Assembly (NCBI GenBank): GCA_020536535.1
Contig: JAHLWZ010000216.1
Coordinates: 1 to 55,449, forward strand
Reading direction: 5' to 3'
Source: Pelomyxa schiedti
Lineage: Eukaryota; Protista; Evosea
Length of the DNA: 55,449 nt
The notes beneath the pieces were generated by a model. That model was given only the letters and a program-made list of their open reading frames with translations, ran no database searches and was not told the origin of the DNA. This document shows positions 1 to 55,449 of this stretch, piece after piece; the first letter of the stretch is position 1; each line of letters begins with the position of its first letter. A program made the translations under genes and the position numbers.

Positions 1-2865
1 TGGCTCCCACACGTCGCCCCCGTCACCACCCCAGAAGCAAAGTACATCCACAGCAGCAGCAGCCGCCGCCTCCTCCTCTGCGCCCAGCAAGACCGCTAAT
101 AATGCCAATGCCAATGCCAACGCCAACGCCAACACCAACACCACCACGGCACCGCCCAGCAACAGCACCAGCAGCTCGGCGCTCGCAACTCCACCCACGG
201 CGCCGCCGTCAGCAGCAGCCAAGGGCGCCGACACCAAATCCTCTACAGCTACAGCTACAACTACACCCAATACCACTCCCAGCACCACCACGGCAACTAC
301 CGCCGAGGCCGCTTCCGCATCCGCATCAGCATCAGCATCCACATCGGCTACCACGGGCACGGGCACGGGCACGGAGCAGCAGGGGGCCGCGGAGAGAGGG
401 CGGGGCACGTCGCCCAACAGGTCGCGGTCGCCGTCGCCGCCAGAGAGGGCCGCGATGGGGGCCAGGCGCGCCTTGGGAGGCGCCATGGCAAGTCGATGCC
501 CTCCGCGGCTGCTTTGCGCAAGAGAGCGTCACAATTGCATCGGCGTCGCCTGTCACGACACCAGCTTCGTATTACTACTATTTCCTTACTTTGTTCTATT
601 GCTTTGTAATAACGGTTTTACAGAGCGTTGGCGGCCGAGTTGGACTATTCTAAGGCAATCCCACGGTCGTCTGGTGAGGATAGACCTGTTCCAGTGTGTG
701 ACATGTTTTCTCTTCTGCCATTGACCTTCATCCGGAATGTGTTTAGAGTGTTCCTTTACCTGAAACCAGAGAATTGAATAGTGACATGTTGTTCTCAGAC
801 ACTGATGGAAAACCCAATTTACACTTTCTACGCACCCACTTATCGAAGCAAGGTACTTTTGGAACATATGAATAGCGCTTTCCTAATTCACCTCTCTTTC
901 CCCAATTTGCCAGGTAAACTAGCAATCCCAGCAGCAATAGAATTACTTCAAACTGCGACACAAATCTTCAAGCAGGAGCCCAACCTCCTCGAGCTTACAG
1001 CACCTATTACAAGTATGTTTGTATTTCTGTGAGGTGAGACTGATAAATAATTGGCTACCAGTAATTGGTGATACTCACGGGCAATTTTATGACGTTTTGC
1101 AATACGAGAGAGAGTTGAAAATGGGGGCAACAACAAAAGTATTATGGTTGGGGGATTATGTCGATCGAGGTCACTAAATAACCCTTCTTTTTAACTTGTT
1201 GACTTTTCCAATAGGTGACTTTTCATCAGAAATCATCTTCCTGCTTGTTTCTCTCAAAATTCGTCACCCTAACTCTTTTTGGATGCTGAGAGGAAACCAC
1301 GAGTCTGAAATGATGACCTCAATGATGTCATTTGCGCTTGAATGTTAGCCAACCGTTATCTTTCTTTTCTTTTACATATTCTCCAGGTGATAGAAAATAT
1401 GAAAGTGCATCCCTTTACATGCAGTTTTTGGAACTGTTCAATTCCTTGCCACTTGCAGCAGTTGTAACGGGATGCTCCCAGGGAACGTTCTTTGCGGTTG
1501 GATCAAGGAATTTTCTTCCTTTTACATTCTTATTACTTGCAGGTGCATGGTGGCATAAGTCCGCAGTTACAATTGGTTCAATAAAAAAACACTTTTTTCC
1601 CTGTTTAACCTTCTCAAGGTCTCTGAAATAAATGCCATTGATCGCTTTAGAGAACCACCTCACGAAGGCTTAATGTGGTACGTTTTCCTGTTCTCTCTTT
1701 CCCCGTCTCATAACCTCGTAGTGATCTTTTATGGTCAGATCCGGCTCCTGACCCAACAACTAAAGGATCGCCAATGGAACTGGCTGTAAACTCACCAAAA
1801 CCTTACTTTTCCGCTGATAGATATTTAGAGGTTCATGCGCTTGGAATATGCATTCAATAGTGAGAGAGAGACCTCCCATGTTTATGGGCCCTTAGCTGTG
1901 CAAAAGTTCTTGGCCAGAAATGGTTTTGTGTCTATAATAAGAGCCCACCAAGTTGTAGAACAAGGCTACCAGGTAAACTCCATTCATACCTACTAGCTAT
2001 TTGGTGACAAAGTAAAAGGAACACAAACTGTTTATGGGAAAAACCGTTCCTGCTGTCATTACAATTTTTTCTTGTCCAAATTACTGCAATATGTATCGCA
2101 ACTTGGTGTGTGATTTATATTCCACTTACAGCTCAAATCTGAAACTCGATAAGGGGGCAGTGCTTCAAATAAATCTGGATGGGTTGAAATATCGGCAGTT
2201 TGACACGGCGCCACACCCGTACTGTCTTCCAGAGTTCATGGATGGCGCTTCATTTGCTATTCCATTCCTCATGGAAGGATGTGTGTACAGTAAGATATGC
2301 CTTACACATTTAACCTCATACCAGTGGTTGACGTTCTTCTTAGTCTGGTTGTTTCTGTCAAGGTAAAGTGATCAAATATTCCTTCCGAACTCAACTGTGT
2401 ATCTAGCAAGAGCAACAAGACAAAACGGCCTCTGGAACCCCCGATGACCCAGAATCGACAATGCGGGAAGCTGTGCTCATCAACAAGATGCAAAAACTCC
2501 GAGAACAAATACAAAAGCGAGAAGCCAAAGCCAAGGCCCTTGACAGCGGTTCCAATCCCAATTCAACTCCTATATAAACGCGTTTACTTTACAATACCAT
2601 CCCCAAACAACTTACACCACCCAAAGTGAACTTCTCTGTCTTTGAGCGAGTGAGGCAGATGGATGCGGCCAATGAAAAACTACCCACCAAGTACCGCCAG
2701 AGAAGAAAGCTGTTCAGAAGCACTTCTCTACATGCCGATGGTTTACTTCATGATATCAATGATGCTAATAACGGTAGCAATAACAATTCCCCAAGCAGTA
2801 CCAGTACCAGTACCACTACTACCACAACCACAGCACCTGGGTCCCCAGATTCATCCTCGTCCTGA
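1..2865 (+). CDS. Calcineurin A (PP2B)-like Ser/Thr phosphatase catalytic subunit, multi-exon, 5' end lies upstream of the window
   Basis: Spliced exons give IGDTHGQFYD, WLGDYVDRG, LRGNHE, VHGGISP, DLLWSDP, IRAHQ, IFSCPNY and the calcineurin-type PHPYCLPEFMD. An intron at 2549-2626 joins ALDS to VNFSVFERVRQMDAANEKLP, which resembles the calcineurin autoinhibitory segment. Stop at 2863-2865. The N-terminus is a long low-complexity Ala/Thr/Asn/Ser tract that is open from base 2. Confidence 0.88.
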
Positions 2866-3877
2866 AAAACCCAACACACCCTCAAATATAGCAAGCCAAT
2901 TCCCTAGTTCAGTTCACAGCTAACACCTTCACTCAAACACTTGTGAACACTACCCTCTCCCTAGTGTGACCAGCAAAAACAAAAAGTGCACACAAACAAG
3001 TAAAGTTGTTGTGTTTTGCAAATCAGATTCTTTCGATTACCCTCGAGGTCAAGAACACTTTGAACGAAGCGTACCAGAGCAGAGGAAGGCGAAAAAAAAT
3101 CATTGTTCCCTGTTCCCGGGGAGTACCCTTCTGTTCTGGAACCCCAAGTGCCCTCAGACAGAGCATTCGGTTCAAGAGGAGGAAATGCCACATAATTCTC
3201 TAGAGTCGCGATCGCGTTTGTAAGCAATCAGCATACCGCCTGTCTTTGAAAGACAGTGGGACACACATGGTGATTCGTATATCTCACATTTCCGTTGATG
3301 TTTCTCTCGGTGAACCACAGAAAACAGTGAAGATCTGACCTGATAAATACCCTCAATTCAGGCGTGGTGTGATTCTGGAGCAGCAACCACACTCAGCCTG
3401 GCTGTTCTCTCCTCAGATTGATACACTTTCTCACGTGTGCATATGATAAAGGAACGAGCACCACTCTTACTCGTCAGAAGCAACACTATTGTTGAATGTC
3501 GAACACAATGCAACTTGTCGAGCTATTTTGAGTCAACGGCACCCGAACACAGGAACGCTGGTTTGTTCATTCTTGTGGTCACATAGCCGTAAGCATCACA
3601 AGTTTTGACTGAGTCAGCAGACGAGAAAAGAGGCCTCACACCAGGCACCTCCAACTCGTCGCCACCAATATCAACGTCCCCATTGGTGTGTTGGATCCTT
3701 CCATCACTTGTTTATTTTGACATCAAACCTGAGAACTTCCAAACAAACACTGGGGCCCCACGTTGTGACAGTGAACAACCCCAAAAAGATAGGCTTCGTT
3801 CAACTGTACCGTTGATTGTTTTCGGTTGTTCAGAAGGTTTGATTAATTTCGTTTTTTTTCCCGAACGGCGGGTGTCA

Positions 3878-5639
3878 ATGGACGAGGTATTACCGCTTTT
3901 TTGTTTATGTTTTTGCTTATGGGTTCCTCTTGGTAGCTGTAGTTTTTGCTTGGTTTTTTTTTTTTTGCTCATTTTTTTTGTAGAGCACCTCGGTGAAAAT
4001 CACCAACCTAAATGGAGCAGTAACGTCACAAGAAGTTGTGGACTTTGTATCATATTGTGGGGAAATCAAGTCTGTTTCAATTGGAAGGTGAAGAAGTGCC
4101 CGTAGTGTCATCCCGGAATTGTTTGGTGTTGAGATACAACAAAAATCGTTGCATTCTTCGTTGAGGCTCTTGCTGATCATTTCTACTTGCAGCAACCTGG
4201 AAGCTGCTGATGGAACACAGGAGGCAATCGTCACCTTTGCTCGTCCTGAATCTTGTAAAACTGCACTTATATTGACAAACACATATATACACGATCGGCC
4301 AATTGTTGTCAGTCTATGCAGTACCCCCAATTCAACAGTTCCCTCTCATCATGAGGCAGTGAGCCCTTCCCAGGTTTTTCACGTTTTTTTTTTTTTTTTT
4401 TCAATTGCAGTTTAGATTTCACAGAAGACCGCTTGTGCTCCTGAAAAATCCAGGGTGAGGTTCCTTTATTTTTATAAAACCCATTTATATTGAGTGACCA
4501 AAGTCATCCACTTCTGTTGTGGCATCTGTGATTGTCGGAGGATATTCAATAGGTACCGAACTACTGCAATCTGCTAAAGATTATGATGGTATACCTGCAC
4601 TTGGATTTTTTCCCAGCTGTTATCTTAGTTTTACAGATCGCCATCAAGTAATTGCTCAATTGGATGCTGCAAAGAACGTAGTTCTGACTAAGGCAACCAA
4701 ACTTGACACCCAGTATCTCAATCTTGGGTATCTTACGGTTTTCGTAATTAAAGTCTAAACTGCGCAGTGACAAAATGAAACAACTTGGACAAACGGTTGG
4801 CACTTATGATGCACAATACGGAATCACCCAAACAGCGGCAACCACTTTCAATTCAGCAAAGAAGACATTCTGGGATACCGCCGCTTATGCCAAAGAGCAG
4901 GCCGTTTCATGGCTACAGCAGGTACCCACAAAGAAAAACTGTAACTTTTTTCACAACCACATTCAAGGCGTACGAACCCGTCACACAAACTCGTGTTGTG
5001 GGACCTGGAGTTGCTGCTGTTGTTCAAGCAGGCCATTCCCTGACCAAAGCCGTTGGAGAAGTACAGAAAGAAGCCTTTTCTGGCATAGCCGAGGTCTCCA
5101 AGAGACGCAATGCACCCTCAGTTGAAGACCTCGTCGGGCCCCAATCAAGCCAACCAGGTTCTTCTTCATCATCCTCACCAACAACAACAGCAACAACATC
5201 CGGAACTACCGCTGCCTCCAAGCACAACCATCCACATCAAGAGGCAGTACTGCCGGTTGTGCTCCCAGAACTTCCCGATAATATTCTAGTAGTAGCTCCC
5301 GCAACGCTCACTACCCCCGGAATTGACATGCAGCCAATTCTCATTGTACAGCCACCCCAAATGTCACTGCCTCACCCACCGCCTCCACCACCACCCCCGC
5401 CACCAGAATCAACACCAATCTCCTCAACAGCAACAACACTAATGACTTCACCTACCACCCCCACTCAACTACCATTCACTTCCGATAGTACCCATGCAAA
5501 TGCACCTGCAAGTTCCACATTCGCACCAGTCGACAGTCTGTCACTACTTCCTGGTGTTCCAGATTTCCCCCCACCTCCATATCTAGCACCTCCTCCTTAT
5601 GAGGCTGTTGTTGGATCTCTGTCTTCTTCACACTTGTAG
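3878..5639 (+). CDS. RRM-domain protein of the Vip1/BPA1 (binding partner of ACD11)-like type with a Pro-rich C-terminus
   Basis: ATG GAC GAG, intron 3887-3983, then STSVKITNLNGAVTSQEVVDFVSYCGEIKSV...AIVTFARPESCKTALILTNTYIHDRPIVVSL (RRM). Followed by VVASVIVGGYSIGTELLQSAKDYD..HQV, which matches the Vip1/BPA1 post-RRM helix. The last exon ends with poly-Pro and PPPPY/PPPY. Confidence 0.75.
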
Positions 5640-5824
5640 CCTCCTTAAAAAAAACCATCAAGGGTTCTTTTTCTGTGGTAAAAAAAAAGAACTGGGCAGA
5701 GGAAGGGGGTGTTGGCCGCATAAAAGTCGCAGGCAACTGGATGCGTGGGAGTAGGAACCAGGAACCCCAAAAAAAAAATTAGTCCGTGCTCGATACCCCA
5801 TTTAGTCAGTCAGACATTTTTTTT

Positions 5825-8813
5825 TTATCTGATGGAATTAATAGAGCAGAAGACGGACCCTAACAGTCCTGCGCAGCTCCGATTGTGTTGTGATCTGGTA
5901 TTCTGGACGAAACTGAATTGTGGGTTGGACGGCAAGTTCAGGGAACAAAAATCCTTGTGGGTAGCCGCAGTGAGTAGAAATAATGAAGGCACATACCATT
6001 CTTTCCCTGTGACGTAATCGCAGAATACCGATTTGAGTGAGGCACCTTTGTTTGACGAGGATTCGACTGTGCTCGTGGGGAGGAACCTCAGCCACAGCTC
6101 GTCGTAGGATGCCAATCCCCGGAAGTCACGGCAAACCTATGTATGTGTGAGGTGTTGGTGTGTCTAATTGTGGGCGAGAGGTGTTGATTTGTTCCACGTT
6201 GACAAGGAGCGTCCACGCTATTAGGCGTATTGGTAAATACTCACTGCAGAAAGCCGGAAAAGGGATTTTGGATCACAGTAGGAGAATATGTTGATCCATA
6301 ATTCATGAGGAAGCAACCAGACAACGCGGCTGAAGAGCTGCACGGTCCAGGCGTCTCCTTGAAAGTTTCCTTTTTGTGATAGTGGGTTTAGTTGCCCCAT
6401 TTTAATGAACCTGAAGGTCTACCTGATGGGGTCAATGGACGACCACCAGACAGAATGAGGCCTGCCTCATAGGAAACAAGAGTGTGAAATTCGCGTACCG
6501 GGGGTGTGTTTCCAATGTCAACGAGAGACCATTTTAATATTGATCCCAACCTCAGTCTAAGGATCAAACTTATTATTACAACCGAAAAGGAGAGAAGATT
6601 ACCTGAACAAAACCATGCTAGACGAGGAAGAATTACAAGTGCACACAAACATCTCGTCGCCAATCAAGGCTGCTGAATGACCTCGCATGGGAGGTGGGGT
6701 GGTCCCTTGTGTGGGTGGTTTTAGCCACACCCTCAATGACAAGTCTTTTTAGGTAAGGCGATTGATTTCGTTGATTGGCTGGCTACCGAAACTCCACAAA
6801 TCGTTGAGCTTCTGATTATCAGCTATTCCACCTGTGGATGACTTGGTCAGAAGGAAGAGTTCCGAATGTATTTCTACCAAAAAGGATCATCTTTCCATTA
6901 TGGCAAACGGCGGTGTGGTGGAATCTCCCTCTTGGAACTTGTCCAGGCTTAATTGACACCTGGGTAAGAGTATAGTGAATTTCACCTCACTTGGTTCTTC
7001 TTTTAATAGATGTATATCTGAACTGGTATCCAGCTTTGCGCAACCAAGTCATAACACTTCAGCTCCTCGGATGCCATCCCACTTGAGTCGTACCTTGCAT
7101 TTTCCCATCATGTCACAATAGAAATATTGGAGCTCACTTACCCTCCAAATATAAATAAGCACTTGGAAAATGCAACCATTGACGCCCCATATCGAGGAGA
7201 GGGAGATTCAGAAGAATTTCCTTCAGGGAGAAAGTACCACTCCCCATTTGTCACATTGAGACAACGCAGTGAATTGGTGTAACAATTACTCCTCCCTGTG
7301 GATCCAAACCACTAAGAAGATGATGAGAAGGAAGCAGAAGCCAAACCTCCAAAGAGGAACATCAAATTGTCAGTCATCCTTTTAAGATTGAGTAAAGGCA
7401 ATTGAAAAAATATGTTTATTGTTGTCATACACAGAAGCGGCAAATGTCATCCCTTTGTATGCAGTGGATGGATTGGACGTGTCGTTGCGAGCTGTGATTG
7501 GTGGCAACCAGCTGCCCCCTAAGAGTTCAAATCTCAAGACCTCAGGAGAAGATGGAGTTCCTTTGGCACATAAACCGCCTGCCGTGTATAGAATGGTCCC
7601 ATGAATAACTTGAGTGTGTCCGTACCTACGGGGACCAGATGTCAAAAATAACAAAAAAAAAAGTAGAAGGACAATAAACCGGGCAGTTGTATGCACATTG
7701 GAGTATAGTGGTACCCAAACAGGGTGCTGTGATGAAGGTATTGACCCAATAAGAGGAGCCACTGCATTCCACAGAGTGCTCTAGATAGGTTGCAAGTTAG
7801 TTTCGCTGAGAGTTATTCATACCCAAGAAAAAGGGGACGAGCTTCGGGGTATTTCTGTTTTTCCAGTTGCGGCGATTCTAACTGCGTGTGAAAAGAGATC
7901 TCGAACGTGTTCTCCCTTCAAGGAACTTGTTTCAATGTATGCTGAGGCGTGAATCTCTCGTGCTACCTGACGCCAAGAGAAGTGTTGGTAAATGAAGATG
8001 ATTTAATAAAAAGAAAACTACCCCAGATGCCATTTCAAATGAAACAGGTACCCGATCCTGCTTACGACGAAGAACATCAGTATTTGATCTCAAATCACGT
8101 TTCGTTCCCACAATGATGAATGGGGTACCCGGACAGTGATGTCTTATCTAGCAAATATTTTGGTATAGCAAAGAAGCTCTGGTATGGCTCACCTCAGGGT
8201 ACCACTGTTTGGGTGGAAAACAGGTGAATTAAGAAGTGTGAAGAGGACATGGTTGCAACCTTTGTCCGGACATTCTCCAAAGAGGTACGGGATGTGACCG
8301 AAAAGCATATCTTTTTCAAAGTTAGTCTAACTGAGGAGGAAAAAAGTTCACTATTACCAGGAAAATCGAAGTCCCAGGATAACTATATGGCCTCATTATC
8401 TCATGATCTCCCCCACCTTTAGTTGTAGCAGTTTGTCATTAGATGCAAGAATACGAAGGAGAGTCGAACGTGCCTCCTTGGTCCCACAATGTAAATGTGT
8501 AGGTTTTATCCTCAAGCTGGATGAAAGAACTTCAAATTGATTTAGTTATCAGCCATTTGTTTCTTGCCCTACCTATGATTTGAAACCTCCTTAGCCTGCC
8601 ATTAGTCCAAGCAAACAAACAAACAAACAAAAAAAAAAAAAACGGTACGCTTGGAACGTGTTCACCCTCGGGCCAGCATCCAGACGAGTAAGTAACTAAC
8701 AAACAGGTCTACTCCAAAAAAAAAAAAAATGAACTTGTGGGATGGCAAGGATTTAGCACACTGACCTTGCCCACGTTATAATCCCCGACCACGACCACCT
8801 TTAGGTCGCCCAT
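5825..8813 (-). CDS. Atypical Rho-family GTPase fused to six Kelch repeats and a C-terminal F-box (multi-exon; exact last exon uncertain)
   Basis: Reverse-strand exons give MGDLKVVVVGDYNVGK/TCLLVTY, TLWDQGGGGDHEIMRPYSYPGTSIFL/ICFSVTSRTSLENVRTK/WYPE/IRHHCPGTPFIIVGTKRDLR and YIETSS. There is no CAAX and no stop after the GTPase domain. Kelch blades follow (RRYGHTQVIHGTILYTAGG; LMFLFGG; PRYGASMVAFSKCLFIFGG; RGRFHHTAVCHNGKMILFG; PPMRGHSAALIGDEMFV; PVREFHTLVSYEAGLILSGG), then LLPHELWINIFSYCDPKSLFRLSA/VCRDFRGLASYDELW (F-box). Confidence 0.82.
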
Positions 8814-9081
8814 CAGAAATTAACGGACGGACGGGAAAAGCTCCATTCACTGAATGATCAGACCCCGATTTAGGTACTACACCGCAGCAACGAGCACTGA
8901 GCCCCACTTGGAGTGTTGTTTAGCCTGGGGTTGGGATAGCAGGTTGGCTCTGAGCTGGGTCTAAACCCCAGTTAACAATAGCAAGTGATTAATAAGTTCC
9001 CTGCATGGTGTCACAGCTTTTTTGTTTTTTTCCCAAAATAAAACAAGGCAATACAGAGTACACAAGAAAGATCTGAGTGAG

Positions 9082-10758
9082 ATGCTTGCCGCCACAGCAG
9101 AAGATGATAAGTACGAGATCCACAGATCTTCAACCCCCCCAACGTTGCTGCTTGGTGTCCAAAATGATAGCGGGAGGGGTGCGGTTCTTGGCAATGGTGT
9201 TGTGGAATACAGTGGCGTGAGCAATGCTGCTGGCTGCCCTGACCAAAATTGCGTGCGGCGAAATGCGGAGTGGGTGATGAAGGAAGCGCGATATGTAATT
9301 GAGACATTTGGTGCAAGGGGTCCTGGAAGTGATGGGGAGAAAAGCGCCCAGATGTACTTTGCTTCATTGATGAACGACTTGGTGAGCACTTCTTCCAATC
9401 CCGCTTGTGGTGGAGACGGGGGTGCTCTATCAAAGAGTGGAGCCTTTGTTGAGCCGTTTGCAGTACATCCACATGCTTTCATGGGGTTTATTCCTGTATG
9501 CATGGTATTGTCTTGGCTGGCCATGGCAGCTCATTGGTACAGCGGGTGCATTGTTCTGGAGTGGGTGTGCGCGCACTTGCCATTGTTGATTGTGGTTATG
9601 GAACTCGTGCTGTACACAAGGTTTCTGGACCAATTGTTCCCTATGAGAGTATCCCACAATGTGGCTGCTTGTCTTCCAGAGCCTCGCCCTAATGCCAAGA
9701 AGCGTATCATAATAGATAAGTGGTGAATATTCAATTAGAGTGCCTAATCTCTGATTAGGTGGTCATGCTGATGCTGCTTATGAATGGCGGTGGAACGCTC
9801 TCCATAGAATATTTATGTGGATAATAGCACTCTTAGGTACTGTCTTCCTGTAAGTTGCAATTAATAACAAATCCCAACTAGGTGGATTAAATGTGGTGTT
9901 CGCGGCGATATGTGCAGACTTCCAGATCAGAACTATATGGCTTCTTCCCGTCCAAGGATTTCTTGCGTGCTTTGGCTTTCTGTTGTGCTTTTTCACAAAT
10001 TTTCGACGAGTTGTTCCCGGCGCAAATGATAACTTAACAGGTAGTGAGAAGAGATTTTTTTTTTTTTTAGTAACACTTTACATAGGGGCACTTACGACGA
10101 TAGCTGTGGCAAAATACTTTCAAGAAGTTGGTTTTGGTGGTATGGAGGATGTAGAACTCGTATACTTGGTTACTGGGTCTGAGGAAGCCGGCCTTCGAGG
10201 GGCAAAAGCGTGAGTTTTTGGTTGAGAGTGCCACTCATTTCTTACCAACCTTGAAGATTTCTGGAAATGCATCACGCTGCTCTTGCAGCAAAAGACACTA
10301 TTTTCATCGCCCTGGAAACACTGAGAGAAATAAACGAGATGAAAATAGTTAATAGAGACATGAATGGGATAGTATCACATGATCCAGCTCTTTGCAAGTA
10401 AATGGCACTCCACCAAGGCAAACTTAACGTAATTATGCAGCTTGATGAAGCGTGCAGGGCAGTCACTTGGAACGGAGCTGGGGTTTACAAGTATCTACAT
10501 AGGCGCCAGCGATGCAGCGGCCTTCACACAAAAAGGGATTTCCTCGTGTTGTTTGGCAGCCATGAATCCGGGACCTCCAAGATATTACCATACGAGGTTC
10601 GTATTGACGACTTCACGTTTCTCCGTACTCACGTACTGTGTAGGTACGACAACTGGGATAATATGGACGTGGAGTGCATACATATGGCCTTATCGATCGT
10701 TATTCAAGCAGCACACATATTCGCTAGCGAAGGCTTAGGCGCTTCCCCTTCGCCTTAG
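9082..10758 (+). CDS. M28-family metallopeptidase with membrane-spanning insert
   Basis: Motifs GARGPGSDGE, GGHADAAYE, PGANDNLTG, VTGSEEAGLRGA, GASDAAAF and YYHTRYDNWDNM across six GT-AG introns. Hydrophobic helices flank the His-x-Asp motif. The start codon is uncertain. Confidence 0.85.
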
Positions 10759-10887
10759 ACGTGTCACCTTCACTGAAAACGCAGAAAATCCGCCTTGATG
10801 TAAAATCCTCGTAATGCATAAATAGAATAGCACAAAATTCTCCGATTCTACGTCCGGCACTATAATACACCAACCACGTGTACCACG

Positions 10888-12604
10888 ATGTCATCGAAAG
10901 GAGGTGCCAAGTGCCTTCGCTGCCATGAAATTACAGGCGTTGACGCCAACACTACCACCGAAAACTGCCTGTTCCTCGCTGCGAAGGGCGGGGACGCGGA
11001 GTCAGTTCGACACGTAATACAAGCACACTCAGTGCACCCAAACACAACAGGAGATTCCCAGGTTACCTTCAACTCCTTTTGCGTTTCATCCACCTTGGTT
11101 TTTTTGTTTGCTTTTGTATTGGGCTTGTGTACTAAAGTAAAAAGAAAAACCCTCTTCATATTGGCCTCTTTTATTTATTCCTACTACTGCATCGATTATT
11201 TTACATTGTATTTCTAACCCGTTTGTGTAATTTTTCCGTATGGCAATGTTCTGTTGTGCTGTTTGTTTTGGATAGAAAGGCTATACTCCTCTTCACACTG
11301 TGTGTATACATGTGCCTACCAATGCTGCAGCCGTAGTTAGAGAGCTATTGAACTCCGGTGCTGATCCTAACTTGGCTACAAAAGATGGTCTCACGCCCTT
11401 GATAATGGCAATTGGGTCCAACAGTATGCAGCTAATGAAAATACTGTTGTCACATGGCGCCAATCCAAACCTTGCAAGGTACTTTGCAGTGGAGTTTACG
11501 CAAAGCTCACCCCTGTCAGTAACCGAGGTGTCACAGCACTACATGTAGCCTCACAGAAAGGAAACGAAAAGATTGCTAGATATCTTGTCACTACATGCGG
11601 TATTTCCATTAACAGCGTAGAAATGGAGCGCGGCTTCAAACCTTACCATGTTGCACTGCAATATGGACACACTGATGTGGTGAAATTCTTCATCAGTCAA
11701 GGACAGGACGCCAATGAACTCACTGCAGTGCATGGTATGCATTGTGACATTACACCGTACCTTACGGGCCTCTCAGAGAACGATAGACTAAGAATACACC
11801 CTTGTGCAATTTTGGCTGTATATAATCAAGCCTCACTTGCCTCTACTCTTTTGCGTGAACATGGCCTTGAACCCACCGTTGGTGGGGAAGGCGACAACGG
11901 CCTTAAACTCCCCCCGCCAATTCACCTTGCCATTAAACACGGACACGTGCAGTTTGTGAAAGCCCTGATTCTGTCATCTTCCCCTGACATTATTAACCTA
12001 AAATACAATGGCACAACTGCCTTGGAGTATGCGGAGAGCTTGAGCGATACTCATGCAGTTGAAATTTTGACACAGTACTCAAACAGCCGCTCAAATCCCC
12101 CGTCAGGTACTCCTGAATGCGGAAATGGGTGTTCTTCAACCACAACAACCACCTCGAGTTCTTCTTCTATTAGCAATGATTCAGAGAACAACTGCTCCAA
12201 AAGAACTCACATGCACACCAATAAACCAAAAGTCAAACACACATGCCTCCAATGTGGTGTTCAAGAAAGAAGACGGGGAGACTTCCTAGCCTGTTCTCGC
12301 TGCAAACAAGCGTTCTATTGCTCCACCGATTGCCAATTACAGTGTGTATTTTCATTCCTCCTTCTATGAAGTAGATATAAGTACAATAGCACCAAAACCG
12401 TTCCCAGCAAGCACTTACCACCTCTTTAGGCACTGGCAGAAAGGCCACCGCAAAGATTGCTGTGTATATCCAGTAGGAGTAGGACCGTCATCCAGTACCA
12501 ACACACATGCTGACAATGACGCGGAAGAAAAGTCATGGCTCCCATGTGGTGGGGGATTTGCCTTCCTGCAGTCCTACTTCTCTTCTTCAGACCACAGAGA
12601 ATGA
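10888..12604 (+). CDS. Ankyrin-repeat protein with a C-terminal MYND-type zinc finger
   Basis: Ankyrin repeats LFLAAKGGDAESVRHVI, GYTPLH, GLTPLIMAIGSNS, ALHVASQKGNEKIARYLV, PYHVALQYGHTDVVKFF and PIHLAIKHGHVQFV. Then CLQCG...CSRCKQAFYCSTDCQ/...HWQKGHRKDC (MYND). Confidence 0.82.
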
Positions 12605-12810
12605 TTGCCCACAGGTTCCTTTTTCCGGAACCACTGCACACTGTACATATGCCAAAGCAAAAGAAAAGCCTCATGTCCATAAATACTACAGAAATCGTTG
12701 GGAACAGCTGCGAGTACTTCCAGTTTCCACTTTTTTTCAAATTGAAAAACCATTTTGCAAAACTTGAACTTTATGCTTATTGCCTATGACGTGGCCTGAA
12801 AGGAAACAAA

Positions 12811-14034
12811 ATGGAAGAAGGCGAGGTGAAGGAGGCGTCGAGGCGGCACGTGGCGTGGGCGCGGGATCAATTCCTCGCAGTTGCACTGTGTCATCATCGT
12901 CGGTGTGGTCGCCGCAGTCCCGCGCGCGTGCTGCCTCACCCAGTCCTCGTTGATGTCATTGGCAGGGAACTCGTCATGTCGCCGTGCAAAACTGTGTCGG
13001 TCAATGTCAGAGTGGTGAAATATTCACCGGTGCCCACAGTTGTGTGTGTGGGCGTGTCATTCACTTTGGGTGTGACGTGGCTGCGGGAGAGGCAAGAAGA
13101 CGGCAGTTTTCAGACTTGCTTCGAAGACGGTGTTTTGGAGATGCGCAGCCGTGGCAGTGACTACGATCTGGTGATGAAAGACTGGGGAACTGGGTTGGAG
13201 CGTGTGGAATGGAGGGGCGGCGGGTTTTTTTTAAGCGAGGTGATGAGGAATGACAAGTGGATGCTCGTGGAATGGAAGAGGCAGAATGAGAGCCCCAGCA
13301 AGAAGCCAGAGGAAAGGCTGCTCCTGCCGGTTTTGGGGGCCAATGTCCGCGGGGAGTGTCGCAGTGTGATGGCCCCGCAGGGAGTTCATTTCAAGTGGAT
13401 TGCGATGTTGGACGGTGATGATGCCATTGTGTCAACTCTGCCCCTGAGCGGGGACCATAAGCTCAAAGAAACGCTTTGGCGTGTGAATCTGAGGGAAACG
13501 TACAACACCTCCCAATTTGTGCCCATTGCACAAATTCCTGGTTACACCAGCAACATGAATCGGCAGATTGAGATGATGTCGAACTCCCGCGAGAATGGCC
13601 TCATTGCGGCTGTGTGTGACCAGAGATATGGGTATGAAGGTAGGAATTCTTGCCAGCTGATACGATTGCGGCCAAACTCGAAATCCCGGGAATTGCTGCG
13701 AGGGGGAAGGCCCAAGCCATTCAGGATTGATTCCAGCCACTGGTTGGAAGCAGTATCAGATGACAGCAACCCATCCAATGTCACCCTCAGGTTGTTCTCC
13801 ACAGAGGACTTGGACAATCCAATTCGCGAGTTTACCTACCCCGATGCGGCACAAGTGAGTTGCAGCAACGGGTTCATTGTATTTCTTGTGCGAAGCAAGC
13901 CTTTCTGTCACATTGACATTGTTGATGCTCTTTCTGGCGCGTGGATCCTCCGCCACCCTCTCCCGTTGGATAGTGACGTTATTGCGTATTTGGACGGACA
14001 TGAGTTCGACCCAATCCATCCAAAACACTACTAG
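12811..14034 (+). CDS. Intronless 407-aa protein of a lineage-specific family (N-terminal HVAWARDQF..HxRCG..SPARVLP motif), paralog 1
   Basis: Long uninterrupted ORF with ATG in an A-rich context (aaacaaaATG). Collinear similarity over its whole length to 15206-16426. Confidence 0.85.
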   Translation: MEEGEVKEASRRHVAWARDQFLAVALCHHRRCGRRSPARVLPHPVLVDVIGRELVMSPCKTVSVNVRVVKYSPVPTVVCVGVSFTLGVTWLRERQEDGSFQTCFEDGVLEMRSRGSDYDLVMKDWGTGLERVEWRGGGFFLSEVMRNDKWMLVEWKRQNESPSKKPEERLLLPVLGANVRGECRSVMAPQGVHFKWIAMLDGDDAIVSTLPLSGDHKLKETLWRVNLRETYNTSQFVPIAQIPGYTSNMNRQIEMMSNSRENGLIAAVCDQRYGYEGRNSCQLIRLRPNSKSRELLRGGRPKPFRIDSSHWLEAVSDDSNPSNVTLRLFSTEDLDNPIREFTYPDAAQVSCSNGFIVFLVRSKPFCHIDIVDALSGAWILRHPLPLDSDVIAYLDGHEFDPIHPKHY

Positions 14035-14639
14035 AGTGATAAATTGTTTTTTCAAAAAGGAACAAAATATGGTCCTTACCAACAGATCAAAAATGGAACC
14101 GTGTTTTCGTTTAGACATGAACTACTGTAAGTCTCAGTAAAGGAAAAAAAACCGGGTGGGAAAACTAACCTTGCTTTTGGAATATACTCAGTTATAGTAG
14201 CCATATCTGCATCATAATGAATTTGTTGAAAGAAAGCATCCCAAGCCACAACAGTCCAAGTGGAATGGAATATCCTTCAGCCAACACAACGCAGCAACTA
14301 GTCAGAATGGGAAATTGCCCCACAAAATCCATCCCGCCACAAAGCCACAAGTCCCTCTCAAAGAGCCTCCACAGTGCCAAGAAAATCGAGAAGAGAGAGC
14401 TCCGAAAAATTCCCCCCATGACAGTGGCGTTTTTCCATCTCCTCCAAAGTTGTGAACTACTGGTTAATCCAGGAGTATCACGTTACCGGAACTACCTTCT
14501 GCATGAGATGATACTGGCCCGTAAAACTGGATGCTGAATGGTTGATCCACACATTCCACATCACACTGGATAATGTGAGACAAAACACCGAAATGCTTCC
14601 CCTTTTTTCTCACTCACAAGTCCTCGAAGACAGTTTTTT

Positions 14640-15120
14640 GGAGATGCATAGCGGAGGGAAACATACAACACCTCCCAATTTGTGCCCATTGCACAAATTT
14701 CTGGTTACACCAGCAACATGAACTCCCGCAAGCATGGCCTCATTGCAGCTGTGTGTGACCAGAGAAAAGAATATGCAGGTTGCCATTTGATAAGATTGCG
14801 GCCAAACTCGAAATCCCGGAATTGCTGAGAGGGGGAAGGCCCAAGCCACTCAGGATTGATTCTAGCCACTGGTTGGAAGCAGTATCAGATGACAGCAACC
14901 CATCCAATGTCACCCTCAGGTTGTTCTCCACAGAGGACTTGGACAATCCAATTTGTGACAAGTGAGATGCAGCAACGGTTCACTGCATTTCTTGTGCGAA
15001 GCAAGCCTTTCTGTCACATTGACATTGTTGATGCACTTTCTGGCTCATGGCTCTTCCGCCACCCTCTCCCGTTGGATCGTTTCGTCTATGCATCTTTTGA
15101 TAGACATGATTTCATATAAT
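14640..15120 (+). pseudogene. Truncated, frameshifted copy of the 3' half of 12811-14034
   Basis: Near-identical DNA to about 13490-13980 (e.g. acaacacctcccaatttgtgcccattgcacaaat; ggttggaagcagtatcagatgacagcaacccatccaatgtcaccctcaggttgttctccacagaggacttggacaatccaatt), with several deletions and frameshifts. The 3' flank tcaaaaaggaa(c/t)aaaatat(g/t)gtccttaccaa is also shared. There is no matching 5' half. Confidence 0.88.
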
Positions 15121-15205
15121 CATCAACGATTCTCAAAAAGGAATAAAATATTGTCCTTACCAATACATGACTGTGCGAAGTATCGTAGTGTGCAGTAGAA
15201 GATAA

Positions 15206-16426
15206 ATGGAGCCACAGACCGATGCATATAAACCAACACATGTAGCATGGGCACGGGATCAATTCGTCGCACTTGCACTGAGTCATCACCCTCGATGCGG
15301 CTGCTCGAGCCCTGCCCGAGTCCTGCCTCAACCAGTCCTCGTTGATGAAATTGGCAGGGAATTGGTCATGTCAGTGGAAAGAACTGTGTCAATTGGCATG
15401 AGGGTGCTGTCGGACTTGGCTACACCGTGGTTGTGTGTGAGTCTGTCAGTTACATTGGGGGTGGTGTGGTTGCGTGAGTTCAGGTGCCTTATAAAGGGTG
15501 AAAGTAGCAGTGAGTTCCTTGCTTGCTTTGACGACTGTGTGATGGAGCTGAGAAGAGAGGAAAGAGGAGACGCTGTGGTAGTGAGGACAGAGTGGAACTC
15601 TGGGTTGCAGCACATAGAGTGGACAGGGATTTGCATTTCCCGGGAGCTGAGGCGAAATGACAAATGGATGTTTCTGGGGATCACTGCCGGAACGGAATTT
15701 GTGACGTTGCTATGGCCTGTGGGGGTCAATATCCGCGGGTCATGTCACAATATCGCGAGTCCAAAGGGAATCTCTTTGAGGTGGATTGCGATGTTGGAGG
15801 GTGACGAAGCTCTTGTGTCAACGCTGCCGCAGAACGGGGGACCAAAGCGTAAGGAAGAGCTGTGGTGTGTGAATTTGAGGGAAGCTTATCAGACCTCACT
15901 CTTCTTGCCAAATGCAACAATGCCGGGGTATACAACCAATAGGAAACGGCAGATTGAGATTGTGCTGAAATCTCGCAAGCATGGCCTCATTGCGGCAGTG
16001 TGTGACCAGCGAACCGAATACCGCTCCAAAAATCCCAATTTCTGTGAGCTGAGGTCCATCAGGCCGAATTCAAACGTACGGAGATTGTTGCAGGGAGACA
16101 AACCAACTCTGCTCAAGATTGACGCCAGCCATTTCCTGGAAAGAGGCACAGAGGGCGGCCACGAGACCATCAAGTTGTTCAGCACCGACGACCTGGCGAC
16201 GCCAATTCGCAGGTTTCGTTGCCGCCAAGACACCCAAGTCAGATGCAGCAACGGGTTCATTGCGTTCCAGACACACAGCCGCGTTGACCTTTACGATGCA
16301 CTTTCTGGAACGTGGATGCTGCGTCACCCTTTCCCATCGGATCGCTGTGTTCGCATGTCTCTGGACACACTTCTCTTCAATGCAACAGATCCACATCAAC
16401 CACAAGACATGGACTCGACTCCGTAA
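15206..16426 (+). CDS. Intronless 406-aa protein of the same lineage-specific family, paralog 2
   Basis: Shared blocks with paralog 1: HVAWARDQF, SPARVLP.PVLVD.IGRELVMS, RNDKWM, WIAML.GD.A.VSTLP, GLIAAVCDQR, CSNGFI, DALSG.W.LRHP. Confidence 0.85.
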   Translation: MEPQTDAYKPTHVAWARDQFVALALSHHPRCGCSSPARVLPQPVLVDEIGRELVMSVERTVSIGMRVLSDLATPWLCVSLSVTLGVVWLREFRCLIKGESSSEFLACFDDCVMELRREERGDAVVVRTEWNSGLQHIEWTGICISRELRRNDKWMFLGITAGTEFVTLLWPVGVNIRGSCHNIASPKGISLRWIAMLEGDEALVSTLPQNGGPKRKEELWCVNLREAYQTSLFLPNATMPGYTTNRKRQIEIVLKSRKHGLIAAVCDQRTEYRSKNPNFCELRSIRPNSNVRRLLQGDKPTLLKIDASHFLERGTEGGHETIKLFSTDDLATPIRRFRCRQDTQVRCSNGFIAFQTHSRVDLYDALSGTWMLRHPFPSDRCVRMSLDTLLFNATDPHQPQDMDSTP

Positions 16427-16509
16427 TGACAAAAGAAAACTTTTGGTTTTTTTTCGTTCAAGAAAGGAAGGAAGGTTTTTCTGTTCCAGTCGTTTAATGA
16501 AAAATACAA

Positions 16510-18702
16510 TCAGAGGAGACACCTGGTGGACTTGCTGATAATCCCTAAAAACACCTTACACTGGGCTTTGTTGGTGCATGGACAATCAGCCAGAGCCATG
16601 ACTTGCTTCATTCTTGGACACTTGTACAGTGGCAGGGCTGGGTCAATGAACAGGAAATAGCGATCTTCTTTCTGTGAGAACACATTCCAGTGGGGAACCC
16701 CAGATTTCCAAACCACAGCAACAGCCAACGGGATCCACACGCCGTTGTCTCGCACGCGGCCGAAGTGTGAGCCTATGGGCGGCGGAGGCAATTGTGGGAT
16801 AGAGTTGAGTTCCACAATAGAATAGGTCACATCAACCTCCCTATGCTGGTTGTATCCATGAGACCGCTTGTAGCCACTGCAATGTAAGAAGACTCTCTTT
16901 TTGTTGTCAGATGATAGGAATGAAATGACACCGGAGCTCCTGGAATGGCGCTTTTCAGTGTGCGTAACATCATGTAATCTTCGGCTGAAAGCAGTAAGCC
17001 TGCTGACATCATTATTCTCAGGGGAAGATAGCACAACTGGAACAGAAGCCACCTCAAACTCCCACCTCTTGTATTTGATAAATTCGCGAACAGTATCAAT
17101 CTCTGCCTGCAAGGCACCATAGCTCGTGCATATGTGTGCTCTTCCAGCAATTTTAAATGCCCGCCTTACCGCAAAGAGCAGGCTAACCTGCTCACATGCT
17201 TCCAGGCACCTATGGGAACACAGTGCAAATGTCAGCAGGGATGACATAGCGCCGGCAGTGGAAATAGTAGCTTGGAGTTTGTCCTTTCCTTCGCGGGCTT
17301 GTGGGAATGGAGGGTGCATCAGCATCTCTGCAATGGTAAACAACGCACTTAGAGGTAAAATGTGGTCCAGCCCAGCTTCCTTCCCAATCAGATTGATTCT
17401 ACTTGCGGACTCGCGTGTGCGAAAGGTTGATGGCTGTTGTAGTAATGGAGGTTGCAGATCAGCACAGCCTGTACATTGCACAATGAGGTCAAGCAATGCA
17501 GTGCAGTATTTCTCTTTCTTGCACAAACAGTTTGTGAGGGATCCAAGTTGTTGCATTGGCAATGGTTTAGGCTTCCAGGTTAAACGTGAATCATCCACAA
17601 TTTCTGCCACCGCGATCCAGCCTTCGTTTTTTACCCCTAAATAAACGGAAACAAAACCCTGTCCCCTGACTTGCTCGTAGCTCTCAGGATAGAAACAAGT
17701 CAATTCTCCAACGCACAAAAGGAAAACTTCTATGTGGTCGTCTGTCTTAAACGAAATCGATCCTGTCCACTTCATGTGGCCCTCTTTCTCCTGAAGCTTG
17801 AATCTCTCGAAATGCACTTTACTATGGAAAATCCTGAGCTCCTCTGCAAGTGAATCTTCGTCGTCATGTACATCCCCCTTCAGATACTTTTTGTTATCAG
17901 CAATCACAACCTGACAAGCTGAGCCCTCCATTCTCCTCATCTTCTTTGAACATGAAGCAGTAATTCTTGCTTCCTCGGCTGTACGCCTGATGCCTTCTTT
18001 ATCCCTCCTTCCAGTAAACATACTGTACGCATCCCGCACTGCAAATATTAAACTGGTACACTGGCAGGCTTCCAGGCACCTCCTGGAGCATAGAGAAAAT
18101 TGGAAGAGTGACGAAACATCCACAGCATCCCTTCTGGAGTTCTCATAATTGATATCAGAATCACAGCCACTCGGTATTGAAATGCTAGCATAATCATAAC
18201 GTTCGGTGTCCCAAGCAAACGCTCCACCCCAAATGAAGCCTCCCTCATCTTGATAAGACGGTGACGGGTAAAACTTTCTCCAGAAGTATGAGTCACTCAG
18301 ACGGTCCATGTGAATGCACTTGAGCGAATTTTCCGGTGTGTGACGGGCGTGATTCACCATTGTAGTTTTGGAACTTGCGATTGAAACAGCACTTTGTGGT
18401 CTTTTTTTGTTCGGACGGTGAGGTGGTAGCATGATCATTGAGGCGATGATGGAGAGTACATCAAGTGGCAAAACGTAGTCAAGACCAACAAGTGGTTGCA
18501 GTGTCTGTTGCTTTTGCTCTTGTGTGTGATTTTGTTGTTTTTGTTGGTGCTTGTTCTTTGCGAGTGGTGCTTTCTGAGATTGCTGTCGGTTTTTGTCTTG
18601 CGTGTGCTTGTGTGACTCGAGCCTCCTGCGCTTTGAGCCTCCACGTTGCTGGATTGTACCGTTCTCCGTGTCAGTGTCGCCGCTTTCGTTGTCTTTGCGC
18701 AT
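16510..18702 (-). CDS. Intronless 730-aa protein of unknown function built from two copies of a ~300-aa module
   Basis: Long uninterrupted ORF. Internal repeat: GLDYVLPLDVLSIIASMIMLPP vs GLDHILPLSALFTIAEMLMHPP; SSLFQFSLCSRRCLEAC..SLIFAVR vs SSLLTFALCSHRCLEAC..SLLFAVR; NCLCKKEKYC vs DCPCTNKAQC. Basic SKRRRL patch near the N-terminus. Confidence 0.8.
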   Translation of the reverse strand: MRKDNESGDTDTENGTIQQRGGSKRRRLESHKHTQDKNRQQSQKAPLAKNKHQQKQQNHTQEQKQQTLQPLVGLDYVLPLDVLSIIASMIMLPPHRPNKKRPQSAVSIASSKTTMVNHARHTPENSLKCIHMDRLSDSYFWRKFYPSPSYQDEGGFIWGGAFAWDTERYDYASISIPSGCDSDINYENSRRDAVDVSSLFQFSLCSRRCLEACQCTSLIFAVRDAYSMFTGRRDKEGIRRTAEEARITASCSKKMRRMEGSACQVVIADNKKYLKGDVHDDEDSLAEELRIFHSKVHFERFKLQEKEGHMKWTGSISFKTDDHIEVFLLCVGELTCFYPESYEQVRGQGFVSVYLGVKNEGWIAVAEIVDDSRLTWKPKPLPMQQLGSLTNCLCKKEKYCTALLDLIVQCTGCADLQPPLLQQPSTFRTRESASRINLIGKEAGLDHILPLSALFTIAEMLMHPPFPQAREGKDKLQATISTAGAMSSLLTFALCSHRCLEACEQVSLLFAVRRAFKIAGRAHICTSYGALQAEIDTVREFIKYKRWEFEVASVPVVLSSPENNDVSRLTAFSRRLHDVTHTEKRHSRSSGVISFLSSDNKKRVFLHCSGYKRSHGYNQHREVDVTYSIVELNSIPQLPPPPIGSHFGRVRDNGVWIPLAVAVVWKSGVPHWNVFSQKEDRYFLFIDPALPLYKCPRMKQVMALADCPCTNKAQCKVFLGIISKSTRCLL

Positions 18703-18930
18703 ATGAGTTGGCCCCTTCTGTGTTAATTTGGTTTCATTTGGGTTTGATACCGTAGTTCGCTTGGTGAGTCGTCATCGCATACGGTAAAAAAAGGAGGTTA
18801 AAAAAAAGACCATCCAAACGGTGGCCTTAAATCATCGTAGTTGCTAAGGTGGCCTTAACAACAACTTGCACTCAAGTGAATCATGGGACACAACCCCCAG
18901 TTTTTTTGTCTTCGTTTTTCAAAGAAGACG

Positions 18931-20630
18931 ATGGTTGTGGGTTATCGGTTTTTTGTTCTCGGGGTTTTGTTGGGAGTCTGTGTTGTGGAGAGCCACTTAT
19001 TTGGTACCAATATTCACTTCACAACACCGGTACTTATGGGTTCTTTCCACTCTGTTTGTTTGGCATTTACTAACGAAGAGGTTTTTTTTTGTAGCTTAAT
19101 GGAGAAATGGATATGCTGTCTGCTGTGGGGTGGAACTTTGTGAGGATGGATTTCACATGGTCTGCAACTGAGCAACAGAAGGGTGTATACGACTTCTCTT
19201 CCTATGACATTCTCATGGCAAACCTTGCTACTTATAATGTGCCATAAGTGCACCCTTGAGTGTGGTTGATTTTGATGGTAGATGAGGGCCATATTGATCC
19301 TTGATTATGCTAATCCCTTATATGACGACGGGTTAAGTGTGCATACTGATGAAGGTAGGGAAGCGTTCACAAATTGGGCTATGGCAGGAGTTGGGAGATA
19401 TCAGAATAGAAGTGTATTGTATGTTCCCGTCATTTTTTTTCCCGTACTGATATCTTTGTTTCCAGTTGGGAAATGTACAATGGTACCCTTTGCCTCTCGT
19501 GCATGTCTTTCATTGGTGTTTTGTGCTCTTTTTTTTATTTTTTTTTTCTTTGAGTGTCATTCAGTCTTTTCATGTACTCTTAGAACCAAATATCGATGTT
19601 TTTTGGAAACCAACTCCAAATGTCACGGACTACATCGCTCTTGCCACATCAGTTGGAAAAGGTAACCCACCTTCTTGGTCTATTCCCATATTCAACAACA
19701 GGAATGCAGCAATAAAGTCTCTCTACCCTGGTGAAATCTTCATTGGCCCCGCTACATCACAAATGGATTGGACTTTCCTGGAGGGTTGTTTTCAAGGAGG
19801 CCTGTTGAATTACTTTGACTACGTATCCGTGCACCCGTGCGCCCTTCGAATTCGATTTGTTGGTGTAACCAGTTCAAAAGGTATAGATCAAATAACCCTG
19901 AGTCTGTAACAGAGGATTTTGCAACATTGACTTCGATGATTGCTCAGTACTCTCCCTCAAAGCAAGTACCAATAGTATCCAGTGAGTGGGGATATTCTGA
20001 ACTTTATTCTGTAAGAAGTTACGTTCCTCTTCCCTGGTTCCAAGGAATTGCAGGGTTTATCTCTGGAATTACAAGGAAAATATGCACCACGAATGATGCT
20101 AAATAACCAATTGAACGGGATAGTCTTAAGTATTTGGTACGACTGGCACGATGACTGCACAGATACATCCAACTTAGAATGTTACTTTGGAACAACTGAA
20201 AACGAGTATTACCCCGATAGGTAAGTAAAACATACCCTTTTTCTACTCAATTTTGATGCGATTAGGACCCCTTGCTATGACCCAAAACCAAACTATATTG
20301 CACTGCAGACACTCGCCTACACACTTCAAGACTTCACGGTAATCCATTTAGTTTCCAACTAGTCAAAACCAACCATTCCACAAGTTCTCCGGCACAATCA
20401 AGATGGAACCAAACACAGATATCGGAATGCTCTTCACAAATGACCAAGAAGAAACCACGGCCGTGGCTGCATGGTCCACAACAACACACACTCACACTTC
20501 AAAGATATCAATTCCCGCAGGTTGCTATGACATGATTGACTACCTTGGCAACAACCAAGGGAGTGTGTGTACCAAGGGAACAGTCACCCTTCAATTGGAG
20601 GATTCCCCACTTTACCTTGTTCCACAATGA
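18931..20630 (+). CDS. Secreted clan GH-A glycoside hydrolase (GH5/GH39-like), bacterial-type
   Basis: Signal-like MVVGYRFFVLGVLLGVCVVES, then GTNIHFT, GWNFVRMDFTWSATEQQKGVYDF, RAILILDY, acid/base EPN, YVSVHP/YR, nucleophile SSEWGY, SIWYDW and PKPNY. A C-terminal beta-sandwich ends at QLEDSPLYLVPQ. Multiple GT-AG introns. Confidence 0.82.
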
Positions 20631-20748
20631 AAAACCCAAAAATAAATGGCGTTTTTTGAAACTCGAGCTTTTGTGGTGGCCAGAATGCAAATTATAAAAC
20701 AAAATTTATTCTCAATCCTCTTTTTTGAACTACAAAAGGCTCTCTTCT

Positions 20749-23700
20749 CTATTCATGTGCGGCAAATGCTAATTGGTTGCTAGCCAGTCTGTAGTATTCG
20801 CCCTTGAGTGCCATGAGTTCATTGTGTTTACCCATCTCCTTGACTCTGCCTTCACCAACAACAACAATCTTGTCGGCGTTCTGTACTGTTGACAATCTGT
20901 GTGCGATCACAATGGTGGTTCTGCCTTGCCGTGCTCTGTCCAGAGCTTCCTGTAGAAGGCTTGTTAGGTTTGGAACTGCAAACTAGTGCAAATCTACTTG
21001 CACAATAGCCTCGCTCTCAGTGTCGAGTGCGCTGGTGGCTTCATCCAACAGCAAAATTTTGGGATCCCTAAGAATAGCTCGGGCTATGGCTATCCTCTTT
21101 CCAAATGTTAATGCACGAAAGAATTGGAGGCAAAGGCACCTGCTTCTGCCCACCGGAGAGCTGTGTACCCTTCTCACCAACGTCAGTATCTATTTAAGAA
21201 ACAACTTAGAGAAGCAGTGTGAGTTGAAGGAACCAAACCATAACCCATAGGAAGTGCGGAAATAAAGTTATGAGCGTTCGCCGCTTTTGCACATGCGATA
21301 ATTCGAGCCATATCTACCGTTTCCTCGTTTGGTAATCCCCTAGCAATATTCTCTTTGATGGTGCAGCCAAAGAGGACTGGCTCTTGGCTTACCAAACCCA
21401 TCTGTCATAGGCATCAGCATGGTTTCAATCAAAAAGAATGAGGATATTTTATACCTGACTTCTCAACCACTCAAGATTGAAGGAATTAAGTGGTTGGCCA
21501 TCTAAATAAATCCAGCCCAAAGGTGGGTCATAGAAGCGCTGTAGCAAAGAAATAATGGTACTCTTTCCGCAACTGCATCGAGTGATTTTGTGAAATCTTC
21601 TACAAGTGCATACCCACTAGATCCGACAAGAGCCACAGAACTTCCAGCAGGAACTTTCAGTGAAAAATCGTTCAACACGGTGACACCAGGACGTGTTGGA
21701 TACTGGAACGTAAGGTGCCGGAAATCTATGTTTCCTTCTACTTCATGCTATAGAAAAAGTCAGGTGACGATAGGAAACTGAAAAGTCAGACCGGTTTGTT
21801 TCCTTGAGGACTGTAAACATCGATCGGGGGATTCCTGTCCAGAAGGTTGTAAATGCAAAAGGATGCTATCTTTGCTTTGCTATAATCTGGCATCATGGCA
21901 GCAAGTTGAGTGCACAAAAGGGCACCAAAAGTGATTCCCATTTGCGCCTAAAGAGTTGTTAGTTGAGTTTGTTATTGTGACTAGACGGTACCTTCATAAG
22001 CTCCGTGAATGTTATCTTTCCGTCACGTACAAGAACACCGCCATACCAAAAAGCCACAATGTATAAAACATAGATATAAGAATTGGAAACAGCTGATCCG
22101 AGAGCATTGACCATACCATTCTGCAGACCTAAGTAGAATGGGAAGGAGCCTTGGACTGGGGATGGACCTACCTCGTGCCATTGGGGGAAGTAATTCTTTA
22201 TTGAAATGTTTGATGAACTTTGTTTCCTTATTCAGCATGGCAACAGTTCTTATACTCTCAATTGCTTGAGACGCGATTGTACCAGATTTTTCATACGCCT
22301 TCTTTATCTTTGCTGTCCCACTGTCGTCAAGTTAGTTTTCAGATATTCCAAAAAAGTTGTACCTGACAATGAATTTGGTTTGAATATAAACGCCAACCCC
22401 TATGAGAGGAATTAATGCCATTATCACCAGTGTCAGTTGCCATGATGCAGTAATTGACACCAGAACACCTGTTAGTAGGGAGGCTATTGCCGAAGACCCT
22501 GTTCCCAGCCGTGTTCCAGCGGCACCTGGTTTTATGTTAATTGTGGAAGTTAATTCATTGGCCTTCAACCATCCACGAGTGAGGCATCACTCGACAGTCG
22601 CGTAGAAAGTAAGCCGGTACTATTATCTTTGTCATCAAACCATCCAATATTCTGCCGCAGCATAGCAGCGAAACTCATTCTGCGCAGCTTCATTGTCAAT
22701 GTCTCACCATTGTACGTGAGGCACCCCATTTGTAAGACCATGACAATAAAAAATGCTACTCCAAGAACAACAAATGCAACTGACCAAAATGCAACATCAC
22801 CCTGTTTTGTCCAGATGAATAATCACTGCCGAAGGAGAAAATGAAATGAGGATACCTTATAGGTGGTGTTACCAGGATACCAACTGACAAGAACACCAAT
22901 GATTTCAGAAAACACAAGGGCGAAAAGAGGGAAGAGTGCTCCACCGATGGCGGCACAGAACACTCCAATAGAAAGTATCCTAATTCTACTATGAGGGGAA
23001 AAAAAATGAAACAGATTCGCAGTACCACCAGGTGGGTCTCATGAGACTGAATGAACGTAGGATCACACTGAAAGGTATTTTCTGTTCTGTCTAAGTGAAG
23101 GAAGGATAACGAGAATGTACCTCGGCCACAGATTTTTCATCTTCCTCCTTGTCTTTGAACAGGTTCTCTTTGACATCTTTCTCCTGGTTGGGAATAAGAA
23201 AAAATATACAAAACCCAACAGAAAACCTTGTCAATTTTTTTGCGAGCTATCGTTTCATCCTTGTTTCCAGAAAGTTGCTGGTTTTTGACCAGACTATGGT
23301 ATAAACCTTGCTTTTCCATCAAAGTTTGATGGTTCCCCGTTTCAACTACTTTCCCATGATTAAGAACTATAATCTTATCAGCATGTTGCACAGTCGAAAG
23401 TCTTTTACACAGGATATGAGAAAGTGCAAGTGAAAAAAGATACAGTACCTGTGTGCAACAATTATGGTAGTTCTCCCCTTACTCACTCTCTCCAGTGCCT
23501 CTTGGACTATACCTTCGCTTTCTGTGTCGAGTGCGCTTGTTGCCTCATCCAAGAGCAGTATTTTTGGTTGGGAAATTAGAGCACGTGCTATTGCAATTCT
23601 CTTTGTAAAGTTAAGTTGATGGAAAGGAAACTTCGCCTTTTGGCAAAGGGATATACCTGCTTCTGCCCTCCAGACATTTGTACTCCTCTCTCCCCTACTA

Positions 23701-26552
23701 ATGTATCATAGCCGTCGGGGAGCCGCGATATGAAAGAGTGCGCATTGGCCTGAAAGATGTCGTTATGTGAGCAGTTCCATTATGGGGGAATTTACTAGCT
23801 TGGCTGCTTCCATGATCTCCTCATTAGTCACATGCACATGGGAACCATAGCTTATGTTCTTTTTGATGGTCATGGGGAACAGAACTGGTTCTTGACCAAC
23901 CATGGCAATCTTGATTAAACATCCAGTGGGACAAGGAAGTGAAGATTCGAGTAAAATACCTGCGACCTAAGATAGGGCACAGAGATTGTTTTTACATCAT
24001 GCCCATCAATGAGGACAGCTCCACTTAGGGGATCATAGAACCGTTGCACAAGGGAGACAATGGTGGATTTTCCGCAACCACTTGGACCAACAAGGGCGAC
24101 TGTTTGCCTTTTTTCATCTTAGAAGAATCGCAAGTTTTCAGATGTACCCTTTCTCAATTTTGATAGTAATTCCTTTGAGTACTTTGGCACCTGGCCTGGT
24201 TGGGTAGGTAAAACGAACTGCTTCTATTGAGATGTTGCCAGATATTTCTTTTTTTTTTGAGAAAAAATTAGTTCTAGAGTGAAGATATACCTGGTTTTTC
24301 ACCAGCTTCAATGATGGGATTAATGAGTGATTTCCGGTGAATAATCTGGAACTCAGTTAACAAATTTTCTCAGTGGAGAGATACATTGAAAATTTCATAT
24401 GCGGCTCCTTGGGCCTCAGCTATGGCTTGTAGATCTGGAGCTGCCTGACCAAGGGACATGGCACCTGGGTGTTGGTGAGGATATGTAGTCTCCAAATGGC
24501 TTCAATACCCATCATTACAGCAAAGAAAACAATAAGTACCTACAGAAAAAATGAGTTCCTTCGAAGAGGGAATTAACTATACCTCTCCAGCAGTCATGTC
24601 ACCCGTTCGCACTAACTTTCCGCCATACCAGAACGCAAGTCCATATCTAAGGAAATCTGTTAGCTGATAATACTAGGGGAAAAAGCAGGAGAGATACGAG
24701 GAAAACAAGAAAAGCATTAAACATCCCATGGATAATCCAGCAACGAACCCTTTTCTCTTGCCCATTGCCAGAGACTGCTCAAGAAATGTAAGGTACCTTG
24801 CCCCTCGTTAAAAGGGTGCGAACTTTTCTGAAGCAAGTTGTACCTGCTTTGCTCTCGTTTTTGGGATCCAAAAGAAGTCACTGTCCTAATACATGAAAGA
24901 ACCTTTCCGTTCGTTAATATTATTACATTAGTTGCTGGTGTACCTCCTCCGCCACACCCCCAGCCTTTGAATAAGCATCTTGTCCTTTTTGTGTGAAAGA
25001 GCGCATCACAAAGGTCATAACGGCACCTGCACTTGGGTCACCTCCAGTTTGGAGAGATTAGTTTTGCCATACCGGATATTGCTAGTAGTGGGGTAACAGA
25101 AAGGATAACTAAGGCCAATCTCCAGCCTTTCACCAAGCCAACAATAAACCCCGCAACCAAACAGCCAATGTTTTGGAGAAGTATACCAACTTTTGGACCA
25201 ATTCCTTCTTGAATCTTTTGGGTGTCGCTGGAAAACAGTAGGTATGTGAAAGTGGTAGAAAAATGTGAATTTACCTTGCAATTCGTGAGGTAAGTTCACC
25301 ACTCTTTTGACTATCATGCCATCCAATTTCTTGGGAGACAATAGCTTCAAAGAACAAACTCCGAATTTTGGTTGCTTGGCGGGTAGCAGATCTGCCCAGC
25401 ATGTATATCTGTCACAGTGTGAAAAGCATTCCTGGTGGAAGGAGCTTACTTGTAAAAAGGAGAGGACGAGGGAAGCAGCTCCAATATATGCAAGTTTTTT
25501 ACAATTATCGTAAATGGAGTCCATATCCACTGTTATAGCAACACTGGAGAACGCAAAATCGCTTGTCATCACAAATGATGTCATTGACATCGACATCGAC
25601 TCTGTCTGTGAATGTTGAAAAAGTTCGTTTCAGTGGCTCTTGAAGAGGGAAGCATACAGACGGGCCAAATCCATCAACCAATCCTCCCATCAAAATCTTT
25701 TTGCAAAAATTAGATGCCAACTTAGAGTTTTTATAAATAGACATACAGAAAAAATAGGCATCAGGGATCCAAGTGCTAGTGCAGCTATAATGCCAACGAA
25801 GATACAAATTTTGTCCACAACATCAGAAAATTGGAAGAGTTGGCCAATTGAGACTGCTTTTCTCGCTTCTTTTTTACTCTAATTGTTGATTATTACATAC
25901 TTTTATCACTACGACTCACCACAGAGAATTTGTCCTCTTCCACAGGAGGCTCTACATCGAGAACAACGCAATCGTCCTCCTGAATCTCTTCACTTGGTGC
26001 TACACCTCCACTTATGCCTTCTGAGGCAGAAACTGGTACTGGACGTGCAGTTTGCTGTTTTTTCTTCCCAAGTTCCCTTAGCTCCACGCCAGAACGGCTT
26101 TTTGACTGAGAAGTGGAACGTGAACGTGAACGAGACCGAGAGCGAGACCGAGACGTGGAACGGGGTCTAGAATGGTGATGCTTCTTCTTCTTCCCTAGTT
26201 CACGCATCTCCACTCCAGAATGACTCGGTGACCGGGAGCGAGAACGAGGGGGTGATCGTGATCCATCTCGAGAGCGTGAGTGTAGCCGTGAGCGTAACCG
26301 TGAGGACGATGGGGTCCTCGACGGCGAGCACTGGGTTTCGGAGGAGGTAGATTTCGACCGACGAGAAGAGTTGTCAGACGATGCACTGCGCTTGCCAGAG
26401 GCCGTAGATCGAACAACAGAGCGAGATCTACTCAGCGAACGTGAGCGAGACGAGGATTCGCTCCCACCGCTTGGCTCTCTCCCCCTCTTTGACGCCGCAA
26501 CGTCCTTTGCCTTGCCCCGATCTCTGCGGCCTGTGTCTGTCGAGTCACTCAT
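20749..26552 (-). CDS. ABCB/MDR (P-glycoprotein-like) full transporter with an Arg/Ser-rich N-terminal extension
   Basis: Two NBDs (GPSGCGKST...[19 protein letters not shown]; GSSGCGKST...[32 protein letters not shown]) and two TMDs. The first exon (26552 to about 25918) splices into [34 protein letters not shown]. Stop at 20749-20751. Confidence 0.93.
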
Positions 26553-27115
26553 GATGGCTTACAAATGTACGAAATAATAGGAATTCGAAATCGCCACTTG
26601 ATGCGTTCTGCCCAAGGAACAATTTAATCAAATAATCAATATTTGGCTGGCAGGAAGAGATTAAGTAGAAAGAAAGGCCGATTTCGAAAACGAATTTGAC
26701 ATTCAAGCTAAAAAGTAAAGTAAATTTGGGGGCCCCGCAGCGTCCAGTTCCGTCCAGTGCCATCTTTGGATTCCTCCAGATAAGAATTATTAGATTGTTC
26801 TCGTTCATCTTTGTCAGATTGGGTACACGTGGCTTCTGAGAGTAATAAATACTACTGGGACTGAGGGGTGGGAGGTCCCAGTAGAGAGGCCTTTTTTTTT
26901 TCCTATCCTTTTGGTGGTGGCTTCTTGTTGTGGGTTGTGGTGTGTGTGGTTCCTTTTTAGTTCACTCGCCGGTAGCCTTGGGTTTTCCGGAATTTCACGG
27001 CAATCGCGACAGTTACGAGAAGCAGAACAATTAAGATCGCACAGACTCCAATTAGACCATAGGACACGTACTGTTTGGGTGATTAGAGAGGATGTAGGGT
27101 TGCATGGGCAAAATA

Positions 27116-28034
27116 TTAGAAGAAAATGGATACAACCTCCCAGGTGTTGTCAGTAGTACAGATTGGTACACAGTCAGCCTCCACCAATGAATTGACAATG
27201 TAAGTTTGAATAACAGGATTCTGGTTTTGTTGGGATTTAAAATGTGGAAAAGTTCAGAGTGCTTACTCACATGCGGGGTAGGGCCATTAACCATGATCCA
27301 GTCCTGATCAGCGAGGTCACATATTCTGTGACTAGTGGCCTCAGGAGGGAACCTTTTTTTTTGGTGGGGTGGTTACTGGAAGAGAATTTATAAGGAGAGA
27401 GGAAACCATTCAGATGCCTCCCAGTGCACCATAACTTTAACAGGGCAGTCTGTCTCCCGTAACGTGGGTGTGGTAGATGCAACAACATGCATTTCATCAA
27501 AGTATTCTCTGGTCACATTATAGTACCTTTAAGAAAGAAAGCCGGCTTAGTTTGTAGGCTTTCCACCAAGAGAAACGAATGAAGTGGCAAGAAGTGGAAG
27601 AGCAACAAGACAAGAATCATGTACTCCAAAACTTCAAAATGGGGAGAGAGAGACAAGAAAGAAGGAGAGAGACAGACAGAAAGAAAGAAATAAAGAAAAG
27701 AAAAGAAAAACCCGGGTTACCAACTCTCAAAATCGGCCATGGTTGTCAAATTAGCCTCTGGGAATATGAAAAAAGCACCCTCAGGCACCAAAAGCGCCTC
27801 CAATTGGTCAACTGGCGCGTGCACGTCCAGCAAGTGGTACCACTGCGTAACAACGCTGTCCACGTCCTCCTGATTGAAGTCAATCGCCTTCTGCTCCTCC
27901 GACGACGCCGCCGCCATCGCGCCGCCAAAAGCGAGCGCCGACGAGCGCGTTGCGCACGCAACGAGCAGCGAAAACAGCAACAAAGTGGCGGTGTTTGTTG
28001 ACGCGGATCTACGCTGGGCTGCGTTGTGCACCAT
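27116..28034 (-). CDS. Secreted SnoaL/NTF2-like fold protein, bacterial-type
   Basis: Signal-like TATLLLFSLLVACATRSSALA, then VVTQWYHLLDVHAPVDQLEALL..FPEANLTTMADFESW/YYNVTREYFDEMH..VMVHWEASEW/VPPEATS..DQDW../NPVIQTYIVNSL. I recognise this pattern from bacterial SnoaL-like proteins. Three GT-AG introns. Confidence 0.68.
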
Positions 28035-28376
28035 TTCGCGACCGTCAGTTAATTATCCAATAAATGCAACAAGCGTTGTTCTCTTCGGATCTGGAAAGTG
28101 TTTCCGTGAAGAGACTGAGTTTTGGGAAATCGGAGATTCTGAGTCAGCCGTCCTCTGGGACTGGACCAAGAAGGATTCCGTGAGTGACCCTATCGGCTCG
28201 TCTGCGATGTTTTGTGGAACCGAGGCACGTAGCCGAGCTCCATCACATGATCACTTCCAAAGAAGCAGAGCGAATTCGCATTCGAGGAACTACATGTAAA
28301 CAGCTGTTCTGTATCGAATCGGGGCATTTGACCCGAAATTACAAGTGAGATCCGGGTGGCTGCGGTGGCTGTTGCG

Positions 28377-31300
28377 ATGCGTAGGGTGACCGTAGTAGTT
28401 GTAGCCTTATGTGCCCTGTTGAGTCACTTGTGTGTGGGTAGCGAGAGGGGTGATGAACAACTGGCGAGAGTGCGTTATTCGTTGTTGTTGGTTTTTTTTT
28501 TTTTTTTCCCCCTTCATGTTTCTTTTCTTGGGTTGCACACTGACGGGTGCATTGTTTTTTGTTTTTTGCTTTTCTTGGAAAAGGCATTTGATGCTGCTCT
28601 AATTTCAATGTATGCTGACAACACTATTAATGAAATCCTTCGTGCCAACGATGTGATGGGGTTCATGCAGGTTTGTTTTTGGGTTTATAACTTCATTGGT
28701 ATTTGGATCTATGTGTCTCACTTGCCCAAGGTGATGGATTGTATGCCAAACACTACACTGTATCAATATCCCGAGCCAGCAGAAGGTGTTCTTTTGGAGA
28801 TTTTGAATCGCGGCTATGTTGTCATTGGAGCACGCGAAAATTTTGCCTCTGCTGGCTATGCCAATTACAGTAACCCACCTAGTGGCGCGAATCCCGATAT
28901 TGAGCGAGAAGCTTTTCGAAGGTGGATACATTTTTATGATTTTTTTCCACTCTAATCTTTTAAAGGGTTGGAGAGCACTATGGAAAATCTCTCTATGTAC
29001 AGTACAATCTTAATTTCTCCTCTACTGATGCAGTTATGGTGGCGTTGACCAATTTTGAAATCGATGGTTCGCCAGAATTAGTTTTTTTAGAAGCTTATTT
29101 TAACTTCTGCTTTCAGCTACTGCTTCTAACTATGGTTATGGTAGTTTTACTGGTGGGCAACGGCGTTCACTTCTTTATCGGGGCTCTTGCTCCACTGTTG
29201 GGGAACAGATCTACATGGCCACCAATGCGTCATCAGGAATTTCTTCACACCAAGATCTATTAAACACAATTGCGACTGTTAATTTGAAATCTCAAGCGAA
29301 GGTCAGATCCCCTGCCTACTCTCCCTTTACAACCAACCATTGTACAAGCTAGGAGCAGTTGGAACATCATCCTTCCAAGCCATTCAAGAAATTTTCCTTG
29401 ACGCTGTATGCAATCAATGCACTGCCCATTTCTAAGTAACTGAAAGGTGGTTGTACAATACACAACTGACACAGTCGCTCTTTCCGATTTGGCAACTGAT
29501 CCGTCATTGCTGGCAGTTGCTGCTTTCAAACATGCTGTAAGAACTCTTTTCCTCATTTCTCCTTCCTGGCTCAAAGTCATTGCAGTCGGCTGTTGATCCG
29601 TTCATTTGGTTCAAACTCGAATTCATCATCCCTCGCGTAATGTTTTTCCGCCTAGAGACCTATGATGAAAATAAAGTGCACTGCAGTCTTGTTGGGTGTA
29701 ATAACACTAATCAACATTCACAGGTTGAGAACTCTTCAACACTTCAGTCCTGGGAAACTGGTAACAAGGCATTGATGCAGGCGTATGATGCCGCACTTAC
29801 ATGGTTGAACGCTCTTGAACGTGAAGAGGCAATATTCCTTCGCTACAATTTGACGATCTTTGGCTTTGGGGTACGTGTGAAAAAGGAAATAGCAGCCATG
29901 ATTCACTTAATTCAGGACTGCATTGTCAAAGAGGGAGCTTACCCTACACCCGAGTCTGGTATTCTTTTTCAAATTTGCAATTAGCTTCTTAAGTTTGTAA
30001 TAGTGGGCACCCTTTTCAATATCATTGATTCCCACAAGCTCAGAATAGGTGCCCCCAATTCAGCATCACCACCATTTTTTGATGGCACCGGCCTTGTGCC
30101 TGTTGGTGCCATTCCCGACCTCGAACGTGCTGTAACTACTTGGCATACCTTCTTCCCAGGCAACCCCAAATAACCAAGATAACATCAGGTTATCTCGTGC
30201 TTTCAGTACTTTTGATCCAATTCTTGTGGACTATCATTACTTCAATTCTACGGTCGCAATCTTTGATGCGTTGGAGTCTGGTACAATAGATGGTTTGCCT
30301 CTTTTCCATTCTGTAAACACCCACTGGACTTTAAGCAACTACATCATTCATGTTTGCGGGAGGTTCTATAAAAGACACCCCTCGAAGAAGAAAATTCCAG
30401 GCATCATGTGTCACCACAGTTAATTTCTTGTTTATATATTCGATGGAATACAGAAATATAACCTCTGAAGATGAGCTGTCACAATACCTCAATGATCACC
30501 CTGGCCTTTATGTAAGATGGTATTCCTCTCAGCATTACTCATGGGAATCTTGCAGATTGGCGGCTTACAAACAGGGAATGCGCAGATAATGTCAGTTTTA
30601 TACGGCACGCTTGTTGAAGGAGTAATTGTGTATTATGATATCCAGACCGCGTTTTTGGCACTGCAAAACGATTCTCTGGTTTGCTTTCAGTAATATTTTT
30701 GGTTTAATACTTATTTAGGCTGCGTTCCTTGGAGATGCTGACCAGGTAATCTTTCTTCCATGATTTCCTTTCCAGAAACGCCACTAAATTAAACCAATTG
30801 TTCACACTAACTTATCTTAGTCCACCTTACCTGTAGGTGTATCAACGTTTTCCACTCACTTCGTTTCTCCAGCATGCTCCTTTTTCAGGAAGGACAAAGT
30901 AGCGGGTATCAATTTTCCTACAAAAATAACCTAAGCAACAAACAACAGCTTGTGGAGACACTGTCGTTGATGAAAACCTTGGAGAAGTTTGTGAAGGAGA
31001 TACTCTTGGATGCCAACACTGCGTGTGTGAACCTCTATACAAGCCCACTGTACCCGTATCATCCACATGTGCTCTTGGTACTTCACCAGAACTTTCTTTA
31101 TTCCTTCACTAGAGGAAAATAAACAAAACAGCCTGTGGAGACACAATTCTCGACCCCGCCTGGGAAGAGTGTGACAGTGGGGTTGGCTGTTCCGGTGAAT
31201 GCAAATGCAAATCAGATTATTCACCAATGGATCCCTTGACTGTGGACTGTGACGAAGGTTTGCGTTTTTCTCAAAACACACAACGCACAACGGAATACTA

Positions 31301-31552
31301 ACATATCCCAACAAGATTCCTTTAAATCCATGGCCGCCATACTTGGTGGAGTAATTGGAGGCTTTGTTTTTATAATTGTTATGGCTGTAATTATTCTCCT
31401 TGCCTTTTTCCCTTACTTCAAGGCCAAATATGTGTGTAACTGTACTTCCCTTATTTCCATTGAATTTAAAACACCCACAGATCAAAGAAGGCCAACTTCG
31501 GCAACGATTTGCCATTTTCAAGTCACGGAGTTCTTCCGCTAGTGCCACTTAA
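28377..31552 (+). CDS. Type I membrane protein with tandem solute-binding-protein (PBP type 2)-like modules and a short cytoplasmic tail
   Basis: Signal peptide MRRVTVVVVALCALLSHLCVG. Module 1: DC..YPEPAEGVL..IGA..PDIER..FSSTDAVMVALTNFEIDG..RR..SC.TV. Module 2: DC..YPTPESG..LRIGA..PDLER..FNSTVAIFDALESGTIDG..RRRKFQASCVTT. TM helix AILGGVIGGFVFIIVMAVIILLAFF, then a tail of about 25 aa. The fold call is pattern-based. Confidence 0.6.
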
Positions 31553-31648
31553 ACAAACCTCAATTGTAAAGTAAATATTCCTAAACAATTCTTTTCCACC
31601 CACGAGTTGGGGCTCTTTTTTTCTAACAACTCTGTTACATTGTGGCAT

Positions 31649-33256
31649 TTAACTTTGGGATAGGAGTGTGCAAAGTTCAGTAAAGTCAGAGGGCAAAGGA
31701 GCCTCAAAGTGAACGGGTTTTTCTGTGACTGGGTGAACAAACGATAACCCCGTAGCATGCAACATCTTGTAGAAAATTAGTAAATTTGTTGAGATGTGTG
31801 GGTTCATACTTGCCTGGGTATGTTAACACCCTTTATTGGCGGTCTTTTGTTATATATGGAATCACCCACAATGGGGTAGTTTAAGCTTGCAAGGTGAACC
31901 CTGATTTGGTGCAGTCTGCCTGTCTTTGGGTAAGCACGAACCACAAAGAATCCGCGTGCTAATATCTTGTCCACTTCAAAGTCAGTGTGTGCTTGGCGCA
32001 CAGTCCCGCCAATAGGTTTCCCGGTTTTAGCTTTGCCATCTGGGTTGACTGCACACATTTCCTTCCGGTGGACGGGGTGCCTGGCAATTCCGGCCTCACA
32101 AGTGAACCTTTGTTGTATTGGGTTCCCTTGGCATATTGCTGTGTAGTGCTTGGCTATTGTACGGGAAAGGAACTGTTCACTGAGATGAGCATGAGCTGCA
32201 TCTGTCTTGGCAACAACGAGAACTCCACTTGTATTACTGTGGGTTGATTTAGTTAGACTGCCTTAGACATGAAATGTTCGTATGCAGTACATATCGAGCC
32301 TATGGCAAATCCCAGGTCTATGCGGACCACCTCCAGCAGCAAGTTTATTATTGCAGTGGTACAGAAGTGCATGAGCAACAGTACCGGACTCGTGACCAAC
32401 ACTTGGGTGTGTCGGCATACCTGAATTTGTTTGGAAAGGGCTAAAGTTATCATTACGATAAATCAATTCCATAAGGGAAAAGAGTCAGACCTGGAGGTTT
32501 GTTCACTATTACAATATGATCATCTTCAAACAGTATAATTAGGGAAGGAAGATTCTCCGGTGTGGCAATCAGCGTCGAGCAACACTCATCATCAGACCCA
32601 CCCTCATCATCGCTCTCGCGACTGACGTTCTTGTCCTTTGCAGAAGCAGATGTCTTGTGAGTAGTGGGCACGTCCTCAGGCAGAATGACATCAAACACCT
32701 CCCCCCCAGACACTCTTGTCCTGTTCAGAATCAGAACAAATTCCACTACTCAACGGAACGGGGAAAAAGCCACAGAAAAAGTCAACACTGATGCGCATGT
32801 GAGTGGCAATGACAATGACAATGTAAGTTCGAACTAGCATGCGACGTCACACAACCCCTTCTTCCAGCAAGCCCTTTGCGTTGCTGAATTAGCGCCACTC
32901 CCTTTCCCATAACTGGGCTTTCCCCCGGTGCCGTGCCCACGCTCTCCCTTCCTTCCACCCCGTGTAGTAGCACTCGATGTCGTAGCTGGTGTTGTTGCTG
33001 CTGCCGTGGTGGTGGTGGTGGAATCCACGTGGGGGGTGACTCTGCCCTCCTCTATCAGGCGGGCCGCCACGGCGCGGGTGACGCCGGGGCGCGACATGGC
33101 ACTGATCTCGCGGGACAGTGCGGCGTCGAGCCGCTCCCCGTTCTGCTCGGGGGGTATCCGCACTTGTACCACGGCGGCGGGCGTGCACGCACAGGTTGGT
33201 TGGGCACCGGTTGGCAGAGGAGGGCCGTCGGGAGGGGTGCGTTGTTCGTCGCTCAT
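31649..33256 (-). CDS. RluA-family (RluD-like) pseudouridine synthase with an N-terminal S4-like domain
   Basis: GERLDAALSRE (S4-like), ILFEDDHIVIVNKPPGL, PTHPSVGH..GTVAHALL, HRPGICHRLD (catalytic Asp), PKTGRLHQIRVHLASLNYPIVGDSIY and MLHATGLSFVHPVT..FEAPLPSDF. Confidence 0.9.
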
Positions 33257-33683
33257 TTTTTTTTTTTGTTTCGAATTCATTTTTGGGACTCCACGCCGAT
33301 CCTGAGCGACGATAACGAAAACGAGGACCCCGGATCTTGATCAGTCACCCTGGCAAGAAACAAGCAATATCCATCTGGGCTACTCTTCACCAGAAGCTGT
33401 GCAGATGGAGTTAACTCGGGTTCCACGACGGGGTTTTTGCACCTTCCTTTTTTTAAAATCAAGTACAGATGTGGTACCATGGGCACAATAAGTTTTAGTG
33501 CTCTATTGGTGGGACGGTTCAAGTCAAAACTGTGCAAGTTTTTAGGCCAGAGATAGGCAAGTGCATTTGGTTACACGGCTGTCTGGTGTCGGTTATTGTA
33601 GTAAAGCAATGGGGTGATATGTGTACACCATCGTGCATTCAGCTCTGTGGTATGCTGACTTCTCGGGGCGGTTGGTGCTTTCT

Positions 33684-36600
33684 CTAGCTTTTTTGTGTTG
33701 TGTTTGACTGTTGTTGTTCCATAAGTCTCCTGAGCCCTTTTTTCACTGTGTCATCACATATCCACCTGCAGGTTGTAGCCCTTGTTTCCTGGTCCAGGTT
33801 CAGGTTTAAATCCAGAAATTCCCTCAGGTCTGCCACAGACTCAGACGACCCCAAAAGGTTACTTAGTCTGGTGTACTCGCTCTGCTTTTCATTACCTCTC
33901 TCAGGAGGAAAGAGGAAGTTGACAAACCAGTTTTGCTTGGGCTTCAGCAGCGACCTTCAGTGCTTCAGCATCTTGAGCCGTGATAGATGCACGACTTAGT
34001 TTGTATGCAAGTGCAGGGAAAGATTCTATCGTGAGCTTCAGTTCTATGAGTTTTGTCCCCTCCATGGGATCCAGTGTGTCAGCCAAATTGAGTAACTTCT
34101 CCGCAACTGAAGATAGGGGTTGTCAGTGACAAGTACATGAGGCAAGGCAAGTTAGTACCATTCATTTCCACCCTCGGTGCTTTTGGTGGAGGATGTGATG
34201 CTGCTTCTTCCACAGCAGTGGTTGGGGCTCTCTTTCGCGACGAGTGTGCTGTCAAAAACGTAAGTCTATTGAGGACGGTGTGTAGGGATAACCTCCAATA
34301 AGGATCTGTATGCTTTCCGGTACCTGCGACAAGCCGTCAAAGTATTCACTCATGTTTGCACAGGATCGGAAGTGGTTTCTCAAAATTTGCAATGTATTTT
34401 CCCCAAACAGAGTATCCATCCCCCCAGCTCCAAGAATAATTACGTCACAATTGCGAGGGATGGAAAGTGAAGGCTGAGCTCCGGTACCAGGATTTTCTTT
34501 CACAAGGGACTAGGGGATCGTTTGTTTAGTTCTAGTCATCCAAATGGGTATTCCGTTTTTTACCTTAGTTTTTGTGTTCAGCCACCACCTCATTTCAGTG
34601 TCCTTACTGGATAAGACAATCCATGGGTACCCTTTAAAAACTGAGAAGACGGCATCCACGAGTTCAGTTGATGCAAAGACCAAGGTGAGGTGGATTTGTA
34701 CATTGGAATTTCTTGGTGCATTAAGACATTTGTCAACTTCAGCTTGTATTGTGCTCCAATTGGACTTAGATTTGGTGCCGGCACTGCCTCCTTGGATGTT
34801 TTTGAAGGCAAATTCGAGAAGGTGGGTGATTGCGGTTTCCTCTGTTGCACATACTAGAGAAGTGGTCTCTGAATTGAGTGCCAGAGGAATAACCAAATCT
34901 GGCCCCTGTGATGTCTCTGCAGGGAGGCCAATCTGGTGCAGGCATTTTTCTTGGAGCATCTTGACATACAAGTCCCAGTCCTGATTATGGTAAGAGAACT
35001 GTGTTGGATGGCCCTTTGTCGTTCTGGAATGCAGCATGGGAATGCTAGTTGGTGTGAAGAACATTTTGCTGGCAGTTGGGCTGCTGGTAACTGAGAGTAA
35101 GGCTGGGCCCAGAACTGTGTTCTTAAGGAAGGGCAGGGCAGACTCAATAGTGTTCTTCGTAGCGTACATGAACCGCAGGCATAAAACTTCGGCAGAAACA
35201 AGTCCAAGAAGTCTTCCTTGAGAAAGGACTGGTGGTGAAGTTGGTACAAGAGACAATAGGGACGAAAGTGGCATAGCGCGGTCCGTCCTGTTTTGCGTCT
35301 TATGTATCCAGTACTTGGAAAAAGTCGGCTTAAATCCATTTCCAAAAGGGGTAATGTAACATGGGAAGACGCTTAAAATATTTGCGGCTCTTGTAGAGGG
35401 AATTACAGCATTCAACATATCTGTTAACGAAATGGTTATCAATGCGAAGCTCGATAACGCGAACGCAAGCGCAAACGTCCTCCTGTTTATACATACAGAT
35501 GTGTAGGAGCATAACCTCGTACTTGTCGAGCTCTTGTCTGGGAAGGCTTTCCTTCGTTGCTTCAAAGAAAATAGTCGTGTCAGAAAGAACGCGTTGCCCA
35601 ATGATGCCAGTAGGCGCAAGGAGAGTGCGTAAGTGCTCAATTGTCTCTACTGGAGAACTCTGGCGAAGGTGCGACCATAGATTCCAGGACGTGCTATAAA
35701 TAATTCGCGGCACCCCACCACTGAGATCGTAGATAAGTTCGGCCAATGGTGCAAGGAGAGATGGCAAAAACCGACTGATGTCTGAGGACTGCAAAATGAC
35801 TTCTATGTCTGCGGCCTGGTGCTTGTTTTATTCGGAGTTATAAAACATCACTCCATACACATACATTTAGTGCCCCCATTGCAAGATACTGCAGGTATAA
35901 AGGAGAAGTCACGACATCACCAAGAGCCAAGTTTATAAGAGTCCAAGATTTCCCACAAAGAAAAACGAAAACCTGTATTTTAGAGGAGAGAAAGTAGGAA
36001 GGTAATGAAATAGCTACCTTTCCCTTCGATGTTAATATGAGCTCCTGGATGCATTCTAATAAGGGTAAAAAGCAGTTCTTCACCAGCTCTGGAAAGCCTG
36101 CATGGGCACTTGATCCCTCAAATACTCCAACTTCATCAAAACAAATGAACCAGTTTCCATTCCATTTTGGCATGAGAATGTTCTGTAAATTTTTCATCAA
36201 CAACTACGAGTGGAAGGGAGATGAACTAACTTCGTAAATAAACCCAGGATGCATGAAGGGGATGTTTTTAAAATTGGCGTAAGGAGTATTTCCGTTGAGT
36301 GTGGCAAGAATCCAGTATGGAACTGCTTGACGTGCCGTTTGCCCTTCCTTCAAAGGCATGATTGTCGTAAGATCAACAGTAAGGTGCTTGGCTTCTGCGA
36401 AGTTCCTCACATCTTCCTGAGTGAAGCTGTAGTTGCGCAAGCCTGCCAACCCACATCGGTCATCAATCTCATCAGGTGGGCTTGGATTCACTAGGTTCTA
36501 GGTAACAGTTAGCATCAGATAAAAAATACACCAAAAAACCTGTGTTATTGGGCCCAAACGCTCAAAGTCAACAGCAAGGTGTTCAATTCGTGATCGGCAA

Positions 36601-36862
36601 AAAAGGTCTTTCCTGAGCCGAATAACTGAGAGGAGAATAGCGCCGCCAGCTTGGTTATGGGCCCAACGTAGCCCGGCTTCCCAAGAAGATGTTGATTGTG
36701 TTGCGCCCAACGCACCAACAGCTCGATCTCAATGTTACGATCTACAAAAGGCCAGTTGCCAAAGCGAGAAGGTGATGAAGGTGCAGACCCAGAAGGAGAC
36801 GAAGACGCAGTGGTGCGCGTTTTCGCAGAGTGGTCCGGTGTCGCGGGCTGGTGTGTTGCCAT
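33684..36862 (-). CDS. Crinkler/RHS-effector-like protein: P-loop NTPase followed by a restriction-endonuclease-like domain and a helical tail
   Basis: WPFVDRNIEIELL, Walker A SSQLFGSGKT, Walker B FICFDEVG, LIYDLSGGVPR, then QGPDLVIPL..LLEFAFKN..WSTIQAEVDKC..VIILGAGGMDTLFG. Further exons are open down to the stop at 33684. The 3' exons and start are less certain. Confidence 0.65.
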
Positions 36863-37760
36863 TATTGTTCTTTTTTTGATCTTCCTTTTTATTGCTCCGA
36901 GTTTGGCATGGCCGGTGACTCGTTACTGAGCGGGAACTTTGGGATGGAGTTTTGAAAACTGCCGAACGTTCTCGATTATGAAGCCCTCACGAGTGCGTAG
37001 GTGGTATGGGCTGAGGTCACCGCCGAATGTGGATTCGTCAGTGTGAATGTACAGTTAGGAGTGGGTGGCGGGGAAAAGTGTAGTTGTTTGAGACTGCGAG
37101 GGGACCCATTGGATATTTTCGGCCTCTGCTTGTGTTTATTGTTTGTTTTTTTTGTTTCCCTGTGTTAATGCCAACAACCAAACGGCGAGGAATTGTTTGG
37201 ATGGAGGGAGTTCCAACTGTGAGAAATAGGCCTGTGGTGTTTGATTTGTTCTCCTGCATTGTGTCCAAACTGCCGAGAAAGGCTTAACGAGCTCAGAGTT
37301 GTAGGAGTGATGGGCGAAGGACAAAGGGAAGCCCTGAGATGATTGGGCGCCAAGTTGGGCAACTAATTATGGCCATTCACTGGAACCAGCGAGTTCAAGC
37401 TAATAGACCCAGCCAACCGACCCACCTTATAAACCCCTCTGTATCGTGTAAATAGTTAAGACAAAGTTGTGGTACAAAACACACATGAGGACAACACTCT
37501 ACAGCCCACAACGTCCCTCACCCAGACCACGTATCTTACAGAGTCGTTAGTGCCAAAGAAAGAACAGCAACAATTTAATGGCCAAGATTTGTTTCCACTT
37601 TTAGGAGGGTCTGAGTGCACCCAGTTTTCCCTGTATTGGAGGTTTTTCTCCTCTCCACCATGTGGATCCAGGCGGACTGCTCACGCCATCGTCTACAACA
37701 AATGAATAAAATAATCGGCTGTCTGGTGTTTTTTTTATTCAGCCAATTTGGGACTCGTGG

Positions 37761-39713
37761 ATGTACACCGAAGAGTACCGAAGATTGAAGGAGTCGTTTG
37801 TGCAGGGGTACGGCGGGGGCACCGTCGCGGAGGTCGGCACAGTCCTCACCTTCTCGTTCCTGTGCCTGGTGCTAAGCCGCGTGGCGTCTCCCTCTCGCCC
37901 GGCCTCGGAGCTCGGCGGGGGCGGGGGCGTAGGGGCCGCGGCCCGCTTCGCCTGCGAGTTCGCGCTCGGCGTCGTGCCCATGGTGCTGGTGTACACCGTC
38001 TTCAGCAACTTCTCGGCCCTTGCCACCTTCTCCGCCGTCGTCGCCGTTGTGATCGCAGGGTCTGCTCGTAATGCCATCTCGCGGAGCGTGCGATATGCCG
38101 GCGGAATCGCTCCATCTGTTCCATCTGCTTCTTCGCCGGCTCCTGCTCCGCCGTCGCCGGACGATTTCTCGCACGCGGCTTCTCCCTGCTGCAGCAGTCC
38201 TAAACCTGCGGATCCGCATTATGGGACTTCCAGGGGCGATGGCGGTGGCCTGAGAGGGACTTTTAGAGTTTTGGGCAACAATTCTCTTGAGAGAGAGTGC
38301 AGAAGCTTGTTGAATGATTTGAGGTCTTGTGCATTTGTGGATGATGTGAGGGCAGTTGTTATCATGTTGACTGTTTTGGGTATACTTGCTGTGGATTTTC
38401 CGGCCTTTCCGCGCCGTTTCGCCAAGACCGAGTTCTATGGGACATCAGGGATGGACGCTGGTGTTGGCCTGTTTGTGTTGCTCTCTGGGATGTCATTTGC
38501 AATTTCCCACGCTCGCCGGCAAGCCGCAGCGGCCGCATCTATCGCTGTGCTTGGCTCCTCCAGAAAAGCTCGAAAAGCTACTGATACCTCTGAGCGGGAG
38601 TTTTCCAGCCACGTGCACAACCGGCGCCGCTGTTGCCCACGCTTTATCGGGAGAGTTATCGGTTTGTGGAAAGGCGCATTAATGAAGTTCACTGTGTGCT
38701 ACCGTAAGCTCTGTAGTTTCTTCACAGTGTTCATTCGACTTGGGCGGTGCCTGTTGCCTGTGCTTTGTGAGCTAAGGCGTGTGGCCCCTCTTCTGGTGAT
38801 AGCCGCGTTACGAATTGTGCTTCTTAAATCTATTGGCTATCAGCTTCATGCCAGTGAGTATGGTGTACATTGGAACTTCTTTGTGACGCTGGCTGCCCTT
38901 CCCGTTCTGGCTACGATTTTCGGAATTTCCAGAACAAACCAAGAACTGAATCAGCGAAACATCCTGCTGCTGTCTTTCGTTATTATGGCAGTTCACGAGT
39001 TCCTTTTAATCTGTGGCTTAGAGAAATACACAAGACTTCATGAGCGGACAGAAAATTCTAACCTTATTGTACTGAACTGTGAGGGTGTGAGTGCACTGCG
39101 ACGCCACACATTTCTCCACTCACATCTATCCAGCTGCTTAGTCTCCCTGGATACTTGGTTCTGTATTTAATTGGGATGGCATTTGGAAACCAGGTTGCAT
39201 ACATGGCCAGATCAGGAGGTCGCCTCTCAGGATGGCTCTGGATAGCATTGCAATACGCATTTTCGTTACTGGCAACTCTGTCCTGTTATGGGCTCAGTAA
39301 ACACTTCCTGGGTCCTGCTTCTCGTGTGGTTGTAAATGTAACCTATATTAGGTACGATTTCGCGTCTAGGCTTTTTCTATCTAACCCATAAGCAGTTACA
39401 CATTGTGCTTATGGTGCCTGATTTGCTTTTTGTCTCTTTGTAGCTACTTATTGTACCCCTCACCCACGGGAACCATTGCTTATGGAATATGTATGTTTCT
39501 TCCAATACCTGAATAACTTTTACTCCAGCAAAGAACATGCTAGTCATTTTCCTAATTTCAAACCTGCTTACGGGTCTTGTGAATCTTACTATTGACACAC
39601 TTTCAGCTGGAGCCATGTTCACCGTTTTTATCTTGTTACTGTACTGTGGAGTTGTCTTTGGGGTTGCTTTCAACCTCGGCAACCAAAACAAAACAGTAAA
39701 ACTTTTCTTCTAA
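37761..39713 (+). CDS. PIGW: GPI inositol-acyltransferase PIG-W/GWT1
   Basis: YRRLKESFV, ILAVDFPAFPRRFAKTEFYGTSGMDAGVGLFV, SIGYQLHASEYGVHWNFFVTL, NCEG, SRVVVNVTY and NMLVIFLISNLLTGLVNLTIDT. Stop TAA at 39711-39713. Confidence 0.93.
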
Positions 39714-39887
39714 CATCCACAAAATTTTTGAAACAAGGCTACAAGCCGTTCTATTTGTTTCAACTTGAGTTTGGGGAGGCATTGTGCCCTACAGATATTT
39801 ACATATTTGTATTTGTGGGGCCAAGGGAGTCTGGAGCTCAGCTCAAAAATGAAGCCATTCTAGCTTAGGGAAAACCCAGTAGAATTT

Positions 39888-42723
39888 CTAGCCGGAAGTG
39901 TGAGTTGGGTGGCAGCTGCACACCCCCTGCAGAGTGCTTCTGGCTTCCGCAAATCCCATATCAATAGATAGCCTAATGAGCTTGACTCCAAAAACGGGGT
40001 CAATAGGCAACGAAGTGCCGCGTATGTGGCAAAGGCCTAGATTTCCTATTGAACAGGCATCCCCAAGTAGAAAGCCTTTCTTAAAGAACTTAACCGCCGT
40101 ATCAAGGTCTGGTTGTTTGTGGAAATGGTGTTGGTTTTTTCCTGTAAGCGTGCACGGTTTATAAATAGTAGTATAGGTTACCTTTTTCTACTCCATCACC
40201 TGGTAATTATGAGTGATACTGCAGAAGGAGGGGAAAAGATACCATTTCCATAGCACATTCCTATTTGTGCAACAGCCCAGGCATCACCGGCATCGGCAGC
40301 TTTTTTATACATATCTAATAATACCATCATTTTCCCTATAACCAGATTTGGGTGATACATAACGCCTGGTTCATGTCTTGTTCTACGCCTTCACCTTTGT
40401 GGTACATCTGTCCAAGAAAGCTGAATATATCTGAGAATAAGAAAACTACGTAATACATAGCACCTCATCGCATCAGCACTGCCAGCATTGGCGGCTTGCG
40501 TGTAAAGAGCAAGAGCTTGAGATAAATCTTTGGCTGTGCCAATTCCCTTCTTGTAACACCAGGCAAGTGTCAACATTGGCGAGGTACTGCCAGATTGTAC
40601 AGCTTTTTGTAGGAGCTTGAATCCAAGACTGTGTCTCCTACCCACATTTTCGGCGCCGTCTGTAGACTCACATAAGATGGGAGCATCCCCTTTTGTGAGT
40701 CTATTGGCAACATGATTCATTGACCAAATATCGCCTTCAAATGCAGACACAAAATACAAACGCAGTGCTATCTTGTCAAGCTGAGTATTAGTAGCTGTAT
40801 TCAGAGACTTTTTCCTCAGTTGTGAGTAACACTGACCCAAGCACCCAAGGGAATCTGGATGTGAAAGAGAAGCTCCACACTGAAATATAAGTCCAGCCCG
40901 GTGAAGGTCTTTTTCCACTCCTCCTGTTCCTTTCTGATAACACAGTGCGAGAAGGTTCATTCCATCAGGGTCACCCAAGTCAGATGCCTGCTGGAACCTA
41001 ATTGTGCCATTGGTGAAAGTGGACAGGAGTGAAAGTGGAGCACCATTCTACAGGAGGTCGCCTGCTTCCTGGAGCTAAATAGACACTGCGATGTTCCAGT
41101 AGCATTCCGAGATGAACAAACGCAAAGCTGTCACCAAGAGCGGCTGCCTTCATATACAATTCCGCAGCAGTACTTAAATCAGTTGCCATGCCTTCACCAT
41201 GGTGGGCGCAGAAGGCATAATTTCCCAAGGCAGCAGCATGAGTTGAAACAGATCGAAAAAGTGAACATGAGCGCTTTTTGTCAGTGAAGCCCGACACATT
41301 CATGAGGCAGAAAGCCAGACTATTTGTTGCACAAGGGTTTCCTGCATTGCTTGACAGCTCCCACTCCCGAATTGCCGATGTCTTGATAAAATACGTCAGG
41401 GTTGCATTACTTAAAAGCTCTGTTTTTTTTTGGTTTGAAAGTGAAAAAAAAAAACGGCTTACTTTGTCATTTTGCAAAAATGAGAGCCATCCCTTCAAAA
41501 AGTGATTAATCTTTGGCCATGTATCCCCAAGGCGGATTGTGTAGTCCTGTGCCCATTCAACGAGGTGTGCATGTCTAATGGCTTGGTCCCTTCTCTTTTT
41601 TTTTTCTCCCCAATCAGAGAAGGAAAAATAAAGGAATGGGAGAGAATCACACCCAACCAAGAAGCCAAACAGTGTTCAAACAACAAGGGAGTCCTGTGCG
41701 GCCAGTTGTGCGCCGGAGCTCCGGAATCTGCTGAAGCAAAGCCCGTAACGCAATCAGGGCCGGCAGAAACTCCCACACACAACCACACGCCCCCTCGCAC
41801 TCCACTCGGTCGTCATCATCATGCCAAAAGGCCCTCCCAGCCGGCCCCAGAGCTTCATCATCACCCCAACCACAACTAACAGAATCACATGCCTGATTCT
41901 GATTCTGATTCTGATTATGATTCGGGGCAGATAGTGGGTGCAAATCACATGCCAAGCACCTGGGGACCACGAGCCCGAGAAGAGGCGCCGGCACAGCCCT
42001 CGCGGACTTGACTCCGCACACACAGCACTTATGGGATGTCTCGCGGAGCCACACGCGCCTGTCCCCACACCAGCCGCACATCCTCTTGTCTGCGTGGCAA
42101 CACCCAACAACATCCGCGGCCTGTGCCATACGCCGAGATTGTTCCCGAGACTGTGACTGCGACTGTGACTGAGACTGTGACTGGACCCTGGCCCAGGACT
42201 CTCCCTGAGTCTGAGTAGGCCGCGGCCTGGGCCTGGGCCTGGGGCCGGGCTTAGGCGAGGCAGCAGCAGCATCGTATCTCATGTCGGTCTCGGCCTCCGC
42301 GGTGCCTCCTCCTCGGTCCTCGTCCATCGCCTCAGGGCAAATGCGCCCCCGCGCGAGTGGTGCCGTTGTTGCCGTGGAATCCAGCGCCTCGTGGGCTGTG
42401 GGCGGGGGCATGGGCTGGCGCCACTCGTGGTGGAGCAGGCCGCGGCTATGGCGCCGCGCCCAGCCCGGGGGCCTGCGAGAGGAGGAGGGGCGCGGGAGGG
42501 GCGCCGCGGGACCCCCCTGCCACCGACACCGGGACACGGCCTCCGCGAGGGAGTCCACCGCCGCCGCTAGGTCGCCCTGTTGCCAGTGCTCCAGCCCACG
42601 GGTGGTAAGGTTCTCGACTGTTACAGCTTCGACATCGATGTTCGGCTGTATCATCCACCGATTTTCAGCAGTTAGGGGAACGGCTTTGGTTTGATGGTGG
42701 GTGACGATGTTACCAAGAGCCAT
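39888..42723 (-). CDS. SEL1-repeat protein with an N-terminal low-complexity and Cys-rich (zinc-finger-like) region
   Basis: Repeats NYAFCAHHGEGMATDLSTAAELYMKAAALGD, NLLALCYQKGTGGVEKDLHRA, TLAWCYKKGIGTAKDLSQALALYTQAANAG and NLGLCHIRG. The first exon carries CGWCG..HKCCVCG..CLAC. Both ends are approximate. Confidence 0.78.
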
Positions 42724-44320
42724 GTAATCAGCTACAACCACATAAAACACCCCCACAACACTGTACCCAGACCTCAAGAAATAAAAAATGTTCCAGGAGT
42801 TTTGTCCCTTGCAACCCTTGGCTATATTACCCCACGTTCCAATTGTGGGGGAACTCGTCCTCTTTGCGACTTACTCGCCCGAGGGCCGGTCTCGCCAGAA
42901 CTGGAAACTTCGTCCTCCTAAATGATGTAGTTACGTGTCCACGTTGTATTTGTCCTCCAGTCTTCTTAAATGATGATATATGTTTCCAGTTCTCGGTCCG
43001 CAGTGGCCACTAAGGGCTCCCAGAACCTCTGTACCCTGTGTTATCTGCTCCGGATGTTTTTGCCCCTCAACAGATCGAAACTGAAATTATGGGTGGAAGT
43101 TCCTGTTCCAATCAATAGCTTGTTCAGCGATTCTCTGAACCCCAAACAAAAGAAGAAACAATGGCCGGGTGTGGTACCTCGAGGTTTGGTGTGTTGGGTG
43201 CGGATACACGTGCGGGGAAGTTCGTAACCCACACTGTGAGAGTGCGTTGTGTTGTTGCCGGTTGGTGGTTCGCGTTCCTCGTCACAACCACGATGAGTGG
43301 CTAAACACTCGATTGGAGTGCATGAGTTGGATTTCCCCTCTCACGGCTCGCGTCACTGATGGGCGTGCTGATGAATCCGTAAAAGAGGCGGATAAGGGAA
43401 TTCTTATTATTATTTCCATCTGTGCATAGAGTAGGACTTGGTCTGGCTCTGTGAATGTTGAGCCACTACTTGTTGTACGCCATCGACTGCGAGTCAATGA
43501 GCAGCTTCTTGCCCTGCGACGGCACTGCACAGACAATGTGGTCAAAACAGTCCAGCCCGGATTCTTACAGCCCATACTTTGCAGTGTTTGTCAGATATTT
43601 TCGCACCTCACGACCGACTCACGGTCTGCCTGTTACTGCGTAAGCCTAGTAGCGTGATATTCACCTTTGGCCATACAATTCGAGCTTACAGTGACTATCC
43701 TACCACTCACTGCCAACAGCAAGTACTGCATTAGTGATGATGATGCAAGCTTAATGTGATCCACCAATTGAAAACTGCCCACTGGTTCGACTTGCCTGGT
43801 TTCATGCACCCGTGTTCTGTTTCTTTTGCACAGCGTGACGATTACGAGCCGATGCAGGGGCAGGGAGTTTTGGGCTCTCTCCCAATATCCAAGGAAGTCA
43901 CATACAAAGTATAGCATGGTGAAAAAAACATGAGGCTCCAACAAGGGTTTAATTTTAAGTATTTAATTTTCATGCAGACCTGGTTGCCATCTAGTTGATG
44001 TTGAAGAAAAAAAATAAAAAATAAAAAATAAAAAATAAAAGGAAACAAGAAATTTCTTTTTTCCCCGAGCCTGAGAGCACAGGGACCCAGCCAATACTGC
44101 CACTGGATTTCCAGAAGGCCAGAATCACTTTAGAAATTGGTTCTGTGTTTTTTGTACTGCAAGGTTTTTAGATACAGCCATTTTACATAATTTTTTATTT
44201 ATCTATATAGGCCTCCCCACATACACAACAGCGCTCCACTCCCTTTGGGGAGAAGAAGAGCAATAACAATACTACTACTAGTCCTAGACACTGACCTCAA
44301 TAAATAGCGTAATGTGGGGC

Positions 44321-44391
44321 GGCGTTGTAGCTCAATGGTAGAGCGCCTGGTTTTCAGGACGTGATGCGCGGTTCGATTCCCGCCACGACCG
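44321..44391 (+). ncRNA. tRNA-like element with a distorted cloverleaf (tRNA pseudogene or Pol III tRNA-derived RNA)
   Basis: Perfect A box TAGCTCAATGG (44328-44338), D stem GCTC/GAGC, B box GGTTCGATTCC (44370-44380) and a T7 run at 44399-44405. The anticodon arm is only CCTG-GTTTT-CAGG, the T stem needs a bulged C, and the acceptor GGCGTTG/CACGACC pairs only with bulges. Confidence 0.7.
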
Positions 44392-45256
44392 TTTCACATT
44401 TTTTTAAAATAACCTCTATTGCTGTGTGTGCACACACGTTCTGTGTCTCATAAGATCGTCGCTGCCTTATTCCAGTAATTCCATCAAGCCCGCATTGGAT
44501 CTCGAGAGTCGAGATTCGTACAGAGTCCGCAGAGTGTCCATCGAGCTAAAGCTCGTGTACTTGCTAAAGTACACAGTGGGACAATGATCAAGGGTTCATT
44601 TCCAGCTGTCATTCAACAAACCACACCATCAGTCAGGCTGTACCTACCCTGGAAGAACTTGGATAAAAAGAAAATAGAACCAACATAGTTCCATAGTTCA
44701 GTTTTTTCTTTTTGCTTGTGAAACTAAACTGTGGATGGCTGCGGTGATTGCAAGTGAGGCACATGATTTGGACTGAGGGAGCTGGAGGTTCCATTTGTAC
44801 CTTGTCCAGCTTGAGATTGGACACCTCAGGCCAAGAGATTATTCTCCAATTGAATTAAAGAATGCTTTCTTCACTGGTGTTTGCATGTCTGTCTTCATCT
44901 GAGAGACTGTTATACAGTGGAGGATTGATAAAAGTAATTTTACCTACATCCAAGGCTTCCAGTACATGAGGTCACCTTTCTTGTAAATCTCTCTTGGCCA
45001 GAGAAATCCGTAAGGAATCATACAATCCCCACCCACCATCTGCCTTGACGGTGTGCACAGGGTGCATTCTCCTCTTCAAAACCTAACAAAGATTTAAAAA
45101 TACATGTAGATCCAGAGACCACACACATTTGTGCATGCAACTGCACGCCCATAGGGTTCCCCATGTTCAACATTGTGCCTTGATTTTCTCTCCCACCCTC
45201 ATGCAAGTCTGCAAGCCAGAATTTAATTGCGTTGTGAGTTTGAGGGAAATTTACAA

Positions 45257-46037
45257 AGCATTTAAAATCGTAGTAATTATCTCAATCAAACTTACAATGA
45301 CTGAGAGCATTTAAAATCGTAGTAATTATCTCAATCAAACTTACAATGATTGAGCAAGTGGTTGTTTGGTTGTAATTATATAGAGGAGATATTAGAGGAA
45401 ATTTTGTTGCAATACGAAGATGACACTGTGAGAGCTTGCTTCTTCCATCATATGCCCAGTTCAGTGCACAGAGAGCCTTTGGCACCCAGCCTCCAATGTC
45501 ACACCACAAGACACCCCCCCAATTTGCCCCCGATTTGCACACTGCTGCACACTGCTGCACACCGCCGTCTTCCCGTCTAAAAATCGGCCGAAAAGAGTAC
45601 AAGTACCAGCTTAAAGTATTGACTGTTGAAGTGTGAAATAGAAAACTTAAAATCGTAGTAGTTATCTCTATCTCAATCAAACTTACAATGACTGAGAGCA
45701 TTTAAAATCGTAGTAATTATCTCAATCAAACTTACAATGACTGAGAGCATTTAAAATCGTAGTAATTATCTCAATCAAACTTACAATGATTGAGCAAGTG
45801 GTTGTTTGGTTGTAATTNNNNNNNNNNNNNNNNNNNNNNNNNNNNNNNNNNNNNNNNNNNNNNNNNNNNNNNNNNNNNNNNNNNNNNNNNNNNNNNNNNN
45901 NNNNNNNNNNNNNNNNNTATGCCCAGTTCAGTGCACAGAGAGCCTTTGGCACCCAGCCTCCAATGTCACACCACAAGACACCCCCCCAATTTGCCCCCGA
46001 TTTGCACACTGCTGCACACTGCTGCACACCGCCGTCT
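45257..46037. repeat. 49-bp tandem units nested in a 440-bp partial tandem duplication
   Basis: Unit agcatttaaaatcgtagtaattatctcaatcaaacttacaatga(c/t)tgag at 45257-45305, 45306-45354, 45697-45745 and 45746-45794, plus a variant at about 45647-45696. The segments 45355-45377 and 45451-45570 recur at 45795-45817 and 45918-46037. Confidence 0.95.
45818..45917. other. Assembly gap (100 N)
   Basis: Run of N. Confidence 1.
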
Positions 46038-46188
46038 TGGCTGTTTCACCACAAAAATTAAGTGGGGCTTGTGAGCAAGACTCGTGGTGCTCAAAAGACG
46101 AGAGAAAAATAAATAAACAGCAACTCAAAAAGACAAACAACAACAACACGAACCCGGACATCGAGGTACGGGCGCCTTGTCAAGTTTT

Positions 46189-47462
46189 TTATGTAAATAT
46201 GATCTGAGTAATGTTCACAAAATTTGCATTTTGCACTTTCCCAAGCATTCGTTTGCCTTTGTGGGCCTCTGTGGAGATCTGCACCCGCCAGCCAAATGGC
46301 TGAATAAAACTATCACCAGACCGGTACGCTGTCAGTTTTGTTGCTCTCAGGGGGGCCCCTCCAAAAAGTGGAAAAAACACCCAATTTGAGACTCCCAAGG
46401 CAGACCAAGTTGGGGTACGGTTGTGGCGAGGTGTGATGGATTCTCCATGCGCCTCCTCACGACCTCCGCACAACGGTTCTTCCAAAATGTGGCTAGCTTT
46501 TTTCATTCTCCTTTTTTGTTCCCTTGGGCGTGGGTGCGACGTGTGGGCGGGCTACTGGGGGGTAACAGCAGAACACTGCAGACAATAAGAGTGAGGAAGT
46601 GCTAGGGAGGCCAGGTCCAGTCACAGTATGCAATGCCATGCCATCCACACCTGCAAAATGGAGTTAGCAGTTGGAAAGAAGAACAAGGTACACGCGGCAG
46701 AGTGGAGTGCAGGAGCCCAGTGAGCAGGAGCGTAGGTGTGCAAGAGCAAAGCAAGGGGTGTTGGTGCAAAGGTGAAGCGTGTGAATGGCGGGTAAAGCCC
46801 TACATTAGTCAGTGGCATCCATTGTCCCTGTTGTTGAGTGGTAATAAAAGGGAGAGGGAATGTACCCTGGCGATAGATTGCCAGCATATGTTGTTCAGGG
46901 GGAAAAAAAAAAAAAGAAGACACATACTAGTGACACTGAAAGCAAACAGGTAGAGCCAATGACTGCAACGAGTTGTCTCCAGTCAGTCTTTCAGTAATCA
47001 GCTATTTTGTAGTGTTGTGTGGCTTACCTCAAAATGGAAGAAGCAGTAGCGAGTGAACCTTTTATGTATTAAAGGGAGCTTCGGCATCTGTAGAACGTGA
47101 ACGTGACAATTGTCTACGAATAAATTACTTTAAAATGTAGTAAATGTTGAATTAAACCAGCAGGAACGCTTCTCCTCAAATTGCTTCTGATGAGCCCTTT
47201 GTTGTTTCTCGCTGGTCTCAAGCTATGAAACTTCTCTGCCCAATATCTTGCCATAGTTCCGCAACTCCTGGGATGCTCTCTTGAGTCTCCAATACCGGTA
47301 GTAACCCAACCAGTGAAGTTTCCTGAGGTGAGTTCACTCATGGAGGGAACGGTGCCAGTTGATTGCACGTAGTTGGGATCCAAAAGAGTCAGCTTCCCCC
47401 CCACACAGCACACACACCACACACAGCACGGCAACAGGTGCAGCTCCCCTCGTAATCACCAT
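46189..47462 (-). CDS. Possible small secreted protein of unknown function (tentative, exon chain not resolved)
   Basis: MVITRGAAPVAVLCVVCVLCGGEA is signal-peptide-like. It can splice (GT..AG) to RNFTGWVTTGIGDSREHPRSCG. Further GT/AG sites and poly-T tracts lie downstream, but I recognised no domain. Confidence 0.25.
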
Positions 47463-47904
47463 AGCTCCCGTCTTCCTTGCCGTCGGCTCCACAGCAAACT
47501 CGCAGGGAGGCCAGGGGGATGCTTTGTGTGCGATCTGTCATTCAAGAACGCCAGCATGTTGTGCACAATGGGCCGTTGCTTTCTCGCGGCTAGTTTCGCT
47601 TTTGTTTCGTGTGTGCGTGATACATAGGAGCGGTTATTGAATTCAAACACTTGATGACATGCAGTGTTCTGAATTTCGTGGTTCCCTCAACAGCCGTTGT
47701 CGTTTTAACATAAGTTCTCGTAACAAACCCGATCAATGAAGAACCTCCCTCGAGCTGTGATTGACGGTCCACCCCAACCAGACCACGGCTTCCTTCTCCA
47801 CCCGGAAAGACACCTAATTCTTACGTGCATTTCTGGCACCATCATAAAAAAGGAAAGAACACGGTAGAGTTTCCACAGCCATCGGAAAAACAAAAAACGC
47901 ACAA

Positions 47905-48730
47905 ATGAGCGGCGAAACGACACCCCCAATGAAGAAAGTATGCTATTCCCTGTTGTGCACAACTTCACCTCATCACAAACACCAACCGTTGGAGACAGAT
48001 TGCCCTCTGGCCATCAGCCAGCGAATTGTCGCCTACTGGCGTCGACTGGAGCACACACCCACTCTCGCAGGTGCTCAATCCTGTGGCCATAATGACAACC
48101 CGCAACGCCGCGGGCGACACCCATAATGGCATGACTGTGGGCTGGGTCACGTGGACCAGCGCTTTCCCACCAATGGTGGCTGTGTCCGTGGCCCCAGAGA
48201 GGCACAGTTTCGCCATGGTTAATGAGAGCAAGGTGTTTGGCCTGAGTTATCTCTCAAACGAGCAAATAAAGCTTGGTGGCCAGTTTGGGTATGTTGATTA
48301 ATGTCTGTAGTTATCTATGTGGTCCTATCAGCCATACTATACTCTACAACGCACCAAACCAAATCACGTTATATTTGTTACTATTATGGGTTTTGTTTGT
48401 TTGTTTGCTTGGATGGGGCTTCCACTTCATGAACAACCCATAACCCAGAATAACACCCCAACGCGCAGGTACTTCTCTGGACGCGATGTTGACAAATTTG
48501 CAAAGTACGGCGGAGTTGAAAACTCACACTATTTTGCTGGGCCCGAGACCGGCGTCCGTCTGTTCTCGGAATCCTACAGCGCCTACGAGTGCCGGCTTGT
48601 CAATGTTGTCAAAACCGGAGACCACCACCTGTTCATTGGGGAGGTTGTTGGATGCTATCGCGGAAATTCCCGGGTCCACAACGCACTCCATTGCATTGGC
48701 CCAACTTGTCTGAATGCTGGTAACCATTGA
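47905..48730 (+). CDS. Flavin reductase-like (DIM6/NTAB, flavoredoxin-type) FMN-binding protein
   Basis: PVAIMTTRNAAGDTHNGMTVGWVTWTSAFPPMVAVSVAPERHSFAMVNESKVFGLS, FSGRDVDKF and YECRLVNVVKTGDHHLFIGEVV. Two introns. Confidence 0.9.
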
Positions 48731-48808
48731 CGCTACAACTGTTCTAGCCAACTTTGCTTTGAAATTGTTTCCTAATTGGATGGCTATGCCCCAAAGCAAT
48801 CGTTTTTA

Positions 48809-51526
48809 TTAGTCCTTGTTGTCTGTTTTTGTGGTGGTCTGTGTACTGCTGGGTGTTGTTGATGTGGTTTGTGTTTGTTGTTGGTTACTTGATTTTGCGA
48901 TATTGAGGAGTATCTCATTGATGGCCTCGGTGTACAGTTCTGGAGGAGGTGATACAGACGGTATCGGGACATCTGCTTTGGGTTTTGTTCGTGGTCTCTT
49001 GGAAGGTGAACCCCCTCTCTGATAAGAAGAACCTGGAGGAGGCGGATGCAGACGCGCGGCAGCGCAGGAAGTGTTGTTGGTGTTGTCTTCACTGCTAGCT
49101 TCTACAGGTGGGGTATCAACCTCAATGGCGGGAGTATTGTCAACATTCCGCTTTCTTCCGGCCCTGGCCCCTGGGCCCCAGTATTTTTCTGGATTGGGGA
49201 GGAACCTGGGCCCGTTTTGCTTGGACTTGGCCTTGTCTTTGGAGGAGACCTCGGGGAATTCAAGGCTTACCCTTTTTGTTGTTGTCAGTTGTGATATTGG
49301 TAGGTGAGAATGGCCAACTTGGGCTTCTGCTCCAGAATCACTGCTGCGGCCGATTTCGGGTCCTCAGGAGCTGTCTTCCCGTCAGCAATGGCCCATCTGC
49401 GCATCATGTCCCAAACAACTTCAGATGGCGCATCAGTTTTCAGGGCATCAGGGTCGTTGTGGAACTGTGATGTGTGGTAGCCTAACTTCTCAAGGAAAGC
49501 CCTGCATAGATGTATAAGAGGCATTACTAATATTGGTAAGTATTACTTGCAACCACTCCTTGGAGGGTTTGATGTGCGTAAGACATGGCAGAGAGAGGGT
49601 ACTGTCCAATATAAGGGTATATCTGGGAGTTCCTAATGAGAGCTTATGAGTCGGCATTGAGTACAACCCCAATACCTCAGACATCACGTTAAGGGTCCCT
49701 CTGATGCGGTTAAATGTGTTCAAGGAGGCTTTGTTGCGTTCTGCAAACGCTAGGCACTCGCGGAGCCACTCACGGTTATGAATGGGCTCACTGTATATGG
49801 GACCAGCAAACTGTAGGTGGGAAAAATTAACGAAAGAAAATGTCAGCAACATACATGAAGAATTTTATGGCAATGCACACAAAGAGGCGGTACTGCAACT
49901 GCTGCTGCAGGACACTTCACACAACCACCAGATGACACAGAAGCTCTCTTTCCACATGGCTGGAAGTATAATGTCTCACATCCGCTGCACTTGCATACAA
50001 ATGACAGTTTACTGTGGGTAAATTGTGATGAAATAGAAAGGACTAATAAAACAGACCCTCCAAGTTTCTTAGTTTCGTTCTGATTGGTGAACACACGTAC
50101 GAAGACTCGGATATAGAAGGCGGAATTCAGGGAAACTATTGGAACAATGTAGCGGCCCATTGGAGCTGCCTTTCTTTCAATGCATGCCAGAAGTACTCTG
50201 ATTGCCTGGGGGGGAAGGTAGGTTTTATGCATAGTTGGATCATTTCTACCATCTCTGGAAAGCATGAAGCCTTAAAATTCTGAGAACCATATCTTGCCAG
50301 ACATACTTCTGGGGAGTGCCCAGACAAAACTGCAGAGTCAGTACATGTCACAAGTAATAACCCTTTGTTTTTATTCGTTAAAAAAAACGGAATAGATAAT
50401 CAGTGCCGACCTCCATCTGCCAACCCTTTCAGTGCTGCATCTAGGAAAGGTTCCGCCGTTCCGTATGGATCCAGGTCAATGGCATCAAATTCTTGAGGAT
50501 GGTTTGCCATTAGGAGACTGTTATTAGAGGTCAATGTAATGAAATTTAGTCAAATGGCGTACTTGACATCAGATGTGCTTGAAACAACCAAACCAGGGGG
50601 GATGCAGTTCTCGGCTACATTTTTCTCTACAGCCGGAACAGACTTTGGGTCAATGTCATTTGCAATGATGGACTTGACATGTGCAACTTCTTTGGCATAT
50701 CTCACACTTCTCAGACCTGGCAAAGTGTAAAAAAAAAAAAAAAAAACACAAACAAACCAGAGGCAGCCAATCCCTCTAGAATCTTCACGCCCACTCTTTC
50801 TTGACCCGATTCCACAGAAGCAGACGAAGTAGCGTTCGCAGAAACCCCATTAGCAACAGTAGTTGTAGAAGCAGAAGTAGAAGTGGAATTGGAATTGGAA
50901 TTGGAAGAGGCGGACGATGTGCCAAGGACCGAAGCCACGCGGCTCTTCCTCCTCGAGGGCTGCTGCGCGGCCATCTCCTCCACGTAGTGCTTCGCCCACA
51001 CGTTGAGCACGACGACGGACAGGTCGCGGTTGAACTGCTGCACGGGGTTGTAGAACGTGCCCGCCGGCACCACGACCGTCACCTTGCCCTCCTTCACCGT
51101 GTGCGCCACCGTCGCGTCCGCCACCATCTTGCCCGTGTCCTGCCGCCCCCTCTTGCCCTTGCCATTGCCCTTCCCCTTCCCCTTCCCCTTGGCAGCCGAC
51201 GCCGCGCCGCCGTGGGCGTCTGCCTCCTCGTCGTATTCCTCGCCGAAGTACTCGTCGTAGGTGTCGTCCGAGGAGGCCGCGGCGCCCGGGCGCGCCGTCG
51301 CGCCGCCCGTGCCGCTGCTGCTGCCGCCGCCGCCGCCGTCGAGGATGCCGATCTCGCCCAGGAGCCCCTCCGCGTCGACGTCGTCGAGGTCCACGCCCCT
51401 GTCTCCTCCCACAATCCCGACGCGGTCTGCCGCCATCGCCGCCCCTGGTATCGTCGTAGTAGCTCCCACAATCGCGCCTTGGCTCGCCTCGGTACCTTGT
51501 TCCGCGACACCGCTCTGCTGTTGCAT
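48809..51526 (-). CDS. TRM1: tRNA (guanine26-N2)-dimethyltransferase TRM1
   Basis: FYNPVQQFNRDLSV, ILEGLAASG/LRSVRYAKEV, IANDID, FDAIDLDPYGT, GRYIVPIVSLNSAFYIRVFVRV, GPIYSEPIH, SQFHNDPDALKTDAP and PRFLPNPEKYWGPGARAG. Confidence 0.94.
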
Positions 51527-51595
51527 CACCAGACGAAAAAACGAAGTGAAAAAAATTCGGAAAATAATTTTTGTTTTTGTTGCAACAACAGATTC

Positions 51596-53636
51596 TCAAG
51601 AACCCTTGTTGGCCTTGAGGGTGCCGTGGGAGGCCAGGATTGCAGAGTCGTCGGGCCTGAGGAACACCAGATGGTGACTGAGCTGCCAGATTTTTACAAT
51701 TCCCTTGTTTGTACTTGTTGCAATGTAGCCTTGGACGGACCCTCCACTGAAAGCCACGGACGTGACTGCCGAGTTCTTGCTCACGCATACCGATGCCACG
51801 GGCCGGATTGTGCCCTCGGGGTGCGAAAGGTCGTATCTGATTATGGGTTGGTATCGTGTCTTTGGTTAGCTTGACAAGTTTTTGTTGTTAATTTCCGTAT
51901 CTTATCTTGTGGTTTCCCCTATTAAATGATACCGCGATAATTTTAATTAGTATAATATAGGCCGCGACGATAAATAGGATGATATTACATACATGTGAAG
52001 GAATCCATCCGAGCATCCAGTGGCGAAAACTGTTGGTCTTGTGGTGGACCAGGCCACACAGAGGGGAGTAGTAGACTCCCCTCCTGGAGGAACCAATACA
52101 ATGTTGGGCTTTGAAACCAGGGCATTGTGCAACCGCACTGCACCGTCAGCACACGTGCTCAGGAAAACGTTCGGGTGGGAAGGAGACGCTGCAATGCAGA
52201 AAATCGGCAGCCTCAGGTCTTCATAGTTGAACTGAACTGAGCCTGAGCTCTGAATGGGTGGCGCTTGGGCTGCTGCTGCTGCGGCTGCGTTTGTTGTTGT
52301 GCTTGCATGCGGTGTTGCTTTTTCTCTTCCCACGGCTAGTGGGGCCATGATGCTACATTTCATCAATTTTCCACCTTCAGTACCCACAACCAAGTGATTC
52401 ACTTCCTGACAGAAAAAGGACATAGCAGATAATCCAGCAACAAGTGTGGCTTGGTCTGACCTCCCCTTTAAGTGCATTAATCGGGCAATGCTCAATTTTC
52501 CAGCACCACGGATGTTTTCCCAAGCCCATACTATCACTTTTCCATCACCACTAGAGGAAGCAAGCTCTGTGGTTTTAGATCTCCCACTTGTTAGCCAGCA
52601 CAGGGCAGTTACCTTGTTGTGGGGTTTGTTCAGTAAGAAAGTGCTGAAAAATGTATCATGAAAGATGAGAAAACATACAGGCTCTCTGTGAGCATTCACA
52701 TCATTTAGATTGGTTGTACCAATAGTAGGGTCTTCAGTGGCATCGACATCTTAATCAACGTTTTTCAGTAGCCCAGACTCTCCAAAAAAGAAGAACCTAT
52801 CAATACAATCTCGCCATTGAAAGTACCAACAGCAACTATGGAAGGGCGTAATGGGTGACATAAAATACACATTGCACATGATCCCAGCTCAACAACCTGT
52901 TACCATTGTAAAGGGAAGACTGAAAGTATCTATTTGCTCACTAATTGCGGCTTGGTTTGATTTCGTAAACTTTTCTTGAATACGGCCCACATATTTGCGT
53001 ACCCACGGTGGGAACACCAACCAGAATGTGTGGGAACGCCATGTGCTGATGCCAAAATAGATCCTGTCAATATACAATGGTTATGCACAACTTTTGTAAT
53101 AGAATTTTTACCAGTACAGCTCCAAGATACACTTGTGCAAGCGTATTCCTGGGCTTCAGGGTGAGCAAATTTCAAATTTGCTGTTTGTTGAATGGAGTCA
53201 GCTGTTTCATCCCATGTTGCCACATAATTGTCAAAGACATGGCTGATGAGGTGTTGAGAGGTACCACTACATGCAGGGGGCAGTACCTTGTCAAATTTGC
53301 ATCCAGCTGCTCACAAACATCTGGCACAATTTTTTGCAGAAAGGCCTGTTTGAATAAGAATAAAAAACGTGTTGATAAGCTCAATGAAAACGAGCAAGAG
53401 TAGCCGCTACCAAGAAAACAAAAAGGAATCAAAGGCGGAAGGCAAGAAAGAACAAGGGTAATACAACACAACACAACACAACACAACACAACACAACACA
53501 ACACAACACAACACAACACAACGGATTCTCTTGTAAGCCGTACTTGTAGGAAGGTTCCTCCCTCTGCACCCAGACCTCAACCGACCTTCATTATTTTGTT
53601 GCATCTTTGGGATGTGGAGAGACAACGCGGAGCTGG
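51596..53636 (-). CDS. WDR34: WD40 dynein-2 intermediate chain WDR34/DYNC2I2-like, 5' end lost in the gap
   Basis: AFLQKIVPDVCEQLDAN, TSVSWSCTG/SILASAHG..HSGW, CHPLRPSIVAVGTFNG, AHREP/VTALCWL, SSSGDGKVIVW, VVGTEGGKLMKCS, IFCIAASPSHPNVFLSTCADGAVRL, VAWSTTRPTVFA and GIVKIWQLS. These follow the WDR34 motif order as I know it. Confidence 0.8.
53463..53522. repeat. (ACAAC)12 pentanucleotide microsatellite, probably intronic in WDR34
   Basis: Twelve perfect copies. Confidence 0.95.
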
Positions 53637-53736
53637 NNNNNNNNNNNNNNNNNNNNNNNNNNNNNNNNNNNNNNNNNNNNNNNNNNNNNNNNNNNNNNNN
53701 NNNNNNNNNNNNNNNNNNNNNNNNNNNNNNNNNNNN
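53637..53736. other. Assembly gap (100 N)
   Basis: Run of N. Confidence 1.
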
Positions 53737-54092
53737 AGCGAGAAGCCAAAGCCAAGGCCCTTGACAGCGGTTCCAATCCCAATTCAACTCCTATATAAAC
53801 GCGTTTACTTTACAATACCATCCCCAAACAACTTACACCACCCAAAGTGAACTTCTCGGTCTTCGAGCGAGTGAGGCAGATGGATGCGGCCAATGAAAAA
53901 CTACCCACCAAGTACCGCCAGAGAAGAAAGCTGTTCAGAAGCACTTCTCTACATGCTGATGGTTTACTTCATGATATCAATGATGCTAATAACGGTAGCA
54001 ATAACAATTCCCCAAGCAGTACCAGTACCAGTACCAGTACCACTACTACCACAACCACAGCACCTGGGTCCCCAGATTCGTCCTCGTCCTGA
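53737..54092 (+). CDS. 3' end of a second calcineurin A-like gene copy
   Basis: REAKAKALDS/VNFSVFERVRQMDAANEKLP...PDSSSS*, with the same intron as copy 1. Confidence 0.82.
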
Positions 54093-55099
54093 AAAAACCC
54101 AACACACCCTCAAATATAGCAAGCCAATTCCCTAGTTCAGTTCACAGCTAACACCTTCACTCAAACACTTGTGAACACTACCCTCTCAGTGACCAGCAAA
54201 AACAAAAAGTGCACACAAACAAGTAAAGTTGTTGTGTTTTGCAAATCAGATTCTTTCGATTGCCCGCGAGGTCAAGAACACTTCGAACGAGGCAGAGTAA
54301 ATTACAAAGTTGTTAAATTACAAAGTTGTTATTTTCACAGTTGAGAGGGAAAATCGAGAATGTATGGACAGAAGAGGCCAACCAGATTATCGAGAGGAGA
54401 TGCCACAGAATTCAGACTCTAGAGTCGCGATCATTGTAAGAAATCAGCAGACCGCCTGTCTTTGAAAGATGAGGTCTGCAGTGGGACACACATGGTGATT
54501 CGTATATCTCACATTTCCGTTGATGTTTCTCTCGGTGAACCACAGAAAACAGTGAAGATCTGACCTGATCAATCCAGGCGTGGTGTGATTCTGGAGCAGC
54601 AATCACACTCAGCCTGGCTGTTCTCTCCTCAACTTGATACACTTTCTCACGTGTGCATATGATGAAGGAACGAGCACCTCTGACTCGTCGGAAGCAACAC
54701 GATTGTTGAATGTCGAACACAATGCAACTTGTCGAGCTACTTTGTAGTCAACGGCACCGGAACACAGGAACGCTGGTTTGTTCATTCTTGTGGTTACATA
54801 GCCGTAAGCATCACAAGTTGTGCCTGATACGAGGAAAGAGGCCTCACCTCCAACTCGTCGCCACCAATCTCAACGTCAAACCCTTCCCATTGGTGTGTTG
54901 GGTGTGGTGTGTCGGATCCTTCCATCACTTGTTTATTTTGACGTCAAACCTGAGAACTTCCAAACAAACACTGGGGCCCCACGTGGTGACATTGAACAAC
55001 CCCAAAAAGATAGGCTTCGTTCAACTGTACCGTTGATTGTTTTCGGTTGTTCAGAACATTTGATTAATTTCGTTTTTTTTTCCCGAACGGCGGGTGTCA

Positions 55100-55449
55100 A
55101 TGGACGAGGTATTACCGCTTTTTTGTTTATGTTTTTGCTTATGGGTTCCTCTTGGTACCTGTAGTTTTGCTTGGTTTTTTTTGCTCATTTTTTTGTAGAG
55201 CACCTCGGTGAAAATTACCAACCTAAATGGAGCAGTAACGTCACAAGAAGTTGTGGACTTTGTATCATATTGTGGGGAAATCAAGTCTGTTTCAATTGGA
55301 AGGTGAAGAAGTGCCCGTAGTGTCATCTCGGAATTGTTTGGTGTTGAGATACAACAAAAATCGTTGCATTCTTCGTTGAGGCTCTTGCTGATCATTTCTA
55401 CTTGCAGCAACCTGGAAGCTGCTGATGGAACACAGGAGGCAATCGTCAC
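55100..55449 (+). CDS. 5' part of a second Vip1/BPA1-like RRM gene copy (runs off the window)
   Basis: ATG GAC GAG, intron, STSVKITNLNGAVTSQEVVDF... identical in protein to 3878 onward. Confidence 0.78.

Follow-up and report, generated by a model that had tools for sequence, protein, structure and literature searches.

A Rho-Kelch-F-box protein of Pelomyxa schiedti, probably a ubiquitin-ligase substrate receptor with a Rho module that may not cycle

In animals, small GTPases are tightly linked to cullin ligases through RhoBTB and LZTR1, both of which have relevance to disease. RhoBTB proteins (RhoBTB1-3; RacA in Dictyostelium) consist of an atypical N-terminal Rho domain fused to a cullin-adaptor domain, and RhoBTB1 and RhoBTB2 have no CAAX box; in these respects the Pelomyxa protein described here resembles them. 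Unlike this protein, they have two BTB domains and a BACK domain, couple to Cul3 and lack a propeller, and amoebozoan RhoBTB keeps Gln61, which in Pelomyxa is replaced (Q61G). The Rho domain of RhoBTB is thought to regulate ligase assembly intramolecularly, in an autoinhibition model, and RhoBTB proteins are substrates of the ligases they themselves form (PMC4931677).

The propeller side has its own described relatives. LZTR1 (Kelch-BTB-BTB), a Cul3 adaptor for RAS GTPases, has its propeller N-terminal of the cullin-adaptor domain as in Pelomyxa, but it contains BTB-BACK domains and lacks both an F-box and a fused GTPase. F-box/Kelch proteins (FBXO42; the plant FKF1/ZTL and FBK families) likewise combine an F-box with a propeller and are SCF substrate receptors; they carry no GTPase and have the F-box N-terminal of the propeller, whereas in Pelomyxa it is C-terminal. 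KLHDC2, KLHDC3 and KLHDC10, the CRL2 C-degron receptors, use a BC/Cul2 box to reach Elongin B/C instead of an F-box.

Closest in domain content are genes of Naegleria that combine Rac, Kelch and F-box domains. They are listed in the supplement of the 2021 Naegleria fowleri genome paper (Herman et al., PMC8296547, Additional files 4 and 10), where GTPase-dependent ubiquitination was proposed for them. Like the Pelomyxa protein, these 'Rac' products unite a Rho-family domain with Kelch repeats and an F-box in a single polypeptide and lack Gln61 (mostly DTAGPED). The order is Kelch-F-box-Rho in Naegleria as opposed to Rho-Kelch-F-box in Pelomyxa, and both types are known from sequences alone. Our search of main-text literature for the three-domain combination found nothing, these supplements being the sole prior mention, and neither Kelch nor F-box nor GTPases come up in the P. 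schiedti genome paper.

The window analysed is a stretch of 55,449 nucleotides from contig JAHLWZ010000216.1 of P. schiedti, an anaerobic amoeba. We refined one coding region on its minus strand, running from an ATG at 8813 to 5938 in 21 exons and 20 introns and encoding a protein of about 602 aa; the frame stays open through all 20 introns, which have standard boundaries. The gene already has a GenBank entry, KAH3765393.1 (P0025, 619 aa), under the name "ras C3 botulinum toxin substrate 2", and our model differs from this independent one only at the last splice. Its features are as follows.

5938..8813, minus strand: whole coding region (splice model, single open frame; GenBank protein KAH3765393.1)
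7823..8813, minus strand: Rac-like GTPase domain, nine exons, residues 1-191 (Pfam, Rac3 alignment, Foldseek)
8573..8589, minus strand: micro-exon of 17 nt (EVSNH-S) in switch I (GenBank model; flanks AG and GT)
8417..8473, minus strand: GC-AG intron of 57 nt within the G3/switch II region (colinearity with Rac)
7781..7822, minus strand: GT-AG intron of 42 nt between the GTPase exon and the linker/Kelch exon (conserved linker motif)
6317..7780, minus strand: linker and six-blade Kelch propeller, ten exons, residues 192-527 (Pfam, AF2, Foldseek)
6960..7023, minus strand: GT-AG intron of 64 nt between blades 3 and 4 (frame, paralogue intron, family alignment)
6083..6316, minus strand: F-box, residues 528-569 (Pfam; RNA-spliced internal intron)
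5938..6082, minus strand: C-terminal tail ...KEW|IFVP-stop (paralogue ends; terminal intron 5996-5954)

A sequence-only reading of the window had proposed that a Rho domain without CAAX, six Kelch blades and an F-box are joined in frame, and both the splice model and Pfam confirm this. The F-box peptide it quoted is present, split by the 108-nt intron 6244-6137.

Within the GTPase part, inclusion of the micro-exon 8589-8573 gives switch I and strand beta-2 their canonical length back and yields an alignment to Rac3 with a single one-residue gap. Alternative switch I donors at 8648 or 8643, which skip the micro-exon, were dropped in favour of this model, which is colinear with Rac3. At intron 8473-8417 only GC-AG splicing keeps WDQGGGGDHEIMRPYSYP colinear with Rac; introns of this type make up 1.59% of P. 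schiedti introns (PMC8887013). A tblastn match elsewhere in the window (13246-13584) is weak, includes a stop codon and lacks GTPase motifs, and was therefore treated as noise.

RNA contigs, which come from three runs of one sample at a depth of 3-8, cover 5846-7626 plus 17 further bases only, leaving the GTPase exons and the GTPase-Kelch junction uncovered. Eight introns of the Kelch and F-box region are seen spliced in them: seven in the Kelch part (7430-7379, 7346-7296, 7141-7094, 6877-6832, 6786-6745, 6602-6557 and 6422-6370) and the F-box intron. The loose end of one contig fits the splicing of a ninth (7679-7626). All three contigs that span intron 7023-6960 (X1#3, X1#4, X2#7) retain it, and its retention brings in an in-frame TAA that would truncate the protein downstream of blade 3, short of the F-box. 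The intron must be removed for the frame to continue to the F-box, a paralogue has an intron at the matching position and phase, and in the family alignment, which includes Mastigella cDNA, the sequences run colinearly through the junction.

The stop codon is likely to end at 5938, as judged from the C-termini of paralogues. These end in ...W-IFVP, and a 43-nt intron (5996-5954) joins ...KEW to IFVP* here. At the paralogous locus L001 an intron of equal phase occupies this place, and the last exon there is almost the same; the RNA contigs are unspliced at this point. The paralogues speak for ...KEW|IFVP against both the unspliced ORF ending at 5825, where the gene had originally been thought to end, and the GenBank C-terminus (...GFLFPELAV...), and we rejected both.

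Domain profile searches were run on the GenBank protein KAH3765393.1 (619 aa), in which each of the three domains exceeds its Pfam cut-off. Scanned exon by exon, the Ras and Kelch matches are weak and the full protein is needed; the first F-box exon by itself exceeds the Pfam cut-off. The Rac-like domain matches Pfam Ras over residues 5-173 (112 bits, E 2.7e-32) and Rac3 (PDB 2c2h) colinearly over residues 3-175 (E 5.8e-50), and Foldseek returns Rac1/Rac3 at TM 0.76. The Rho insert is present, with a two-residue gap only relative to Rac3 over residues 120-135 and a helix at 124-129 in the AF2 model.

The motifs of this domain are unusual. G1 reads GDYNVGKT (substitutions G12Y and A13N), switch I reads HVPSEVSNH (T35S), G3 reads WDQGGGGD (Q61G), G4 is TKRD and G5 is ETSSL. 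The nucleotide-binding residues are kept (GKT, D57, G60, TKxD), while the catalytic Gln61 and Gly12, which a cycling switch needs, are both replaced. Another residue stands in place of Gln61 in nearly all Rho domains fused to Kelch; plain Rac and amoebozoan RhoBTB retain it. We found no CAAX prenylation box at the ...KEWIFVP end or in the tails of the two rival last-exon models.

The propeller matches Pfam Kelch families over residues 221-503 (E 1e-48 to 1e-13) and shows the GG and W/Y-R signatures of Kelch blades. In the AF2 model, which is of moderate quality (pLDDT 67.5, about 50 in the F-box), 24 strands at residues 214-520 form six four-stranded blades, with an N-terminal strand closing blade 6. 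Foldseek matches it to KLHDC3, KLHDC10, FBXO42, LZTR1 and KLHDC2, so that its closest counterparts among solved structures are without exception substrate receptors of cullin-RING ligases. The best E-values belong to KLHDC3 and KLHDC10, followed in the same range by KLHDC2, all three of them six-blade propellers. By sequence the best PDB match is the Kelch domain of LZTR1 (E 2e-38; fold TM 0.78-0.80), and the fold matches are entries titled as RIT1, MRAS or KRAS(GDP) bound to that domain. Orthology with LZTR1 was rejected because the phmmer matches are blade-shifted and overlapping, the score being a sum over repeat-shifted blades.

The proposed F-box withstood profile searching. F-box-like PF12937 matches residues 527-569 at 46.7 bits (cut-off 24.3, E 3e-12), covering profile positions 2-44 of 47, and PF00646 matches at 37.3 bits (cut-off 20.5). 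It begins with LPxE and aligns with the F-boxes of FBXW7, FBXW8 and SKP2, its three AF2 helices lie at 531-538, 543-552 and 554-562, and it is the most conserved stretch among the paralogues, being nearly invariant. No BTB or BACK domain was matched by Pfam in KAH3765393.1 at E <= 0.01. The fixed W-IFVP end recalls the C-terminal degron mimic of KLHDC2, which PDB entries describe as bound by KLHDC2 itself; self-binding of the IFVP tail in the Pelomyxa paralogues would be pure speculation.

The protein is a member of a paralogue family that reaches other amoebae. P. schiedti has at least nine Rho-Kelch-F-box paralogues (about a dozen copies), some in tandem, and introns lie at matching positions in one of them. 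In a tree of Kelch domains KAH3765393.1 falls within a Pelomyxa and Mastigella clade (support 100/98); this Archamoebae clade is well supported and its grouping with a Physarum protein weakly so. Domain order, the FSW-TLWNA linker, a near-identical F-box and Kelch clustering together place it in the Rho-Kelch-F-box type of amoebae (type A). Proteins with all three domains are likewise present in Physarum, Balamuthia, Naegleria and Willaertia, often as Kelch-F-box-Rho, and at least eight genera share the architecture. In a sister series a BTB domain replaces the F-box (Rho-Kelch-BTB; P0153, P0155, P0163). The design parallels RhoBTB, where a Rho domain is likewise hard-wired to a cullin adaptor.

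The system had been put forward as undescribed, whereas GenBank already annotates the gene, other genera have the architecture and the Naegleria genes are already tabulated (PMC8296547). Its "inverted order" is nothing special to this locus: wherever domain positions were scanned in the family, Kelch precedes the F-box, irrespective of which end carries the Rho domain.

We give a probability of roughly 0.6 to the following reading: this is an expressed Pelomyxa gene for a three-domain SCF substrate receptor with a non-cycling, nucleotide-loaded Rho module. The F-box would dock on Skp1, and the protein would thereby serve as a substrate receptor of an SCF (Skp1-Cul1-Rbx1) ubiquitin ligase, with the Kelch propeller holding the substrate. 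From its domains the protein is probably a ubiquitin-ligase substrate receptor, and its assignment as an SCF adaptor is plausible. Kept nucleotide-binding residues, the loss of Gln61, G12Y and the missing lipid anchor together lead us to read the Rho domain as a permanently loaded module that would target or regulate the ligase, rather than as a cycling switch. It might do so through contacts with Rho effectors or regulators, or it might fold back onto the receptor in the way that the RhoBTB GTPase domain folds onto the BTB domain. The earlier description of the adaptor as "GTPase-gated" is doubtful, given G12Y and the loss of Gln61 both in this protein and in almost every Rho domain fused to Kelch, and the motifs make cycling of the Rho switch in KAH3765393.1 unlikely.

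One alternative is that the F-box mainly drives turnover of the protein itself and that the Kelch domain acts in effector binding or localisation, not as a substrate trap. A Rho domain without GTP hydrolysis would escape switch-off by GAPs, so its level could be set by Skp1/Cul1-dependent auto-ubiquitination. The family-wide loss of Gln61 and the self-ubiquitination of RhoBTB fit such a scheme, but the propeller resembles dedicated substrate receptors and the Kelch-F-box unit is intact in both domain orders, as a receptor-adaptor pair would predict, and we consider it unlikely. Some yeast F-box proteins, for example Rcy1, bind Skp1 in complexes other than ubiquitin ligases, and the protein could similarly be a scaffold that is linked to Rho and serves trafficking or the cytoskeleton. 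The F-box alone is present and engagement of Cul1 is predicted only; the parallel BTB series, BTB being a Cul3 adaptor, nevertheless suggests that the function in common is cullin coupling and makes a non-ligase scaffold very unlikely.

Other alternatives concern the gene rather than the protein. It could be a decaying paralogue, transcribed without yielding the full-length product: intron 7023-6960 with its stop is retained in every covering RNA contig, no other family member has G1, switch I and G3 motifs as degenerate as those of this copy, and the gene is one of many paralogues, some of them in tandem. We regard decay as quite unlikely, since the frame is intact over 21 exons with all splice sites usable, the F-box and IFVP exon match those of a paralogue almost nucleotide for nucleotide, and the RNA sampling is as shallow as stated above. 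Gene prediction could also have wrongly merged two adjacent genes, a small Rho gene and a Kelch-F-box gene. Left unspliced at 7822, the 42-nt intron 7822-7781 makes the GTPase frame stop after two codons (...SWV-stop), and the junction lies outside the RNA contigs. Against this, there is no in-frame ATG downstream of the junction before the end of blade 1, and splicing gives FSW|STLWNAV, a linker motif across the junction that paralogues keep as FSWGTLWNAV. The fusion is likewise present in complete Mastigella eilhardi transcripts and in one transcript from Physarum. Together with the paralogue introns, the linker motif and the Mastigella transcripts support a single polypeptide and leave a merger highly improbable.

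A broader evolutionary reading is a long shot. Rho domains incapable of GTP hydrolysis (Gln61 lost, ancestrally DTAGPED) may have been wired in ancient times to LZTR1/KLHDC-like Kelch receptors of cullin-RING ligases, the fused Rho occupying or gating the GTPase-binding face of the propeller in cis. Three wirings would then persist, Rho-Kelch-F-box, Kelch-F-box-Rho and Rho-Kelch-BTB, spanning Amoebozoa, Heterolobosea and perhaps other lineages, and the cis Rho-Kelch contact would be a built-in LZTR1-RAS interaction that times the access of the ligase to its substrates.

For annotation, these results indicate that genes of the family are currently named as plain Rac or Cdc42, which hides their architecture, and that several of their models, KAH3765393.1 included, have wrong ends. 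Under our preferred reading as an SCF receptor, the Pelomyxa family would make the link between GTPase and ligase by the F-box/Cul1 route, with a Rho domain that looks fixed in one nucleotide state. The family may serve as a natural experiment on how far a GTPase that is fused and does not cycle is able to target or gate a ubiquitin ligase, and culturable organisms with relatives of the gene (Naegleria gruberi, Physarum, Balamuthia) make such a test feasible.

The gene lies on the minus strand, opens with an ATG at 8813 and has the very short introns (42-108 nt) of a eukaryotic gene; the P. schiedti genome paper gives 7.43 introns per gene and a GC-AG share of 1.59 % (PMC8887013). We joined GT/AG sites into a splice model with a single open frame and later refined it to the following features.

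8813-5938, minus strand: refined CDS, 21 exons, 602 aa
8589-8573, minus strand: micro-exon of 17 nt, taken from the GenBank model
8473-8417, minus strand: GC-AG intron, used by both the GenBank and the refined models
5938-5953, minus strand: tiny final exon encoding IFVP-stop, placed from paralogue ends and a same-phase paralogue intron

The gene's GenBank entry is KAH3765393.1 ("ras C3 botulinum toxin substrate 2", Pelomyxa schiedti, Archamoebae; P0025 here, 619 aa), and this independent model has the same exon joins as ours from the G3 region through the F-box. The intron after exon 2 contains a T-run followed by (GTTT)n at 8602-8651, where the contigs of the DNA run break.

The sequence-only reading described a Rho GTPase, a six-blade Kelch propeller and a C-terminal F-box without a CAAX box, and this description is correct. 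On the full protein, Pfam places Ras at residues 5-173 (112 bits, E 2.7e-32), Kelch of several families at residues 221-503 and F-box-like at residues 527-569 (46.7 bits, above the cut-off of 24.3); the Pfam F-box family scores 37.3 bits, and F-box exon 1 exceeds the Pfam cut-off by itself. Human Rac3/Rac1 align to residues 3-175, Rho insert included, with two small gaps (E about 6e-50), and the protein has no CAAX box. An AF2 model of moderate quality (pLDDT 67.5), built on nine family members, folds into a G domain, 24 strands forming six four-stranded blades and three short helices at the F-box, with the last blade closed by the N-terminal strand. Foldseek matches the G domain to Rac1/Rac3; for the propeller it returns cullin-RING substrate receptors, namely KLHDC3, KLHDC10, FBXO42, the LZTR1 Kelch domain (TM 0.78-0.80) and KLHDC2.

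Four points indicate that the fusion of the three domains is real. Splicing of the 42-nt GTPase-Kelch intron (7822-7781, canonical ends) yields FSW|STLWNAV, a junction motif conserved in paralogues as FSWGTLWNAV, and from this intron to the end of blade 1 the frame contains no ATG. In Mastigella eilhardi, eight Trinity transcript isoforms, one or more of them marked as a complete ORF, code for Ras at 5-175, Kelch at 227-511 and F-box at 538-578, and a Physarum polycephalum transcript has the identical domain order.

RNA contigs span 5846-7626 and come from three single-cell RNA-seq runs of one sample. Seven Kelch introns and the intron splitting the F-box (6244-6137) are removed, and a loose contig end is compatible, with one mismatch, with splicing of 7679-7626. 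The RNA is silent on the GTPase-Kelch junction since the contigs leave the GTPase exons (7662-8813) uncovered. All three contigs crossing the 64-nt intron 7023-6960 keep it but lack the introns on either side. It has a weak donor (GTTCAG), and its retention brings an in-frame TAA after blade 3. We regard it as a true intron because an intron interrupts a paralogue at the identical codon boundary (WIP|V) and the family alignment, Mastigella cDNA included, is colinear over the junction; complete splicing in the window's copy is predicted. The retention could reflect inefficient or regulated splicing, giving a truncated product of Rho and three blades.

The C-terminus probably differs from both earlier proposals. 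Splicing of a 43-nt terminal intron (5996-5954, GTATGT...AG) gives ...KEW|IFVP-stop, ending at 5938. Paralogue proteins terminate in W-IFVP, and the P. schiedti paralogue locus L001 (JAHLWZ010000135.1) has a same-phase intron and a last exon nearly identical at the nucleotide level, so the last splice of KAH3765393.1 and the end at 5825 given by the sequence-only reading are both probably wrong. Here the RNA contigs show no splicing, and they end near 5846. A single RNA contig, from run X1, carries C-to-T differences at 5968 (terminal intron in the refined model) and 6021 (coding tail), which may be allelic or an artefact.

The same reading called the protein GTPase-gated, which is unlikely. 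Gln61 is substituted in nearly all Kelch-fused Rho domains, most commonly as DTAGPED and in other copies by E, G, D, N, R or Y; the two Pelomyxa Kelch-F-box-Rho proteins keep it, as do amoebozoan RhoBTB and plain Rac. Divergence is greatest in the window's copy (G12Y, A13N, T35S, T58Q, A59G, Q61G), which retains GKT, D57, G60, TKRD and the G5 serine. By established Ras/Rho biochemistry, this residue pattern predicts nucleotide binding without efficient hydrolysis, which makes gating through a GTP/GDP cycle improbable.

P. schiedti has at least nine proteins of the order Rho-Kelch-F-box (P0025, P0001, P0020-P0024, P0003, P0010), two of the order Kelch-F-box-Rho (P0172, P0187) and truncated or partial models. 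P0010 (KAH3742681.1) bears a Vint domain (Hint-like, self-processing type) at residues 612-735, C-terminal to the F-box. Some copies stand in tandem: L001 1-6332, on an 11.4-kb contig, holds three Ras+Kelch genes head to tail. Near L001 4565-4660, a stretch of N is flanked by a duplicate of the final coding exon of the gene, an arrangement suggestive of a scaffolding artefact. Outside Pelomyxa, Rho-Kelch-F-box occurs in Mastigella, Physarum and one EukProt species, and Kelch-F-box-Rho in Balamuthia mandrillaris, Naegleria fowleri, N. lovaniensis, N. gruberi, Willaertia magna and environmental sequences; UniRef labels several Naegleria members "F-box domain-containing protein". Kelch is N-terminal to the F-box in all members scanned for domain positions. 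In a further series BTB replaces the F-box beside Rho and Kelch (P0153, P0155, P0163 and P0031 of Arcella, the last named "BTB domain-containing" in UniRef). A Kelch-domain tree unites the Archamoebae proteins (100/99), joins them weakly to the Physarum group (79/79), sets the BTB series apart as a clade (99/94) and gives the Kelch-F-box-Rho type no firm placement. The best ESM Atlas match is a cluster of 109 members, about 600 aa long and commonest in haptophytes; Ras occurs in every member, and its automatic name includes Kelch-propeller families. It is only a lead, as its score falls below the tool's level for anything more (0.81). Other Rho fusions (P0026, P0070, P0034, P0183) are O-methyltransferase + Ras + Kelch in Pelomyxa, which may be a merged gene model, Ras + BTB + U-box, and Ras + ubiquitin-like domains in environmental sequences. 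To our knowledge, neither the family-wide loss of Gln61, nor the fixed Kelch-then-F-box order, nor the parallel BTB series is in print.

The Rho-Kelch-F-box architecture had been proposed as undescribed, and main-text literature searches turned up no paper about it. That novelty does not hold, given its occurrence in Physarum, Balamuthia, Naegleria and Willaertia and its listing in Additional file 10 of Herman et al. 2021, where Naegleria "Rac" genes are marked "Kelch, F-box" (PMC8296547); those authors also put forward GTPase-dependent ubiquitination. The gene is thus a further member, with N-terminal Rho, of a kind already catalogued but functionally unstudied. Taken together, the original observation is confirmed with its ends corrected, and its interpretation is supported in part.

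We infer every step of how the protein may act. The F-box would dock on Skp1, making the protein an SCF substrate receptor, and the Kelch propeller would hold the substrate. The LZTR1 Kelch domain is the best PDB sequence match, a resemblance only because the score adds blade-shifted matches; PDB entry titles list it bound to RIT1, MRAS and KRAS in the GDP state. In RhoBTB, the GTPase domain is proposed to keep the first BTB domain from binding Cul3 (PMC4931677). The locked Rho domain would target or regulate the complex, either by binding Rho effectors or regulators or by folding back onto the receptor, as proposed for RhoBTB.
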